Shown here piece after piece: positions 1-64,000 of a DNA stretch of 64,000 nucleotides; the stretch's first letter is position 1; every line of letters begins with the position of its first letter. This DNA comes from a virus, in the IMG/VR virus record IMGVR_UViG_3300044653_000098, positions 77,725-141,724 of that record, one strand, 5' to 3'. Position numbers and translations under genes: made by a program. The notes beneath the pieces are model-generated. The model was not told the DNA's origin, made no database searches, and saw nothing but the letters and a program-made list of their open reading frames with translations.

Positions 1-246
1 ACCGGCGGCGCCCCGGCCACGCCTGGCACGATCGCCAACGTCACCTACACCACCGACGACAACGGCGCGATCACCGACGTCACGGTCGCTCCGGTGGCCA
101 CGGGCTCGGTCACGATCACGGTGTCGGACCCGAGCGCGCCGGGCGTGGCCCCGTTCACCAACACCTTCGACGTCGCTGCGGGCGCAACTGCGTCGCTGGT
201 CGGCGCCGTCACGGTCAACGCAGGGGCGAACTCGCCTTCTGCCTGA
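1..246 (+). CDS. 3' end of a Thr/Val/Ala/Gly-rich beta-strand (Ig-like) protein, truncated by the window edge
   Basis: Frame 1 is open from base 1 to TGA at 244-246 (TGGAPATPGTIANVTYTTDDNGAITDVTVAPVATGSVTITVSD...) with high GC3. Confidence 0.6.
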   Translation, partial: TGGAPATPGTIANVTYTTDDNGAITDVTVAPVATGSVTITVSDPSAPGVAPFTNTFDVAAGATASLVGAVTVNAGANSPSA

Positions 247-422
247 TTTACCGGACGATGCCCAGGACGTGAGCCCTGAGGCACGTGCCGGCGCAGCCGG
301 GAACTGGCGGTCCTTTCCTCCTCTGGTCCGCCAGTTCGTCCGGCCGGCGCGCTTTCATGACCCCTGATCTGCTCTCATCTGGGCATAGAGGTGCCCGATA
401 GCAAGCCACCGGTATAAGAGAC

Positions 423-2144
423 GTGATCGCTGACGTCAGAACGTGGGATCCGCGTGTCCGCATGCAGGCTGCCTGGATGGCCCACGAGGCGCCCGACATC
501 ACCGACTACGAGGTGCCAGCCTGCTGGAATGATAGAGTCTGCCTCCAGCACCGGCAGTCTGCCGGCCGCTGCCCGCTGTGCGGCTCGGACCGCAGCCCGC
601 ACCTGTGCCCGCTGTGCGACTACTGCGGGGTCATGCTCCGGCGCCACCAGCGGACTGGTTCGATGTGGCTGTTCCTGGCCGGGGATGCCCTGCTGGCGGA
701 CACGGTCGGCCTGGGCAAGACGCCCTCGGTGACCGGGATGCTCGCCTTCTGCAAGGAATCCGGCGAGCTGAGCCTGCAGAACCGGGCGGTGGTCGTCGCC
801 AAGTCCAGCGCCGTCGGCCAGTGGGCCACGCAGCTGACCCGCATGATTCCGTCGCTGCGGGTGATCGCCACGACCGGCAGCATGCCCAAGCAGCAGCGGA
901 TCAACGCCTACCTGACCCCGTGGGAGGTAGCGGTCATCTCCGAGCGCACGCTGGCCTCGGCCCGCGGGGCGAAGCGGAGCAAGGAAGGCGACCTCACGTA
1001 CCTGTCGCACTTCCCGGTCGGGATCGTCGTTGCCGACGACACCGATGCCATGCGCACCCGCACGACCCGGACGTCGCACGCGGTCCGTGAGCTGGCTGGC
1101 CGGGCGTCCAGGGTGGTCATCGTGCACGGCACGCCACTCCAGAAGAAGATGGATGAGCTTTACAACTTCCTGGAGCCGATCGGCGGCCCGGCCCGCCTCG
1201 GCAGCCAGCGGCAGTTCCATTACCGGTACGTCACCACCTCGACCGACTCCTACTACACCCGTGACAGCACCGGGCAGGTGGTCGAGTGCGAGCGCACCAC
1301 CGACACCGGGGTCAAGAACGAGCAGGAGCTGCAGCGGCTGATCGCCCCGCTGATCCTGCGCCGCCGGCCCGAGCACGTGGACGACATGACCCTGCCCGCG
1401 ATCCAGCCGCACGTGGTCTGGCTCGACCCCTCCCCGGCCCAGGCCCGGCGCTATGCCGAGCTGCAGGACGGGGTGCTGCGTCTGATACGGGAGCAGGGCG
1501 AGACCATCTCCCGGCCGCAGGCGGCCGCGCTGTGGACCCACGGCTGGCAGATCTGCTCCGGGCTGGCCACCCTGGACGAGGGGCCCGGTGACGACAGCAT
1601 CAAGCTCGACTGGATCATGGAGCATGTCGAGCCGCCGAGCGCCATGAGCCTGGGCGGGTTCGCCGGCGATAAGGCCGTGGTCTTCGTCAACTTCAAGCCG
1701 AATGTGGAGGCCCTGTCCCGGAGACTGGACGTCGCGGGCATCCGGCATGTAGTCATGTGGGGGAACGAGACCGGCCAGGCCGAGCGTGACCGCCGGCTGG
1801 CCGCATTCCGCCAGGATCCTGGCTGCCGGATGCTGATCGGGACGACGACTATCGAGATGAGCCTGAACCTTCAGGCCGCGCGCCACCTCGTTGCCGTCGA
1901 TACCATCCCGAACCCCGCGCGCATGACGCAGCTAGCGGGGCGCGTGAGGCGCGCGGGGTCTCCGTTCAGCACGGTGTACTTTCATCAGCTTCTGCTTCGT
2001 GGGACGCAGGAGGAGGGTATTCTCAACCAGCTGTACTCCGAGCAGGAGACCGCGGACACCGTCTGGGGAGAGCAGGGCGATCTGTTCCAGGACAGAACCC
2101 CGCTGGAGATGCTGCGGATGATCGCAGCCCGGAGGGCGGCATAG
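423..2144 (+). CDS. SNF2/SF2 helicase-like ATPase with N-terminal Cys cluster
   Basis: LLADTVGLGKT (motif I), HGTPLQ (motif III), SLNLQAA (V), QLAGRVRRAG (VI); variant Walker B VADDTD; CPLC..CPLCDYC. Confidence 0.85.
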   Translation: MIADVRTWDPRVRMQAAWMAHEAPDITDYEVPACWNDRVCLQHRQSAGRCPLCGSDRSPHLCPLCDYCGVMLRRHQRTGSMWLFLAGDALLADTVGLGKTPSVTGMLAFCKESGELSLQNRAVVVAKSSAVGQWATQLTRMIPSLRVIATTGSMPKQQRINAYLTPWEVAVISERTLASARGAKRSKEGDLTYLSHFPVGIVVADDTDAMRTRTTRTSHAVRELAGRASRVVIVHGTPLQKKMDELYNFLEPIGGPARLGSQRQFHYRYVTTSTDSYYTRDSTGQVVECERTTDTGVKNEQELQRLIAPLILRRRPEHVDDMTLPAIQPHVVWLDPSPAQARRYAELQDGVLRLIREQGETISRPQAAALWTHGWQICSGLATLDEGPGDDSIKLDWIMEHVEPPSAMSLGGFAGDKAVVFVNFKPNVEALSRRLDVAGIRHVVMWGNETGQAERDRRLAAFRQDPGCRMLIGTTTIEMSLNLQAARHLVAVDTIPNPARMTQLAGRVRRAGSPFSTVYFHQLLLRGTQEEGILNQLYSEQETADTVWGEQGDLFQDRTPLEMLRMIAARRAA

Positions 2145-2147
2145 GCC

Positions 2148-2342
2148 ATGGCTGTCACCGATCAGTTCTGGCGAGTGACTTTGAGACTGCCCCACGGAGC
2201 CGTGATGATATTTTCCGTAACGGGCGCTACGCGCCGGGACGCTGCGGCGGCCATGTTCCTGCACCTGCTGCACCATGGCCCAGCCCCTAGCAAGATCAGC
2301 GACATCAAGTTGTGGCAGCAGGCTTCTCGCGTTAAGCCGTGA
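2148..2342 (+). CDS. hypothetical protein
   Basis: Fills the gap between SNF2 and the sigma gene; GTGA overlap with the next gene. Confidence 0.5.
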   Translation: MAVTDQFWRVTLRLPHGAVMIFSVTGATRRDAAAAMFLHLLHHGPAPSKISDIKLWQQASRVKP

Positions 2343-3022
2343 CGCCGGAGATCGAGCGTCTTGTTGCGGAGCTGATGCCCCAGGCCAAGGCCGAGGCGTG
2401 GAAGCTGTTCAACACGGCGCCCCAGCAGCTGAGCCTGGACGAGCTGGTCTCCTGGGCTTATCTCGGGCTGTCCAAGGCCGGGGACCGGTGGCAGGGGTAC
2501 TGCGAGAAGAACAGCTACAGCCCGGATGCCACGCAGTATTTCGCTGCGTATGCGCTGCGCTACATCCGCGGGACGATGGTCGACTCCCTGCGCTCCTCCG
2601 ACCACGTCACCCGTTCGATGCGCCGCCGGGCCAAGGATCTGCGCGACGCCGGCCAGGATCTTGGCGTCGGTGAGAGTGAGCTGGCGGAGAAGACCGGCCT
2701 GACGGTCCAGCAGATCCGGGCCACGGTTGCCGCGGTGGCCCGGCGGCCGGTGTCCATGGATGCCGAGCCCGTCGACATCGCGGATGATGACGACGTGGAG
2801 GGCCAAGCGGTGGTTAACACCGTGCTGGCCGCCGCGGTGCAGGTGCTGCTGGCCCAGCCCCCCGACGTCCAGGCCGTGATCGCGCTGCGCTACCACCAGG
2901 GGATGGACCTGCGGGCGGTGGCTACGCAGCTGGGCTGGCCGGAATCCGAGGTGGGCGACCTGCACACCGCAGGCATCCTCGCCGTGCACGAGGCCATGCT
3001 GTCCGCGGTTGATGAGTCCTAG
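2339..3022 (+). CDS. RNA polymerase sigma factor, FliA/WhiG (sigma-28)-like
   Basis: Region 2 LDELVSWAYLGL..FAAYALRYIRGTMVDSLRSSDHVTRSMR; region 4 VIALRYHQGMDLRAVATQLG. Confidence 0.85.
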   Translation: MTPEIERLVAELMPQAKAEAWKLFNTAPQQLSLDELVSWAYLGLSKAGDRWQGYCEKNSYSPDATQYFAAYALRYIRGTMVDSLRSSDHVTRSMRRRAKDLRDAGQDLGVGESELAEKTGLTVQQIRATVAAVARRPVSMDAEPVDIADDDDVEGQAVVNTVLAAAVQVLLAQPPDVQAVIALRYHQGMDLRAVATQLGWPESEVGDLHTAGILAVHEAMLSAVDES

Positions 3023-3039
3023 GGAGCGGTAACAGCCTC

Positions 3040-3504
3040 ATGCTGGATCGTGCAGAGAAGCTGGCCGGGCGCTGGTTCAAGGCGCAGATGGATGCCTACC
3101 TGGACCGCCTGAACGCCGAGGATCCCCCGAACTTCACGGTGCCTGAGGTGCTGCGCAACCCCCGCCACGACTGCAAGCACCGCGGCGGGATGTCGACGTC
3201 CTTCCGGATGGCGGAGATCTACGTCACCTCGCCGGAGATCTGGATCTGCTATTGCAGCAAGACTGGCCTGATGGGGCCGGACTTCCCTCATGACGACTGC
3301 CAGGGAGGCGTCGTGGCTGCCGTGGAGGCCCGCTTCGGCTTCCTGTACTCCGAGGGCCGGTGCCGCTGCGGGATCCACGGCCGCTCGCCTCATGGCCGCA
3401 TTGTCGATGCCGTAGAGCGTCCTCCGATCGGAAGGGTACGGGCGTGGCAGACGACGGACATGGCGGCAAAGTCCCCGGGAAGTGGAAGGACGCCCTCCCG
3501 GTAG
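3040..3504 (+). CDS. hypothetical Cys-rich protein
   Basis: ORF with GTAACAG-N4-ATG upstream motif. Confidence 0.6.
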   Translation: MLDRAEKLAGRWFKAQMDAYLDRLNAEDPPNFTVPEVLRNPRHDCKHRGGMSTSFRMAEIYVTSPEIWICYCSKTGLMGPDFPHDDCQGGVVAAVEARFGFLYSEGRCRCGIHGRSPHGRIVDAVERPPIGRVRAWQTTDMAAKSPGSGRTPSR

Positions 3505-4058
3505 TCCCCGATAAGGTTGCGGAGCACCTCGATGCGGGCCACGACGTGCCGCTGGAGGCCATGGTCAGCGAGAAGGCCATGGAGCAGTTCGAGGACCATG
3601 TCAGGCGCCAGGCAGAGCCGGTGCACGCTGAGGATCTGATCCCGGTCGCCCGCAACGACCCGCGGATCCAGGGGCCCGCCCCGGGCAACGGCTCGGTGCT
3701 GCCCAAGGTGCCGGTCCGGCGCCGCGTCATCCCCGCCCCGTTCAAGCGGCCGAGCATCCACATCGACCACCACGGCAAGAGCTGGCAGGTTAAGCACGTT
3801 GAGTCGGTGCAGGCCGGCGACATCGTGCCGGACGTCGGCCGGGTGGCCAAGGCTGAGCAGCGGACCCGGTACGTGCGGATGTCGGAAGTGATGAGGCTGG
3901 AGGATCTTCAGCTGCACGCCCTGAACCCGCACAAGCAGGTGGCGGTCGGCCTCGAAGTCGTGCTCACCGGTATAGATGGCCGTGAGCACCTATTTGAGCC
4001 GTCTCAGCGCATACGAGTCTTCACCGCGGAAGAGCACGCGGGTGCCAGCGCCGACTAA
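3444..4058 (+). CDS. hypothetical protein (start uncertain)
   Basis: Phage-like codon usage in the 3360..4058 frame; GTG 3444 or ATG 3561. Confidence 0.55.
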   Translation: MADDGHGGKVPGKWKDALPVVPDKVAEHLDAGHDVPLEAMVSEKAMEQFEDHVRRQAEPVHAEDLIPVARNDPRIQGPAPGNGSVLPKVPVRRRVIPAPFKRPSIHIDHHGKSWQVKHVESVQAGDIVPDVGRVAKAEQRTRYVRMSEVMRLEDLQLHALNPHKQVAVGLEVVLTGIDGREHLFEPSQRIRVFTAEEHAGASAD

Positions 4059-4242
4059 GGCCGAGCTGGGAGCCGTCCCGGCCGGCCTGATCACCGGCCT
4101 GCGCCCGCACGACTGCATCAACTGCACCTGGACCATGGTCCGCGGGGTGTGGACCCTGAAGTTCATCCACTCCGAGTGCCCGGCGCACCGCGGCCTGCCG
4201 CGCGCCACCGACGGCCTGCGCTCCTGGATGCTTACCGGATGA
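4042..4242 (+). CDS. small hypothetical protein (HDCINC..HSECPAH)
   Basis: GTG 4042; ATGA overlap with the methyltransferase. Confidence 0.5.
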   Translation: MPAPTKAELGAVPAGLITGLRPHDCINCTWTMVRGVWTLKFIHSECPAHRGLPRATDGLRSWMLTG

Positions 4243-4847
4243 AGACAGGCAGCCTCTGCACGGGCTACAGCGGCCTGGAGCTGGGCGCTGCCGCCTACTT
4301 CGACATCGACTTGCAGTGGGTGGCTGACAACGACTCTGACGCCGCGGTGGCGCTGGCTGAGCACCATCCTGGGGTGCTGAACCTCGGGGACATCAAAGAG
4401 GTCGACTGGTCCCGCGTCACCCCGGTCGAGCTGCTGCTCCTGGGCTTCCCGTGCCCGGACGTCTCGTCGGCCGGCCGGCGGGCAGGGCTGCAGCCCGGTA
4501 ACAGGAGCGGGATCTGGTCGCACTGCGCTTATGCGATAGGAGTGCTACGACCTCAGCTGATCTTGGTGGAAAATGTAAAGGGGCTGCTCAGTGCTCGTGC
4601 CCACAGCGACGTGGAACCCTGCCCGTGGTGTATGGGAAACGCCACAGATCGCATCCTGCGGGCACTTGGTGCCGTACTCGGTGACCTTGCCACGCTCGGG
4701 TACGATGCGGAATGGGAAACTCTATCCGCCTCTGACGCCGGCTGCTGCCATCCCCGTGATCGGGTCTTCATCGTCGCCTGGCCCCGTGCTGCTGAAGACA
4801 CCGACAGCCCAGCTGGGGATCAACGGCGGGAGCCAGCATCCGTCTAA
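4239..4847 (+). CDS. DNA cytosine-C5 methyltransferase, N-terminal subunit (motifs I-VIII)
   Basis: SLCTGYSG (I), GDI (III), GFPCPDVS (IV, catalytic PC), ENV (VI), RDRVF (VIII). Confidence 0.85.
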   Translation: MKTGSLCTGYSGLELGAAAYFDIDLQWVADNDSDAAVALAEHHPGVLNLGDIKEVDWSRVTPVELLLLGFPCPDVSSAGRRAGLQPGNRSGIWSHCAYAIGVLRPQLILVENVKGLLSARAHSDVEPCPWCMGNATDRILRALGAVLGDLATLGYDAEWETLSASDAGCCHPRDRVFIVAWPRAAEDTDSPAGDQRREPASV

Positions 4848-5313
4848 GCGCAAGGCAGGCGGCCACGGCCCGACCCTGGCCGACGAGGTCGAGCACGAGA
4901 TCCTGCTGAGGGACTGGGATCTGCTGCCAACGCCCGCGGCCCGCGACTTCAAATCAGGCGAGTCGAATCTGCTGGAGCGCAATGCGCGGCCGCTCAACGA
5001 GGTAGCCGTCAACTGGCTGCGTCCGGCCGGCGGGGTGGTCGACTGGGGCAAGTTCGCCCGTGCGGTGTTGCGGTGGGAGCAGGTGTTTGGTCACCTTGTG
5101 CCCTGCCCCCTGGAGCCCGGCCGGTTTGGCAACCTTGTGCTGGCTCCTGTGTTCGTGGAGTGGATGATGGGACTGGAGCCTGGGTGGGTGACGGACCTTC
5201 CCATCTCCCGTAACGCCAAGCTGAAGCTGCTTGGCAATGGTGTGGTTCCCCAGCAGGTGGCGCTTGCGCTGCCCCGGCTGCTGCAGCGGGTACCAGTGTC
5301 ATGGATTCGCTAG
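4591..5313 (+). CDS. DNA cytosine-C5 methyltransferase, C-terminal subunit (TRD, motifs IX-X) in an overlapping frame
   Basis: LLPTPAARD repeats, FVEWMMGL, LKLLGNGVVPQQ (motif X). Confidence 0.8.
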   Translation: MLVPTATWNPARGVWETPQIASCGHLVPYSVTLPRSGTMRNGKLYPPLTPAAAIPVIGSSSSPGPVLLKTPTAQLGINGGSQHPSKRKAGGHGPTLADEVEHEILLRDWDLLPTPAARDFKSGESNLLERNARPLNEVAVNWLRPAGGVVDWGKFARAVLRWEQVFGHLVPCPLEPGRFGNLVLAPVFVEWMMGLEPGWVTDLPISRNAKLKLLGNGVVPQQVALALPRLLQRVPVSWIR

Positions 5314-6782
5314 ATCACGGAAAGCGTGTTCTGGGAACGATACTGGGCCACCAGGACCGGCAGGCTCTCGACTACGCCCTGCGCTGGCTCCAGCCCGAGC
5401 ACTTCACCGACGCCGTCCAGGCCAACATCTGGGTGATGTGCCAGCGGTACCTGGACCAGGCTGGCCACGTGCTTACCCGCAGCGCGCTGGAAGACATCAT
5501 GAGCCACCAGCCGCCCGGCACAGCCCTCATGTATACGGAGATGTTCGACAGCCTCGTGACGTGGAAGGCCGACGCCACCGCGGCCGGCGTCGCTGCGTTT
5601 CAGTGGTCGGTGCAGCAGCTGCGCGATCTGGCCGCCGAGCGGCTGACGGGCGAGGCCCTGACCCGCGGGATGGAAATCCTGCGCCGGGGCTGGACGGAGG
5701 GCCGCCAGTCCTGGTCCGGCCACGACGACGCCCGGCGCTGGCTGATCACCCGTTTCTCCGAGATCGAGCGCCAGATGCGTTACGCCGAGGTGCCCGAGGG
5801 CGACATGCGCACCGAGGGCGCAGCCATGCTGAGCGAGTACGGAAATCGCAAGGCCATGGCTGCCCGAGGCGAGACCGGGAGCATCGCCACTGGCATCCTG
5901 GAGCTGGACAAGCTGCTCGGCGGCGGTCTGGAGCGGGGCGAGCTGGATTTCATCGCCGCCTACACCAGCGTCGGGAAGACCAGCCTGTGCGTCCACCTCG
6001 CCTGGCACGCCGCAGTGATGCAGGGCAAGAACGTCGTCTACTTCACCAGCGAGACGCTGCGCGAGCAGATCAAGATCAAGGTGATCTCCCGGCACTCCCG
6101 GCTGGAGAAGTTTGGGCTGAAGTACGGGCTCAACAGCAAGGACATCAAGGCGGGACAGCTGACCCCGGAGGGCGAACGGTCCTTCGCCGCGGTGAGGGAC
6201 GATTTCGACCGGATCGCCGGGCGGCTGTTCATTGCCCAGGTGCCCAAGGGCGCCACGGTCAGCGTCATCGATGCGAGCCTGGAGCGCATTACCCGGGACT
6301 GGGAGGCCGATCTGGTCATCCTGGACTCGGTAAACCTGCTGCGGCCTGAGGAGACGCGCCGGTCCGGCTGGGAGGAGCACTCCCGCACGATCAAGGCGTC
6401 CAAGGAACTGGCAGCCACCTACCACGATGGCCGTGGGGTGCCTTTGGTTAGCCCGTGGCAGATATCCGAGTCCGGCCAGCGCGCGGCCCGCGAGCGCGGG
6501 CACTACCTAGTCGGGGATTTGGCCGAGTCACACGAGGCGGCCACCAGCTCGGATGTGGCCCTGTCGCTCATGAGTCCCGCGGACTTTGGCGGCGGCCGCA
6601 ACGTCACGCTGGAGATGAGCGTGCTGAAGAACCGCGACGGTGAGTCCCTGCAGGGCGCAAGCTCCACCATCAAGCTGCGCACCGACTACGCCACGAGCTA
6701 CTTCATGGCCCAGGGCGGAGGCTCCGACAGCGTCACCCAGCTGATGCAGTACCAGGCCAACGGGTCCAATGTCTTCGGGTGA
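5301..6782 (+). CDS. dnaB: DnaB-like replicative helicase
   Basis: TGILELDKLLGGGLERGEL, AYTSVGKT, VILDSVNLL, LKNRDG. Confidence 0.85.
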   Translation: MDSLDHGKRVLGTILGHQDRQALDYALRWLQPEHFTDAVQANIWVMCQRYLDQAGHVLTRSALEDIMSHQPPGTALMYTEMFDSLVTWKADATAAGVAAFQWSVQQLRDLAAERLTGEALTRGMEILRRGWTEGRQSWSGHDDARRWLITRFSEIERQMRYAEVPEGDMRTEGAAMLSEYGNRKAMAARGETGSIATGILELDKLLGGGLERGELDFIAAYTSVGKTSLCVHLAWHAAVMQGKNVVYFTSETLREQIKIKVISRHSRLEKFGLKYGLNSKDIKAGQLTPEGERSFAAVRDDFDRIAGRLFIAQVPKGATVSVIDASLERITRDWEADLVILDSVNLLRPEETRRSGWEEHSRTIKASKELAATYHDGRGVPLVSPWQISESGQRAARERGHYLVGDLAESHEAATSSDVALSLMSPADFGGGRNVTLEMSVLKNRDGESLQGASSTIKLRTDYATSYFMAQGGGSDSVTQLMQYQANGSNVFG

Positions 6783-7338
6783 GCTGGCCGGCGGCGAGCT
6801 GATCTCCCTGGCCAACCGGATCGTGCCTTTCCCGCTGGCATGCCGCGAGGCCGGGATGGACAACGTGCCAGAGCCCCGGCAGAGCGGCAGCCGGGCCTAT
6901 TGCCCGTTCGGTGAGTTCAGCCACCCCGATGGTGGCCGGGATCAGGCGCTGCGCGTCTACTACGATCACGGGTTCTGCTTTGCGGAATGGCTGTACCTGT
7001 CCCCGGTCAAGATCCTCGCTCTGGCCCGGGATCTCGCCGCGGAGGAGGCTGCCAGGCACCTGCTCGACTGCGTCGGGTACCAGCCGGCCTCGTGGCAGGA
7101 GCGGTGGGAGGAGCTGCTGGAAGAGCGGCCGGAACCGGATTACGCTGCCCTGGCCCGTGCTCTTCGTTCCCGGCTGGAGGTTAGGTACGCTGACTGGGGG
7201 AATCGCCAACTCGATTCTAATGTTTCGACAATGCTGGCCAGCTGCCTTGGGCTGCTGACACGGGTCCACTCGGAGGCGGACTGCAAGCTTTGGCTGGAGC
7301 GGTCCTCAGAAGTGATGGCGCAGGCACTAGGAGGATGA
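6769..7338 (+). CDS. primase CHC2 zinc-finger-like protein (no TOPRIM domain)
   Basis: YCPFGEFSHPDGG...GFCFA, adjacent to dnaB. Confidence 0.5.
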   Translation: MSSGELAGGELISLANRIVPFPLACREAGMDNVPEPRQSGSRAYCPFGEFSHPDGGRDQALRVYYDHGFCFAEWLYLSPVKILALARDLAAEEAARHLLDCVGYQPASWQERWEELLEERPEPDYAALARALRSRLEVRYADWGNRQLDSNVSTMLASCLGLLTRVHSEADCKLWLERSSEVMAQALGG

Positions 7339-7339
7339 G

Positions 7340-7630
7340 ATGACTGCAAAGACCACGCTGAACGTCCCAAAGCTGCCCGGATGGATCACGCTGAGCGAGG
7401 CGGGAAAGATCCTGGGAGTCTCCCGGTGGGCGGTCCACAAGATGTGCGACCGGGAAGCTCTCAAGCCGGGTGAGAAGCCGGTGCTGAATGCTTTCTACAT
7501 CGGGGATCCGGACCGCCCGGTATACCTTGTGCGCGAGGCGGAAGTCTCGGCCCTCAAGAGGAACCGGGGCCGCCCAGCCCAGCCCTCGGCTAGTTCCGCA
7601 GAGGCAGTGCCCGAGGTGCAGACGGCGTAA
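7340..7630 (+). CDS. helix-turn-helix DNA-binding protein (excisionase/MerR-like)
   Basis: WITLSEAGKILGVSRWAVHKM. Confidence 0.7.
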   Translation: MTAKTTLNVPKLPGWITLSEAGKILGVSRWAVHKMCDREALKPGEKPVLNAFYIGDPDRPVYLVREAEVSALKRNRGRPAQPSASSAEAVPEVQTA

Positions 7631-7637
7631 CAAGAGC

Positions 7638-7677
7638 AGGGCCCTGGGATCCACGGGCGGTGGTCCCAGGGCTCTTC
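7638..7677 (+). terminator. stem-loop, probable terminator
   Basis: GGGCCCTGGGA...TCCCAGGGCTCTT inverted repeat after the HTH gene. Confidence 0.5.
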
Positions 7678-7695
7678 ACGTTGGAGGGTGGGGAT

Positions 7696-8190
7696 ATGGC
7701 GATCTTCGCGGACATGGTGGCCGAGCAGGCGACGGAAGCTGCTGCCACCTATGATGGCCACCGCTGGCGCTGGCTGGTTGAGCAGTGGGGGCGCCCGGTA
7801 CGCAGAAACGGTCTTGTCCTCCCGGAGCAGCAGCTGAGCGACGGCGCGGTTATTGATGTAGCAGGCGCCCTGACCTGTGATGCTGTCATGCGGCGCTGGC
7901 TTGGGCTGCCTGGCGAGGAGAATGCCCCCAGGCGGCGGGCTGCCCTGGAGCTGCAGGAGGCCCTGCACGGCTTCGAGATGGAGCGCGCAGCCCGGCCGCC
8001 GCAGGTGACCTACTCGCTGCCGCTCAGTGCTCCGGTGACGGAGGATCCGTACGGCAGCACCTATCCCATCCCCGCGCCTGCCACCAGCCCGGCAACCATG
8101 CCCGTGCCCGCGGTGCATCCGGCCCGTCCCGGCCTCATCGAGACCACCCATCAGGTCCGGGCGTTTCTCAGAGACCGCCTGCACAGATGA
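7696..8190 (+). CDS. hypothetical protein
   Basis: GGAGG SD, ATG 7696, ATGA overlap with the next gene. Confidence 0.6.
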   Translation: MAIFADMVAEQATEAAATYDGHRWRWLVEQWGRPVRRNGLVLPEQQLSDGAVIDVAGALTCDAVMRRWLGLPGEENAPRRRAALELQEALHGFEMERAARPPQVTYSLPLSAPVTEDPYGSTYPIPAPATSPATMPVPAVHPARPGLIETTHQVRAFLRDRLHR

Positions 8191-8591
8191 AAACCATCCT
8201 CACGTTCCTGGCACCGCGGGAGATGCTGTCTCCCGCACAGCTGTGGTTCCTGGCCGGGCAGGACCCCGCTCGCTATCTGGAGCTGATGCGTGAGTATGGG
8301 TACATCGTGCCCTCCCGTGGCGCTCCCCAGGAGCCACTGCCGTGCGGCTGGCCAGACAATGGGCACCGGGTGCCACTCGAGTATGACGACACCCTGGTCT
8401 GGGAGGAGCCGTCGGACAGCGGCAACGGTGTCTACCTGGTTCGCCAGCTGGCCGATGGGCGCTGGTACTGCCCATGTGAGGACTTCGAGTACCGCGGCAT
8501 GGAGCGGCCTTGCAAGCACATCGTGCGCCGGCAGCGGAAGATCGCAGAGGCTGTCGCAAGCCAGGACGGCAGAGGTAGGGTGACGGCGTGA
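8187..8591 (+). CDS. SWIM zinc-finger protein
   Basis: WYCPCEDFEYRGMERPCKH (CxCx(n)CxH). Confidence 0.75.
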   Translation: MKTILTFLAPREMLSPAQLWFLAGQDPARYLELMREYGYIVPSRGAPQEPLPCGWPDNGHRVPLEYDDTLVWEEPSDSGNGVYLVRQLADGRWYCPCEDFEYRGMERPCKHIVRRQRKIAEAVASQDGRGRVTA

Positions 8592-8839
8592 ATGAGCTGC
8601 TGGAGGAACGCGGGTGGGAAGAGCTTCCTCCAGGGGAGCTGTGCTGGCTGGACTGTGCCGGGCAGGCCCTGCACAAGGAATGGCATCACAGCGAGATAGA
8701 TCTCTGCGAACCGCACGCCCTGGTGCTGGAATCCGGGCGCAAGAACGCCACCTACGCTGGGGCGCTGACCCCGTCCGACTCGGTTGCAATCGAGTGGCCG
8801 TGGCGCCGCATTGCCCGTCAGCTTGTCGACGTCGTATAA
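8588..8839 (+). CDS. hypothetical protein
   Basis: GTGA overlap; CWLDC..LCEPH. Confidence 0.55.
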   Translation: MNELLEERGWEELPPGELCWLDCAGQALHKEWHHSEIDLCEPHALVLESGRKNATYAGALTPSDSVAIEWPWRRIARQLVDVV

Positions 8840-8844
8840 GTCCT

Positions 8845-9111
8845 ATGGCGGCAGGACGATGCGAGGGCTGTGGCAGATCAGACTCTGCGTCCAAGATTGC
8901 GCGTCACATCCAGGCATGCGATGAGTGGCTGAAGCTGTACGCCAGGGATCCGGCGCTGGCGCTGTCTCCCGAGGAGTCGGCCCGGCGGTGGAAAGGCGGG
9001 GGCCGCGCTTCCGAGCGCGCGGCATATCTGCTGGCTGTAACCTCTGACATCGAGGAGCGCCGGGCCGCTGCCCTGGAGCGCTTCCGTCCCGCCGACATCC
9101 TGGCCGATTAG
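8845..9111 (+). CDS. hypothetical zinc-finger protein
   Basis: MAAGRCEGCG..HIQAC; GTATAAG-N4-ATG upstream. Confidence 0.55.
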   Translation: MAAGRCEGCGRSDSASKIARHIQACDEWLKLYARDPALALSPEESARRWKGGGRASERAAYLLAVTSDIEERRAAALERFRPADILAD

Positions 9112-9118
9112 GAGCGCC

Positions 9119-9559
9119 ATGCCCGATGATGCGCAGCCCACGACCAACTCCAAGATCGAGAACATGAAGCGGGCGCGGGAAGCTCAGTTCGCCGGCTGGT
9201 TCGAGAAACGGCACTGGCGGGTGGCCGAGGAGACCAACGGCCTGCGGACGCGCGATGGCATCACCATTCTGTACGACCACGGGGAGTTCTGGGTCCAGCA
9301 TCCCGGTGTGTTCAAGACCCCGCTCGGGCACCGCGGCAAGCGCGGGTTCCTGGTCAGGGAGACCGACGCCAAGGGCAATGACCTTGATCCTGCGTCGGTG
9401 CAAGCCTTCGGCCATCTCACCCTGAAGACGGCCGGGGAGCGCTACGGGACGATCCACGGCCTGCCGGCCGAGCCCCGCAGAGAGCCTCCTGAGGAGCTGC
9501 TGGGACAGCTGGACCCCCCTCACCCGGATTCGGACGACCCTCCTGAGCCGACTGGCTGA
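9119..9559 (+). CDS. hypothetical protein
   Basis: GGAG SD, phage-like codon usage. Confidence 0.6.
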   Translation: MPDDAQPTTNSKIENMKRAREAQFAGWFEKRHWRVAEETNGLRTRDGITILYDHGEFWVQHPGVFKTPLGHRGKRGFLVRETDAKGNDLDPASVQAFGHLTLKTAGERYGTIHGLPAEPRREPPEELLGQLDPPHPDSDDPPEPTG

Positions 9560-9594
9560 GAACTGTCGCCCCTGGGTGGTAGGATTCCCTTCCA

Positions 9595-9624
9595 GTTGAC
9601 ACGGGTCTACCTCCCGGCTAGTCT
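9595..9624 (+). promoter_or_regulatory. host sigma70-type promoter with quasi-palindromic operator (copy 1)
   Basis: TTGACA-17bp-TAGTCT; GTTGACACGGGTCTAC; ATG 5 nt after -10. Confidence 0.75.
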
Positions 9625-9629
9625 GCTAG

Positions 9630-10775
9630 ATGGAAGAGCCCAGCACGCCTGGGCGCGCATTCCAGCTCGGAAGCAGGAGGATGCGCATGCCGCAACCTGT
9701 AAGTGCAGTGCCGTCATCGCCGGAAGAGTTCGTCAGGCTGTACCGCGATTATGTCGTGCATCTGGTCCGCAAGCTCGGGGTTCCGGACCAGGACTGTGAG
9801 GACGTCGCGAACGACATCCTGGAGAAAGAGCTGAGGGCCAGGGACACGCTCGGCCGCGAGGTCGGGGTCCTGGCGCTCTACAACCCCCGGCACGAGGTCG
9901 AGTTCCAGGGCGAGCGCAAGCGGGTAACCTTCCGCGCGTTCCTGTCCGCCCGGGTAGCCCTGAGAGTGCGGGGCAAGCGCGAGACCATTCAGCGCCGCGC
10001 CGGGCGCGAGCTGCTGATCTGCGACTCCGCGGTCAGCGACGGCCAGAGCTGGATCGACCTGTTCGGGGGATCGGTCACCGACGACTACAGCCACCTGGAC
10101 GCCGAGGAGTGGCTGGCCGCCATGCGTGACCGGCTGGCCCGCGTTCCCCGCAGCTCCCCCGGTGACAGCTGCGACCTCATCGCCTTGTTTGATGAGCTGG
10201 TCAGCCAGATCAAGCGGACCGGGGCGATCGACCGGTCCGCGGTGCAGTCCCGCTTCGACGTTGCCGACACCACGGTGACCAACTGGCTGCACCGGCTTCG
10301 CGAAATTATGGGCGCCGTCCCCGGCACCGAGCTGGCCCCGCCGGAGAGCCGCGTCATCGGCGGCGTGACCCTGACCATGGCCGACATCCGGATGGCGCTC
10401 AACGTTCTGCGCAGCGCCCCCGGCATCATGGTCCGGCAGCCGCTGGCCAAGGCCGGGCACCCGCTGGCCAGGGCCGAGGCGGGCTGGTACCACTCTTTCT
10501 CCAAGGAAGAGATCAAGGCTTTCCCCGAGATCGCGGTCGACCCCCAGACCCACCGCAAGCCTGCCGGGCACGTGAAGCTCGCCGTGATCCACCGGCTGGA
10601 GCGGATGCTCGGGCTGCTCATGGCCGAGGCCCCGGCGCCCGAGCCGGAAGAGCCGCTGACCGAGTGGGAGCTGACCGAGGCCCGCCTGTGGTCGGCCGGC
10701 CTGAAGGACACCTCGGTGCTGGATGAGATCCACAAGTGGTGGGAGACCAGCCACTCGGAGGTATCAGTCGCATGA
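9630..10775 (+). CDS. sigma-70 region 2 (ECF-like) containing protein, candidate middle-gene sigma factor
   Basis: FVRLYRDYVVHLVRKLGVPDQDCEDVANDI resembles ECF region 2; TFRAFL; HTH-like RFDVADTTVTNWLHRLR. Confidence 0.55.
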   Translation: MEEPSTPGRAFQLGSRRMRMPQPVSAVPSSPEEFVRLYRDYVVHLVRKLGVPDQDCEDVANDILEKELRARDTLGREVGVLALYNPRHEVEFQGERKRVTFRAFLSARVALRVRGKRETIQRRAGRELLICDSAVSDGQSWIDLFGGSVTDDYSHLDAEEWLAAMRDRLARVPRSSPGDSCDLIALFDELVSQIKRTGAIDRSAVQSRFDVADTTVTNWLHRLREIMGAVPGTELAPPESRVIGGVTLTMADIRMALNVLRSAPGIMVRQPLAKAGHPLARAEAGWYHSFSKEEIKAFPEIAVDPQTHRKPAGHVKLAVIHRLERMLGLLMAEAPAPEPEEPLTEWELTEARLWSAGLKDTSVLDEIHKWWETSHSEVSVA

Positions 10776-10918
10776 TGGCAGAACAGACGGTTGTCGTTCA
10801 GGGTCTGGATGTCCTGGGCATCGTTGCAAGTATCGGGCTGGTGGTACTGATCTTTGGTCTTGTGTGGGTCATCAATCTCCTGGGCGACATCCGCAGAGAG
10901 CTGCGGAGGAATCGGTGA
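10772..10918 (+). CDS. small membrane protein
   Basis: One long hydrophobic segment followed by basic residues. Confidence 0.55.
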   Translation: MMAEQTVVVQGLDVLGIVASIGLVVLIFGLVWVINLLGDIRRELRRNR

Positions 10919-11703
10919 TCGTCGGCCACGACCGCGTCATGACCGAGTTGCTGTGCTGCTCCGAGCCGGCCATGCTTCTGCAGGGCCCCGCCAGCGTCGG
11001 CAAGTTCACCGCAGCCCGTCACGTCGCCTACTCCTGGGAAGTGCAGCAGGCCGACCTGTTCTGCATCGAGAAGCTTTCAGCAAACGATGCTAAGCGGGTG
11101 GCTGACCAGCTGGCTTACATCCCGCCGTTCGGTGAGCTGAAGGCGTTCATCATCCGGACGGACGGATCCACCCCCATCGCCCAGAACATCCTGCTGAAGA
11201 CGCTGGAGGAGCCCACGCCCGGCATCCGGTTCTTCCTGGTGGCTTCGGAGCCTGTGCTGCCCACGATCGCCTCGCGGTGCCGCCTGTTCCAGTTCGGGCT
11301 GCTCAGCGACGGTGAGGTCGAGCAGGTGCTTCGCCAGACCGGGATGAATGCCGAGTCGGCCGCCTTCCACGCACCGCTCGGCGCGGGCCGGGTGCAGGCC
11401 GCCAGGGCCGGGGTCAGTCCCCATGCCCGCGGTCAGGTCGTCTCAGCGCTGCGTGCGCTGGCCGCCAGGGATCCGTCCATGCTGCCCGCCGCCCTGAGGG
11501 AATGGGACGAGGCGGCTCACGAGCTGCTCAAGTTGTGGGCTGCTGAGGCCGCCTCCGGCCGGTGGCGCGTGTTCACTGACGAGAGCGCCCCCGGTGCCAG
11601 TGCGGACATGGCCCGGAAGTTGCTCGGCCGGCTGGGCAGCTACTCCCAGAGCGCTCCCAAGCTGGCGGCTTACGCCGCGCTCGACTCCCTGTGCTGGAGC
11701 TGA
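10915..11703 (+). CDS. holB: DNA polymerase III delta-prime-like clamp loader subunit
   Basis: MIVGHD, LLQGPASVGK, AQNILLKTLEEP, LPTIASRC. Confidence 0.8.
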   Translation: MIVGHDRVMTELLCCSEPAMLLQGPASVGKFTAARHVAYSWEVQQADLFCIEKLSANDAKRVADQLAYIPPFGELKAFIIRTDGSTPIAQNILLKTLEEPTPGIRFFLVASEPVLPTIASRCRLFQFGLLSDGEVEQVLRQTGMNAESAAFHAPLGAGRVQAARAGVSPHARGQVVSALRALAARDPSMLPAALREWDEAAHELLKLWAAEAASGRWRVFTDESAPGASADMARKLLGRLGSYSQSAPKLAAYAALDSLCWS

Positions 11704-11765
11704 TTTCCTGCGCGATACCCCTCCTGTCGTGCAGCATTGCACCGACCACATAGGAGGGGAATACG

Positions 11766-12323
11766 ATGCCTGACGAGATCGGGGCTGTCGACCTCAGCGG
11801 ACTGCCCGGCAGGATGGATGCCGCCCGGCGGCAGAGGAGTGAGCCGCCTCACCCGCAGCGCCCTCCGTCCCGGACCACCGCCAGGGTGCACTCGGCGGTG
11901 ACCAATCCAGATGGATCTGGCGTAGCCCAGATCATGGTCACGGACGACGCTCCTCCGTGGATGACCCCTGAGCTGGAGCAGAGCCACAAAGACCTGCTCG
12001 ACCTGGGTGAGCAGGTGCAGCGGCGCAGTCAGGAGGTGCTGCGCTACGGGGGGAACATCCCCCTGGAGAGCATGTTCTCCCTGCAGCTGTTCACGCTGGT
12101 CGACATGCTCTTCCCGCGGACCACCGAGCGCGGCCAGAGGCAGTTTCTGGAGTATCAGGTCCGGGTGCAGAACCGGCTGCTGGAGATTCTCGACTCCGTT
12201 GAGGCGCAGATCCACCAGGCAGCCCTGGCCGCCGGGAGTCACGTTCCCCCGGAGGCCCTGGCCCGGATGGCTGAGCGCGCCGGGATACCCACCCCGGCGG
12301 CCGAGCAGAGACGAGGTGGATGA
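11766..12323 (+). CDS. hypothetical protein
   Basis: AGGAGG SD, coherent ORF. Confidence 0.6.
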   Translation: MPDEIGAVDLSGLPGRMDAARRQRSEPPHPQRPPSRTTARVHSAVTNPDGSGVAQIMVTDDAPPWMTPELEQSHKDLLDLGEQVQRRSQEVLRYGGNIPLESMFSLQLFTLVDMLFPRTTERGQRQFLEYQVRVQNRLLEILDSVEAQIHQAALAAGSHVPPEALARMAERAGIPTPAAEQRRGG

Positions 12324-13291
12324 TGGCAACTTACGGGCAGTGGGCTAAGAAACGGGAGCTGGGCAGGATCAGCTGGGTCTGCGGCAATGAGCCCGTGCTG
12401 ATCGAGGAGATCGTCGCCACGGCGCTGGCGCAGGCCACGTCCAGCCTCGTCCTTGATGCGGCGGAATGCACTGAGGCCGACGTCTGGTCCGCGGCCGCCT
12501 CACCGCCGGCCGATCCGGACGAGCGCCTGCTGGTTCTCGTCCGCAGCGCCCAGCGGCTGAAACGGTGGGATCAGCTCGCCCCGCTGCTCACCGCCCGCGA
12601 CCTCGGTCAGGTCCGGGTGCTGTTCGTCTCCTCTGAGGAACGGCTGGCCAGGCGCCGCGGTGAGGACGAGGAGAAGGCGGTCCTCGCACCGCATCTGGCC
12701 CTGCTGCGCGACAGCCGGCCGGGGATGGTGGTGGAGTGCCGGGTGCCGGAAGACTGGCGGGACATGCCCGAGTGGCTGCTTGAGTGGGCCAGCACGGCGC
12801 TCGGCGGTGCCGGGCGCGTGGCCGGGGAGATGCTGCTCATGCTGTCCGGCAGCATCACCGAAGCGGCTGCGGTGGCTGCCAAGCTCACCGGAGCCGGGAT
12901 CCCCCCGAGCCGGGAGATGATCACTGCCCTGGCCGACCCGGCCGCTTCCTACACCGAGGCTGTGATAGCTGGACGCACGGCGGAGGCCCTGGCAGCGGCC
13001 GCGGGCATGACCCGCGAGGACACCGGGGCTGCGATCGGGCTGCTTGCCTCCCGGCTCGACCTGCTGCTTGCCCTCCACGAGGCCGCCATGAGGCACTGGG
13101 ACGCCCGTGAGACCGCGGTGAAGGGCAGCGTGCCCAGCTTCCTCCAGCTGCGCTACAGGGCCGCTGCGGCCTCGTACAGCCACGAGCGTGCCCGCTCGCT
13201 CCGGCTGGTCCTGGCGGAAGCTGACGCAGCGTGGCGCTCGGGAGCCCAGGATGGGGTGCCGGAGTTCGTCGCGGTGCTGTGGGCGGCTTAG
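12320..13291 (+). CDS. DNA polymerase III delta-like clamp loader subunit (divergent)
   Basis: N-terminal ISWVCGNEPVLIEE resembles HolA (YLLxGEExxL); RLLVLVRSAQ; size about 320 aa; other loader subunits present. Confidence 0.55.
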   Translation: MMATYGQWAKKRELGRISWVCGNEPVLIEEIVATALAQATSSLVLDAAECTEADVWSAAASPPADPDERLLVLVRSAQRLKRWDQLAPLLTARDLGQVRVLFVSSEERLARRRGEDEEKAVLAPHLALLRDSRPGMVVECRVPEDWRDMPEWLLEWASTALGGAGRVAGEMLLMLSGSITEAAAVAAKLTGAGIPPSREMITALADPAASYTEAVIAGRTAEALAAAAGMTREDTGAAIGLLASRLDLLLALHEAAMRHWDARETAVKGSVPSFLQLRYRAAAASYSHERARSLRLVLAEADAAWRSGAQDGVPEFVAVLWAA

Positions 13292-13305
13292 GAGGTAGCA
13301 GGGAC

Positions 13306-13746
13306 ATGACGACCAAGCCACGCCAGCGCCCTGGCGATCAGCCGCTGCCGGTCCCGAATGAGCGTCCCTCGATTCATGATCTGGCAATCGAGGATCTGAC
13401 GACCGGGCTGTTCAGTGATCCCGCCCCCGGCATCGACCTCATGGGGTCGCGCAAAGACCTTGGACTGGAGCGGTACGGCTCCCTGCTGCAGGCGTTCAAC
13501 GGCCGTGACGCGCACCGGGATTCCCTGGAAGAGATGGCTGATCTAATCGTCTACACCAGGCAGATGATTGAGGAGCACCGGGAGGCTGGAACACCCCCTG
13601 GGCCCATGCTCATTAGGCTGGAGGTTGTCTACCAGACCCTGCTGTTCCTGCTAGTCGATATGTCGACACTCTCGCTTCCTGCGCCAGAGCCGAGCTATGG
13701 TGATGGTGAGCAGGCAGGAGAGCCTGCGGACGGAGCTGGTTCATGA
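13306..13746 (+). CDS. putative all-alpha NTP pyrophosphohydrolase-like protein
   Basis: GLERYG..NGRDAHRDSLEEMADLIVY (EExxD motif). Confidence 0.4.
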   Translation: MTTKPRQRPGDQPLPVPNERPSIHDLAIEDLTTGLFSDPAPGIDLMGSRKDLGLERYGSLLQAFNGRDAHRDSLEEMADLIVYTRQMIEEHREAGTPPGPMLIRLEVVYQTLLFLLVDMSTLSLPAPEPSYGDGEQAGEPADGAGS

Positions 13747-14135
13747 CAGGCGCAGCCCCGCCCAGCTGGCGGGTTTACCAGAAGGAATGGACCGTCGTCT
13801 ACACCAGTGATGCAACGGACAAGGAAGGCGCGGCGGAGACCAGCCGGTTCCTTGCCGAGCATTATGATGGCCGCCTGAACGACGAGGACATCCGGATGAG
13901 TCTTACGGTCCCTGTCCTCGTGAACGGCCAGCGCCCCGAGAACTGCGAGCCAACGCATGCGCGCGGCTCGGTGCGGACCTGGAACCTCCGTGGTGAGTGG
14001 GGCCTGCGCGAGGACGCAGACAACCACGTCGAGAGGATCTGGGCCGCAGAAGGTGTAGTCCCTACCGTGGTGGGGGCAGAAACACCACAGGAGCAGGAGC
14101 TGCTCGATTACGGGAAGAGGATGCTGCCCGCATGA
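13743..14135 (+). CDS. hypothetical protein
   Basis: ATGA overlaps at both ends. Confidence 0.6.
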   Translation: MTGAAPPSWRVYQKEWTVVYTSDATDKEGAAETSRFLAEHYDGRLNDEDIRMSLTVPVLVNGQRPENCEPTHARGSVRTWNLRGEWGLREDADNHVERIWAAEGVVPTVVGAETPQEQELLDYGKRMLPA

Positions 14136-14308
14136 GCCCAGTTGCTGTCGAGGCACTCGAAACCAGGCTGGCGCAGACAGAGCGCGAGCGTGACTTCGCG
14201 AACACGGTGGCCGCGGAGGCCGTCCGCATGCTCAGCGATGATCAGCTTCACGCGCTGCGCCGCCGGCTGGCGGGGTGCGACGAGCCTGCGCTCGTCCGCA
14301 CGGGCTGA
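14132..14308 (+). CDS. small coiled-coil hypothetical protein
   Basis: MSPVAVEALETRLAQTERER; coupled start and stop. Confidence 0.5.
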   Translation: MSPVAVEALETRLAQTERERDFANTVAAEAVRMLSDDQLHALRRRLAGCDEPALVRTG

Positions 14309-14649
14309 TGCGTGTCTACCGGGATCGCTCCGGGCGTGTCGCCGGCACGTCCCAGGGCTGCTTGTCCTACTTTATCGGATGGTCGTTCGGGGTCATCCTC
14401 ACACTTGGGGGAATCGCCCTCATCTTCCTGTGGCCGCTGGCGGTCTTCCAGGGACCTAACGACTGGCAGCCCCGGCTCTTCTGGTTCTTCACCCAGTGGT
14501 TCCTCGTCTCCCTGATCGTCCGCCGGGTCTCCCGCGTCGCCAGGCGCCGCCGGCTCGCCGCGCAGGCCGACCGGGCCATCGCTGAAAAGTACGGGCCCGG
14601 CCCGAGGGACTGGTCGCCCATGACCGACGACGGCCGACGGGCAATCTGA
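14308..14649 (+). CDS. two-TM membrane protein
   Basis: TGATG coupling; two hydrophobic helices and a basic tail. Confidence 0.55.
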   Translation: MRVYRDRSGRVAGTSQGCLSYFIGWSFGVILTLGGIALIFLWPLAVFQGPNDWQPRLFWFFTQWFLVSLIVRRVSRVARRRRLAAQADRAIAEKYGPGPRDWSPMTDDGRRAI

Positions 14650-14671
14650 GCCTCACACGAGTAATACAGGC

Positions 14672-17203
14672 GTGAGCCAACCCACGACTGCGTTTGCGCC
14701 GGACTACGGTCTTATCTCCAGCGACGACGAGTTCGAGCAGCTCTGCCAGAAGCTGGTAGAAGATGGTCTGCCCTTCGGCTTTGACATCGAGACCAGCTAT
14801 GACGGCGAGCCCCGCGAGGAAGCCCAGCTGCACCCGGAGACTAACTTCGTCTGCGGGCTGAGCTTCACCAATGCCACGACCTGGGCCCGGTATGCACCGC
14901 TGCGCCACGACTTCGGGTTCAACCTGGACAACAAGCGCGCCGCCGTCGCCTTCTGGCAGGTGGTGCAGACCCGGCTGGGGATCCCGCACAACGCGAAGTT
15001 CGAGCGTCGCTGCCTGTCCCGCTGGTTCATGGAGTACCTGGGCGATCACCCGCTGCTGGGCGCCGCGGTGCGTGCGGCCTGCGGGTACTTCGACGTCCTG
15101 TCCGACACGATGCTGGAATCCTACGTCGAGGCGGCCAACCAGAAGCACGGGCTAAAGGAAATCACCTTCCTCAACTTCGGCCACAAGATGGCTGAGATCT
15201 TCGACCTGTTCCCGCAGCGCCTGACCAAGGGCGGCAAGCCGCGCAAGCTCACGCAGAAGGAACAGAAGAGCATCCGGTTCAGTGAGCTGGACCAGCACGA
15301 CCCTAAGGTCATCGCGTACGCCTGCGAGGACTCCCTGTGGGCGCTGGTCCACCACTACCGCCGCTACCCGGTGGTCAAGGACAACTGGATCTACCAGCTG
15401 GAGATGGCGATCCTGCCGATCGCCTGCAAGATGGAGGACCGGGGGGTCCAGTACGACTGGAACTTCCTGCGTGAGGGAGCAGTGCGCGCCCGGGCGTTCC
15501 AGGACAAGCTGGCGCGGGTGATCAACGCTGAGCTGACCAAGCTCGTGCGCGGGATGGACCCGGAAGCCGACGAGGTTGACATCAACCTCGCCTCCCCGGC
15601 GCAGATCTCCGCGGTGCTCTACGACAAGCTCGGGTTCACGACCCGGCGCAAGACCAACAGCGGGAAGAACTCGACCGACGAGGTCGCGCTGACCGGGCTG
15701 GCCAAGTCCTATCCGGTGGTCCAGCGGATCCTGGACTGGAAGTCGCTGAATAAGCTCGCAGGCACCTATCTGGAGGTCTACGAGGAGCGGTTCAGCTACG
15801 CACCTGATGGCAGGGCCCACCCCGGCTGGCTCCAGCATGGGGTGCCGGCCGGCCGGTTCGCGGCCGCGGGGCCGCCGGTCCAGCAGAGCCCCAAGCACTA
15901 CCACTACAAGATCACCCGCGAGGAGTGGCAGGAGGCCACCGGCACCGCGGCGGAGCAGGACATTACCTTTGACTTCAACTTCCGCGATGCGATCGTCGCC
16001 CCGCAGGGCTACTACCTGATCGGGTTCGACTACAAGAACATGGAGCTGCGGGTTCTGGCCGGCGAGGCCCAGGAGCCCGCGCTGCTGGAGGCGTTCGGCC
16101 GAGGCGAGGACGTCCACATGCTGACCGCCACGCTCATGCTCGGGCGCCCGGCGGCCCAGATCGCCAAGGACGACCGGGACAAGTTCGGCAAGATCATGAA
16201 CTTCGCCCTGTCCTATCAGATGGGTGTTGACGGCCTGTCCCAGCGTCTCGGTGTCAGCAAGGACGAAGCTCAGGCTTTGTTCGATCAGTATTTTTCTGCC
16301 TACACCCGGATCAAGGCGTACATGGACCAGACCGTGGCCAGCGCCAAGGCGCTCGGCTACATCACCACCCGGTTCGGCCGGAAGGTGAAGATCTGGGAGT
16401 TCCTGAGCAATGAGCGGTGGATCTACGCCGCCGGGGAGCGCCTGGCTGGGAACGCGCCGATCCAGGGCGCCGGGACCGGGGACTACCCGAAGATCGCCAT
16501 GGTGCGCGCTGAGGCGGCTCTGCAGCAGGCTGGGCTGGCGGACTCGGCCGAGCTGGTCATGAACATGCACGACGCCCTGTACTGGTACGTGAAGGCCGAC
16601 GTGGCCCCGGCCGACGTTATTCGCGTCCTGCAGCCCGCGGTTGTCTTCCCGGTTGAGGGCTGGCCGCCTATCGAGGTCGAGTGGTGCGCCGGGTACCGGT
16701 GGGGATCAATGAAGGACTTGGAGGTGCTGCCAGATGGCTCTGTACGGATCGCCGGAGCAGAGGAGCCAGCAGTCGGAGTACGTGAACCGGCTGGAGTACC
16801 TGAGCAAGATGAACCAGCCGCTGAGCCAGTCGGAGCGCGAGTGGCGGTTCCAGAGCCGGCGGTGGCCAGCGCTGCTCCTGCTGTGCTCGCTGGGCCTGCT
16901 CGCAGCCCTGACCCTGGCCTACCTGCTCTGGACACTGCGCCCCGCACTGTGATCGTCACGCTCGAACGTCAGCCCGAGGTCTTGGCCTGGACGGGTTTCT
17001 GCGGCTGGTTGCAGAGCGATGAGATGGCCGGGAGCAACCGGGTGATCGTGCGTGTGCCCGCGGGAGAAGTGGAGCTGGATATGCGGTGCAAGCTCGACCC
17101 GGCGTGGCAGCCTAATGTGTCCCTGCTCTTCGGCGGGGCGGTGGTCAACTACGCTCCTGATAGCGTCGATACAGGAGCCCTGGCCGCCGGACTGAGCCTT
17201 TAG
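14672..17203 (+). CDS. polA: family A DNA polymerase with 3'-5' exonuclease and C-terminal extension
   Basis: FDIET, HNAKFE, YACED (Exo I-III); FDYKNMELRVLA (motif A), KIMNFALSY (B), NMHD (C). Confidence 0.9.
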   Translation: MSQPTTAFAPDYGLISSDDEFEQLCQKLVEDGLPFGFDIETSYDGEPREEAQLHPETNFVCGLSFTNATTWARYAPLRHDFGFNLDNKRAAVAFWQVVQTRLGIPHNAKFERRCLSRWFMEYLGDHPLLGAAVRAACGYFDVLSDTMLESYVEAANQKHGLKEITFLNFGHKMAEIFDLFPQRLTKGGKPRKLTQKEQKSIRFSELDQHDPKVIAYACEDSLWALVHHYRRYPVVKDNWIYQLEMAILPIACKMEDRGVQYDWNFLREGAVRARAFQDKLARVINAELTKLVRGMDPEADEVDINLASPAQISAVLYDKLGFTTRRKTNSGKNSTDEVALTGLAKSYPVVQRILDWKSLNKLAGTYLEVYEERFSYAPDGRAHPGWLQHGVPAGRFAAAGPPVQQSPKHYHYKITREEWQEATGTAAEQDITFDFNFRDAIVAPQGYYLIGFDYKNMELRVLAGEAQEPALLEAFGRGEDVHMLTATLMLGRPAAQIAKDDRDKFGKIMNFALSYQMGVDGLSQRLGVSKDEAQALFDQYFSAYTRIKAYMDQTVASAKALGYITTRFGRKVKIWEFLSNERWIYAAGERLAGNAPIQGAGTGDYPKIAMVRAEAALQQAGLADSAELVMNMHDALYWYVKADVAPADVIRVLQPAVVFPVEGWPPIEVEWCAGYRWGSMKDLEVLPDGSVRIAGAEEPAVGVREPAGVPEQDEPAAEPVGARVAVPEPAVASAAPAVLAGPARSPDPGLPALDTAPRTVIVTLERQPEVLAWTGFCGWLQSDEMAGSNRVIVRVPAGEVELDMRCKLDPAWQPNVSLLFGGAVVNYAPDSVDTGALAAGLSL

Positions 17204-17217
17204 GGAGTAACAGGATC

Positions 17218-17601
17218 ATGGATATCGAATACCACTGGGCGAGTGAGTACGCCCGCCGCAAGTTCGGCGTCACATTGAACGATGGAGACGATCTCTACCG
17301 TCTCCTCCGGGACATCCACCTCCGGGGCAGCGCCCCTGAGATTGCTGCGAAGCTGACGGGCGATCAGGTGTTCAACCTGCTGAGCCTGGAGGCTGAATAC
17401 CGCGCTCTTACCGCATACGGGATCTACGTCGGCGGCCTGTACGAGGCCGGAGGCGAGGCTGCGCTGCCTCCCGATGCACAGGACACCGCCACTAGGCTGC
17501 GTAAGCTGGCGGCGACACGCCAGGAGATGTTCGCTGACCTGCGCTCCAAGTTCGGGGCCGAGGAGCCTGCTATGGCCGGCGCGGCCGGGGCCGGTGTCTA
17601 G
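17218..17601 (+). CDS. hypothetical protein
   Basis: GTAACAG-N4-ATG. Confidence 0.6.
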   Translation: MDIEYHWASEYARRKFGVTLNDGDDLYRLLRDIHLRGSAPEIAAKLTGDQVFNLLSLEAEYRALTAYGIYVGGLYEAGGEAALPPDAQDTATRLRKLAATRQEMFADLRSKFGAEEPAMAGAAGAGV

Positions 17602-18106
17602 CCCGGACCCATCCGCTAACCTCCGCGCTGCGATACTCAGCTGGCTTCAGGAGGCACAGCGCCTGCGCGCTCAGGTGTCGGCCGCTGTGCCTCCTCTGGG
17701 CTCTCACCCGGACCGCTTCGCTGAGGCGCTGCTGGTGGCCCGCGGGTGCCAGGACCGGGTCGAGCAGATCCTCGGTGAGGCGGAGAGCCTGCGGCACATG
17801 TCCCGTCGGTGGGCCTGGGATCTGGAAGCCACCGCCGACGACGCCTACGATGCCCAGGTGGCTGCGAACCGCCAGATGGGTCGCGGCGGTGAAGGCGACT
17901 ACCGCACCGGCCGCGAGCGCCAGGCGGAGATCAATCTTTCGATACTTACCCAGCTTCAGGCTCACCGGAGCGCCCGTCGTTTCTACGATGAAGTGGACGA
18001 GCTGGTCGAGCGGCTGCGGATCCTGCATCGCGGGATTGATGGAACGCGCCAGGATCTCGGCAACTACCTGCGTCACGTGCAGTGGGAAAAGAGCATGGAA
18101 CGATGA
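17594..18106 (+). CDS. helical/coiled-coil hypothetical protein (UvsY-like size and position)
   Basis: GTG 17594; amphipathic helices; function is inference only. Confidence 0.5.
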   Translation: MSSPDPSANLRAAILSWLQEAQRLRAQVSAAVPPLGSHPDRFAEALLVARGCQDRVEQILGEAESLRHMSRRWAWDLEATADDAYDAQVAANRQMGRGGEGDYRTGRERQAEINLSILTQLQAHRSARRFYDEVDELVERLRILHRGIDGTRQDLGNYLRHVQWEKSMER

Positions 18107-18333
18107 GATGCCACAGGTGCCATAAAATGATAGGCCCTGGCGTCGCATGGGCTAAGCACGTGGAGTGTCGCCGGGTAGATGGAGTGCTGAAGGTCTTCGG
18201 CAAAGACATGCCGGACGGGAAACTGGCCGACGCCCGCGGCGAGCTGGTGTGGGCCAAGGACTCCAAGTGCTACTGGATTGATGCAAAGCATGAAAAGCGA
18301 TCTGGAACTCCTGCGTCAGCGGCTGCGAGCTAA
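18103..18333 (+). CDS. hypothetical protein (CxxC)
   Basis: MRCHRCHK; ATGA overlap. Confidence 0.5.
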   Translation: MRCHRCHKMIGPGVAWAKHVECRRVDGVLKVFGKDMPDGKLADARGELVWAKDSKCYWIDAKHEKRSGTPASAAAS

Positions 18334-18472
18334 GCAGGCCGAGCGCGCCGCTGACCCCGGCTACCGGGAACGGCCGTCATCCGATTGGCGTCCCCAGGAT
18401 GTAGCCGACGTGGAGGAGCTGCTCAGTGCTGGCCAGCAAGATGAGAGACGAGCTGGACGAGAAGATCAATGA
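18290..18472 (+). CDS. small hypothetical protein
   Basis: ORF track; overlaps its neighbours. Confidence 0.4.
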   Translation: MKSDLELLRQRLRAKQAERAADPGYRERPSSDWRPQDVADVEELLSAGQQDERRAGREDQ

Positions 18473-18590
18473 GTTCGGGGACTTTGATGTCTGCATGGTC
18501 GACACTCTGCAGCCGGAGTGGCGCATTCCGGTGGCCGACATAGTTGTAGAGCTGGGCGATGCAGATAGATTCACGCTCGTCTCCGAGTAA
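18426..18590 (+). CDS. small acidic hypothetical protein (not in ORF track)
   Basis: GGAGG SD then GTG; MLASKMRDELDEKINEFGDFDVC...LVSE*. Confidence 0.45.
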   Translation: MLASKMRDELDEKINEFGDFDVCMVDTLQPEWRIPVADIVVELGDADRFTLVSE

Positions 18591-18654
18591 GTGGCTTTGT
18601 CAGAGCCCTCGGGTGTAATAGCTGTAACGATGACCCAAGCGCGAGGAGCGTGGC

Positions 18655-20106
18655 ATGGGACGAGTTCCATACAACGAAGAGTTCGGCGGCGGTACCGGCG
18701 GCCCCAAGTTCCCCAGGGTGTCTCTGGTCAAGGATCAGAAGATGCGTCTGATCTGCCCGGAGCAGCCTTACATGGAGTGGGTGCACAGGCTGGAGGCTCC
18801 CGAGTTCCAGAATGGCGAGCCCCTGAAAAAGAAGAGGGAGGGCCGTAACGGCGAACCGGACACCCTGGTCTGGTCGCTGGAGTGGATGGGCAACCCCATC
18901 TGCGCGGGCGTCCACGAGACGCTCAGGGCCAACGCTGGTCTGGACCCGCAGAACTGCCCGATCTGCGCTGTTTCCGTGCAGATGAACGGCAGGGGAGTTC
19001 GCGCGGCGCAGTGCCGGTACGCGATGAACGTGCTGGAATACCCGATGCTGCCGAACGGTCAGCTGGTCAGCCCGTTCAGCCTCCGGGTCCTGCTCTGGGC
19101 GTTCACGTCCAGGATGTACGACAAGCTCGTCGCGCTGCGGAACGAGCACGGCAGCTTCCAGGACCACGACATCATCATCGGCCCGGTCGAAGGCCCGATC
19201 AATTTCCAGAAGTACCCGATCGAGATTGGGCGGCAGGCGTACTGGCAGCAGATCCCGAACGGCGAGCAGGTGGTCCGGGGCACCTACACCCCTGCCAATC
19301 TGGCCACCGAGATTCAGCTGCGTGACGCTTGCGGGCGGCCGCCGTCGCAGTACCTGACCCAGGATCTGGAGCGGGTGCAGCAGCGGTGGCAGATGGCTGA
19401 CGCCGCGGAAGCTCAGGCCAACGGCAGCGCGGCGCCGCAGTTCAGCGGCCAGCTGCAGGCTCCGGCGCAGCAGAGCCTGCAGGCGGGGTTCGAGAACGTC
19501 CTTTCCGGAGGGCAGCAGGGCGGCCCGGCTCAGCCCATGTACGCCGGGCAGCAGCAGGCTCCGGGACAGTCCCAGTTCGGCGGGTTCCCGGCCCAGCCGC
19601 AGAACGGCCAGGCACCCCAGCCCGCGGCGGTCGCCGCGCCTGTGGGTAACCCGTTCGAGCAGCAGGCTGCTGCTCCCCAGGGCAACCCGTTCCCCGTGCA
19701 GGAGCAGCCCTCGGCTCAGCAGCCGGACTTCGCTGGGCAGGGGTACGGTCAGGGCTTCGGTCAGCAGCCACCTGCCACTCCTCAGGGCAACCCGTTCGCC
19801 CCGCAGCAGGCAGCCGCGCCGCAGCAGCCCGCCCCTCAGGGCAACCCGTTCGCGCCGCAGCAGGGTGCTCCGGCCCAGGCCCAGCAGCCGTTCGCCGGCG
19901 TCCAGCCGGCGCAGCCTGCCCCGGGCCAGCAGCTGCCTCCGGGTCTGGCGATGTTCCAGCCCATGACCCAGGGTCAGCAGGCGCCTGTTCAGCCGTCGCT
20001 CGAAGCTCCGCCCGCTCAGGCTGCCCCGCAGGCTGGCCAGTCGGTGGCTTTCGGAGATCTCATGAACATGGGCGGCCAGCCACAGCAGGGCCCGCCGAGC
20101 CAGTGA
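18655..20106 (+). CDS. putative ssDNA-binding protein (gp32-like N-domain) with long Q/P/A-rich tail
   Basis: C..CPIC Zn motif, RYAMNV, acidic/aromatic OB-like region; lies before ruvC and recA. Confidence 0.55.
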   Translation: MGRVPYNEEFGGGTGGPKFPRVSLVKDQKMRLICPEQPYMEWVHRLEAPEFQNGEPLKKKREGRNGEPDTLVWSLEWMGNPICAGVHETLRANAGLDPQNCPICAVSVQMNGRGVRAAQCRYAMNVLEYPMLPNGQLVSPFSLRVLLWAFTSRMYDKLVALRNEHGSFQDHDIIIGPVEGPINFQKYPIEIGRQAYWQQIPNGEQVVRGTYTPANLATEIQLRDACGRPPSQYLTQDLERVQQRWQMADAAEAQANGSAAPQFSGQLQAPAQQSLQAGFENVLSGGQQGGPAQPMYAGQQQAPGQSQFGGFPAQPQNGQAPQPAAVAAPVGNPFEQQAAAPQGNPFPVQEQPSAQQPDFAGQGYGQGFGQQPPATPQGNPFAPQQAAAPQQPAPQGNPFAPQQGAPAQAQQPFAGVQPAQPAPGQQLPPGLAMFQPMTQGQQAPVQPSLEAPPAQAAPQAGQSVAFGDLMNMGGQPQQGPPSQ

Positions 20107-20633
20107 GCGACCTGCGCATCGCCGGGCTGGATCTGAGCCTCACCAGCACAGGTGTCGCTCTCATCCAGCCCGGCGGTCCCGTCTCTGTGTACCGGATCCA
20201 GCCGCCGTCCGCGGCCAAGGCCACTGTGCACGAGCGCCTGAAATTCCTCTACACCGAGGTCCGGCAGCTCGTGGCTGGCGCTACCCACATCACCGTCGAG
20301 GGGCCCGCATTCAACCAGAATGCGGCCGCCCACAAAATGGGCGGCGTGTGGTGGAACGTGATGCATGTTCTCTGGCTCGATAACCCCGATGCTGAGGTCG
20401 TGGTGGTGTCCCCGACCACGCTCAAGGTCTACGCCACCGGCCGGGGTAACAAGCTGGAAAAGGACGAGGTGGCCATCAAGGTGGTCCGCCGCTACCCGGC
20501 CGTCGACATCCGTAATAACGACATGGCCGACGCGTGGGTCCTGGCGGCTATGACCGCCGATCAGCTCGGCTGCCCGGTGGTCGAGGTTCCCAAGGATCAC
20601 CGCCGGGCCCTGAAGGACTGGCCCTACAAATAG
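20103..20633 (+). CDS. ruvC: RuvC-like Holliday junction resolvase
   Basis: IAGLDLSLTSTGVA, VEG, PTTLKVYATGRGN, NDMADA. Confidence 0.85.
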   Translation: MSDLRIAGLDLSLTSTGVALIQPGGPVSVYRIQPPSAAKATVHERLKFLYTEVRQLVAGATHITVEGPAFNQNAAAHKMGGVWWNVMHVLWLDNPDAEVVVVSPTTLKVYATGRGNKLEKDEVAIKVVRRYPAVDIRNNDMADAWVLAAMTADQLGCPVVEVPKDHRRALKDWPYK

Positions 20634-20642
20634 GAGCGCTAC

Positions 20643-21716
20643 ATGGCAGGTAAGACCAAGCAGGACGGTGCTGAGGTTGCCGACCCGCTGGCTGCGTTCA
20701 TGGCCAAGGTCAACAAGGAACACGGTGAGGGGTCCATGCTGACCCTGAATGACAGCGCCATCGAGGTCGAGCGCATCACCACCGGCTCGATCGGCCTGGA
20801 TGACGCGCTCGGTGGCGGACTGCCCCGCGGCCGGATCGTGGAGATCTACGGCCCGGAGAGCTGCGGGAAGACGACCGTGGCCCTGCAGGCGGCCTACCGG
20901 GTGCAGCAGGCTGGCGGGCGGGTGTTCTTTGTCGACGCCGAGTATGCGCTGGACCCGGACCTGTGCCGGGGGATCGGGATCGACACCGACCAGCTGTATT
21001 TCCTTCAGCCTGACACCGGGGAGCAGGGGCTGAACGTCACCCAGGACGCGATTGAGTGCGGGCTGTTCGACCTGATCATCGTGGACTCGGTCGCGGCCCT
21101 GGTGCCCAAGGCGGAGATCCAGGGGGAGATCGGGGACTCGTTCGTGGGGCTTCAGGCCCGGCTTATGTCACAGGCCATGCGAAAGCTGGTCGGGGCGTTC
21201 CCGGGCCCAGGTGAGCCCGGTCGCCGCGCGGTCGTCATTTTCATCAACCAGCTGCGCATGAAGATCGGTGTGCAGTTCGGCAGCCCGGAGGACACGCCTG
21301 GCGGCAAGGCGCTGAAGTATTACTCCTCGGTCCGGCTCGACGTCCGGCGCATCGAGACCCTTGGCGGCCACGCCGCTGCCTACGGCAACAAGCTGAGGAT
21401 CAAGGTCACCAAGAACAAGGTCGCGCCGCCGTTCAAGACGGCTGAGGTGGACCTGCTGTTCGGCCGCGGGATCAGCCGTGAGGGCGAGCTGGTCGACCTG
21501 GGTGTGGAGCGGGGTGTCATCCGCAAGTCCGGCTCCTGGTACATCTACGGGGATCTCCAGATCGGGCAGGGCAAGGCCAACGCCGTCGACTGGCTTGCTG
21601 CTAACCCGGACATCGCTGGGGAGATCGACGTCCAGATCCGGGCGCTGCTGGCCAGTAGCGCTCCGGCCCCCGTCCCGGTGGTGGCTGAGGTGGGGAATCC
21701 GTTCGCCACCACCTGA
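20643..21716 (+). CDS. recA: RecA recombinase
   Basis: [50 protein letters not shown]. Confidence 0.97.
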
Positions 21717-21775
21717 TGGTGCTTCCTGTCCCCTGATGCGTAATAGCGTCAGAAGCTCATGTCCGAGGAGGCACT

Positions 21776-22954
21776 ATGGCAACCGTTACCTTCGAGCAGA
21801 TGCGTGACAAGCTCCTGACCGTCGACCAGACTCTGGAGTCGCTGCGCTCGACCGAGCCCCTGACCGAGGTGGTCTTCCATCCGGCCGAGACCGTCACGTT
21901 CCGGATCGCGCCCGGCTGGCAGGAGGGGAACAAGAACGACAACTACGCCGCGGTCGACGCCCACATCCAGATCCCCAGTGGCGAGGAGTACCAGCTGAGC
22001 CGGCTGGCGCTGCTGGAGGCCGGGGCTCTCGCTGGCATCCCGCGGCACAAGCAGGAGGAGTGGCCGGCCTCGTTCATGGAGACCCTGCTCAACTGGTGGT
22101 TCCAGGAGAAGGCCGAGCGTGACCACAAGCTGCTCATCCGCGCAGCCAACGGCGGCAACCCCTCGCTGGCTCTGGCCGCCTGCCGCTCGACCATCACGCC
22201 GTTCTCAAACGTCCGGCTGATGGAGATCATGATCGACCGGGTCCGCCACAAGCTCGGTGCCGACGCCGAGGTGCTGGTCGACTACAAGTTCAGCCACAGC
22301 CTGGAATGGACGACCCTGCGGCTGGTCGTGCCGGACCTCAACCGGGTCATCACCGGCACCCGCGACGAGAACGACACGTGGTGCGGCGGGATTGACCTGT
22401 CCAACTCGCTGGTCGGCATCCACCCAAGCCGCCTGCAGGGTTACGCCTTCCGGTGGTGGTGCACCAATGGCGAGACCACCGACCTCGCCCAGACCACCCA
22501 GTTCTCCCGCAAGGGCTCCTACGACCCTGCCGACGTGTGGGCGTGGGCCCGGACCTCGGTAGATGAGATCCTGGGCGGTCTGAGTGGCGTGTTCGATAGC
22601 GTCCAGCAGCTTACCGCGGCGCCGGTTACCGGAGACTCCGCGAGCGTGACCGCGATCCTGCACGACCTGTTCGCCCGGTACAACGTCCCCGTCCGCGAGC
22701 GCAACCGGATCATCGCCGGGCTGGCTGACCTGGGTGGGGATATCACCATGTACGACCTCATGCAGGAGGTCACCCGCGCAGCCAACATGGATGGCCTGCC
22801 TCCGCGGGCGGTCGCCCAGCTCATGGCGCTCGGCGGTCACATGGCCGAGGCGGGCACCGAGCGGTGCACCGAGGAGCACCCGTGCCGTCGGCTGCTGCCG
22901 CCCGACTTCCAGATCCCGCGCTCGCGCGTCCGGCAGAACCCCGCCACCAACTAG
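21776..22954 (+). CDS. DUF932-like protein
   Basis: GIDLSNSLVG...FRWWCTNG motif. Confidence 0.55.
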   Translation: MATVTFEQMRDKLLTVDQTLESLRSTEPLTEVVFHPAETVTFRIAPGWQEGNKNDNYAAVDAHIQIPSGEEYQLSRLALLEAGALAGIPRHKQEEWPASFMETLLNWWFQEKAERDHKLLIRAANGGNPSLALAACRSTITPFSNVRLMEIMIDRVRHKLGADAEVLVDYKFSHSLEWTTLRLVVPDLNRVITGTRDENDTWCGGIDLSNSLVGIHPSRLQGYAFRWWCTNGETTDLAQTTQFSRKGSYDPADVWAWARTSVDEILGGLSGVFDSVQQLTAAPVTGDSASVTAILHDLFARYNVPVRERNRIIAGLADLGGDITMYDLMQEVTRAANMDGLPPRAVAQLMALGGHMAEAGTERCTEEHPCRRLLPPDFQIPRSRVRQNPATN

Positions 22955-22956
22955 CC

Positions 22957-23202
22957 ATGCCACACGGAGACTCAGACGAGCAGGCCCGCTCCGGCGGGCC
23001 TCTCGTTCTGACCGCCCTGGTCGACTGCGCCATGGACGAGGGCGGCTGCGGGACGACCTTTCAGGCCATCTGGACGGACGACTCCCTCTCGGTCGAGGAC
23101 ATGGCCGAGCCCCCGGTGGCCAGCATCACCTGCCCGGAATGCGGCCACGTCCACGTGGCCATGGAATGGCCGGGCTGGACCTTCTACAGTGAAGCCGGGT
23201 GA
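22957..23202 (+). CDS. small zinc-ribbon protein
   Basis: CAMDEGGCG...CPECGH. Confidence 0.55.
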   Translation: MPHGDSDEQARSGGPLVLTALVDCAMDEGGCGTTFQAIWTDDSLSVEDMAEPPVASITCPECGHVHVAMEWPGWTFYSEAG

Positions 23203-23211
23203 TAGAGCAGG

Positions 23212-24138
23212 ATGATTGACACCCTGGAGATAGAGAACTACCAGTCGCTGCGGAAGGTCCGGCTGCGCCTTGGCCGGTTCACCGTTATCACCGGGCCGAC
23301 CGGCTCGGGCAAGACCGCGATCTTCCGGGCCGCCCGGCATCTGGTCTTCAACTCCCGCGGGGACTCCTACATCACCCGCGGGCAGAAGAGCTGCAAGGTG
23401 ATCGCCAGCGTCCAGGAGGAAGGCTGGTCGGCCGGGATCGAGCGCGGCAAGACCAGCTGCTACCGGATCTCCAAGCTCGCAGGTGAGCCCGAGACGGCAA
23501 CCTTCACCAAGCTCGCCGGGGGCGTCCCTGACGCGGTTACCGGGTTGCTGCGGCTGGGCAAGCTGAACTTTGCCTCCCAGTTCGACGGCCCGTTCCTGCT
23601 GGAGGAGTCGGCCGGCGAGGTCGCGCGGGTGCTCGGCGCGCTCACCAACGTCACCGTGGTCTTCGAGGCCGCCCGCGAGGCGACCCGGCGCAAGCAGAGG
23701 CTGGGCGACCAGCTGAAGGACCGCCAGGCAGAGCTGGCCCGGCTCCAGGAGGAGGCGCAGGGCTTCGCTGGCCTCCCGGGCCGCCTGCAGGCTGTCCAGG
23801 CGGCTGAGGCCGCTCAGGAGCGTCTGGAGGGTACCCAGGCCAGGGGGCAGCGCCTGCAGCAGCTTCTGGCGCAGCGCGCGGCCGCTCACGAAGCGCTCCA
23901 GCGAGCGGCCGCCGCGGTGCGGCCGGTGCCAGATCTTGATAAAGCTGAGGCCGCGTACTCACGCTGGAGGCGTCTGGCGGACCTACTTACTGAGCGCGAA
24001 TCGCTGCGGGTGCGGTACATGGGAGCCGACTCCGACGTGGCGCTTGCTACCGAGCGGATCCTCGGCCTGGAGAGAGAACACCACGAGATGCTCACGCAGG
24101 CCGGGGTCTGCCCGGTGTGCGGGCAGGCGGTCGGGTAG
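23212..24138 (+). CDS. SbcC/Rad50-like ATPase, N-terminal half (Walker A, coiled coil, zinc hook)
   Basis: LEIENYQS, ITGPTGSGKT, Q-loop FASQ, terminal CPVCGQ. Confidence 0.8.
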   Translation: MIDTLEIENYQSLRKVRLRLGRFTVITGPTGSGKTAIFRAARHLVFNSRGDSYITRGQKSCKVIASVQEEGWSAGIERGKTSCYRISKLAGEPETATFTKLAGGVPDAVTGLLRLGKLNFASQFDGPFLLEESAGEVARVLGALTNVTVVFEAAREATRRKQRLGDQLKDRQAELARLQEEAQGFAGLPGRLQAVQAAEAAQERLEGTQARGQRLQQLLAQRAAAHEALQRAAAAVRPVPDLDKAEAAYSRWRRLADLLTERESLRVRYMGADSDVALATERILGLEREHHEMLTQAGVCPVCGQAVG

Positions 24139-24174
24139 GGTCGATTGGCCGGGTGTGCCTAGCCGGGAGGATCC

Positions 24175-25239
24175 GTGAGCGCAGAGGGCCAGGACCGCAG
24201 CAACTGGCAGCGTGTCGGGCCCTGGACCGGCCTCGGGTTCGGATTCTGCAAGGCCACCGAGAGCACCAACTACGTCGACCCGACCTTCGCCTCGAACTGG
24301 GCGAACATGCGCAGCGAGGGTGTGCCCCGCGGCGCCTACCATTTCTTCCACCCTTCCGTGGACGCGGCCGCGCAGGCTGAGTTCTTCGTCGCCCGCGTGC
24401 GCGACGAGGGGCTGGCCGACGGGGACATGCTCGTCTCCGATACCGAGATCACCGTGGGCACCGACGGCACGCTCCGGATGAGCCCGCACGCTGCCCGCCG
24501 CTCGGCCCTGTTCGACACCGACGAGGACAGCCGGCTTGTGCCGCTGGCCACCGACACCGGGGCCATCCCGCTCACGGCGGACGCAGCGGCGTTCCCCGGC
24601 TCGGTCAAGACGTTCCTGGACAGGGTGCACGAGCTGGCCCCGCACAGCCCGGTGCTGATCTACACCAACCTGTCGGTGGGGCGCCAGCTGGCCAGCTGCT
24701 CCGGCTACCTGCTGTGGATCGCCTGGCCAGAGGACACCCCGCCGCCGGACGTGGCCCCGTGGAAGAGCTGGAAGTTCTGGCAGTGGTCGTGGAGCGGAGG
24801 GTTCGATAACTGCGACCGGGACGCCTACAACGGCACGGTCGCTGAGCTGCACGACTGGCTGGGCAAATACAGGCGGGCGGATCCTGCCCCTGCGCCAAAG
24901 CCGGCGCCTGCTGTTCACCTGATGGAGGAAGACGTGCCGGTACTCAACACCGGGATCAACGCCCAGACGGAAATCTCGGTCCAGAAGGGCCAGGCCAAGG
25001 CCATCCAGTTCATCAACGACTGCGAGGGAGCTGGCGACCCGGCGCCCCATCTGCGCGTCGCGATCCTGTCCGAGGAGCACGGCTGGAGCCAGATCGAGGG
25101 CGCGCAGGAGGGCACGTTCGTGCTGAAGCCCTCGGGCGCCACCCAGGTCAACTTCACGGCCGGCGACGTCGTAGGGGTCAGCGTGAGCCGGTACGCCCAG
25201 GGCGCGCAGGTGCAGGTGGCGTACGCGCTTTTGACGTAG
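24175..25239 (+). CDS. GH25 muramidase (endolysin)
   Basis: GQDRSNWQ, KATES, RGAYHF, DTE, LWIA, FWQWS, DRD; P-rich linker and C-terminal domain. Confidence 0.85.
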   Translation: MSAEGQDRSNWQRVGPWTGLGFGFCKATESTNYVDPTFASNWANMRSEGVPRGAYHFFHPSVDAAAQAEFFVARVRDEGLADGDMLVSDTEITVGTDGTLRMSPHAARRSALFDTDEDSRLVPLATDTGAIPLTADAAAFPGSVKTFLDRVHELAPHSPVLIYTNLSVGRQLASCSGYLLWIAWPEDTPPPDVAPWKSWKFWQWSWSGGFDNCDRDAYNGTVAELHDWLGKYRRADPAPAPKPAPAVHLMEEDVPVLNTGINAQTEISVQKGQAKAIQFINDCEGAGDPAPHLRVAILSEEHGWSQIEGAQEGTFVLKPSGATQVNFTAGDVVGVSVSRYAQGAQVQVAYALLT

Positions 25240-25246
25240 TAGAGGT

Positions 25247-26275
25247 GTGGCCAAATACCTCATCTTCGGTGACGTCCATCTCGGGCCGACGCCGAGCAGC
25301 TGCACCGGCACCTACGTAGATGATCTGTTCGATCTGCTGGAGCAGTGCATCTACCTAGCGCGTTCCCGGAACGTGGCTGCCGTGGTGATCGCCGGGGATC
25401 TGTTCCACTCGAAGGCACCGACGCGCACCAGCCACGCGCTGGTGACCCGGCTGATCAAGCTGCTGCGGCGGTTCGGGGTCACGGTCTGGTTCGTGCCCGG
25501 CAACCACGACATGCAGCACGACCGGATCGAGTCACTCGATGAGACTCAGCCTGCCGGGGAACTCCTGGCCTCCGGCGTGGTCAAGCTGCTGGACGGCTGG
25601 GACGACGAGTACAAGCACCTTTACGGCGTGCCCTGGCAGCAGCTCTGGGAAGACGAGATCGTCTTTGGCGCGCTGGCGGACTACCGGTCTCTGCACGAGA
25701 CCCGGCCGCCGGAGCATTCTCTGGTCGTGACCCATGCCCCGCTGTACCCGCCTGGCCTGGAGCTGGCATACGAGTTCTACCCGCCTGGGAGATGGGCTTA
25801 CGCCATGGGCCCGGGCCAGCACAGCTGCTACTACGGGCATGTGCACGAGCGCGCGGGCATCTGGCAGGTCCAGCCGCCCGACCTTCGTCCCGGGCACGAT
25901 GTTGTCTATGCCGGGGATCCTCCGGGTGCAAGCGTTGTCACCTTCTGCAACCCCGGCGCCCTGTCCCGCGGCAGCCTGCACGAGCACAACCTGACCCGGA
26001 TGCCCGCGGTCGCGATCTGGGACTCCGCCGACGGCCAGTTCACCGAGATCACCCTGAATGCCAAGCCGCCGGAGGAGGTCTTCCGGCTCCAGGAGAACCG
26101 CCAGACCACCGACATGACCGGCCGGCTGGAGGAGTTCCTGGTCTCGGTCGGCAGCACCCAGCTGGAAGTGATGAGCGTGGAATCCGTGGCGGCGCATGTC
26201 CGCGGCCTCGGATTGTCAGAGGCCGACACTACTTTGGCCATAGAACTATTGATGGAGGCTGCCAATGTCCGCTGA
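25247..26275 (+). CDS. SbcD/Mre11-like metallophosphoesterase nuclease
   Basis: GDVHLG, AGDLFH, PGNHD, GHVH, NPGAL. Confidence 0.85.
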   Translation: MAKYLIFGDVHLGPTPSSCTGTYVDDLFDLLEQCIYLARSRNVAAVVIAGDLFHSKAPTRTSHALVTRLIKLLRRFGVTVWFVPGNHDMQHDRIESLDETQPAGELLASGVVKLLDGWDDEYKHLYGVPWQQLWEDEIVFGALADYRSLHETRPPEHSLVVTHAPLYPPGLELAYEFYPPGRWAYAMGPGQHSCYYGHVHERAGIWQVQPPDLRPGHDVVYAGDPPGASVVTFCNPGALSRGSLHEHNLTRMPAVAIWDSADGQFTEITLNAKPPEEVFRLQENRQTTDMTGRLEEFLVSVGSTQLEVMSVESVAAHVRGLGLSEADTTLAIELLMEAANVR

Positions 26276-26834
26276 CGCCAGGACCGCGGTGCTGTTCGAC
26301 CTGGATTCGACGCTGCGCAACTCCCGCCAGCGCCACCACCTGTCCCCGGTCCGTCTGGCCAACGGCCAGCCTCCGGATAACGGGGGCCTGACCCCTCGGG
26401 ACTGGCACGATTATGCGATGGCGGGAATCACTGACGTGCCTATGATGGGCCCGATCACCGCGCTGCGGCTGTTCTGGCCACACCATCAGATCCACATCGT
26501 CTCCGGCAGCAACGAGTCAGCCCGCGGAAACACCCTGCAGTGGCTGGACCGGCATGTCGGCCTGAACTGGATCGACGGCGTCCACCTTCGCGCCGACGAC
26601 GACTTCACCGAGAACGGTCCGTACAAGGTCGCCCACGTCCTCGCGCTGCGCGAGCAGGGGATCGAGACCGTGCTGTTCTTCGAGGACTGGGCGCCCGCCG
26701 CGCAGCATATCGAGGCTGTGGGCCTGGTGCCGGTCGTCTGCGTGAACCCCTGCTACCCGTGCAAGACGTGCGGCGTCGACCCGCTGGCGGATGCGCTGGC
26801 CGGGCAGATCGACAACCGTGGCGGGGGGCTGTGA
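26265..26834 (+). CDS. HAD-family phosphatase (PNKP 3'-phosphatase-like)
   Basis: FDLDSTL, IVSG, K, FFED. Confidence 0.75.
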   Translation: MSADARTAVLFDLDSTLRNSRQRHHLSPVRLANGQPPDNGGLTPRDWHDYAMAGITDVPMMGPITALRLFWPHHQIHIVSGSNESARGNTLQWLDRHVGLNWIDGVHLRADDDFTENGPYKVAHVLALREQGIETVLFFEDWAPAAQHIEAVGLVPVVCVNPCYPCKTCGVDPLADALAGQIDNRGGGL

Positions 26835-27673
26835 GCGTCCTCGCCGGCGCAGAGGAGCGTGCACTCAGGGTCAGCTGGAGCCTGATGCGCGTGAACTTCG
26901 AGTGCAAGCAGAAGCGCCATCTCAAGCAGACCACCAAGAAACCTACCAACATGGACATCCGGAACTTCTTCCCCGGAACCGTGGTGGACATCTGCATGCG
27001 CCGCTGGCTGGAGCTGGACGACCCCCCGGCCGGCGGCATGCAGGCCATGCTGGATGAGGTGCTGGAGTTCGCTGAGACCAACGCCCGCGAGACAGGCGAT
27101 GGGATCGTTCAGTGGCGCGACCTGCACGATAAAAAGCGCGTCCGGGCGGACTGCTGGGAGCTGCTCGGCCGGCTGGAGCCGATCCTGCACCGGTATGCGC
27201 TGTCCGTCGACTACTCCCCCGCGGTGCGGTTCAAAGAGCCGTTCATCCTGCCGTACCTGGACGGCACTCCGCAGCAGATCTGGCTCGTGGGGGAGATGGA
27301 CCTGTTCACCCGCACCCAGCCAGTGCCTGACCTGCGCGTCTGGGACCTGAAGAACACCAAGAACGCCCAGTACTGGCGCAAGACCGTCGGCCAGCTGCTG
27401 TTCTATGACCTCGCGGTGTGGGCACAGCACAAGCAGTGGACCGTCGAGTGCGGCCTGATCCAGCCCATGTGCCCTGAGCAGGTGCTGTCGTTCCAGTTCA
27501 CCGACCAGAACCGGCGTGAGCTGATGATGCACCTCGCTGCCTTCTGCCGGGATGTCTGGATCAAGGACGTCACCCCAAAAGCCGGGACTGAGGGCTGCTC
27601 GTACTGCGAGATGCGCACCGCCTGCGTCCGGTATGCGGGCAACCGCGGCCGCGTCGCGTGGCCCGCGGCGTAA
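26831..27673 (+). CDS. PD-(D/E)xK RecB/Cas4-like exonuclease
   Basis: SWS..C, GEMD..WDLK, QLLFY, CSYC..C. Confidence 0.75.
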   Translation: MSVLAGAEERALRVSWSLMRVNFECKQKRHLKQTTKKPTNMDIRNFFPGTVVDICMRRWLELDDPPAGGMQAMLDEVLEFAETNARETGDGIVQWRDLHDKKRVRADCWELLGRLEPILHRYALSVDYSPAVRFKEPFILPYLDGTPQQIWLVGEMDLFTRTQPVPDLRVWDLKNTKNAQYWRKTVGQLLFYDLAVWAQHKQWTVECGLIQPMCPEQVLSFQFTDQNRRELMMHLAAFCRDVWIKDVTPKAGTEGCSYCEMRTACVRYAGNRGRVAWPAA

Positions 27674-27680
27674 TAGAGCC

Positions 27681-27935
27681 ATGGACGATCTCGAACAGCG
27701 GCTGGCCGGCGTGCGCGCCCAGGCTGAGCAGGCGCGTCAGCGCCAGGCGCGGGCGGAAGCTGAGCGCCACCAGGCCCAGGGCTCCCTGGCTGCCGCAGAC
27801 CAGACGCTCCGGGACGAGTTCCCTGAGCTGGTGAGCCAGAATCCGGAGAGCCTGCTGGCCGCGCTCCGCCAGCAGGCCGAGGCCGAAGTCAGCAACGTAC
27901 TGACGGCCCTGGCGGCCGCGGAGGGAGCGTCATGA
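27681..27935 (+). CDS. short coiled-coil protein (possible middle piece of split SbcC)
   Basis: GTAATAG-N4-ATG; heptad-rich sequence. Confidence 0.55.
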   Translation: MDDLEQRLAGVRAQAEQARQRQARAEAERHQAQGSLAAADQTLRDEFPELVSQNPESLLAALRQQAEAEVSNVLTALAAAEGAS

Positions 27936-29188
27936 CGGCAATCAGTGAAGTGCTCGGGGCGCCGGAAGACAGCCCGTTCGCGGCAGCGACACCGCCGGTC
28001 TCGGCCAGCCACCAGGAGTTCAGCTTCACCTGCCCCCGGTTCCAGCTGGCCCTCATGGCCACCCGCGCCGGGAACGTGGTGCCTGCCCGCGAGGGCCACC
28101 AGATGGTTCTCAACAACTTCGCCATCCAGGTCACGGCTGATCCGCCCCGGCTGGAGGTCACCGGCACCGACCTGGAGCTGCGCGTCATCGCCGCTACCCC
28201 CGCAGTGCAGGTGACCCGCTCGGCCGACCAGGACTCGCTGCCGCTGCTCATGCTGCCGGCCAAGCGCCTGCAGGCGATCCTGTCCGAGGCGCCCGATGGC
28301 GACGTAACGGTCAGCGTCAAGGGGGACAAGGCTGTCATCACCGCCGGGTCGGTGAGCTGGGAGCTGCAGGTGCCTTCGGATGGCTCGGACTACCCGCGCC
28401 CGCCCGCCCTGGACGAGGTGGACTGGCAGGAGACCGCGCGGGTGCCGCTGCTGTCGGCGTTGCGCACGGTCCGGCACGCGGTCAGCAAGTCCGGCACTAA
28501 GCCGAACCTCTCCCAGGTCGACATCCGCTCCCGCGACACCGACGGCGTGCCGTGCATGACCGCGGCCGATGGCACCCGGTTTGCGCAGATCCCGCTGCCC
28601 GGGTTCCCGGTCGAGATGCGGATCCCCGCTGCGGGCTCCCCGGCCGCCACCGACGAGCTGATCCGCCTCCTGATAGCTTCCGAGGCGGACACCGTGCGGG
28701 TGGGAAAGCAGGGGAAAAGCTTGTTCTTCGGTGTGGATTCGACGGTTTTCCGGGTTTTTCAGCTGCCGCTGGAGTACCCGGACATCTGGAAGCTGCTGCT
28801 GGAGCCCACCCTGGCCAACACCGACCTGCTCACGGTCAGCCGCGACGAGCTGAAGCGCGCGATCAGCCGGGTGCGGATCAACGCCGACGACGGCACGCAC
28901 GCCATCGGCCTGCAGCTGTGCGCCGGCCGGCTGACCGTCTTCACCCGCGACACCCGCGGCAATCAGGCTGAGCAGACGATCGAGGCAACCTGGGATCAGC
29001 CGGAGCGCTCGCTGCTGGTCAACCACCTGTTCCTGGCCGAGATGCTGGGCGTCCACCCCAGCGGCGAGTGCATCTTCCGGCTCGGCAGGGACTCCGGGAA
29101 AAAGCGCTCGGTGGTGCTGCTCCGCGACGATGCGAGCGGGATCACCGGCATCATCAACCAGATGTCCGGGTCGCTGGCCGGGGCGTAG
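27932..29188 (+). CDS. dnaN: DNA polymerase III beta sliding clamp
   Basis: LEVTGTDLEL, DYP, AADGTRFA, EYPD, three-domain size. Confidence 0.85.
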   Translation: MTAISEVLGAPEDSPFAAATPPVSASHQEFSFTCPRFQLALMATRAGNVVPAREGHQMVLNNFAIQVTADPPRLEVTGTDLELRVIAATPAVQVTRSADQDSLPLLMLPAKRLQAILSEAPDGDVTVSVKGDKAVITAGSVSWELQVPSDGSDYPRPPALDEVDWQETARVPLLSALRTVRHAVSKSGTKPNLSQVDIRSRDTDGVPCMTAADGTRFAQIPLPGFPVEMRIPAAGSPAATDELIRLLIASEADTVRVGKQGKSLFFGVDSTVFRVFQLPLEYPDIWKLLLEPTLANTDLLTVSRDELKRAISRVRINADDGTHAIGLQLCAGRLTVFTRDTRGNQAEQTIEATWDQPERSLLVNHLFLAEMLGVHPSGECIFRLGRDSGKKRSVVLLRDDASGITGIINQMSGSLAGA

Positions 29189-29195
29189 CAGGGAC

Positions 29196-29867
29196 ATGAG
29201 CACCGAGCTGGCACAGCGGGTCAGGGCGGCACGCAGCCGCACCGACATGGACATCGGCCGCGCCCGCGAGGTGGGCCGGGCCGGGCAGCTGGCCGAGTCC
29301 GCCGTAGCCCGGCTACAGGAGGAGATCGAGCGCCACGAGCGCACGGCGAAGCTGTTCACCACCATTGGCGAGACGCGCCAGGAGCTGGCCCGCCAGCAGA
29401 TCGAGGGTCTCGTCACCCGCGGGCTGCAGACCATCTTCGATGAGGATCTGAGCTTCCACCTCGTGCCGTCGGTGCGGGGGAACAACGCCCAGGTCGACTT
29501 CATGATCCGGTCGGTGCACGACGTGCCGCCAGATCCTGAGAGGCAGACCTACGGGCCGGTCCAGGTCGACACCCCGGTGCTGGAGGCGCGCGGCGGGGGC
29601 ATGGCTGTGGTTGTGGCCTTCATGCTGCGGCTGGTCGTGCTCCTGCTTACGCCAGGCACCCGCAAGGTGCTGTTCCTCGATGAGAGCTTCGCTCACGTCT
29701 CGCGTGGCTACGAGCCGAGAGTGGCCGAGTTCCTGAGAATGGTGAGCGAGAATGCTGGGGTGCAGATAGTTCTGATCACCCACTCTGACGCGTTCTCCGA
29801 CCTTGCCGACGCCCTCTACCGGCTGGAGCTGGAAGGCGGCGTGACCGTGGTGCGCCAGGAGGGCTAA
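29196..29867 (+). CDS. SbcC/Rad50-like ATPase, C-terminal half
   Basis: Signature-like RGGG, Walker B LFLDESF, H-loop LITHS. Confidence 0.8.
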   Translation: MSTELAQRVRAARSRTDMDIGRAREVGRAGQLAESAVARLQEEIERHERTAKLFTTIGETRQELARQQIEGLVTRGLQTIFDEDLSFHLVPSVRGNNAQVDFMIRSVHDVPPDPERQTYGPVQVDTPVLEARGGGMAVVVAFMLRLVVLLLTPGTRKVLFLDESFAHVSRGYEPRVAEFLRMVSENAGVQIVLITHSDAFSDLADALYRLELEGGVTVVRQEG

Positions 29868-30505
29868 TGCGGCCTCTCCTGAGCATTCTCATCGCGACGC
29901 TGGGCAGTCGGCAGGACAAGTTCTTCGAGCTGCTCGATATGCTGCTGCCGCAGGCAGAGGAAAGCGGCGAGGTGGAGGTCACCGGCCTCTACAACCACGG
30001 CGAGCACCGGCTGGCGGTCGTCCGGCAAAGGCTGCTGGAAAGTGCCAGCGGCACGTACCTGTGCTTCGTGGATGACGACGACATGGTCAGTCCGGACTAT
30101 GTGGAGACCCTCCTGGCCGTCCTTCGGGACCACACCCCTGACTCGGTTGGGTTCAAGGTGTTCCTGAGTCACCGTGCCCAGGTCTCCACCTGCAGCCGCG
30201 TCCGCTTTGGCCAGAAGGTTTACGGCCACACCTGGGACTGGGGCATCATGACCCCGGTCCGGACTGAGATCGCCCAGAAGTGCCGGTTCGACACCTACAC
30301 GGGCGGCCGCGTCGGTGAGGACGGCTGGTTCAAGGCCCAGCTGTTGTCCCTGCTCGGCCCCGAGGAGTTCATAGATAAAGTGCTCTATGAGTACCGGTGG
30401 GACGCTGAGGACTCGACGCAGACCCACCTCGCCCGGCAGCCTCGCCTCCCGCGGCCCTACGTTGGGTCACTGGCGTTCCGGTGGCATGAATGGAGCAGCA
30501 GATGA
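29867..30505 (+). CDS. GT-A fold glycosyltransferase (GT2-like)
   Basis: LSILIAT, GTYLCFVDDDD, GED. Confidence 0.75.
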   Translation: MRPLLSILIATLGSRQDKFFELLDMLLPQAEESGEVEVTGLYNHGEHRLAVVRQRLLESASGTYLCFVDDDDMVSPDYVETLLAVLRDHTPDSVGFKVFLSHRAQVSTCSRVRFGQKVYGHTWDWGIMTPVRTEIAQKCRFDTYTGGRVGEDGWFKAQLLSLLGPEEFIDKVLYEYRWDAEDSTQTHLARQPRLPRPYVGSLAFRWHEWSSR

Positions 30506-30693
30506 AAGACCGCAGCAAGATTGTCTACTGCACCATGGACAGCTCTCAGTGGCTGATCCTGATCCCGCCCGCAGGCTTGGTGTCCCCTCCGGTGATAACC
30601 CTGCATCAGTCATTTGTCGGGCCCGTGGAGTTCTACCACGCCTCGGCCTACAACATCCCGGTGCCCGACGACGCTAAGGCGGCCGCGAAATGA
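30502..30693 (+). CDS. small hypothetical protein
   Basis: ATGA overlaps at both ends. Confidence 0.5.
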   Translation: MKDRSKIVYCTMDSSQWLILIPPAGLVSPPVITLHQSFVGPVEFYHASAYNIPVPDDAKAAAK

Positions 30694-33641
30694 CCAGTCC
30701 TGCGTCCGTCCAGAGCTGGCTCGACCAGACCGCCTACAAGATGGACCTGAGCTGCCAGTACCTCGGGGATGAGCCGAACACCCTGAACCGGGACTGGGAC
30801 TCCGCCACGCTGCGGTGGCTCATGTGCGCGAGCTGGCCCTATGAGCATGCGGCCGGCAACCAGTCGATCCCCTACGTCGCCAAGGCGGTCACTGATGCTT
30901 CCCCGCATTATCTGTGCGACCGGTTCTACCTGCCTGCGACGCCACGCGATATGCGACTTCTGGAGCGCGGGGGCGTGCCCGTATTCGGTATCGAATCAAA
31001 GCACCAGCTCAGTGACTTTGACGTGGTGGGAACCTCTATCTCCTACCTTGTTCTGCTGATGAACTTCGCCAAGATGCTGACCATGAGCGGGATTCCGCTG
31101 CGGTGGCGCGAGCGGGAGGACGACCCCGGCGCCTACCCCATGGTCATCATCGGCGGCCAGGCGTTCAGCGCCCCTGCTGCGATGGAGCCGATCGCGGATT
31201 GCATCTGGCTGGGCGAGGCCGACACCGAGCCCGGCAACGGCGGGATGGCCGCGGTGTGCCGGAGGATCGAGGAGTTCAAGGCCGACGGCTCCTGGCGGCA
31301 GGACCGGATCGGGTGCTACCGCGAGCTGGCGCTGGAGTTCGGGTACCTGCACTTCCCGCGGTTCGTGAAGACGCACTACCGGTACGAGGACCGCGGCCTG
31401 CCGCAGCCCTCGAAGGTGGTTGCGGGCTATGAGTCCCTGCTGCCGGGCATGACCTTCCCCCGGCGCTCGCGCCGGGTCCGCGACATGAACGCCATCTCCC
31501 CGCTGACCGCCGCGCCGCTGCTGTACTCCGACCCCGCGCTCGGCGCCGGGGACATGGAAGTCGCCCGCGGCTGCCCGGCGTGGTGCAGCTTCTGCCGGCT
31601 GAGCTGGCTGACCAAGCCGTACCGCCAGCGGGACGTCGCCTTGTCCGTCGAGCACGCTGCTCAGTGGCACCGCGCCATGGGTGCGGTCGAGCTGAGCCCG
31701 TTCGCCCCGGACTTCCCGATGCACACGCAGCGCCAGCTGCTGATCAAGCAGTTGCTGGAGCAGGTCAACGACGAGGCCGACGCGGTGGCCATGCGCATTG
31801 ACGACGCCATCGCGGACAAGGGCGTTTACATCCAGCTCCAGGCCCTCGGCGGGATGGACGCGATCACCCTCGGCCTGGAGGGCAACTCCCAGCGCATGCG
31901 TGACCTCGTCGGCAAGGGCACCTCCGACAACGAGGTGATCGAGGCGGTCCGGCAGGGGATCCAGGCTGGCCTGCGCAAGTTCAAGCTCTTCATGATCACC
32001 AACCTGCCCGGCGAGGAGAAGGGCGACGTCCTGCGGATCGTCCGGCTGGGCGAGCAGCTGGCCGCGGTCCGCGACGAGCTGGGGCAGCCAAACGTCCAGA
32101 TCCAGTTCAGCTGGACTCCGCTGCTCATCGAGATGGGCACGCCGTTCCAGTGGTTCGCCGTGACCCACGCCGACCACACGCTGATCAAGATCGCTGAGTT
32201 CTTCCGCGACCTGAAGATCGCCTTCAAGATCGGGACCAAGGCCGAGCCCAACAAGGTGGCATTCTTCCAGCTGTGCCAGCGAGCCTCCGCCGAGGTGGGC
32301 GAGGCGATCGTGGACGTCATGGAGGAGATGGACATCGCCTGCTGGGGTGGTGTGCCCCGCGGCGATCCAGGCAAGCGCAACGGGATGAAGGACCGGCTGG
32401 AGGACGCCCTGATCGCCCACGGCTTCCTCAACGGTTTCGATGACTGCTTTGACGAGCGTCGCCTGCGTGACCTGTTCGGCGCCGAGTACATCGACACCGG
32501 GGTGCCCCGCCGGCTGCTGTGGAGCACCTATCTCCAGATGGTGGAGTTCCTGGAGCAGACGGACGCCGACACCTACGACGACCTGCTCGACCCGGCCTAC
32601 CGCGGCAACGAGTGGGTCGGCCGGTGCGACACCGCCTGCCAGGGCAATTCCTGCGGAGTGTGCTCACGCAGTGACTTGGAGTTGCGACGGGACTACATCA
32701 GTGCTGCGAAGAATGAGCTGACCACCGGCCTAGCGGGGGTCCGGCCGATCGACCAGTCTTCGGTGGTCATGCGCATCCGGCTCCGGCTGGTCCGGAGCGA
32801 GAAGTACCGCTTCGTCGGCAACGACCACTGGCGGTTCGCGGTCCGGCGCGCGGCCTACCAGGCCGCCTACGCCATGGCCAACACGCTGCCTTCCGGCTTC
32901 TCGATAGCCAAGCGCACCATCCGCTTCGCCAGCGATAGGTTCGGCAGCCAGGGGCTGGCGGGCACCGACTACGTCGAGTTCGGGATCACCCGCGAGCTGG
33001 ATGACTGGCAGCTGCACGCGTTCGTTGCCGGGATGTCAGCTCTTCTGGACCGGTGGGTGTCGGTGATCGAGGAGAGCCGGACCCAGCTGCCCCCGGTGGC
33101 CGGGGAGCTGCGCAAGGACGCGGATGTCAGCTTCTGCTCTATGACCCTGGCAGCGAGCCCTGACGTGGCCGCTGCGCGCCTCGCAGCCTGGGGCCGGGCA
33201 GAGACCGTGCCCATGATCCTGCGCCATCCTGGGGTCTACTTCGGGCTCGCCGCCGAGGAGGTCGACGCCCGCGAGTTCGTGGACGACATGTGGGTGGCTG
33301 CCACCGGCAACAAGCTCGAACTCAAGATGTTCACCCGCGGGGAGCCGGGGCCCTACCAGCTGATGTCGACGCTCATGGGCAAAAAGAGCTGGATCGAGGC
33401 CATGGCTCACCCGGCGTGGCGGCATGACTTCTTCCTGCCTGGCGCGACCGGGCTGGCTGCCATCCAGGGCGACATGCTGGCGGCCGCCTGCACGGAGTGC
33501 GGGCTGCCAGTGCCATACGGCGCCGACGGCCAGCCGTGGCTGCGCGCAGACCTCAGCGACTCCCTCGACATCTGCCCGCGGTGTCTCGATGAGCGCCATG
33601 GCCGGGTGCTCGCGGGCCTGCCCCGCCTCGCGGCCGTATAA
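30690..33641 (+). CDS. large radical SAM protein (B12-binding-like N-domain, rSAM core, C-terminal accessory domain)
   Basis: EVARGCPAWCSFC (CxxxCxxC), EGNSQRMR, KLFMITNLPGE, CQGNSCGVC. Confidence 0.8.
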   Translation: MTSPASVQSWLDQTAYKMDLSCQYLGDEPNTLNRDWDSATLRWLMCASWPYEHAAGNQSIPYVAKAVTDASPHYLCDRFYLPATPRDMRLLERGGVPVFGIESKHQLSDFDVVGTSISYLVLLMNFAKMLTMSGIPLRWREREDDPGAYPMVIIGGQAFSAPAAMEPIADCIWLGEADTEPGNGGMAAVCRRIEEFKADGSWRQDRIGCYRELALEFGYLHFPRFVKTHYRYEDRGLPQPSKVVAGYESLLPGMTFPRRSRRVRDMNAISPLTAAPLLYSDPALGAGDMEVARGCPAWCSFCRLSWLTKPYRQRDVALSVEHAAQWHRAMGAVELSPFAPDFPMHTQRQLLIKQLLEQVNDEADAVAMRIDDAIADKGVYIQLQALGGMDAITLGLEGNSQRMRDLVGKGTSDNEVIEAVRQGIQAGLRKFKLFMITNLPGEEKGDVLRIVRLGEQLAAVRDELGQPNVQIQFSWTPLLIEMGTPFQWFAVTHADHTLIKIAEFFRDLKIAFKIGTKAEPNKVAFFQLCQRASAEVGEAIVDVMEEMDIACWGGVPRGDPGKRNGMKDRLEDALIAHGFLNGFDDCFDERRLRDLFGAEYIDTGVPRRLLWSTYLQMVEFLEQTDADTYDDLLDPAYRGNEWVGRCDTACQGNSCGVCSRSDLELRRDYISAAKNELTTGLAGVRPIDQSSVVMRIRLRLVRSEKYRFVGNDHWRFAVRRAAYQAAYAMANTLPSGFSIAKRTIRFASDRFGSQGLAGTDYVEFGITRELDDWQLHAFVAGMSALLDRWVSVIEESRTQLPPVAGELRKDADVSFCSMTLAASPDVAAARLAAWGRAETVPMILRHPGVYFGLAAEEVDAREFVDDMWVAATGNKLELKMFTRGEPGPYQLMSTLMGKKSWIEAMAHPAWRHDFFLPGATGLAAIQGDMLAAACTECGLPVPYGADGQPWLRADLSDSLDICPRCLDERHGRVLAGLPRLAAV

Positions 33642-33770
33642 GGCACCAAGCAGCACTCCCTAACCGAGCTGGGGAGCGCAGCAGGCGCGGAGGGCGCCGG
33701 TATCCAAGTATGGCTACTGGGATCGCACGTCGCCCTCCGCGCCGAATAGCCCAGGAGTCTGGAGGGCGCG

Positions 33771-34019
33771 GTGGCCGAGGTGTGGGTTGACGGGGCGGTG
33801 TCCTGTTATGACCCTGAGTGCTCCGGCCACGCCGAGCCCGAGAGTGACGGCGAGACGCGCTGGTACGAGTGCACGAAGTGCGGCTACCAGTTCGAGTTCC
33901 GGGTGGTCCGCCAGGCGGACTCCGGAACCTGCGCCATCGGTGTGAGCGCCGAGACCCGGCGTGCCGCTCCTGGACCGGTCCTACTGCAGATCGGGAGGCG
34001 GCCAGATGACCGACACTGA
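33771..34019 (+). CDS. small zinc-ribbon protein
   Basis: CYDPEC..YECTKCG. Confidence 0.55.
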   Translation: MAEVWVDGAVSCYDPECSGHAEPESDGETRWYECTKCGYQFEFRVVRQADSGTCAIGVSAETRRAAPGPVLLQIGRRPDDRH

Positions 34020-34578
34020 GACAGCACAGCAGCCCAAGTCCCTGAGCGCGATGGCTGACGAGGTTCTGGCATGGTGCCAGGACAAGGGCTGGTACGACAC
34101 CCCGGTCAGCTTCGCGGAGGCCATGGCCCTGCTGCACAGCGAGGTGGCCGAGGTCTCCGAAGCGTGGCGGCAGTGGGGGCTGGCTGACAACACTGCCGTG
34201 CTCACGTATACCGACCAGGCCACCGGACAGTACGCACTGGCAAAACCCGAGGGCGTCGGCAGCGAGTTCGGAGACATCCTGATCCGGTGGCTGGACGACT
34301 CCCGGCGCTTTGGCGTCGACCCCGACCTCAAGGTCAACTCGCTGCCCAAGATCTCCAGCTCGTTCCTGGAGAACATGAACGCGCTGCACACGCTGATCGC
34401 CTCGTCGTCCGAGGCGTTCTACGAGAACGACGCTTGGTGGTACCGCAAGCACGCCCGGATCGTCACGTTCCTGCTCCAGCTCTGCGCGCACTACGAGATC
34501 GATCTGCAGGCGGAGTACGAGCGGAAGATGGCCTACAACCGCACCCGTGCCTACCGGCACGGCGGTAAGCGCCAGTAA
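34006..34578 (+). CDS. MazG-like nucleotide pyrophosphohydrolase
   Basis: ALLHSEVAEVSEAWR, SEFGDILIR, KMAYNRTRAYRHGGK. Confidence 0.8.
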   Translation: MTDTETAQQPKSLSAMADEVLAWCQDKGWYDTPVSFAEAMALLHSEVAEVSEAWRQWGLADNTAVLTYTDQATGQYALAKPEGVGSEFGDILIRWLDDSRRFGVDPDLKVNSLPKISSSFLENMNALHTLIASSSEAFYENDAWWYRKHARIVTFLLQLCAHYEIDLQAEYERKMAYNRTRAYRHGGKRQ

Positions 34579-34784
34579 TGGCTGGCGGAAGGCCCCAGAA
34601 GTACCCGTGGGATGAGTGGGCGGACGGCCGTGAGCATGTGATCTCCCGCGGCACGCACTTCCAGGTGCCGGTGGAGACCATGCGGGTCAATCTGCACAAG
34701 TTCGCTGTCGGCCAGCGGCTGAAGGTGAGCACGCGCCGCCGGCAGGACAGCCTGAAGTTCACGTTCTCGGAGGCAGCTACATGA
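34578..34784 (+). CDS. small DNA-binding-like hypothetical protein
   Basis: GRPQKYPWDEWADG; coupled. Confidence 0.55.
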   Translation: MAGGRPQKYPWDEWADGREHVISRGTHFQVPVETMRVNLHKFAVGQRLKVSTRRRQDSLKFTFSEAAT

Positions 34785-35944
34785 TCGGTGACGACCTGGA
34801 ATCCCTGGCTCTGCGCTACCGCCCGCGGCGGTTCGCTGACGTGGCCGGCCAGCTTGCTTCGGTGGCGGTGCTCTACCAGATGTCTATCCGCGGGAAGATC
34901 CCGGGCGCCTCGATCCTCTATGGCAACCGGGGGTCAGGCAAGACCACCTCAGCCCGGATCGTCGCGGCCGCTCTCAACTGCAAGGCAGGCCCCGGGCAGC
35001 CGGACGCCTACCCGTGCCTGGACTGCCCGTCCTGCCGGGCGGTGTGGAACAACACCAGCCTGGACTACATGGAAATCGACGCCGCGAGCAACGGCTCGGC
35101 CGAGAAGGTGCGCACGCTTCGTGAGGAGCTGGCCTACTCCAGCTCGACCGGGCAGCGGGTTGTGGTCCTGGACGAGGCGCACTCGATGTCCGTGGTGGCG
35201 TTCAATGCCATCCTCAAGCTGCTGGAGGAGCCACCTCCCGGTGTGTCGTTCATCCTGTGCACCACCGAGCTGGCCAAGATTCTGGCCACGGTGCGCAGCC
35301 GGTGTGTCCCGTTCCGGTTCGCCCGGCTGGGGATCGACGTCATCGCCTCCCGGCTGGCCTGGATCTGCCAGCAGGAGAGCATCCCGGCCGAGCCAGCGCT
35401 GCTGGCTGCCATCGCTGAGCAGGCTGACGGCGCTATGCGCGACGCGGTCATGACGCTGGACCAGCTGCAGAGCGTGGGGATCTACGACCTCGCCCGCTTC
35501 CAGGCCATGACCGGCTGGGCCGACTACGCTCCGGGCCTCATCTCCGCCATGCTGGCCGGGGACGACGCCTCGATGTTCACCCAGCTCGACACGGTGCTTC
35601 AGCAGAACGGCGACTACGCCGAGGTGAGCACCAAGCTGACGGGCTGCCTGCGGGACATTCTGGTGCTGCTCGGCGGCGGCCAGATCACCGCTCAGGGAGC
35701 TGCCCTGGAGGCCCGCACGTCACTGGCTAGCCGGCTGGACGCCCCGCGTGTTGCCCGCGCCATGCGGGTGATGTGGGAGCTGAAGACCCGGGTGGCCAAG
35801 ACTGAGCCCAAGGCCACCCTGGAGCTGGCGTGCTCGGTGATCTCCGCCGAGCTGCGCCCGCCGCAGGCCGCCCCGTCGCTGTCCGCGGTGCCGCAGCCGC
35901 TGACCCTCGCTCAGATGGGGAACGGGCACCGCGTTTCTGCCTGA
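34781..35944 (+). CDS. dnaX: DNA polymerase III gamma/tau clamp loader subunit
   Basis: LALRYRP, GNRGSGKTT, C4 Zn motif, EIDAASN, DEAHSM, SRC, GAMRDA. Confidence 0.92.
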   Translation: MIGDDLESLALRYRPRRFADVAGQLASVAVLYQMSIRGKIPGASILYGNRGSGKTTSARIVAAALNCKAGPGQPDAYPCLDCPSCRAVWNNTSLDYMEIDAASNGSAEKVRTLREELAYSSSTGQRVVVLDEAHSMSVVAFNAILKLLEEPPPGVSFILCTTELAKILATVRSRCVPFRFARLGIDVIASRLAWICQQESIPAEPALLAAIAEQADGAMRDAVMTLDQLQSVGIYDLARFQAMTGWADYAPGLISAMLAGDDASMFTQLDTVLQQNGDYAEVSTKLTGCLRDILVLLGGGQITAQGAALEARTSLASRLDAPRVARAMRVMWELKTRVAKTEPKATLELACSVISAELRPPQAAPSLSAVPQPLTLAQMGNGHRVSA

Positions 35945-35980
35945 GGCTGCCGCCGGTCACCGGGTGGCGATAGCTCGTGC

Positions 35981-36937
35981 ATGAGAATCCTGGTGACCGG
36001 CGGGGCCGGCTTTATCGGGTCGGCCCTGGTTCGCCGGCTGGCAGGGGAAGATCATGAGGTCGTCGCGCTGGACGACTGCTCCCGCGGGCAGTTCGAGCGC
36101 CTGACGGGGGTGCCCTGCCGCCGGATTCCCGGGGATGTCCGGGATGAGGACGCGGTCCTGGAGGGTATGCAGGGCTGCGATGCTGTGATTCACGCCGCGT
36201 ACTTGCAGGGCACTCAGACGTTTTACGCCGAGCCCAGGCAGGTTCTCGACGTCGCACTGCGCGGGATCCTGAACGTCCTGTCGGCCTGTGAGAAGCGCGG
36301 GACTCCTGACCTGCTGCTCATCTCCAGCTCCGAGGCATACCAGGTTGCTCCCACGGTGCCGACGCCTGAGGAGATCCCGCTCGTCGTCCCCGATGTGCAG
36401 AACCCGCGGTACAGCTACGGGGGCGGGAAGATCTCCTCCGAGCTGGCTACTCTCGCCTGGCATCACGCCGGGGTGCTCGACCGCGCCATCATCGCCCGGC
36501 CGCACAACGTCGTTGGCCCGGACATGGGCCGCGAGCATGTGATCCCGGAGTTCGCCATCCGGATGGGCAAGCTCGTGCGCGAGTACCGCAGCGGGATCAT
36601 CCCGTTCCCGATCCAGGGCACGGGCGAGGAGACGCGCAGCTTCTGCTACATAGATGACTGCGTGGAGCAGCTGTACCGGCTGCTCATGCGTGCGCCGGAG
36701 GGCCCGAGCGTCTGGCACGTCGGGAACATGGACGAGCGCACGATAGCTGACGTCGCGCACGCTGTGGCTGCCTGCTACGGCCGGGAGATCAAGGTCGTCC
36801 CCGGCAAGCTTCCCAAGGGCTCGCCCCCGCGGCGCCTGCCGGACACGGCCAAGATCGAGGCTCTCGGATATAAGGCCGTGGTTCCCTTTGATGAGGCTGT
36901 GCGGCGTTCCGTGGAGTGGTACCAGCACAATGGGTGA
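35981..36937 (+). CDS. NAD-dependent nucleotide-sugar epimerase/dehydratase
   Basis: ILVTGGAGFIGS, ISSSEAY, YGGGK, TRSFCYIDD. Confidence 0.9.
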   Translation: MRILVTGGAGFIGSALVRRLAGEDHEVVALDDCSRGQFERLTGVPCRRIPGDVRDEDAVLEGMQGCDAVIHAAYLQGTQTFYAEPRQVLDVALRGILNVLSACEKRGTPDLLLISSSEAYQVAPTVPTPEEIPLVVPDVQNPRYSYGGGKISSELATLAWHHAGVLDRAIIARPHNVVGPDMGREHVIPEFAIRMGKLVREYRSGIIPFPIQGTGEETRSFCYIDDCVEQLYRLLMRAPEGPSVWHVGNMDERTIADVAHAVAACYGREIKVVPGKLPKGSPPRRLPDTAKIEALGYKAVVPFDEAVRRSVEWYQHNG

Positions 36938-38060
36938 GGTAACCGAGTGCGGGATCTGCGGCAGCCCGGAGCTGGACCGCATCCTGGACATGGGTTTGCA
37001 GCCGCTGGCCGAGCGCGAGAGTGATCTGTACCCGCTGGCTCTGCTGAAGTGCTCGAACTGCACGCTGGTGCAGCTCAGTTACATCGTGGATCAGCAGGAG
37101 GTGTTCCCGCTCAACCACCCGTACGCCACCGGCAACACCAGGTTCCTGCGGGAGCACTTCGCTAAGCTGGCCGCCGAGCTGGCGGACCAGAGGCTGAAGC
37201 CCGGCGATCTGGCGGTCGACATAGGCGCCAACGACGGCACCCTGCTGGCTGCGATCGGGCTGGCAGCGCCGGGCGTGCGTCTGGCCGCGGTCGAGCCCAC
37301 CAACCAGGCCCGCAAGTGCCGTGAGCGCGGCATCAGCACCTACCAGAAGTTCTTCACGCCCGCGGTGGCCGGCGAGATCCTGCACGACCTCGGATGGGCC
37401 AAGGTCGTCATCGCCAGCAATGTGCTGGCTCACGTCCCGGACCCGCACGGGTTCGTGCACGGGGTCACCACGCTGCTGGACCCCGCTGGCGGGGTGTTCA
37501 TTACCGAGAACCATGATTGGGCCAGCATCCTCAATGGTCTGCAGGTAGACACCATCTACCACGAGCATCTGAGGTACTACTCTGTCGCGGCTCTGTCGCA
37601 TCTGCTGGCCGTGCACGGCCTTGAGGTGGCCGGTGTCGAGCCGGTGCCGACACACGGGGGATCCCTGCGGGTGACCGCCCGCAAGACCAGAGGCTCGCTC
37701 AGGGACCGCTCCCGGGACGCCATGTACCGGCTGCGTAACCTGCTGGCCCAGGCAGCGGCTCGTGGCGCGGTCTACGGCATCGGAGCGGCGACCCGCGCGA
37801 CGCCGCTGATCCACTATGCGGATATCGCCGGCTTTATCGACTGCGTCTGCGAGGTCTCCACCAGCGAGAAGATAGGAACGTGCATGCCGGGCACCTCTAT
37901 CCCGGTGGTGGACGAGGCCAAGCTGGTGGCTGACCAGCCGCCGCACGCTCTGCTGTTCTCCTGGCACATCGCGGACAGTCTGGTCCCCAAGCTCCGTGAG
38001 ATGGGTTACCGTGGCAGGCTGATCGTCCCCCTCCCAGAGCCGAGGATCATAGATGGCTGA
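36930..38060 (+). CDS. NDP-sugar C-methyltransferase
   Basis: CGICG..CSNCTLVQL Zn domain, DIGANDG, NVLAHV, DTIYHEH, HGGSLR, YGIGA. Confidence 0.85.
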   Translation: MGEVTECGICGSPELDRILDMGLQPLAERESDLYPLALLKCSNCTLVQLSYIVDQQEVFPLNHPYATGNTRFLREHFAKLAAELADQRLKPGDLAVDIGANDGTLLAAIGLAAPGVRLAAVEPTNQARKCRERGISTYQKFFTPAVAGEILHDLGWAKVVIASNVLAHVPDPHGFVHGVTTLLDPAGGVFITENHDWASILNGLQVDTIYHEHLRYYSVAALSHLLAVHGLEVAGVEPVPTHGGSLRVTARKTRGSLRDRSRDAMYRLRNLLAQAAARGAVYGIGAATRATPLIHYADIAGFIDCVCEVSTSEKIGTCMPGTSIPVVDEAKLVADQPPHALLFSWHIADSLVPKLREMGYRGRLIVPLPEPRIIDG

Positions 38061-38415
38061 CCGGTTCGAGGATCACCGTGGCGTGATCCAGGACATCCTG
38101 CCCGGCCCGATCGACTGCGTCACCCGGATCTTCACCCGGGCCGGGATGGTTCGCGGGAACCATATTCACCGCGAGACCCACCAGTGGACCTACATCATCA
38201 GCGGGACCATGGAGACGGTCCTGTCGGATGATGTAGGGCGTGTGCACACGGATACCCGCATGACGGGCGACCTGTTCCACGAGCCTCCGGGGATGGCGCA
38301 CGCCTGGAGAGCTGTGTCCGATGTCTGGGTGCTGGTTTTTACCCGTGGGCCGCGCTCGGGCGAGAACTACGAGAGCGACGTCCAGCGCCTGGCACCGGAG
38401 GAACACCTGCTGTGA
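38053..38415 (+). CDS. cupin-fold sugar isomerase/epimerase
   Basis: EDHRG, RGNHIH..Q, PPGMAHA. Confidence 0.75.
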   Translation: MADRFEDHRGVIQDILPGPIDCVTRIFTRAGMVRGNHIHRETHQWTYIISGTMETVLSDDVGRVHTDTRMTGDLFHEPPGMAHAWRAVSDVWVLVFTRGPRSGENYESDVQRLAPEEHLL

Positions 38416-39236
38416 GCGACTTCAAGGACATGTGCGTCATCGTGATGGCGTGGCGCAGGCCCTACTACCTGAAGCAGACCCTGGAGTCCTGGGCAGCGGC
38501 CGACGGCATCAAGGACATCCGCAGCTTCATCGTCGGGCTCGGAGAGCACCCGCGCAAAGGCGAGAACCTGGCTGTCATAGCCGAGGCTGAGCAGGCGATG
38601 GGGCGCCCGATCTGGATCCTGGAGGACAGCGACCGGGCCAAGGCCAGCCCGGCCATGCACCGCCCTATGGCCGAGGCGTGCAACGCCGCCTGGGGCAGCC
38701 ACGTCGAGGGCGTGCCGGACGCCGGGTGGGTGATCCTGTCGGAGGAGGACAACACCGTCGCTGATGACGTTCTGCACTACAACAGCTGGTGCCGCGATAC
38801 CTTCCAGGACCGTAAGGATGTGCTGCTGGTCTGCTCCCACGACATCCCCTGGGTGGAGGGCTGGTTCGGGCCCGCGCCGGCTGAGCGTGAGCCGCTGCGC
38901 GCCGACGGCGACCCCAACCCCGAGATCGTCCGGCTCAAGCTCGGGTTCGACTCCCACGCCTGGGGCACGTGGCGCGACCGGTGGGAGCAGATCCTGGAGC
39001 CCACCTGGGACTATGAGTGTAACTCCGGCGGCCCCGACAACTCCGGGTGCGACTGGAACATCGCCACCCGGGTCATGCCCAACGGCGGGTATCTAGCGGC
39101 CTGCCCCGATGCCTCCCGCTCGTGCAACATCGGCCGCGATGAGGGCGTCTACATGCGCCCGGAGAACTGGCACGTCAATGAGGCGTTCAAGCCGGTTTAC
39201 GGGCAGCAGAAGTACCGGCTGGTCGAGGGCTCCTGA
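38412..39236 (+). CDS. glycosyltransferase (GT-A, GT13-like)
   Basis: VMAWRRPYYLKQTLES, ILSEED, WGTWRDRW, NIG. Confidence 0.7.
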   Translation: MSDFKDMCVIVMAWRRPYYLKQTLESWAAADGIKDIRSFIVGLGEHPRKGENLAVIAEAEQAMGRPIWILEDSDRAKASPAMHRPMAEACNAAWGSHVEGVPDAGWVILSEEDNTVADDVLHYNSWCRDTFQDRKDVLLVCSHDIPWVEGWFGPAPAEREPLRADGDPNPEIVRLKLGFDSHAWGTWRDRWEQILEPTWDYECNSGGPDNSGCDWNIATRVMPNGGYLAACPDASRSCNIGRDEGVYMRPENWHVNEAFKPVYGQQKYRLVEGS

Positions 39237-39859
39237 TGGCTGACATCTCCGTCCTGCTGCCGACACGCAACCGGCCAGAGCTGCTGTGCCGCAGCCTCAA
39301 CTCACTGTTTAACCTGGCAGATGAGCCGGACCAGATTGAGGTCTTGCTGGCGGAGGACCCGGATGCGATCTACGACCCCAAGTACGGCAACGTCCTCATC
39401 TGGGTGGCTCCGGAGCGCTACGGCAGCGCCCGGATGCACGAGTATTACAACGCCCTGGCCCGGCTGGCTCACGCTCCGCGCCTTATGATCTGGAATGATG
39501 ATGCGCTTATGTGCTCCTGGGGGTGGGACACTGCTGTGCGCAGTGCGCCCCCGGACGGCTGCCTGTGGCTGGACCACATGGGCACCGGTCCTGATCACTG
39601 CAACATGTTCCCGGTCTGGCCCAAAGCCTGGACTGACCTGCTGGGTCACATCGCTGACGGCTCTCCCCGCGTGGATACCTGGATCCAGGAAGTGGCCGAG
39701 ATCATGGGCCGGCAGGTGAAGGTGCCGGTCCAGCTCCGGCACATCAGCCCGGACGATCAAACGTGGCGAGAGGGGCGGGAGTATTTCCTGCCCGAGTTCC
39801 ATGCGCTGCGGCATCTGCGCGAGCGTGACGCCGAAATCCTGCTGGCTAGCGGATTCTAG
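39236..39859 (+). CDS. glycosyltransferase (GT2-like)
   Basis: ISVLLPTRNRP, WNDD, GWD. Confidence 0.7.
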   Translation: MADISVLLPTRNRPELLCRSLNSLFNLADEPDQIEVLLAEDPDAIYDPKYGNVLIWVAPERYGSARMHEYYNALARLAHAPRLMIWNDDALMCSWGWDTAVRSAPPDGCLWLDHMGTGPDHCNMFPVWPKAWTDLLGHIADGSPRVDTWIQEVAEIMGRQVKVPVQLRHISPDDQTWREGREYFLPEFHALRHLRERDAEILLASGF

Positions 39860-39867
39860 GAGCTGAG

Positions 39868-40650
39868 ATGGCCCGGCGCTGGCATCCCATGATGTTCTAT
39901 AACGAGCTGGACTGGCTGGAATGCCAGCTCTGGGAGACCTACGAGGTGATGTACCGCTACATCATTGTCGAGGCCACCCTGGATCACCAGGGCCATCCCA
40001 AGCCGCTGTACTACGACGACAGCAAATCGCGCTTCGATCAGTGGCGAGACAAGATAATTCACGTCATTGTGCGCGACCTGCCGACGGCGCAGACGACGGC
40101 CAACCACTGGGAGAGGGAACGGCCGCAGCGCGACGCGGCTATGCCCGTCCTCTTCGAGCAGGGCAAGCCGGAAGACCTGATCTTCAACCTGGATGTGGAC
40201 GAGATCCCGAGCCAGACCGCTCTGGCTGCCGAGACCCCGGAGATCAAGGGCCTGCAGCTGAGCAACCACCTGTTCGCGGTCGACTGGTACTCCGAGATGA
40301 ACGTCATGGGATCGCTCGTGCCGGTGAACTGCCTGGAGCGGTCCATGCAGCCCTCCGAGTTGCCAGGCGCGGTCCGCGGCGGTCTGTCCTGGATCCGGGA
40401 GCACCGCTACGGCTACCCGGTCATCCACAACGCCGGCTGGCACTTCAGCTGGGTCGGCGGGGTGGACGAGTACATCTCCAAGGACCAGCGCACCCCGCAC
40501 ACCGAGCACCACGATGAGCGAATGCGCCCCGGCGGACCGGAATACTCCTACTATGAGGGAGCCGGGCAGACGCCTGTCGATGTTGGCCCGGACTGGCCGC
40601 GGTACATCCGGGAGCGCCGTTGCCCTGCCAGCTGGTTCCGGCCCCGGTAG
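39868..40650 (+). CDS. glycosyltransferase (GT17/MGAT3-like)
   Basis: FYNELDWLE, IVEA..HQGHPKPLY, LDVDEIP, GWHFSW. Confidence 0.75.
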   Translation: MARRWHPMMFYNELDWLECQLWETYEVMYRYIIVEATLDHQGHPKPLYYDDSKSRFDQWRDKIIHVIVRDLPTAQTTANHWERERPQRDAAMPVLFEQGKPEDLIFNLDVDEIPSQTALAAETPEIKGLQLSNHLFAVDWYSEMNVMGSLVPVNCLERSMQPSELPGAVRGGLSWIREHRYGYPVIHNAGWHFSWVGGVDEYISKDQRTPHTEHHDERMRPGGPEYSYYEGAGQTPVDVGPDWPRYIRERRCPASWFRPR

Positions 40651-40658
40651 GAGTCCTC

Positions 40659-41324
40659 TTGCTGATCGCGATGCCGGTAGACAGCCACTCCCCCGGTGAT
40701 CTCGCTCACTCCCTAGATAGCTGGAGCCGGGTGCGGCCGCCGGGCGGCGAGCCTCTGGAGTTCATCTTCGCGGTCGAGCCTGACCCCGACATCGTCCCGG
40801 AGGTCATCAACCGCTACGCCGGGACGTTCAGCTGGAAGGTGGACATCTTCCAGAACGAGAACCGGCTGGGCCCGGACCTCAACCCCGCCCACGTGCTGGA
40901 GCTGGCGTTCCGGCGCTCGCCTCAGGTGGTGTTCGCTGACGCCAGCGCGATCGTGTCCACCGACGTTGCCGAGTACCTGAGCTGGGCCCTGGAGTGGTTC
41001 GAGCACGATGCTCAGTGCCTGGCGGTCTGCACCTTCGAGGAGCACGGCACCTCGCTCAACCCGTCTCTCGCGCGCACCGACTTCGCGTTCACCCCGGCCT
41101 GCTTCGGGATGTGGGGAAACCGGTGGGACCGGATGCGGCACTGGGATTTCAAGGCCACGGATGACTTCCGGTGGACCGACTACGTCCAGCAGCGCCACCT
41201 CATGCCCACCGGCCGGTATGTGATCAAGCCCTGGCAGTCCCGCTCGCAGCCGATCCGCGGACCGCGGTCCGCCAGCTTCGAGCAGGAGGTCGAGCCTCAG
41301 CCGACCTACAGCCTGACGGCCTGA
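40659..41324 (+). CDS. glycosyltransferase-like protein, divergent paralog of 38412..39236 (start uncertain)
   Basis: FIFAVEP, CLAVC, FGMWGNRWD, SRSQ. Confidence 0.55.
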   Translation: MLIAMPVDSHSPGDLAHSLDSWSRVRPPGGEPLEFIFAVEPDPDIVPEVINRYAGTFSWKVDIFQNENRLGPDLNPAHVLELAFRRSPQVVFADASAIVSTDVAEYLSWALEWFEHDAQCLAVCTFEEHGTSLNPSLARTDFAFTPACFGMWGNRWDRMRHWDFKATDDFRWTDYVQQRHLMPTGRYVIKPWQSRSQPIRGPRSASFEQEVEPQPTYSLTA

Positions 41325-41349
41325 TGAAGCCCTGCACCGTAACAGGTGC

Positions 41350-41586
41350 ATGCCAAGAGGATGGGATCCCGCGTACGACCCGTTCGGCGGGTACCGGGCA
41401 ACCCGGTCGTTCCTGGGTGTCCGGATCAGCGACAAGACTTTCTCAGACGACTCGATCGACAAGATCCTGAAGGACGGCAAGGACCCGAAGAAGGTGCTCG
41501 GCAAAAAGATGAAAGAGCTGAGCATCAAGGACAAGCAGAAGCTGATCAGGCGTATCGAGGCCCGTGAGAAAAAGAGAAACCAGTGA
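41350..41586 (+). CDS. small Lys-rich protein
   Basis: GTAACAG-N4-ATG; 78 aa. Confidence 0.6.
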   Translation: MPRGWDPAYDPFGGYRATRSFLGVRISDKTFSDDSIDKILKDGKDPKKVLGKKMKELSIKDKQKLIRRIEAREKKRNQ

Positions 41587-41593
41587 GGAAGAG

Positions 41594-41662
41594 ATGATCT
41601 TACGCAGGGGGAGACCCAGCCCCCGTAGCCCAAAACACCAAGAGGCAGAGGCGCCGCTTTAA
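41594..41662 (+). CDS. putative regulatory mini-ORF (ATG ATC TTA...) overlapping tRNA-Leu(UAA)
   Basis: GAGGAAG SD-like sequence, 22 codons; TTA at codon 3; its TAA stop is the tRNA anticodon. Confidence 0.35.
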   Translation: MILRRGRPSPRSPKHQEAEAPL

Positions 41663-41702
41663 AACCGGTCGAGTGTGGGTTCGAGCCCCACCGGGGGCAC
41701 CA
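41619..41702 (+). tRNA. tRNA-Leu(UAA), bldA-type anticodon, atypical
   Basis: Acceptor GCCCCCG/CGGGGGC, loop TT-TAA-AA, GTGGG-TTCGAGC-CCCAC, encoded CCA; enlarged D-loop and C.C mismatch closing the anticodon stem. Confidence 0.75.
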
Positions 41703-41735
41703 GATGGAAGTTCTGCAAGATGGTCCGGAAAAAGA

Positions 41736-41765
41736 GTTGACACGGGTCTACCGGCATCGTAAGGT
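41736..41765 (+). promoter_or_regulatory. host sigma70-type promoter with operator (copy 2), drives leader and tRNA array
   Basis: TTGACA-17bp-TAAGGT; GTTGACACGGGTCTAC. Confidence 0.75.
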
Positions 41766-41771
41766 GGGTAC

Positions 41772-41870
41772 ATGATGCAACGCAGGTACTCAGAGCAGCG
41801 GAATCAGGATGGGCATTTTGCCATCCCGTGCCCCGCCATGCTGGGGACCAGCGAGGTGGCTTCTGGGTAG
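41772..41870 (+). CDS. putative leader peptide (32 aa) of the tRNA array
   Basis: ATG 6 nt after -10; MMQRRYSEQRNQDGHFAIPCPAMLGTSEVASG*. Confidence 0.5.
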   Translation: MMQRRYSEQRNQDGHFAIPCPAMLGTSEVASG

Positions 41871-41887
41871 AGGAAGATCAAGCTCGG

Positions 41888-41930
41888 AAGCCGCCCGCAG
41901 GGACAGAAGCCCTCGCGGGCGGTTTGCGTT
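41888..41930 (+). terminator. intrinsic terminator/attenuator hairpin
   Basis: AAGCCGCCCGC-AGGG...CCCT-C-GCGGGCGGTTT followed by GCGTT. Confidence 0.65.
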
Positions 41931-41942
41931 ACAGCTGAACAT

Positions 41943-42013
41943 GGGGAGCAGGCGACGGCTGCCGGCGGGATTCCAAACCCCGCGACGAGTGGGTTCGACT
42001 CCTACGCACCCTG
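41943..42013 (+). tRNA. tRNA-Trp(CCA)
   Basis: Loop TTCCAAA; T-arm GGTTCGACTCC. Confidence 0.6.
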
Positions 42014-42172
42014 CGGAGCACCACCCTGAAGGCTGGGGTGAACGTGCCAGCAGATTGATAACTCAACAGCGTGAGCATCGCCCAGGGCGCCATCCCTGGG
42101 CACAAGCTCCCCCGTCCGCGCCTGCGCTCAGGTCTTCCTGGGTCACCATCGGGCACGGCCGGGGGAGATCAT

Positions 42173-42244
42173 GGGGATGAGAAGCTGAGGTAGCGACCGC
42201 GCCCTGCAAGCGTTGGTGACTCGGTTCGATTCCGAGCATCTCCA
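42173..42244 (+). tRNA. tRNA-Ala(UGC), C33
   Basis: G3.U70 acceptor pair; loop CCTGCAA. Confidence 0.65.
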
Positions 42245-42323
42245 CGAGACCGCCGCTTGGGGAACAGCTGGGATGGCCTGGTACCGGGCGTTACCCCCAG
42301 ACCTGAAACGGAGCGGCGGCAGA

Positions 42324-42398
42324 CTGGGTATAGCTCAGGTTGGTCAGAGCGCGCGGTCCGGGGCCGCGAGGCCGCTGGTTCAAATCCAGCTACTCAGA
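42324..42398 (+). tRNA. tRNA-Pro(CGG), C33
   Basis: CGCGG-TCCGGGG-CCGCG. Confidence 0.8.
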
Positions 42399-42400
42399 CC

Positions 42401-42530
42401 GGGGGGAGATGCGGGTTCGAGTCCCGCCCTGTCCGTGAAAACTCTCCGCGGTGGCCGATCTGCAGGCGGCTGGCCGGCCAGGGCCCTGGTCAGGAGAGGG
42501 ACAGGTAGTCCAATTGGCAGGACGCCCCCT
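42401..42530 (+). ncRNA. circularly permuted tRNA-like RNA (YrlA-like)
   Basis: 3' half (GGGGG, T-arm, CCTGTCC) precedes 5' half (GGACAGG, D-arm GTCC/GGAC, CCCCC). Confidence 0.65.
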
Positions 42531-42658
42531 ACATTTTCTGGTGCGGCTTACCACGATCCGGCTGGGGTTCGGGAGAAGAACGTCCGGGAGGTCGAGCGCA
42601 ATACGCGGGCGCAGTTCCGCGCAAACGGCGGCCGGATGCTGTGGGAGCACCAGAACAA

Positions 42659-42733
42659 CGGGATGTCGCGTAAGGGTTAGCGCGCCTGGTTTGGGACCAG
42701 GCAGTCAAGGTTCGAGTCCTTGTATCCCGACCA
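42659..42733 (+). tRNA. tRNA-Pro(UGG)
   Basis: CCTGG-TTTGGGA-CCAGG; CCA. Confidence 0.85.
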
Positions 42734-42800
42734 GCGGCCAGGATGTTCACCGTGTCCTGGTGCAGCGGAGGCTCGTTAGGGAGCACCCAACGGTGACGGC

Positions 42801-42873
42801 GGGTCTGTAGCTCAGACGGGAGAGCGGTCCCCTGAAAAGGGACAGGTGGAGGATTCGATCGCCTCCGGGCCCA
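42801..42873 (+). tRNA. tRNA-Phe(GAA)
   Basis: GTCCC-CTGAAAA-GGGAC. Confidence 0.8.
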
Positions 42874-42891
42874 CGCTGTAGCAGGTAGCCC

Positions 42892-42963
42892 GCCGCACTA
42901 ACACAATGGCTAGTGTGTCTGTCTTCCAAGCAGAGAATGCGAGTTCGATTCTCGCGTGCGGCT
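42892..42963 (+). tRNA. tRNA-Gly(UCC)
   Basis: TCTGT-CTTCCAA-GCAGA. Confidence 0.85.
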
Positions 42964-43068
42964 CGGTGACGAGCAGAGCTGAAACCTCTGTGATCGCGCA
43001 AGTGGCTGGCAGGCCACGGCCGGGCAGGCTCTGGGGGACTGCCATCTCGCAGGGGTGCCCGGTTCTGA

Positions 43069-43141
43069 GTGCCGCTAGCACAACGGTTACTGCACCTGAC
43101 TCTTAATCAGGGGGTTCTCGGTTCGAGTCCGAGGCGGCGCA
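43069..43141 (+). tRNA. tRNA-Lys(CUU)
   Basis: CCTGA-CTCTTAA-TCAGG. Confidence 0.85.
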
Positions 43142-43142
43142 C

Positions 43143-43218
43143 GGGCGAGTACGTCCAACTGGCAGAGCGGCCGGCCTCAAAATCCGCGCGGTTGCGGGTT
43201 CGACTCCCGCCTCGCCTA
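43143..43218 (+). tRNA. tRNA-Leu(CAA)
   Basis: Loop CTCAAAA; short variable arm. Confidence 0.7.
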
Positions 43219-43223
43219 CACGA

Positions 43224-43297
43224 TGGAGCATGGTGGTAATTCGGTATCCCACTGGGCCCTGAACCCAGGGATCCAGGTTCGAGTCCTGGTGCTCCAG
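43224..43297 (+). tRNA. tRNA-Gln(CUG), C33
   Basis: CTGGG-CCCTGAA-CCCAG. Confidence 0.8.
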
Positions 43298-43396
43298 CTA
43301 GTCCTGGCCCGGCTTTCCCTGAATTGACAGGCGACCCCGAAGCGTGACGGCGCATAAGGGGACGGGCACGACGGTGCGGTCCGGCCGGGACTTCAT

Positions 43397-43471
43397 GCCT
43401 CCGTAGCTCAATGGTGGAGCAGTGCCCCCGTAAGGCACAGGCCGCAGGGTCAGTACCTGCCGGAGGCTCCA
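43397..43471 (+). tRNA. tRNA-Thr(CGU), C33
   Basis: GTGCC-CCCGTAA-GGCAC; CCA; variant T-loop. Confidence 0.75.
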
Positions 43472-43472
43472 T

Positions 43473-43561
43473 GCGCTCGTGGCGGAATAGGTATACGCGC
43501 TAGCCCGAGATGCTAGTGCTCCGCGAGGGGCGTGCGGGTTCGACTCCCGCCGAGCGCACCA
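43473..43561 (+). tRNA. tRNA-Leu(GAG), C33
   Basis: CTAGC-CCGAGAT-GCTAG; long variable arm; CCA. Confidence 0.85.
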
Positions 43562-43562
43562 C

Positions 43563-43631
43563 GCCGCCGCGCACGGCTTGCGGCCCGGCTCCTGTAAAGC
43601 TGGAGGTCCGGATCGGCACCGGACGGCGGCT
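43563..43631 (+). tRNA. tRNA-Thr(UGU), C33, degenerate D/T loops
   Basis: CGGCT-CCTGTAA-AGCTG; acceptor GCCGCCG/CGGCGGC. Confidence 0.55.
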
Positions 43632-43635
43632 CTGC

Positions 43636-43709
43636 TCCGGGATCGGGTTGCCGGCATCCCGACGCGGCTTTGGACCGCGGTCACGCTGGTTCGAGTCCAG
43701 CTCCCGGAA
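43636..43709 (+). tRNA. tRNA-Gln(UUG)
   Basis: CGCGG-CTTTGGA-CCGCG. Confidence 0.8.
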
Positions 43710-43713
43710 CGAT

Positions 43714-43785
43714 GCCTGCCTAGTGATAACGGCAGCACGCGTCCTTGGTAAGGACGTAGACGGAGTTCAATTCTCCGGGCAGGCT
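43714..43785 (+). tRNA. tRNA-Thr(GGU)
   Basis: CGTCC-TTGGTAA-GGACG. Confidence 0.85.
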
Positions 43786-43789
43786 CTGT

Positions 43790-43862
43790 GTGGACGTGGC
43801 GAAGCTGGTATCGCATCTGCTTGCCAAGCAGAAGATCGCGGGTTCGATCCCCGTCGTCCACT
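43790..43862 (+). tRNA. tRNA-Gly(GCC)
   Basis: TCTGC-TTGCCAA-GCAGA. Confidence 0.85.
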
Positions 43863-43959
43863 CTCCGGCTGCGGTGTTCACCGTGCCAATGCGAAGGGCC
43901 CGACAGGTTCGGTAACCCGGATGGATAAGTCTGCTAGGCCAGCAGGCAAACGGTTGAAT

Positions 43960-44043
43960 GTCCCGGTGGCGTAATTGGTAGCCGCGCACGGCTCAGACCC
44001 GTGTGCCTTAACGGGCGTGAGGGTTCGACCCCCTCCTGGGACA
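43960..44043 (+). tRNA. tRNA-Leu(CAG)
   Basis: CACGG-CTCAGAC-CCGTG; long variable arm. Confidence 0.85.
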
Positions 44044-44153
44044 CGATCGGAACTCCCTCCCGCCGCGGTTCGCGAACGCGGTGATCAGGAGAGCTAAGGG
44101 TCTGGCCCCGCGCCCGGCCGGAGGAGTTCACAGTCAATGCGCATGGCAAGCGG

Positions 44154-44237
44154 GGCGTGACATGGTCTGCGACCAGCTGGAGGTTGGAGGCGGCCTGCAA
44201 AGCCGTCAGCAGCGGGGTTCGATTCCCCGGCGGGCCT
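44154..44237 (+). tRNA. tRNA-Cys(GCA), 5' half irregular
   Basis: GCGGC-CTGCAAA-GCCGT and a clear T-arm; acceptor and D-arm hard to resolve. Confidence 0.45.
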
Positions 44238-44440
44238 CTAACAGGCTCCGTCTGCGTGGATTTCGCAGTTCGGGCCGTTCCCCGGCGGGATGGCATTGGC
44301 GGAGGCTGCGGCCGCGCTCAGGAGGGTGCCGAGTGCAATACCCGCGGCGAGAAGGGCTGCTAGAAGTCGGTAGCGCATGGTCTTCACCTTTCTGCTGGTA
44401 GCTGTCACGGTACGCCTAAGTGATTGTTCTGCACAGGCAT

Positions 44441-44525
44441 GGAGCGGTGGCCGAGCGGCCTATGGCGGTGTCCTGCTAAGGCACTCACCGGAAACGGTGC
44501 GCGGGTTCAAATCCCGCTCGCTCCT
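44441..44525 (+). tRNA. tRNA-Ser(GCU)
   Basis: GTGTC-CTGCTAA-GGCAC; long variable arm. Confidence 0.85.
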
Positions 44526-44528
44526 CTT

Positions 44529-44613
44529 GGAAGGTAGCGCCGAGGATGGCGAACTGGTCCCGAAAACCAGGCCGGGGTGAGTAGCCCCGAGGGTTCGATT
44601 CCTTTACCTTCCT
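44529..44613 (+). tRNA. tRNA-Ser(CGA), C33
   Basis: CTGGT-CCCGAAA-ACCAG. Confidence 0.8.
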
Positions 44614-44617
44614 CTGA

Positions 44618-44691
44618 CCGCCCCGGCTCAGCCGGTGAAGAGGCCCGTCTGATAAGCGGGTAGTCGCATGGTTCAACTCCATGGGGGCGGA
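44618..44691 (+). tRNA. tRNA-Ile(GAU)
   Basis: CCCGT-CTGATAA-GCGGG. Confidence 0.75.
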
Positions 44692-44692
44692 C

Positions 44693-44767
44693 TGGCCAGT
44701 AGCACAAAGGTAAGTGCACCCGTCTTATAAGCGGGCGATACGGAGTCAAGACCCGGCTGGCCTACCA
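44693..44767 (+). tRNA. tRNA-Ile(UAU)
   Basis: CCCGT-CTTATAA-GCGGG; CCA; variant T-loop. Confidence 0.65.
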
Positions 44768-44840
44768 GCTCCCCGCGCCCGACTGGACGGGCACCGGACT
44801 TTTAATCCGGACTGACTGGGTTCGATTCCTTGGGGGAGCA
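44768..44840 (+). tRNA. tRNA-Lys(UUU)
   Basis: CCGGA-CTTTTAA-TCCGG. Confidence 0.75.
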
Positions 44841-44845
44841 CGCAA

Positions 44846-44917
44846 GCGTCGCTGGTGTAAAGGAAGCGCGCTCGCCTTCTAAGCGAGATGGTCTCAGTTC
44901 GATTCTGGGGCGACGCA
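44846..44917 (+). tRNA. tRNA-Arg(UCU)
   Basis: CTCGC-CTTCTAA-GCGAG. Confidence 0.8.
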
Positions 44918-44918
44918 C

Positions 44919-44989
44919 GGCTCGTTAGGTTAACGGCAGACCGCCTGGTTCTCAGCCAGGGAGCAGGGGTTCAATTCCCCTACGAGCTA
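44919..44989 (+). tRNA. tRNA-Glu(CUC)
   Basis: CCTGG-TTCTCAG-CCAGG. Confidence 0.85.
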
Positions 44990-44993
44990 CTTT

Positions 44994-45071
44994 GCCGCTG
45001 TTACTCTGATGGTAAGGGGTAGCCGGGTTTTCACCCCGGACACGACGCGGGTTCGAGTCCCGTCAGCGGCT
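44994..45071 (+). tRNA. tRNA-Glu(UUC)
   Basis: CCGGG-TTTTCAC-CCCGG. Confidence 0.8.
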
Positions 45072-45072
45072 C

Positions 45073-45146
45073 TGCGGACAGCAGCACCGGTCGTGCTGAA
45101 CGGTCTCATAAGCCGAGATAGCTGGGTTCGACTCCCAGGTCCGCAA
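45073..45146 (+). tRNA. tRNA-Met(CAU)
   Basis: CGGT-CTCATAA-GCCG. Confidence 0.7.
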
Positions 45147-45159
45147 CTGTTCAATCTGA

Positions 45160-45233
45160 TCCGGCGTAGCTCAGTCTGGTAGAGCAGCCGCCCGTTAAGC
45201 GGAAGCGCGCAGGTTCGAGCCCTGCCGCCGGAG
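45160..45233 (+). tRNA. tRNA-Asn(GUU), C33
   Basis: CCGC-CCGTTAA-GCGG. Confidence 0.85.
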
Positions 45234-45245
45234 CGCAGTAATCAT

Positions 45246-45318
45246 GGTTCTGTAGCTCAGTGGTCAGAGCGTCCGCCTGTCGAGCGGAGGGCCGCGGGTT
45301 CGACTCCCGTCAGGACCG
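45246..45318 (+). tRNA. tRNA-Asp(GUC)
   Basis: TCCGC-CTGTCGA-GCGGA. Confidence 0.85.
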
Positions 45319-45329
45319 CGCATGATAAA

Positions 45330-45404
45330 GGGTGCTTAGCTCAGCGGAAGAGCAGCAGCACGACACGCTGAAGGCCGCAGGTTCGATCCCTGCAGCGCCC
45401 ACCA
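45330..45404 (+). tRNA. tRNA-Val(GAC), C33
   Basis: CAGC-ACGACAC-GCTG; CCA. Confidence 0.8.
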
Positions 45405-45492
45405 TGCGCGTTACGCCGGAGAACGGCCGCCCAATACGCGCAGCAGGGGACTGTCGTACAGGCGGAGGAAGTCGGCTTGGCGGTCCCAACTA

Positions 45493-45564
45493 GCGTCCAT
45501 CGTTCAACGGATAGGACGGCAGGCTACGGACCTGCTGATGGGAGTTCGAGTCTTCCTGGACGCA
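45493..45564 (+). tRNA. tRNA-Arg(ACG)
   Basis: GCAGG-CTACGGA-CCTGC. Confidence 0.85.
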
Positions 45565-45565
45565 C

Positions 45566-45637
45566 GGGCCGTTAGCTCAGCGGCAGAGCGGCGCCCCCAC
45601 ACGGCGCGCAGCGGAGGTTCGAGTCCTCCATGGCCCA
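45566..45637 (+). tRNA. tRNA-Val(CAC), C33
   Basis: GCGCC-CCCACAC-GGCGC. Confidence 0.8.
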
Positions 45638-45639
45638 CT

Positions 45640-45710
45640 GAGGGCGAACCGCATGGCGCGGAGGCTGGTTGTGAGCCAGTCAGCAGCGGGTTCGAATCCC
45701 GTCGTCCTCC
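45640..45710 (+). tRNA. tRNA-His(GUG)
   Basis: GCTGG-TTGTGAG-CCAGT. Confidence 0.75.
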
Positions 45711-45796
45711 CTTTCCCCCGGTCGTAGGGCCGCACCCGGCAGGGTGATCCGGAGAGCCTGTGTCCATCAGGGCGGGGATCAAAAACTCCGGGCTAT

Positions 45797-45877
45797 GGCG
45801 GAGTGACCCGAGATGGCATGGGAGCGGTCTGTAAAACCGTCGCTTCGGCACGGCTGGTTCGATTCCAGCGTCCGCCA
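45797..45877 (+). tRNA. tRNA-Tyr(GUA)
   Basis: GCGGT-CTGTAAA-ACCGT; long variable arm. Confidence 0.8.
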
Positions 45878-45932
45878 CTCTCCGGGTGCAGGAGCCACAC
45901 GGCTTGGCCGCCGTGCCTGCCCCGGAGCGTAA

Positions 45933-46004
45933 GCGCCTATCGTTCAGTGGATAGGATCGCGGCCCCCGAAGCCGCAGACGCTGGTTCGAGTCCAGCTGGG
46001 CGCA
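45933..46004 (+). tRNA. tRNA-Arg(CCG), C33
   Basis: GCGGC-CCCCGAA-GCCGC. Confidence 0.85.
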
Positions 46005-46005
46005 C

Positions 46006-46077
46006 TGGCCTGAAGCTCAATGGACGAGCGGTCGCCCCCTAAGCGAACGGCTGCGGGTTCGAGTCCCGTCAGGCCGG
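46006..46077 (+). tRNA. tRNA-Arg(CCU), C33
   Basis: TCGC-CCCCTAA-GCGA. Confidence 0.75.
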
Positions 46078-46292
46078 CCACATCGATGCTCACGCTGCGA
46101 GTTGTCCTGGTATCCGGTTCGGCGTTTCTTGCCCGTCGTCCTATCCGGCCCGGCCCCGTCCAAGCGCTCCCGCGGAGATAGCTGTTGTGGCGGGGCCCGG
46201 TCGTATGATAGAGTTGCTTTCGTAACCGCCCGGACCTGCCTATCAGTGCGACGCAGCCGGGCGGACCGCTTTTCCGGGCCGATGAGCCGGCC

Positions 46293-46787
46293 ATGGACCT
46301 GTCCGGCGCCACCCTGGCTGAGCTGAACGCCGAGCTGATCACGCGCACCGCCCCGGTCGAGTCGCTCGACCGGCTGTTTGCGTTGCCTGATTGGGTGACC
46401 GACCCGGATCTGTGCAACTCCTACGAGGTGCTGGTCGCCCGGCTCCGGAGAGAGACCGACCACCTGCCCCTGAACACGCTCCAGCAGATGAGGATCGAGC
46501 GGATCGTCTTCAACTACATCGTGCTGAAGTTCAGGGAGTCTCACGCGGGCAGCGACCACCAGTTCACGGACCACCTCAAGGACTGGAACACCTACTGGGC
46601 CTCGATCACCCGGGAGTTCGACGCGGTGCTGCGCGCCTGGCAGCCCAAAGAGCAGGACGCGATCATGCACATGGTGAAGCTGGCCGTCGAAGAGGTGATC
46701 GCGACGATCGAGGACACCGGGGTGCGCAATGACCTCGTGCGGAGGTTCCCCGACACCTTCAAGCGCATGGGCCTGATCAGCGCCTGA
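46293..46787 (+). CDS. hypothetical protein, candidate terminase small subunit
   Basis: First gene of the late block (CCGAT-N9-ATG); helical; function inferred from position. Confidence 0.5.
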   Translation: MDLSGATLAELNAELITRTAPVESLDRLFALPDWVTDPDLCNSYEVLVARLRRETDHLPLNTLQQMRIERIVFNYIVLKFRESHAGSDHQFTDHLKDWNTYWASITREFDAVLRAWQPKEQDAIMHMVKLAVEEVIATIEDTGVRNDLVRRFPDTFKRMGLISA

Positions 46788-46800
46788 CGAAGTATCGTGC

Positions 46801-47379
46801 GTGGCTGGCTACCTGGACAAGCTCCTGGGACTCGCCGCGGTGCGGGTGCCGGAGTACCAGCGCCGGAGCGCGAAGGGCGGCGCGGTAAGCGTCTCCAGCT
46901 ATACCCGCATGGGCCGCGACGCGATGCAGTCCCACCTGACCTCCTCGCACGGGATGGACGCCCGCGGGCTGGGAAAGGACTTCAGCCACCCGACCAGCCT
47001 CGCCGCTTGGCACGGCGCCGACCACGTCGCCCGCGGCGACGGGCTGGACCACCAGCACCCCGAGGGCATCGCGGCGCACGCCGACCACGCCGTGGCTCAT
47101 GAGAGCGAGCATGGCCACGGGCTCGGGGCTGTGGCCGGCCACATGGCGGTCTGGGAGGCCCCTGCTATCGCCCACCGTGAGGTGCGCCGGACCGTCGACC
47201 GCCAGACGCGCCGCCGGCTCTACCGGCTGGACAAGCACCGCGGTGGCTCGAAGAAGCGCCCAGGAGGCGGCTTCGCGTCCGGTGTGGCGTCAGGAGCGTC
47301 GGGCTCCTCCTCCGGTGGGGGCGGAGGATCGGGTGGCTCAGGGAGCAGCTCAGGCTCGTCTGGAGGCAACAGCCAGTGA
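46801..47379 (+). CDS. His-rich hypothetical protein with Gly/Ser tail
   Basis: VRVPEYQR..VSVSSYTR motif; His clusters. Confidence 0.6.
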   Translation: MAGYLDKLLGLAAVRVPEYQRRSAKGGAVSVSSYTRMGRDAMQSHLTSSHGMDARGLGKDFSHPTSLAAWHGADHVARGDGLDHQHPEGIAAHADHAVAHESEHGHGLGAVAGHMAVWEAPAIAHREVRRTVDRQTRRRLYRLDKHRGGSKKRPGGGFASGVASGASGSSSGGGGGSGGSGSSSGSSGGNSQ

Positions 47380-48380
47380 CGTACCTGGAGAGGCTCCTCG
47401 CGCTCACGCCGCAGACGCCCGAGGCGTCGACCGTGCCCAAGCCCATCCACCCTGGTGGCCCTGGTCTCTGGCACCATAAGAAATGGATGGCGCCACCCTA
47501 CGTGGAGCACGTCGCCCAGGCTCTGATGCGCCGGGGCAAGTCCGAGTCCGAGGCGTACCACCTGGCGGTCGGATTGATGCACTCATGGAGTGCAGGTCAC
47601 GACGGTCATGGACACCACGTGCACGCCGACGTCAAGGCGGCGGCCGCCGCCAACCTCGCCAAGTGGGAGGAGCTGCGCGGCCGCGCCCACGCCAGCCACT
47701 TGGCCAAGAAGGCAAAGGGGCACAGCAAGAGCCATCACGATCTCGCGGCGAGCGCTGCGTGGGACGAGATCGGTGAGCTGATGGTGGAGTTCGCCCGGAC
47801 CGCCCCGCTCGACATCATGGAGCTGGCCTCGGGCCCGACCTACTTCTACGACGCTTCGATGCTCAAGGGAGGATCGGAGGCCAGCGCGCCGGGCGCCAAG
47901 CGGATCACCAGCAACCAGCTGCGCCAGAATCCGAGCCAGACAGTTGCCGCCAACCCCCCGCTACCGCCCGGCGTCACGCTGCCCACCCCGGCCGAGCTGA
48001 ACCAGCTCGCCGCGAATATCTCCTCGGCCGGCCTGCCCGAGAGCGACCTCATCCGTGGCGCCCGCGATCACGCCAGGGCAGCAGCCATGAAGATGCAGGC
48101 TAACCAGCCGGTCGACGCGCTGCACATGCTGCGCGCGTGCCAGGCGGGGATCGTCTCAGCCCACCGGGAGTACAACGGCAGTCTCATCCCGGTGGCCAAT
48201 GTGTTCAGCGCGCGGCTGGCGCCTGCTGAAGCAGCCTCGGCGCGGGCCGAGATGTTCGAGGGACTGAAGACCCGCGACACCTTCCGCCAGCTGGCTACGC
48301 AGTGTGCGCAGTTCATCGACCGGATCCGCCGTCACATCTTCCATGGTTTGTATAACCACATGGCCGAGGCAAGGTTCTAG
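47376..48380 (+). CDS. hypothetical protein (probable head-associated)
   Basis: PPYVEHVAQALMRRGKSESEAYHLAV..WEEL. Confidence 0.6.
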   Translation: MTYLERLLALTPQTPEASTVPKPIHPGGPGLWHHKKWMAPPYVEHVAQALMRRGKSESEAYHLAVGLMHSWSAGHDGHGHHVHADVKAAAAANLAKWEELRGRAHASHLAKKAKGHSKSHHDLAASAAWDEIGELMVEFARTAPLDIMELASGPTYFYDASMLKGGSEASAPGAKRITSNQLRQNPSQTVAANPPLPPGVTLPTPAELNQLAANISSAGLPESDLIRGARDHARAAAMKMQANQPVDALHMLRACQAGIVSAHREYNGSLIPVANVFSARLAPAEAASARAEMFEGLKTRDTFRQLATQCAQFIDRIRRHIFHGLYNHMAEARF

Positions 48381-48997
48381 TGGACAAGGTCACCCGCCTG
48401 CTGCAGCTCGCTGCACAGGACATCAGCCCGTCGAGCACCATGATCTACCTGCAGGCCCCGCCAGCGCTGTTTCCTGGTGAGGTGATCGATAAGCCCGGCC
48501 ACCTCACCGTGGTGTATCTGGGCAAGGTCGGGCAGGCCGAGTTCACCACCGCCTGCGAGCGGGCGAAGTCCGCGGCCGGCGCGGTGCCGCCGATCCACGC
48601 CACGGTTGGCGGCCTTGGCTCGTTCGAGCCGACGGAGAACTCCGACGGCAAGAAGGTCTACTACTGCCCCGTCTACGGCGACGGCATTCACTGGCTGCGT
48701 GCGCTGCTGGCCGACCTCGCCGCGCCGAACGCGCTGCCGTTCGTCCCGCACATCACCCTGGCCTACGCGGACGAGGGCGATGACCCCCCGCCTCCGGTCA
48801 CCAGCGGCCGGCTGTGCTTCACCCAGCTGTACGTCGCCCGCGGCGCGCAGATCTGCGCCTACCCGCTGAAAGGCGGCCACGAGCCGCACGGTTCCGGTCA
48901 GCACATGCGGGACCGGCGGCCGGGCGAGGCTCCGCTGAGCCGGATCGACGCTGTGGTGGAGCTGGCCGACAAGGTGGCGCCGGGATGGCGTACCTAA
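48380..48997 (+). CDS. 2H phosphoesterase (2'-5' RNA ligase family)
   Basis: Two HxT motifs: HLTVVYLG and FVPHITLAY. Confidence 0.8.
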   Translation: MDKVTRLLQLAAQDISPSSTMIYLQAPPALFPGEVIDKPGHLTVVYLGKVGQAEFTTACERAKSAAGAVPPIHATVGGLGSFEPTENSDGKKVYYCPVYGDGIHWLRALLADLAAPNALPFVPHITLAYADEGDDPPPPVTSGRLCFTQLYVARGAQICAYPLKGGHEPHGSGQHMRDRRPGEAPLSRIDAVVELADKVAPGWRT

Positions 48998-49104
48998 TAC
49001 TGAGGTGGCGTGCAGCCGGTCCTCTTGCGGTCTTGCCCGGCGTCTGGCAGCAAAGCCGGACCGCGTCAGCTGCCAGGCACGCCACCTCGCAGTACGATGG
49101 ACGT

Positions 49105-49284
49105 ATGACTGTTCCCGAAGCTCGCAAGCACATCGGCCACCGGGTGCGCTACCAGATCGGCGCCTGGGTGCAGTTCGGCCACATCACCTGGGCTGGCCAG
49201 GGGCAGGTGCTGGCCCTGTTCGACGGCGCGTGCCATCCGCGGTCTGTCTGCCCTGGGGCGCTCAAGCTGGCGCCCAGCCTGTAG
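49105..49284 (+). CDS. small SH3-like hypothetical protein
   Basis: TACGAT -10 element 6 nt upstream of ATG; IGHRVRY. Confidence 0.45.
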   Translation: MTVPEARKHIGHRVRYQIGAWVQFGHITWAGQGQVLALFDGACHPRSVCPGALKLAPSL

Positions 49285-49305
49285 CGGGCGCCGATGTAGC
49301 AGGGC

Positions 49306-50142
49306 ATGACGACTGCCCTGGACAAGGTGCTCGCCGCGACTGCGGAGCTGACCTCCCCTGCGCCGCTCAGTGACGAGGAAGAGGCCATCCGCACCACGGT
49401 GCTGGTCGAGGCCGCCGGCTCCGCGGTGGCCGAGGCGTGCCGCCTGCTCGGCGGGGTGTCTCTGGACGCCTGCCCCTCGGCCGTGGTCGAGGCCGCCGCC
49501 AGCCTGCTCGGCGCCAGCCTCGCCTTTGAAGGGCTGGAACTGGCTCCGGACGACGACTGGGTCGAAGCCACCGCGCTCGACGTCACCGCGCTGGCCCTGG
49601 CCGGGGCTTCTGGTTCCTCGAAGCCGTACGGAGACGTATCGTACGCAGACCCCGGCTACCAGCAAGATGGCAAGAAGCGCTATCCGCTGGACAGCAAGCA
49701 CCTGCGGGCAGCGATCTCCTATTTCAGCCAGTCCGACAACCGTGAGCCGTACACCTCGGAGCAGATCAAGGCCATCTGGGGCAGGATCAAGTCGGCCGCG
49801 AGCAAGGCGGGTATCAACCTGTCGCCCTCCACGGGCAAGGTCGCTGCGTCTGCGCCCCTGGACATGGCCGGCCTGCTGGAGCTGGCCGCCAAGGGCCAGC
49901 AGTTCCCCGAGCGCGTCATCAAGAACCACCCCCGATTCCACGGCGGCCACGAGCACGACCACATGCACCTGAACGACAACCGGCACGGGCCGTCGGTGGC
50001 CGGGTTCGCCGCGGGCGGGAACAACTCGATCACCGCCTACAACCACCCGCCCATGACCGGGATGCACGCCCACGCTCACGTGCACGCCAACGACGCCACT
50101 CACGGCCCCATGCGGGCGCACGATGACGACGACTGGGGCTGA
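49306..50142 (+). CDS. hypothetical head-associated protein (DUF6582-like domain, His-rich C-terminus)
   Basis: KPYGDVSYADPGYQQDGKKRYPLDSKHLRAAISYF..RIKSAA. Confidence 0.6.
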   Translation: MTTALDKVLAATAELTSPAPLSDEEEAIRTTVLVEAAGSAVAEACRLLGGVSLDACPSAVVEAAASLLGASLAFEGLELAPDDDWVEATALDVTALALAGASGSSKPYGDVSYADPGYQQDGKKRYPLDSKHLRAAISYFSQSDNREPYTSEQIKAIWGRIKSAASKAGINLSPSTGKVAASAPLDMAGLLELAAKGQQFPERVIKNHPRFHGGHEHDHMHLNDNRHGPSVAGFAAGGNNSITAYNHPPMTGMHAHAHVHANDATHGPMRAHDDDDWG

Positions 50143-50259
50143 GCGCGTAGTAGCTTCAGGGCGGCCCGGCGGGAAGGTGTGGTCCGGAGCAAATCTCCGG
50201 CACGGCATCAATGAGGGCCAGCATGAATCACACCCGCCGGGCCGCCCGATCACTTCTGC

Positions 50260-52266
50260 GTGACAGCCTGGGATCTGTCCGGCGCTGTCGAGCGCCGGGT
50301 AACGGCAGCCGCCGCCTCTCTCGATGACTTCGAGCACGAGCTGCCGGTCCCGCTTGATGTCTTCGTGCAGGACACCCGCTACCTGGGCAACCCGCCGCTG
50401 AGCCCGGAGCAGTACGAGGCGGTCCGGCACGCCGAGCGCATCTACATGGCCGAGACCTACCCGATCCTGGCCTCGGTGGATGACCCGGCCATCGCCTCCT
50501 ACTGGGCGCAGCCCTGCCGGATGGTCAACTTCCTGGACCTGGAGTGGGGCAAGGGCTCGGGCAAGGACCACTCCAGCCGGATCATGAACCTGAGAGTGGT
50601 CTACCTGCTGCTGTGCCTGAAGAGCCCGCAGCAGTATTTCCAGATGCCTGAGCAGGACACCATCCACACCCTCAACGTCGCGACCTCCTCGGCCCAGGCC
50701 GGCCGCGCGTTCTTCGCTCCCATGCGCCGGGCTGTGTCCCGGCCTGGCAACTGGTTCGCCCACGTCTCCGAGGCGGTGGAGGCAGGCGGCGGGGCCCGGC
50801 GGGAGACCCGTGCGCTGCTCAACCTCATCCGCTTTGATAAGAACATCGAGGCGATCTCCGGCCACTCCGACGCCGACAGCCAGGAGGGCCTGAACCTGCT
50901 CTTCGGTGTGGCGGACGAGGTCGATGGCTTCAAGAGCCAGGCCGAGCTGGAGAAGGAACGTGGTGCCAGGGCCCGGGAGAGCGCCAGCTCGGCCGAGGCC
51001 ATCCTCAACATGCTGCGCACGTCGGCGGCCACCCGGTTCCCGCACACCTACAAGAACGTCCGGATCAGCTACCCGCGCTATCTCGGGTCCACGATCCAGA
51101 AGCTGGTCGAGAGGGCCAAGCTCGACAACCAGGTCCGCGGCGCACGCTCGCGCTACTACGTCTCCGGGCCCAAGTGCACCTGGGAGGTCAACCCGCGCAT
51201 CACCCGCGAGTCGCTGCAGCCGGACTACGACGACGACGCGGCGCTGGCCCGGGCCAAGTACGAGTGCCGCCCCGGCCGGGCGGTCAACCCCTACTTCGGC
51301 AACGAGATGGCAATCCGGGCCGCCTGCTTCCAGGTGGCCAAGGACCCGGTTACGGTCGTGGATTACGTGCGCGATGCCGGGGCGTGGGCGCCGTTCTACG
51401 ACTACGCGGACTACTTCCTGCCGATCCGCGGTGCCCGGTATGCGATGCACGCTGACCTGTCCGTCCGGGGCGACCGCGCGGGCGTGGCCATGAGCCACAT
51501 TGTCCGGTGGGACGAGCGCCAGGCGATCGGCCGCGGTCCCATGGGCGAGAACGTCTACCTGACGGAGAAGCGCCCGATCGTCAAGACCGACTTCGTGATC
51601 AGCTACGAGGCCGACGCCGGCCGTGAGCCGCCGCTGGAGATCCAGCTCCGGTGGTTCCGCCAGCTGGTGCTCGACCTGCGCACCCGCGGGTTCAACATCG
51701 TCCAGGCGTCCGCCGACGGCTACCAGAGCACCGACACCGCCCAGATCCTGCAGGCCCACGGCATCGAGTTCGTGATCCGCTCGACCGACCGCACCGAGGA
51801 GCACTGGTCGTCCCTGCGCGACGTGGCTTACGAAGGCCGGTGGACCATGCCGCTGCGCGAGCTGGCCATCACCGAGCTGCTGGGCCTGTCCCGGCTGCCG
51901 AACGGCAAGATCGACCACCTGGGCGACGGCTCCAAGGACGAGGCCGACGCCATCGCCTGCTCGATCTCCGGCGCGCTGGAGGTGCTGGGCGAGGAGGACC
52001 CGGACGGCCTGCAGGCGTGGCCCGCTGGCGTGATGGAGAACTGGGGCGGAACGCCACTGTTCAATCTGCCCATTGGCTTTGTGCCACCTAGCGTGTTCCG
52101 CCCGGACGAGGTCATGCCCACGCTGGTGGCTGTCGACGGCCGCGGGATGCCCATGTGGCTGCCCGATGCCACCGAGCCCGGATCGGACCAGTGCCCGTGC
52201 CGCGGGCAGGATGGCGTGGCCCGGTGCATGGAGTGCCGGATGGCCGTGACGCCCCGTCAGCAGTAG
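50260..52266 (+). CDS. terminase large subunit
   Basis: WGKGSGKD (Walker A), GVADE (Walker B), MHADLS, DGYQS, KIDH..GSKDEADA nuclease motifs. Confidence 0.9.
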   Translation: MTAWDLSGAVERRVTAAAASLDDFEHELPVPLDVFVQDTRYLGNPPLSPEQYEAVRHAERIYMAETYPILASVDDPAIASYWAQPCRMVNFLDLEWGKGSGKDHSSRIMNLRVVYLLLCLKSPQQYFQMPEQDTIHTLNVATSSAQAGRAFFAPMRRAVSRPGNWFAHVSEAVEAGGGARRETRALLNLIRFDKNIEAISGHSDADSQEGLNLLFGVADEVDGFKSQAELEKERGARARESASSAEAILNMLRTSAATRFPHTYKNVRISYPRYLGSTIQKLVERAKLDNQVRGARSRYYVSGPKCTWEVNPRITRESLQPDYDDDAALARAKYECRPGRAVNPYFGNEMAIRAACFQVAKDPVTVVDYVRDAGAWAPFYDYADYFLPIRGARYAMHADLSVRGDRAGVAMSHIVRWDERQAIGRGPMGENVYLTEKRPIVKTDFVISYEADAGREPPLEIQLRWFRQLVLDLRTRGFNIVQASADGYQSTDTAQILQAHGIEFVIRSTDRTEEHWSSLRDVAYEGRWTMPLRELAITELLGLSRLPNGKIDHLGDGSKDEADAIACSISGALEVLGEEDPDGLQAWPAGVMENWGGTPLFNLPIGFVPPSVFRPDEVMPTLVAVDGRGMPMWLPDATEPGSDQCPCRGQDGVARCMECRMAVTPRQQ

Positions 52267-52273
52267 GAGAGGT

Positions 52274-53251
52274 ATGTCAGAGATTCTTGCGACCGTGTCT
52301 TACGGTGGCGGTGTGCAGAGCACCGCGCTGCTGGTGCTGGCCGCCCAGGGGAAGCTGCCGATCAAGACGTTCCTGTTCGCGAACGTCGGGGACGACTCTG
52401 AATCGCCCTACACCACGGTCTACGTGAACGAGATAGCTGTTCCCTATGCCCAGGCGTACGGAGTCGAGCTGCATCAGCTGAAGCGCCATAAGCGCGACGG
52501 CAGTGTGGAGACGCTGTTCGGGCGTTTGACCAAGCCTGGGTCGCGCTCGCTGCCCATCCCGGTCCGGATGCCCGACACCGGGGCGCCTGGGACTCGCTCG
52601 TGCACACAGGATTTCAAGATCGAAGTCATCGGGAAGTGGCTGAAGGCCCACGGGGCGAGTGCAGAGAATCCTGCCGTCGTTGCGGTGGGGATCTCTTCAG
52701 ACGAGATCCACCGGATCAACGCGCGCAAGGTCCAAGGCTATGAGCGGCTGGCCTACCCGCTGGTGGGAGTGCTCGACGGCCGGTTCAGTGCAAAGGCATT
52801 TGACCAGATTGATACTCCGATGAGCCGCCTCGACTGCGAGGCGCTGACCCGTGAGCAGCCACTTCCCGGTGGCCCGGACGGGCCGCTGGCGGCACGGCTG
52901 CGTGAGATTTTCACGGAGCTGGCCCCGGTGACGCGGGCCGACCTGCTGAACTCGGGCTTCACTCAGCTTCCGCGCCCGGACAAGAGTGCCTGTTTTTTCT
53001 GCCCGTTCCACCGGCCCAAGGAATGGCTGCGGCAGCGTCGCCAGTCCCCGGAGCAGTTCCAGCGCGCGGTCGAGCTGGAGGATCTGCTGAACGAGCGTCG
53101 TGACGAGCTGGGCCGTGATCATGTCTACTTCACCAGGTTCGGCAAGCGGCTGGAGGATGCGATCCCTGACGTGGTTGACCCGGCCGACGTGTGGAAGTTC
53201 CCTGGGTTCGATGACGACGCGCATTGTGACAACGGCTATTGCATGACCTGA
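52274..53251 (+). CDS. PAPS-reductase-like (PP-loop) protein
   Basis: SYGGGVQST, RSCTQDFK, GISSDE, YPL, KSACFFCPF. Confidence 0.75.
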   Translation: MSEILATVSYGGGVQSTALLVLAAQGKLPIKTFLFANVGDDSESPYTTVYVNEIAVPYAQAYGVELHQLKRHKRDGSVETLFGRLTKPGSRSLPIPVRMPDTGAPGTRSCTQDFKIEVIGKWLKAHGASAENPAVVAVGISSDEIHRINARKVQGYERLAYPLVGVLDGRFSAKAFDQIDTPMSRLDCEALTREQPLPGGPDGPLAARLREIFTELAPVTRADLLNSGFTQLPRPDKSACFFCPFHRPKEWLRQRRQSPEQFQRAVELEDLLNERRDELGRDHVYFTRFGKRLEDAIPDVVDPADVWKFPGFDDDAHCDNGYCMT

Positions 53252-53266
53252 GCAGTAATAGCTGAC

Positions 53267-53626
53267 ATGATGACAGTTCTGAACTTCACTGCTGAGTGGG
53301 CCTGGGAGAACGCTGACCCGGAGCCGGAGAGCTACGGCTACGTGACCTTGCGGGCGCACGGTTTCGAGATCGCCCGGATCCCCATGGGTTTCTGGCACCG
53401 GGTGCGGCAGGACGAGCCCTCGGATGCTCAGGTCGAGGAGGTTGTCGGCGAGTGGCTGACCGACCGGCTGGCTGCCGGGCCGGTGGTGCGGGCGCTGGCG
53501 GCCGAGGCTGAGAGCCAGCGCGCTGAGGGCGAGGCCCGGCACTACGATGATGACCCGTCGAGCGAGTTGCACCTTTTTCTCGCGGAAGTGCTGGGCCGGA
53601 TCTCGGTCAGAGCATCTCTGGGCTGA
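53267..53626 (+). CDS. hypothetical protein
   Basis: GTAATAG-N5-ATG. Confidence 0.55.
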   Translation: MMTVLNFTAEWAWENADPEPESYGYVTLRAHGFEIARIPMGFWHRVRQDEPSDAQVEEVVGEWLTDRLAAGPVVRALAAEAESQRAEGEARHYDDDPSSELHLFLAEVLGRISVRASLG

Positions 53627-53737
53627 GATCCCCTCCTGGGTAGAGGATCAGCTTGCCCTGGAGCACGCGCCGATGGCGTAGGTGTGTCTGGAGGGCCCTT
53701 CATCATGCCTCCCTACCGCTTGGGGAGGTGATGCCTG

Positions 53738-55379
53738 ATGCCGTCTGAGGAACCGATTTTTGCTGATTATGTCGAGCTGGCCGGGCCGTCTGTGCCCGGA
53801 GCTGGCCTTGGTGTAATGCCTCCGGGCGGCATGTTACCTGGGGGTCACCACCCAGGGATTCGGACAAGAGGGATATGTCCTCTCAGACGATGACGTAGGC
53901 CCGCAGCCTCCCCCGCAGGAAGCCGACCTCTCGTTCGCCACGGGTGTCCCGTACTTCCTGCCGTTCGCCACGCCTTACCGCGACAGCTGGGAGGTGTTCC
54001 GGGAGGACCCGGTCACCATCAGCCAGCTGGTGTCCATGCGCCGCCAGGACGGCCAGGCACGTGCGCTGTACCGGCTGCTGACCATGCCGCTGCTCGCCGC
54101 GCTGAAGAACTGCGACGTGGTGCCGGTCGACGGCCAGCTCGGCGGGTCGGAGGAAGCAGCTTTCTGCAAGGATCTGCTCACGCTGCCCGCCTCCAGCGGG
54201 GGCATGACCCACAGCTTCGGCCGGTTCATCCGCCAGATGCTGCTCGCGCTGTTCAACGGCTTCAGCGCCTGGGAGATGGTCTACTGGGTGCCCACCACCG
54301 GGCCGCAGAAGGGCAAGATCACCCTTCGCAAGATCGACTGGCGCCCGGCCGAGACGCTGACCTTCCTGCTCGACGGCCAGGGCGAGTTCAACGGCTTCCG
54401 GCAGCGCACGTTCTTTCAGGGCCGCACGATCGACGTCAAGATCCCCAAGAACACCGCGGTCTACTATGCGCACGAGGAGGCAGAGCGCCCGTTTTATGGT
54501 GTTTCGATGTTCGAGAGCGCCTTCTACCACTACGACAAGAAGGTAAAGCTTTACTACATCGCCCACCTCGCGGCGCAGCGCTCCGCCGTCGGCATGCGCG
54601 TCGGCACGATGCCCCCGAACCCGGCCGCCCAGGACAAGAACAACTTCGTCCGCGGGCTGGCCGACCTGGGGCTGGCGCAGTACATGGTGGTGCCGAGCGC
54701 TGACTGGATCGTGCAGAGCCTCAAGGAAGATTCGAGCTTCGACTTCCTCGGCCTGATCAACCACCACAACAGCGAGATGAGCAAGTCCATCCTCGCCCAG
54801 TGGTTCGACCAGCAGCAGGGCGGCGGCCAGGGCGACAGCTCGCTGGTCGACTTCGGCAAGCAGTCCGACGTCACCTTCATGATGATGCTGGACGGCATCC
54901 TGGAGGAGATGGCCGAGGTCATCACCCAGCACATCTTCCCGCGGTTCGTGGACTGGAACTTCGGCTCGGGCAAGTACCCGCAGTTCAAGTGGGGGCCGCT
55001 GACCGGTGAGCAGAAGGCCGCGATCCAGGACACGTTCGACAAGCTCGCGCTGGCCGGCCAGAACGCCAACTGCACTCCCCAGTTCATGATGGAGCTGGAG
55101 AAGAAGATGGCCGGGGAGTTCGGGTTCGACATCGACTACGACACGATCGAGAAAGAGCAGGAAGCCCAGCACCAGCTCCAGCTCAAGATGGATCAGGCTC
55201 AGGCCAAGGCCCAGATCCAGGCCCTGCAGAACCCGGAGCAGCAGGCCGCGGGAGGCAGCGCCGGAACTACGGCTGGCGGCAGTGCAGGAGGCTCCTCGAA
55301 TGGCGGCAGCCAGGGCGGGGCGATGAGTACGCCAGGCAACCTGCTGCCCTCGGGCTTCCAGGCGAAGTCTGCTGCTTAG
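53738..55379 (+). CDS. portal protein (Mu gp29/DUF935-like), discontinuous reading frame at TTA 53834
   Basis: ALFNGFSAWEMVY, PFYGVSMF, HHNSEMSKSILAQ, FVDWNFG; GGAGGTG SD precedes ATG 53738 in a different frame from the body. Confidence 0.8.
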
Positions 55380-55381
55380 CT

Positions 55382-55693
55382 GTGTGCGACTCCTATCGCC
55401 TGCGGCCCGATGTCCTCAGCGGTTCGCGGCTGCCAGAGGGTTCAGCCTGGTTTGCTCCGGGAGGGATAATCATGCGGGCTCCGCGCGTGATCGGTGAAGA
55501 TGGAAAGATGCTGGGCTGTGAGAAGGAAGCTGAGTGTCCGTGGCCTGCTACGGGGATCGAGGTCACCGAGGACGGAGAGATCCGTCACTGCGAGCTGCAT
55601 GCCCCTCACGGGGTCCGGGTCACGGGCTGCACCTCCGAGCCGGACGCCTCTGGAGGGTTCGGTGTGCGAATCCTGGAGCCCGGAAGTGGCTGA
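55382..55693 (+). CDS. hypothetical protein
   Basis: CEKEAECPWPA..CELH. Confidence 0.45.
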   Translation: MCDSYRLRPDVLSGSRLPEGSAWFAPGGIIMRAPRVIGEDGKMLGCEKEAECPWPATGIEVTEDGEIRHCELHAPHGVRVTGCTSEPDASGGFGVRILEPGSG

Positions 55694-56036
55694 CGACCCG
55701 GTGCGCGATGCTCAGGACGCCCTCGTCGGGCTCGCCCGGGAGCTGGTGGACGAGCTGGCCGGAGCCCGGCTGCTGGAGATCGCGCTAGCACGCAAGCCCG
55801 AGCCTGCGGACAGCGCCCATGACGTCGGCGCCACGATCGGCGGCCGTAAGGTGCAGGCGGTGCTGTCCCACCCGCAGAGCCAGACGCTGATCTACGACCT
55901 CGGCGGAGGCCACTTCGCTGAGGAAATGGGCGGTAAGGTGGGCGGCGTCCTGCACAGCGATCAGTTCCGCCACGACCACATGCTGAAAAAAGGCTGGCGT
56001 GTGCGCGTAGCAGCGGGGAAGCCTGCGGAGTCCTGA
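55686..56036 (+). CDS. hypothetical protein
   Basis: GTG 55686; LLEIALA motif shared with other late proteins. Confidence 0.55.
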   Translation: MADDPVRDAQDALVGLARELVDELAGARLLEIALARKPEPADSAHDVGATIGGRKVQAVLSHPQSQTLIYDLGGGHFAEEMGGKVGGVLHSDQFRHDHMLKKGWRVRVAAGKPAES

Positions 56037-56038
56037 AC

Positions 56039-56070
56039 GTCTCCACAGGATGTGGACAACCTGTGGACGG
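56039..56070. promoter_or_regulatory. cluster of DnaA-box-like 9-mers
   Basis: TGTGGACAA (reverse complement of TTGTCCACA) flanked by GTCTCCACA and TGTGGACGG. Confidence 0.45.
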
Positions 56071-56076
56071 ATGCAG

Positions 56077-57051
56077 ATGGCTATGAGCCCGGAAGCCTCG
56101 GCGGCGGCCGCACACCGCCTGGCGGCCCAGCTTGGCGTGTCGGTAGCGGCCTCGTTCGGCTCCTACATCCGCCACCTCAGCGACCTGCTGCGCAACAATC
56201 CCCGCCCGGCAAATGAGATCTTCAGCTCTCCTGGCCTGTCCGATGCTCTGACCCGCAGCATCTCCATCGCGCATGCTCAGGCCAGCGCGCTGGTCACCCG
56301 CGCCTGGACCAGCGCCGGAGGCGGCCCGGAGGACTCTCCTGCCCTGGATGTGCTGAGGGGTGAGGTCGCCGTCATGATTGGGGATCTGCGCGGGCAGATC
56401 GAGGGGATCGTGCGCGAGCAGCTGGGCACCCCGGCAGCCGACCCGGTCACCCGGATTACCGACGCCGTCGGGGACGCGGTGCAGTCGGTGGTCACCCGTG
56501 CCCGGATGAGCGTGGAGATGGCGGCCTCTGTCAGCCGGACCGAGGCTGTGATCGCTGAGGGACACCAGCTGCAGCGGCAAGGCCAGCATGTGATGAAGGT
56601 GTGGCGCTCGCGGCTGTCGCGGCGCACCTGCCGGTGGTGCCGCGAGCTGGACGGGGTCATGGTCCCGCTCGATGACGACTTCCCGCACGGCGACCCCGTG
56701 GCGCTGGAGCAGGAGCGGACCCGGAGGGTGGCTACGCCCGCCGGAGCACGCCGCTACCGCCGCAGCATGGGCCAGCCGATCATCTTCACCCACCCGCCGC
56801 GGGTGTGGCTCGGCCGGCTGCCAGGCCCTAAGCGCCACCCGCGGTGTGAGTGCTGGCTGGAGCTGCACATCCTCACCGAGGCCGGGACGCCTCCTCAGCC
56901 GCTGCGCAGTGAGGAGGCGTCCGAGCGCATGTATGTGCGGGCTTCCGACATCGCGGAGCTGCCCGAGCCTCAGTACCTGAGTCTCATGGCGTTCCTGCGT
57001 GCGGCTACGCACGAGCTGGGGCAGGTACTGCGGAGGCTGAAGGGCCTGTGA
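56077..57051 (+). CDS. MuF/SPP1 gp7-like minor head protein (start uncertain)
   Basis: KVWRSR..RTCRWCRELDG..PKRHPRCEC. Confidence 0.75.
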   Translation: MAMSPEASAAAAHRLAAQLGVSVAASFGSYIRHLSDLLRNNPRPANEIFSSPGLSDALTRSISIAHAQASALVTRAWTSAGGGPEDSPALDVLRGEVAVMIGDLRGQIEGIVREQLGTPAADPVTRITDAVGDAVQSVVTRARMSVEMAASVSRTEAVIAEGHQLQRQGQHVMKVWRSRLSRRTCRWCRELDGVMVPLDDDFPHGDPVALEQERTRRVATPAGARRYRRSMGQPIIFTHPPRVWLGRLPGPKRHPRCECWLELHILTEAGTPPQPLRSEEASERMYVRASDIAELPEPQYLSLMAFLRAATHELGQVLRRLKGL

Positions 57052-57269
57052 TGACGCTGCGCTACCGGGCCCATACCCGGCTGCCGTACGCCATGGCGCT
57101 GAGGGATCTGGCCGAGTACGCCCACACTCACCCGGACCCTGACTTCACGTTTGGGCCCATGACGCTGGAGCGCGTGGAGAGCGAAGGCTTGGTCATTTCC
57201 GGACTCGATCTGGAGGGCGTCAAGGCCCTCCTGAGCAGCATTCCTGGTCTGGTCGAGTCGGGAGCCTAG
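57048..57269 (+). CDS. hypothetical protein
   Basis: Coupled to the upstream stop codon. Confidence 0.5.
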   Translation: MMTLRYRAHTRLPYAMALRDLAEYAHTHPDPDFTFGPMTLERVESEGLVISGLDLEGVKALLSSIPGLVESGA

Positions 57270-57300
57270 GTTGACACGTGTCTACCTCACGTGTTAGGTT
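57270..57300 (+). promoter_or_regulatory. host sigma70-type promoter with operator (copy 3)
   Basis: TTGACA-18bp-TAGGTT; GTTGACACGTGTCTAC; ATG 6 nt after -10. Confidence 0.75.
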
Positions 57301-57306
57301 TCTCCC

Positions 57307-58404
57307 ATGACCACGATGCAGAGGCTTCGGCCTAGTCAGGTGCTGGGTGTCCAGGCAGAGCTGCGTGAGCGCCTTGCCCGGCCGAATCCTGCCATGGTCG
57401 AGTGGGTGCAGGGCATGGCTACCGCTATGGGCCGCACTAGCAACGAGCTACGCCAGAGCCTGATGTTCTACCCCTTCGAGCCGTGGCGCGGCGACGAGGA
57501 GGCCGCCCAGTTCCTGCGCTCGCTTGCCCGGGGCCTGTTCTCAGCGCAGACCTACCAGATCACCGAGAAGATGGTTGGGGTCCTGGACAGCGTCTACTGG
57601 AACACTCTCAAGGAAGGCGCGGAGGCAGTAGAGGAAGAGCTGCTGCCGAGCGTGGCCGGGTTCATGTGGTACGACCGTCCAGCCGTCTTGCATGAGCGCA
57701 CAGGCGGGGAGATCAGTCTCCGGGCGATCAGCTGGAGCCCGCAGGTCTTCGTCTATCCCAGGACCGACGCCTACGGGCGGGAGACCGGGCGCACGCTCCG
57801 AGACGGAATCCGGATTCAGTTCTGGGCGCACGCTGACGACCCCACGGACTACCCGGAGGTCATGCAGCAGAACCGTCCCCAGCTTGGTGAGCTGCAGCTC
57901 GACCATTCCGTCTCCCTCGCCTTTGGGGAACGCTACCCCGTCAAGATGACCAGGGATGAAGATGGTGTGCCGGTCGTGGGTGACTCGGTGCTGCACTGGG
58001 CCATGGTCACCTGGATGCTGCTGGACACCGAGATCGCCGGGGAGCACCGGCAGCGGCCCGAGCGCGGCACCCGGATAGCCAAGCAGGTAGCCCGCTCGCT
58101 CAAGCACAATGAGGTCCGGGTCATCACACTGCGCCGGTCCAGCAAGCCCCAGGACTCCGATCACGTGGTGCAGCACCGCGACGTCGACTGGACGTGCTGC
58201 TGGGTGGTGGACGGCTTCTGGCGCCACATCGAGTCTTATGATGAAGACCTGTTCAAGAAAGGCCATCAGGCCAGGACCGACAAGGGCACCCCGGCGCGGT
58301 GCACGGTCTGCGGTGCGAAGATTACCCGGGTGAAATCCCACATCCGCGGCCCGGACTGGAAGCCGTTGCGTAACCCGGACCGGCTGTACCTGCTCAAGCG
58401 GTAA
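57307..58404 (+). CDS. hypothetical protein (moron-like, own promoter)
   Basis: VRVITLRR..WVVDGFWR..SHIRGPDWKPL C-terminal motif. Confidence 0.65.
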   Translation: MTTMQRLRPSQVLGVQAELRERLARPNPAMVEWVQGMATAMGRTSNELRQSLMFYPFEPWRGDEEAAQFLRSLARGLFSAQTYQITEKMVGVLDSVYWNTLKEGAEAVEEELLPSVAGFMWYDRPAVLHERTGGEISLRAISWSPQVFVYPRTDAYGRETGRTLRDGIRIQFWAHADDPTDYPEVMQQNRPQLGELQLDHSVSLAFGERYPVKMTRDEDGVPVVGDSVLHWAMVTWMLLDTEIAGEHRQRPERGTRIAKQVARSLKHNEVRVITLRRSSKPQDSDHVVQHRDVDWTCCWVVDGFWRHIESYDEDLFKKGHQARTDKGTPARCTVCGAKITRVKSHIRGPDWKPLRNPDRLYLLKR

Positions 58405-58555
58405 GCCGGTGCTAGCCTGATAGCTGGTCCCCTGGCTTAGAACCCCAGCGACCGGCACCGAATGCACAGGCAGAGGCCCCAAGTACGCGCCACATAACCC
58501 ACCGGCCGGGCGGCGACCGAAAACGGGGCCTTTGCTGTTTCCCGATGATCTGCGC

Positions 58556-59797
58556 ATGGACCAGGTCATCATCCCGTGCCCGGTTGGCGACGACTACGCC
58601 GAGATCGAGCTGACGCGCGACCGCCGGGCTACCGGCACGGTCTTCCGCAAGCATCTGCTGAACCTCGGCACCCTGCATCACCCGAAGACCGGTGAGCAGC
58701 TGAAGCTGGACGACTCCTGGTACAACCAGCTCAAGACCAACTTCGACAACCAGGTCTGCGACATCGTCCAGGTCCCGCTCGCTGACGCCCAGAACAAGCA
58801 CTCTGAGTACCCCAGAGACAACGTGGGCGAGGTCATCGGGATCGAGCGCGAGGGCGACAAGATCTACAGCCTGGTCGACGTGCGTGATCCTGACGCGGTC
58901 AAGGGCCTGCGGAACAGGACTCTGCTTGGCGCGAGTGCCTTCCTGCACCTGGACTACAAGGACACGCGCACGAACAAGAACGTCGGCCCGACGCTGCTGC
59001 ACCACTGCATCACCAACCGCCCGTACGTCACTGGCCTGGAGGACTACCAGGAGGTCGTGGCTGCCACCGCCGCGGACGACGGTGAGGTGGTCGTGCTGGC
59101 CTCGGCGCCCGATGTCAATTCTGACCCCCCAGCCGATAAGGCACACGACGCAGCGACCCAGGAGGAGCTGTCCATGACCAAGGAAGAGATGCTGGCCGCT
59201 CTCAAGGCCGAGCACGGCATCGACGTTGAGGCTCTCCAGGTCCAGGCGTCCCAGCCCGCTCCCCCGGCAGCACCCCTCGATGAGGGCAAGCTCGTCGCTG
59301 CGTTCACCGCGGCGCTGCAGCAGGCAGCCCCGACGCTGAGCCTGAGCACCACCCAGACCGAGGACGGCGCGCTTCAGCTGTCCGACGTCGTCGGGGCCGT
59401 GGCCGAGCTGGCTGGCCAGCACCGCGTGTTCGGGGACCGGATCGTCGGCCTGGAGCGCGAGCGCGCCGAGCAGGAGATCGACATCTACATCTCCGAGGGG
59501 CGCGTGCTGCCCAAGCAGCGCGAGGCGTACGTGACCATGGCGCTGACCAACCGCGACCAGCTTGAGGTCATGCTCCCGGACAAGGCGATCGTGGCGCTCA
59601 ACGCCCAGAAGGGCACGGGCGGCCGCCCGCAGGGCGAGCAGAAGCAGCAGCTGGACATCGACCAGGAGATCCTGCGCCTGACCGCCGAGAACGCCCAGAT
59701 CTTCGACCCGGAGGCTGCGCGCGACCCGCGCGCCCGCGTGATCGCCGCGAACGCGGCTGCTCAGGCAGCCCAGCTCGCGCTGACCAGCGGCAGCTGA
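58556..59797 (+). CDS. capsid maturation protease/scaffold (Mu gpI-like)
   Basis: NKHSE..NVGEV, GASA, GPTLLHHCITNRPYV, coiled-coil scaffold; CCGAT-N9-ATG. Confidence 0.75.
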   Translation: MDQVIIPCPVGDDYAEIELTRDRRATGTVFRKHLLNLGTLHHPKTGEQLKLDDSWYNQLKTNFDNQVCDIVQVPLADAQNKHSEYPRDNVGEVIGIEREGDKIYSLVDVRDPDAVKGLRNRTLLGASAFLHLDYKDTRTNKNVGPTLLHHCITNRPYVTGLEDYQEVVAATAADDGEVVVLASAPDVNSDPPADKAHDAATQEELSMTKEEMLAALKAEHGIDVEALQVQASQPAPPAAPLDEGKLVAAFTAALQQAAPTLSLSTTQTEDGALQLSDVVGAVAELAGQHRVFGDRIVGLERERAEQEIDIYISEGRVLPKQREAYVTMALTNRDQLEVMLPDKAIVALNAQKGTGGRPQGEQKQQLDIDQEILRLTAENAQIFDPEAARDPRARVIAANAAAQAAQLALTSGS

Positions 59798-59850
59798 GCC
59801 CGTTCCGCCCGACCCGCCCGGCCAACTACGTCTGAGGGAGAGAACTCCAG

Positions 59851-60381
59851 GTGGCCACATACGACAGCTTTGAGTTCGACTACATCCCGGCGTATACGAA
59901 GCCGACGCACGAGTACGGCCAGGAGCTGGGCACCGCCCCGTACGCCAGCCAGTTCCTGGCTCCGGTCGTCCGGGAGCTGCTCAAGAGCTACGCGGCCTTC
60001 ACCCAGAAGGGCGTCACGCTCGCCGGCGGCAACGGCATCCTGCCGACCGGCTGTGTGCTGGCGATGCAGACGGCGAACCAGCTGTACTACCCGTACAACG
60101 CGACGGCCAGCGACGGCACGCAGACCGCGCTGGGCGTGCTGCGCGATGCCCGCGACACCGGCACCTCCTCGGGCTCGGGCACCGGTCAGGTCTCGACGGC
60201 ATGCCTCGGCAACCTGGTCTACCGCGGCATCCTGGACCTCACCCTGGTCTCCGGCACCGACACCACCTCGCTGGTCACCGCAGGAACCGGGACGGGCGGC
60301 GGCATTGGCTCGGGCACCACGGGCGTGGTCACTCAGCTCAAGGCCCGCACCGACACGGTTAATGGCTTGTTCATTTTCTAG
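59851..60381 (+). CDS. head decoration protein (lambda gpD-like)
   Basis: GVTLAGG.GILPTGCVL..YYPYNATASDGTQTALGVL; lies between protease and MCP. Confidence 0.7.
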   Translation: MATYDSFEFDYIPAYTKPTHEYGQELGTAPYASQFLAPVVRELLKSYAAFTQKGVTLAGGNGILPTGCVLAMQTANQLYYPYNATASDGTQTALGVLRDARDTGTSSGSGTGQVSTACLGNLVYRGILDLTLVSGTDTTSLVTAGTGTGGGIGSGTTGVVTQLKARTDTVNGLFIF

Positions 60382-60404
60382 TGTTTTGTCCGTTTTCTCC
60401 GGTT

Positions 60405-60437
60405 GACGGCGGCTCGTGGTTTGCGGGCCGCCGTTTC
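60405..60437 (+). terminator. stem-loop after the decoration gene
   Basis: ACGGCGGCTCGT...GCGGGCCGCCGTTT. Confidence 0.45.
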
Positions 60438-60489
60438 CCGTATAAGAGGGCATGGGGGAAACGAAGTTCTGACTGGGCACCCACCGCAT

Positions 60490-60647
60490 CTACTCCGATA
60501 TGTGGCGGTTGTAATCGCGGAATCATCTGTAAGAACTGCAACGCCATGCTCGGGTTGGCTAATGATGACCCGGACGTTCTGGCCTCGGCTCTTGCCTATC
60601 TCCAGGAGTGGGCTACGGTGATGGCGGACAGGCAGTTGGCTACCTAG
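60490..60647 (+). pseudogene. remnant of an endonuclease VII-type HNH homing endonuclease
   Basis: CNRGIICKNCNAMLGLANDDPDVLASALAYL; N-terminal part absent; lower GC. Confidence 0.6.
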
Positions 60648-60671
60648 CTGTCGGGTCCGAATATGGCAGAG

Positions 60672-60710
60672 CGGGCGCTCCTCCTCGCCGGGGAGGCGCC
60701 CGTTTTGTTG
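60672..60710 (+). terminator. intrinsic terminator
   Basis: CGGGCG-CTCC...GGAG-GCGCCCG-TTTTGTT. Confidence 0.6.
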
Positions 60711-60733
60711 TCTGCGCACGTGGCCCCCGCTGA

Positions 60734-60741
60734 GCCGATAA
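60734..60741 (+). promoter_or_regulatory. sigma-28-type -10 element upstream of the major capsid gene
   Basis: Exact GCCGATAA. Confidence 0.65.
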
Positions 60742-60843
60742 GAGAGATCAGGTCGCGCTCCCCGGAGTCGCTGACGGAAAACTCGACAGCAACTTGAGAG
60801 AGGTCCCGCTGGCGGGGCCGCCCCGAGGAGGTGACGCCCAAAA

Positions 60844-62113
60844 ATGCCCAATATCAGCCTTCTTGAACCGATGGTCCTGAGAGGGGTAGTTTTACCGGGT
60901 TGAGAAATTTACAGTCCCGGAATCTCTCGTAATGCTCAACCGGCTCGACCAGACCCCGTGGCCGTGGCCGTACGCGACGTGGGACGTGATCAAGGGCTCG
61001 CGCATGATGGCAGCGCCCAACGTCCCGAACGCCGAGGCGCACATCGTCTCCCGTCTCGGCCGCAGCCAGGAGACCGCGAGCTTCGTCTACCTGCGCGAGA
61101 AGAAGATCTTCGAGCCGACCACGCTGCACTGGCTGCGCGTGCCTGGCGAGCTGGCCCGGGTCAACGCCGAGCAGAGCGTGCTGCGCGAGGTCAACGACCT
61201 CAACCAGCGCTTTGATAACTTTGCCGAATGGCTGATCTGGCAGGCTATGGGCGGCTCGATCGTCTTCCAGAGCGGCCAGGGCTTCGCTGGCACCTCCGGC
61301 CCGACGGGCCCGAGCGGGATCAGTTCTGGAGCCGGTGACGTTCAGGCGACGGTCGACTTCAAGTTCCCGTCCAGCCACTTCGTCCAGCCCGCGGTCCCGT
61401 GGCTGGCCAACAGCGCGCTGACGTGGGGCACGACCGGCATCGGCGCCAACACGACGCTGAACCAGGCCAACACCAACCTGCAGGCCGGCGGCGGCTCGAT
61501 CTCCTACGCGACTCCCATGGAGATCGTGGAGGACATCCGGTCCTGGAAGCGGATCGTCCAGATCCACGGCCGCGTCCCGGCCACGGAGGTCTTCGCCACC
61601 TCGGTCACCCTCGCTGCGATGTTCGAGGCGTGGGTCCAGGCTGGTCAGGGTTCTACCGTCAACATCCCGGCCACGATGCTCAGCGACCGGATGAAGGATG
61701 AGTATTACTCGTCCGGCACGCTCTCGGGCTTCATGGGCCTGACCTGGAACACCGTCGAGGAAGTCTTCGAGAACACCTCGGGCGTCCTGACGTTCTTCGT
61801 CCCCGACGGCATGCTCTACATGGGCAACTACAGCGACCAGCGGCCGCTGGAGCTGCTGATCGGCCCGACCGCGGACGACGAGGCGCCAGATGGATTCACC
61901 GGCAAGTACGCCAAGACGTGGAAGGAAAAGGACCCGTCGGCGCGGCAGTACCTGCTGGAGTGGAACCTCCTGCCGATCGTGACCCGGCCCGAGCAGATGC
62001 TCGTGGTCGACGGCATCATCGCCAACAACACGACCACGGCTACCTACGCCGGCGGCTCGGGTGGCAGCCTCCAGACCTACCCGTACTACTTCAACCAGAA
62101 CCCGACCGATTGA
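60844..62113 (+). CDS. major capsid protein (lambda gpE-like), requires a 10-nt hop at 60892-60901
   Basis: GAGGAGG SD, ATG 60844 MPNISLLEPMVLRGVV|EKFTVPESLVMLNR...; downstream EWLIWQAM, VDFKFP, WKEKDPS..LP. Confidence 0.85.
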
Positions 62114-62138
62114 CCCAGCATCCGCTGAGCTGCTGGAC

Positions 62139-62176
62139 AAAGGACCCCGGTGTGCAGGGAGGCGCCGGGGTCCTTG
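62139..62176 (+). terminator. terminator after the major capsid gene
   Basis: AAGGACCCCGG...CCGGGGTCCTT. Confidence 0.7.
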
Positions 62177-62191
62177 CGTTGAGGAGGACCC

Positions 62192-62443
62192 GTGCAGGCA
62201 GGCCACACCGACCGGCTGCTGGCGCAGCTCCAGAGCATTGAGGGCCGCCAGCTGATGGTGGGTACCATGCCCGCGAGCGGGCTGGTGGTGCCGCCTGGCG
62301 GGGACATCAGCGTCTCCCCGGACGGCATGATCCTCACCGACGCTGCTGGTGCTCCGCAGTATTACGTCCACTCCAGCGGGATCGTGGTCGGGTACGCCCG
62401 CGCCAAGACCGACGGGAACGGCGACAGCGACAGCCCGGCTTGA
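62192..62443 (+). CDS. hypothetical protein
   Basis: GAGGAGG SD. Confidence 0.5.
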   Translation: MQAGHTDRLLAQLQSIEGRQLMVGTMPASGLVVPPGGDISVSPDGMILTDAAGAPQYYVHSSGIVVGYARAKTDGNGDSDSPA

Positions 62444-62456
62444 CGATGCTCTCCGC

Positions 62457-63170
62457 ATGAGCGGTGTGAGTAAGCGCGGTCAGCTGGTCGACCCGGTCGC
62501 GGTGGCCGGAAAACCTTCAGCTCAGCTGAAGGTTCCTCCCGAGGCTGAGCCGGAACCTTCAGTCCTGGCCTGTGGCTATGGCCACCCGGTCGCTGAGGGC
62601 TCCAAGTTCTGCGGTGAGTGCGGACAGCCGCTCGCCGCCCCCCGCCCGGCGGCTCCGCCTCATGAGCTGCCTATGCACAGTCTCGCCCAGCCGCCCGACC
62701 CCCGGCCCAAGCCAGAGGCCGAGCTGACCGACGAGGAGCGCGCGGAGCGCCAGCGGCAGCACCTGCTGGCCATGGAGGCCGGCCGGCGCGACCCCGGCGT
62801 CCAGTTCGCCAGCCCGCCGCCCAACCGCGAGACGGTGCTCATTCACATGGTGGAGGACGGCCTGACCGCGTTCGGGGTCGTCTGGTTCCGCGGCCAGGAG
62901 CTGGAGATCGAGGTCAACGGGCCGCGGTGGAGCGAGGCCCGCAAGTGGATCCTGCTGGACGACGCACAGCAGATGCTGCGGTGGAAGAAGATCATGTTCC
63001 GCCGGGGGCCGTGGCCCGGCCTCCGCTCCTACCGTGGTGCTCAGTTCATGCCGCTGCGCGCCATGTCCGGCGACGGGGCCCTCGCACCGATCACTCCCGA
63101 TGCGCTCATGCAGGCGGACGCGGCCGAGGCCCGGCGCGGGCGCGGGATTCCCGTGCTGCCGCGGGCGTGA
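62457..63170 (+). CDS. hypothetical late protein with zinc ribbon
   Basis: ACGAT-N9-ATG; CGYGH..KFCGECG; LIHMVEDGLTAFG. Confidence 0.6.
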   Translation: MSGVSKRGQLVDPVAVAGKPSAQLKVPPEAEPEPSVLACGYGHPVAEGSKFCGECGQPLAAPRPAAPPHELPMHSLAQPPDPRPKPEAELTDEERAERQRQHLLAMEAGRRDPGVQFASPPPNRETVLIHMVEDGLTAFGVVWFRGQELEIEVNGPRWSEARKWILLDDAQQMLRWKKIMFRRGPWPGLRSYRGAQFMPLRAMSGDGALAPITPDALMQADAAEARRGRGIPVLPRA

Positions 63171-63187
63171 GTGGGTAATCTCGTACC

Positions 63188-63388
63188 GTGACCGAAGTCG
63201 ATGTTGACGCCGCTGAGGCCAATGCCCGGCAGGTCCGCGGCCGGTCGGTAGCGTGCCCGCCCTGGGATGCTGTTCCGCCCGGATGCGGGCAGCCGGCCGG
63301 AGAGCCGTGCCGGACCCGCAAGGGGGTCGTCACCGCGACGCACGGCTCCCGCTGGGCTGCGTACTACCAGGAGCACCCCGACAGCTGA
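63188..63388 (+). CDS. small zinc-finger protein
   Basis: VACP..CGQPAGEPCRT..H. Confidence 0.5.
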   Translation: MTEVDVDAAEANARQVRGRSVACPPWDAVPPGCGQPAGEPCRTRKGVVTATHGSRWAAYYQEHPDS

Positions 63389-63404
63389 GCCCGATAGTCT
63401 GGGT

Positions 63405-64000
63405 GTGTATGAGGTCCCGACGCTAGATGAGCTGTCCCAGTTTTCCGGGCGCCCGTCGTCGTCCTATACCAGCTTCGCCACCAATGCCCTGATACAGTCC
63501 ACCATCATCTGGACTGCGCTGACCCAGATCACCGACTCCTCGCTGCTGTGCAGCACCGATGACCAGAACCTGGCCCAGTGGGGGATCTGCGCGTACGCCG
63601 ACTACCTCTACCTGCGCCAGCCCTACCAGCAGGTGATCGCGAACCCGCTGCAGAACGAGTCGATCGGGTCGTACTCCTACAGCAAGCCCATGGCAGAGAT
63701 GGCTCGCAACGCCCAGGCCATGGAGGTCCAGAGCGAGACCACGGGCGTCTACCTGTTCGACCTGAGCGTGCGCCTGCTCGCCGTCCGCACCCGCGCCGGC
63801 GGGGTCTTCCACGGCGGGGTCACGCTCTTCGAGCGCACCAGCACCGGGCACCCGGAAGGCTGGAGCGACGGCGACGGGCAGATGGCTGTGCGGTTCGACG
63901 GCGCCGGGATGTTCGTGGACCGCTACGACGGCCGGTGGGTGGTCCGCGGGCCGGACGAGTTCAACCTGGTCGACTGGAACATGATCGACATCAACGCCGA
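63405..64000 (+). CDS. head-to-tail adaptor, truncated by the window edge (not in ORF track)
   Basis: CCGAT-N9-GTG; MYEVPTLDELSQFSGR...NESIGSYSYSK (SPP1 gp15-like motif). Confidence 0.65.
   Translation, partial: MYEVPTLDELSQFSGRPSSSYTSFATNALIQSTIIWTALTQITDSSLLCSTDDQNLAQWGICAYADYLYLRQPYQQVIANPLQNESIGSYSYSKPMAEMARNAQAMEVQSETTGVYLFDLSVRLLAVRTRAGGVFHGGVTLFERTSTGHPEGWSDGDGQMAVRFDGAGMFVDRYDGRWVVRGPDEFNLVDWNMIDINA

Follow-up and report, generated by a model that had tools for sequence, protein, structure and literature searches.

The stretch of DNA that we analyzed (the window; 64,000 nt, positions 77,725 to 141,724 of IMG/VR virus record IMGVR_UViG_3300044653_000098) comes from an uncultured, tRNA-rich, high-GC phage of 142 kb that is found in soil metagenomes. 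CheckV rates the genome as 100% complete. The window carries a major capsid gene of the lambda gpE type (Pfam PF03864, E 8.7e-19; score 68.2 bits, cut-off 22.9), for which we found 726 homologs. Just 5' of this gene are a homolog of head decoration protein D and a Mu-I-type protease/scaffold gene. The capsid reading frame is interrupted near its 5' end (Table 1). A first-pass annotation of the same DNA had described a GAGGAGG Shine-Dalgarno (SD) sequence, a start at ATG 60844, 16 codons followed by TTA CCG GGT TGA, and a capsid frame resuming at GAG 60902. All of these base-level claims hold: the zero-frame reading after exon 1 is TTA 60892, CCG, GGT, and then TGA. The matched GTT triplets that it had pointed out, 10 nt apart and on either side of the break, can likewise be seen in the sequence. 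The edges of the gap can be moved by 1–2 nt. Below, labels of the form L0xx denote related loci or contigs, P0xxx homologous proteins, and G001 a related genome.

Table 1. Features of the window that are discussed in the text, in window positions.
Feature	Position	Strand	Basis or remark
Atypical tRNA-like gene (putative), TTTAAAA loop (possible UAA anticodon)	41619..41702	+	Rfam tRNA, ARAGORN
tRNA-Val(GAC)	45330..45404	+	ARAGORN
Portal exon 1, 32 codons	53738..53833	+	Ends in proposed take-off codon ATG 53831-33
Portal gap, 7 nt, TTACCTG	53834..53840	+	Near-cognate landing triplet CTG; frame resumes at GGG
Portal exon 2, Mu-type portal	53841..55379	+	Pfam PF06074, E 2.5e-31
Swapped cassette	60361..60910	+	Sliding identity; unrelated to L004 here, 90-100% nt identity on both sides
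88-aa ORF, endonuclease VII (HNH-like) C-terminal half	60381..60647	+	Pfam PF02945, E 9.1e-8
Shine-Dalgarno GAGGAGG	60826..60832	+	11 nt 5' of capsid start ATG 60844
Capsid exon 1, codons 1-16 = MPNISLLEPMVLRGVV	60844..60891	+	Ends in proposed take-off codon GTT 60889-60891
Internal SD-like GAGG	60881..60884	+	Rare Arg codon AGA + GGG; 4 nt 5' of take-off codon
Putative untranslated gap, 10 nt = TTACCGGGTT	60892..60901	+	Proposed stall codon TTA 60892-94, landing triplet GTT 60899-901
Possible hairpin	60895..60920	+	3' part of gap and landing codon CCGGGTTG pair with CAG.TCCCGG
Zero-frame TGA	60901..60903	+	Would end a 19-aa product if TTA is decoded normally
Capsid exon 2, EKFTVPESLVMLNR... 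to stop	60902..62113	+	lambda gpE family

The aligned homologs run contiguously through ...LRGVVEKF..., as had been predicted. In more than 50 uninterrupted homologous loci the GVVEKF junction is unbroken and shows no length variation. Because the homologs are contiguous at this point, the window must carry 10 extra bases; and since RGVVEKF is length-invariant in all uninterrupted loci, extra residues at the junction are unlikely. The 10-nt insert is absent from L002, L004, L005, and more than 50 other loci. The L004 capsid, which lacks it, is 100% identical to that of the window over the 393 aa from ATG 60932. The N-terminus of P0006 equals the predicted product of a hop with one difference (V for T at residue 20) and is identical to exon 1 across all 16 residues. 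One outcome named in advance as fatal to a hop, namely homologs that lack the upstream 16 aa, is not what we found, since exon 1 matches the conserved N-terminus of the homologs.

The insert was found in four soil runs from four studies, at a word depth of up to 24x. Three of these runs are from studies other than that of the window; their contigs cross 60892–60901 without an indel, and one of them is a strain variant with 17 SNPs downstream. The contigs from the four runs hold the interrupted form only, with the proviso that contigs drop rare variants. A metagenome contig collection gave no match to the 10-nt form, but it probably does not include the samples concerned, so that the result carries no information on how frequent this form is. 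A loose search of viral contigs with the pattern GTTTTA..GTYGAGAARTT was abandoned for stricter patterns, as the matches listed included unrelated AT-rich phages. Three truncated protein calls (P0097, P0107, and P0116) were rejected as candidate interruptions; they are start-codon miscalls of genes with GTG starts.

Seven other contigs, from JGI, ENA, and IMG/VR assemblies, carry TTA-led inserts of 7 or 10 bases at the same capsid site (L067, L068, L070, L189, L041, L190, and L031; the window is the eighth locus). The pattern GTT[TTA NNN GGTY]GAG is shared by five loci, window included. Two 7-nt variants, GTT[TTAAGTT]GAG and GTT[TTAGGTC]GAA, occur at one locus each, and one locus has GGT[TTAACCCCGC]GTC. 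Across all eight inserts the leading TTA is constant, the landing triplet is mostly GTY, and the spacer varies. Six of the seven other inserts have GTT or GTC as the landing triplet; the exception is L031, where GGT and CGC are not fully matched. The leading TTA is in frame with the upstream ORF in all eight capsid inserts and in three portal inserts. All seven genes that are interrupted at the GTT codon of the window use GTT there, versus 3 of 42 uninterrupted genes. Although synonymous changes are numerous, all eight interrupted genes keep the exon-1 protein, its frame, and a strong SD of the GGAGGTG type before the start. Exon 1 has a lower GC3 in interrupted than in uninterrupted genes by a statistic that ignores shared ancestry. 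In a quick tree, TTA-led interruptions of this one codon fall in independent lineages.

The stops around the gap vary. The zero-frame TGA of the window is not conserved, being replaced by CGA in L067 and L189. A T-TAG or T-TAA in the +1 frame is present in L068, L070, L189, L041, L190, L031, and the first L205 portal site. This places a +1-frame stop right after the take-off codon in 5–6 of the seven other capsid loci and at 6–7 of 11 sites when capsid and portal are taken together, and a +1 slip there would therefore terminate. Only the window and L067 have an open +1 frame among the eight capsid loci. Of the paired codons at the 11 sites, GTT is matched by GTT or GTC at seven and GGT by GGT at one; the remaining three pairs (ATG with CTG at two sites, GGT with CGC at one) agree at positions 2–3 only.

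A genome-wide scan for TTA-led frame junctions returned two genes, those for the portal and the capsid. The portal of L195, which is 99% identical at the amino acid level, reads ...PPGGMGVTTQGFG unbroken at the gap position. L205 and L206 have TTAGCTG at the same place as TTACCTG, together with a second portal gap, GGT [TTACCCTGGT] CAA, in which GGT is matched by GGT. No nuclease domain was found beside the portal gap, and there was no gpE-type capsid gene in the examined stretches of L205 and L206. Outside such junctions TTA is almost absent. Our crude ORF set, in which GC1 > GC2 was required so as to remove antisense shadow ORFs, contains one TTA against 46.5 expected in 33,705 codons. The remark in the first-pass annotation, made by eye, that no in-frame TTA was seen in the other protein genes was nearly right (one in about 33,700 codons); the portal gene has a second TTA-led break, at 53834.

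The phage encodes 31 tRNAs according to ARAGORN, including tRNA-Leu with CAA, GAG, and CAG anticodons, and no standard tRNA-Leu(UAA) is among the 31. Its tRNA-Val(GAC) reads both the take-off codon GUU, by a wobble pair, and the landing triplets GUC and GUU. The tRNA-like gene in Table 1 has good acceptor and T arms and an oversized D region, and is without a long variable arm. It scores below threshold against the Rfam tRNA model (17.9 bits, E 1.5) and is found by ARAGORN at relaxed settings only; its homolog in G001 has a long variable arm. As for the host, the sole cultured relative is a Microbacterium phage with a capsid identity of 48.7%, and the one match among genome contigs is to a contig filed under a Nanopelagicales MAG.

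We also looked for signals around the gap. The motif [AC]GAGG, seen in the window shortly before the take-off codon, is present in six of eight interrupted and 3 of 42 uninterrupted genes (Fisher p 1.3e-4, ignoring relatedness). A stem beginning right after TTA had been proposed, and CCGGG at 60895–99 can indeed pair with CCCGG at 60916–20. The stability of the candidate hairpin over the gap (–9.5 kcal/mol, z –1.19) does not reach significance for the window sequence by itself. Among 64 spacers of 3 nt, the native one ranked 1, 5, at most 10, at most 10, and 33 at five loci, which is suggestive. No conserved take-off hairpin was found among the interrupted loci, and a mini-hairpin just upstream in the window (GGUA-GUUU-UACC) is not conserved among relatives. 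As uninterrupted genes show the same degree of conservation in exon 1, no specific nascent-peptide signal can be picked out.

Seven relatives have inserts of different make-up at the same spot, and the most likely reading is therefore that ribosomes stall at TTA and then hop to a matching valine codon. We put the probability at about three in four that the capsid mRNA is read by a UUA-stalled programmed bypass of the phiHau3-terminase type, judging from sequence comparison. The particular event that had been proposed, a GUU-to-GUU hop over 10 nt triggered at UUA, gains strong support from the comparison of eight independent capsid genes. Translation would start at AUG 60844 and proceed for 16 codons, until the ribosome stalls with peptidyl-tRNA-Val on GUU in the P site and UUA in the A site. 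The peptidyl-tRNA would then unpair, the mRNA would move by 10 nt, and re-pairing would take place at the downstream GUU. Decoding would restart at GAG 60902 and yield the full-length gpE-type capsid with the junction ...RGVV|EKF.... If UUA were decoded instead, the product would be a peptide of 19 aa that stops at UGA 60901. A likely helper is the SD-like GAGG, 4 nt 5' of the take-off codon; a hairpin spanning the gap and the landing triplet may assist as well. The portal mRNA of the same phage would be read likewise, with an AUG take-off codon, a 7-nt gap, and a near-cognate CUG landing. Because the capsid is needed in hundreds of copies, the hop would have to be efficient; its location in this gene implies either such efficiency or a deliberate throttling of capsid supply. 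The sequences show the insert, its recurrence, and its design rules; from them we infer the hopping, its efficiency, and any regulatory use.

A +1 frameshift could in principle also join the two exons, with tRNA-Val moving from GUU to UUU or with a slip at GGU-UGA as in prfB, and its product would have three extra residues (GVV-YRV-EKF). The window taken alone would allow it: the +1 capsid frame is open from 60890 (TTT TAC CGG GTT GAG), the spacing of 4 nt between GAGG and the P-site codon is much like that in prfB, and UGA follows GGU. The relatives make it improbable. TAG or TAA follows the take-off codon in most other capsid loci and at one portal site, L067 and L189 are without the UGA, and no homolog has extra residues at the junction. 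Re-pairing from GUU to UUU would involve two of three positions only, and no one frameshift rule can cover all sites, whereas the hop rule does. It is also quite improbable that the interruption goes undecoded, whether through a capsid that starts at ATG 60932 and lacks the first 26 residues or through a defective phage with a nonfunctional capsid gene. That in-frame ATG opens a 393-aa ORF and is the start that gene callers prefer, but it has no SD in the window sequence, and Leu rather than Met is found at its position in L041, L190, and L031. Nor would an undecoded exon 1 be expected to keep its frame, SD, and amino acid sequence in eight of eight interrupted genes, or a TTA-led interruption to arise at the same codon in independent lineages. 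The recovery of the interrupted form from four studies, at a depth reaching 24x and in a genome that CheckV finds complete, argues in the same direction.

The 10 nt might also be removed or compensated before translation, by RNA processing or editing, by polymerase realignment, or through DNA heterogeneity with an uninterrupted sub-population. Inserts are in fact removed at the RNA level at this very site in L019 and L191, which have a group I intron there. An insert of 7–10 nt is too short for a ribozyme fold, however, and contigs of the four runs, within the limits of contigs for detecting rare variants, show the interrupted form only. In-frame TTA and matching landing triplets are, moreover, features that a ribosome reads and not ones expected of splicing or editing, and we consider removal before translation very improbable. 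The window is a metagenome-assembled contig, which raises the question of an assembly or sequencing artifact. The first-pass annotation had named this as a point to check; the same 10 nt are present in independent contigs from three other studies, and seven other assemblies carry variant inserts at the same codon. The chance of an artifact is negligible.

The gap is part of a cassette that also contains the endonuclease-like ORF, the capsid leader, and exon 1. In the upstream 170 nt, the other insert-bearing loci are the nearest relatives of the window sequence. The 88-aa ORF covers only positions 49–81 of the 82 in the PF02945 profile, and on this match it is probably a remnant or a divergent nuclease. 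Small EndoVII ORFs are also present 5' of the capsid gene in L068, L041, and L189 (crude Fisher p 2.9e-4, ignoring shared ancestry). The group I intron at the capsid site in L019 and L191 is self-splicing. The short inserts bear no resemblance to the ends of this intron, and we rejected the idea that they are leftovers of imprecise intron loss. The position of the gap at a group I intron site and within a recombined cassette suggests a link between the recoding and selfish-DNA conflict, as in T4.

One possible form of this link, which we regard as doubtful, is that the TTA micro-gaps are immunity marks in such a conflict, moved as a nuclease cassette and tolerated through hopping, and are not primarily regulators. 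In the capsid gene, the homing target would be the bond GT^Y GAG, which the intron occupies in L019 and L191, and an insert of 7–10 nt there would prevent the cleavage to which an uninterrupted target of the GGCGTGGTTGAGAAGTTC type would be open. The insert would travel between phages with an HNH/EndoVII-type nuclease ORF, and near-total avoidance of TTA would make the hop efficient, so that enough capsid is made and the phage survives. If this is true, short-gap bypass would be a high-efficiency and widespread mode of decoding in soil actinophages and no curiosity. Our results lend no support to the regulatory part of the first-pass proposal, in which capsid would be made when Leu-tRNA(UAA) is scarce and virion assembly would thereby follow Streptomyces development through bldA. 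The hop could be constitutive, with UUA effectively unassigned, or it could be a side effect of a selfish DNA element that the phage tolerates. Returning to the bypass itself, a practical consequence concerns gene calling: in such phages the capsid and portal genes are annotated as truncated, with starts at internal Met or Val codons.

To our knowledge, natural bypassing has only a handful of known examples (T4 gene 60 with its relatives, the yeast mitochondrial byps, and the candidate phiHau3 terminase), and a TTA-triggered short hop has been published only as a candidate in a few Streptomyces phage terminase genes. The T4 gene 60 bypass, reportedly described by Huang in 1988, is said to span a 50-nt gap and to belong to a MobA homing-endonuclease cassette, reportedly described by Bonocora in 2011. 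It resembles the capsid site in its essential phage gene, its take-off and landing codons that match (here at the sequence level), a slow A-site codon after take-off, and a retained peptidyl-tRNA, which for our phage is a proposal. The MobA cassette and ours are both patchy, mobile-looking inserts adjoining an HNH-type nuclease ORF. T4 differs in the length of its gap (50 versus 10 nt), in having UAG after take-off where we find the rare sense codon UUA, and in a take-off stem-loop that holds the take-off codon, whereas we found no conserved one; the nuclease here is a half-domain remnant only. Like the capsid site, the +1 frameshift site of prfB (RF2) has an SD-like element 3–4 nt 5' of the P-site codon, an A-site codon that is decoded poorly, and a net frame change of +1. 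In contrast, our site has no slippery CUU-U, its A-site codon is UUA and not a stop, and most of the sites have a +1-frame stop that would forbid such a shift. Hungry-codon bypassing in E. coli, associated with Gallant and Lindsley, is reportedly an experimental and low-level event. Here, as in that event and in the byp elements of Magnusiomyces mitochondria (PMC10732093), a starved or unassigned codon would occupy the A site and the peptidyl-tRNA would re-pair at a matching triplet downstream. The byp inserts are 27–55 nt, GC-rich, and mitochondrial, whereas ours are 7 or 10 nt and conserved in phage structural genes.

The closest parallel is the large terminase gene of the Streptomyces phage phiHau3, which has two 10-nt UUA-led gaps (Smith et al. 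2013, via PMC10732093). The 10-nt UUA precedent cited in the first-pass annotation is therefore real. Two prophages, StrepC.1 and one in S. catenulae, have UUA-led terminase gaps too, the latter of 7 nt (Antonov et al. 2023, RNA Biol, PMC10732093). For a UUA-led terminase gap, a junction peptide was detected by MS in E. coli, and a +1-frame stop placed inside the phiHau3 gap left recoding unaffected or increased it; the published short UUA hops appear inefficient (PMC10732093). The phage described here is uncultured, from soil, 142 kb in size, and unrelated to the R4-like phages. Its sites, known from sequence alone, are in the major capsid and portal genes instead of the terminase gene, at codon 17 and codon 33, respectively, and the capsid site has eight natural variants, shares its position with a group I intron, and is part of a swapped cassette. 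In both cases the phage is of high GC and makes little other use of TTA, and an essential gene for the virion or for packaging carries frame-breaking inserts of 7 or 10 nt with UUA at the 5' end. Relatives of both read through the flanks without a break, and conservation of the junction is high. The signals proposed for both are a landing triplet, local structure, and an SD within the gene, and two sites per genome are possible. What our phage adds is a signal of the phiHau3 type in the most heavily expressed virion gene. The eight capsid variants and the portal sites form a natural mutational series that defines this signal: the spacer, the gap length, and the +1-frame and zero-frame stops vary around an unchanging TTA and landing triplet.

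The capsid gene is laid out base for base as the first-pass annotation had described it, with a strong Shine-Dalgarno (SD) sequence, 16 open codons (exon 1) and a break at TTA. Its upstream neighbours are a Mu-I-type protease/scaffold gene and a gene for head-decoration protein D. The source record is a 141,724-nt IMG/VR virus (66.8% G+C) rated complete, and positions 60892-60901 were spanned without an indel by Logan contigs from three further soil-metagenome runs of other studies, one of the three contigs coming from a variant strain, with 17 downstream SNPs. Assembly artefact, the objection raised beforehand against these 10 nt, is contradicted by such independent indel-free contigs; the insert is real DNA.

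Coordinates and sequences of the recoding sites and associated features (window positions unless a locus is named; inserts in brackets)
Feature	Position	Sequence or content
SD upstream of capsid ATG	60826-32	GAGGAGG
Capsid start ATG	60844	opens 16 codons, MPNISLLEPMVLRGVV
Zero frame after exon 1	TTA 60892; TGA 60901-03	TTA, CCG, GGT, TGA
+1 frame	open from 60890	TTT TAC CGG GTT(60899) GAG(60902) AAA TTT...; joins 393-aa ORF
393-aa ORF	ATG 60932 to 62113	lambda gpE-type major capsid protein, PF03864, E 8.7e-19
Replaced stretch, capsid	60361-60910	ORF with endonuclease VII (EndoVII) C-terminal half-domain (E 9e-8), capsid leader, exon 1, gap
Conserved capsid leader	60700-60830	GGCGGCGCAGGCCGGGCTCGG..CCGGGTCGCTG..ACAGC, variable GC hairpin, SD
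Divergent segment, portal	53268-53867	gap at 3' edge
Gap region of Mu-type portal gene (PF06074)	53738-53893; gap 53834-53840	GGC GGC ATG [TTACCTG] GGG GTC ACC
tRNA array	42324-46080	30 tRNA genes
tRNA-like gene	41619-41702	loop TTTAAAA
Capsid insert, L067		GTT[TTACCCGGTC]GAG
Capsid insert, L068		GTT[TTAGCGGGTT]GAG
Capsid insert, L070		GTT[TTAGAGGGTT]GAG
Capsid insert, L189		GTT[TTAGCGGGTC]GAG
Capsid insert, L041		GTT[TTAAGTT]GAG
Capsid insert, L190		GTT[TTAGGTC]GAA
Capsid insert, L031		GGT[TTAACCCCGC]GTC GTC GAA; two codons earlier than the others
Portal gap 1, L205/L206		ATG [TTAGCTG] GGA
Portal gap 2, L205/L206		GGT [TTACCCTGGT] CAA; matched GGT/GGT
Group I intron, L019	L019:1190-1470	RF00028, 40.6 bits, E 4e-8
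Group I intron, L191	L191:700-975	RF00028, 37.2 bits, E 3e-7

A protein search returned 726 capsid homologues, whose N-termini form an unbroken ...ISLLEPxVLRGVVEKFxxPE.... The N-terminus of one homologous protein, P0006, is that of the predicted hop product except for V in place of T at residue 20. The contiguous RGVVEKF anticipated in homologous capsids is indeed there, and the length of the junction is invariant in 63 related viral loci. The nearest uninterrupted relatives are L004 (100% identity over 393 residues), L002/P0001 (96%) and L005. Since the nearest relatives read a Val codon and GAG directly (GTG/GTC/GTT GAG versus GTT TTACCGGGTT GAG in the window), the window carries 10 extra bases, which can be placed at 60892-60901 or 1-4 nt further upstream with no change to the protein.

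Seven other contigs (JGI, ENA, IMG/VR) are interrupted at the same place in the capsid gene. All eight inserts begin with a TTA that continues the exon-1 frame. Each of the eight genes retains a strong SD and an open exon 1, whose protein sequence is conserved although synonymous changes are many. In seven of these genes the resume codon is preceded by GTT or GTC, both of which a phage-encoded tRNA-Val(GAC) reads. The spacer differs among these genes (CCG, CCC, GCG, GAG), and the zero-frame stop is variable, being absent in L067, L189, L190 and L031. Interrupted genes are dispersed across a quick ML tree; the window falls in a well-supported clade of five, the remaining four of which have no interruption.

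When the whole genome was scanned for frame junctions led by TTA, only the capsid site and one other, in the portal gene, came up. An unbroken PPGG[M/L]GV[T/S][T/S]QG is present in L195, whose portal is 99% identical to that of the window, and in four more distant relatives. Two further portals, found by pattern scan, have two gaps each, eight codons apart. Separately, the portal homologue of a 143.5-kb relative (L199, G002:81116-82663, minus strand) is reported with one in-frame TGA inside the match, which may reflect an additional recoding site, a break or an error.

The comparison supports the proposed ribosomal hop in the capsid gene well, and we put its probability at roughly three in four. 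The peptidyl-tRNA would leave the codon 5' of UUA and re-pair 7 or 10 nt downstream, with a triplet match that is full or at positions 2-3 (AUG to CUG, GGU to CGC). Judged from the sequences, this is the only rule that would fit all 11 sites. A +1 slip in place of a hop is formally possible in the window and L067, but at the take-off codon it is impossible in L068, L070, L189, L041, L190, L031 and the first L205 site because the +1 frame there is T-TAG or T-TAA. A later +1 slip requires decoding of UUA and adds residues present in no homologue.

Several features around the take-off codon accompany the putative hop. The upstream Arg-Gly codons AGA/CGA-GG create a GAGG 4 nt before it in 6/8 interrupted versus 3/42 uninterrupted genes (p 1.3e-4, shared ancestry ignored), a geometry like that of the prfB stimulator and of the internal SD proposed for Streptomyces phage phiHau3. 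The rare GTT is the take-off codon in 7/7 versus 3/42 genes, and exon-1 GC3 is 0.55 versus 0.71 (p 0.006), both again with shared ancestry ignored. The CCGGG/CCCGG stem noted in the first-pass annotation does form (-9.5 kcal/mol), but alone it is not significant (z -1.19). Pairing of the spacer with V/T-P-E codons further downstream is frequent among relatives (GCGGG/CCCGC in L068), and native spacers rank 1, 5, <=10, <=10 and 33 among 64 possible spacers; pairing and ranks lend the hairpin weak support.

Codon usage was counted in ORFs with a high-GC coding signature (GC3 > 0.78, GC1 > GC2). TTA occurs in 0/28,769 plus-strand and 1/3,607 minus-strand codons, against 46.5 expected from position-specific base frequencies; the counts for other rare codons ending in A range from 36 to 298. 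This strong avoidance fits a host that reads UUA poorly. The hop could also be constitutive. ARAGORN found 31 tRNAs, covering most amino acids in the array, with CAA, GAG and CAG among the Leu anticodons; its list holds no Leu(UAA), Leu(UAG), Val(UAC), Ala, Trp or Tyr tRNA. A tRNA-like gene of atypical build has a perfect acceptor stem, T arm, discriminator A and CCA, and its loop could give a UAA anticodon. It scores under the Rfam threshold, with an oversized D region and a short variable arm. In G001, a near-identical, gap-free genome, its homologue has the long variable arm expected of a tRNA-Leu. Neither gene is picked up by standard tRNA finders. This candidate could matter for control.

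The leader 5' of the capsid gene is conserved in L067-L070, L189 and L193; it may serve as a late promoter, as an element of the 5' UTR or as the upstream gene's terminator. In L041, L190, L023, L028, L030 and L046, the apparent capsid start is ATC/ATT (IPDISLL...), with a strong GGAGG 7-9 nt before it; there is no in-frame ATG, GTG or TTG at these starts.

Relative to G001 (L004 and L195), each gap sits at the 3' edge of a replaced or divergent segment. Around the capsid segment nucleotide identity to L004 is 90-100% on both sides, while the stretch itself is unrelated. Beyond each gap, high identity to G001 returns within some 10-30 nt, at most about 10 nt from the capsid gap and just past 53840 in the portal, as expected of co-conversion tracts. 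When the 170 nt upstream of the resume codon are compared, the six loci that match the window best all bear inserts. A small, divergently oriented EndoVII ORF lies upstream in L068, L041 and L189 (association with inserts p 2.9e-4, crude, shared ancestry ignored); no nuclease was found near the portal gap. L019 and L191 carry a group I intron in the same Val codon (GT^Y GAG), neither reaching the gathering score of 50, downstream of a ~300-aa EndoVII-domain gene. Intron and nuclease ORFs resemble the T4 gene 60/MobA cassette, and this arrangement suggests that the gaps may mark a homing target.

Clues to the host are few and lend no support to the link with bldA and Streptomyces development proposed in the first-pass annotation. 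The sole cultured relative is Microbacterium phage Magritte (capsid identity 48.7%), the one genome-collection match is a contig filed under a Nanopelagicales MAG, and the runs holding the phage are soil metagenomes.

The UUA-led gap design of phiHau3, cited as precedent, is described by Antonov et al. 2023 (PMC10732093), which reviews Smith et al. 2013. It reports a single gap of this type in each of two prophages (7 nt in S. catenulae); in E. coli, after replacement of UUA by UAA, MS detected the junction peptide, and recoding was not reduced by a +1-frame stop inside the gap. The word 'capsid' is absent from that article. The mechanism proposed for the capsid and portal gaps is thus of a known kind rather than a new one. 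For recoding and phage specialists the capsid inserts are of interest as a natural series of alleles in the virion's most abundant protein; the design is that of phiHau3, but the genes differ and the phage lineage is unrelated and uncultured.
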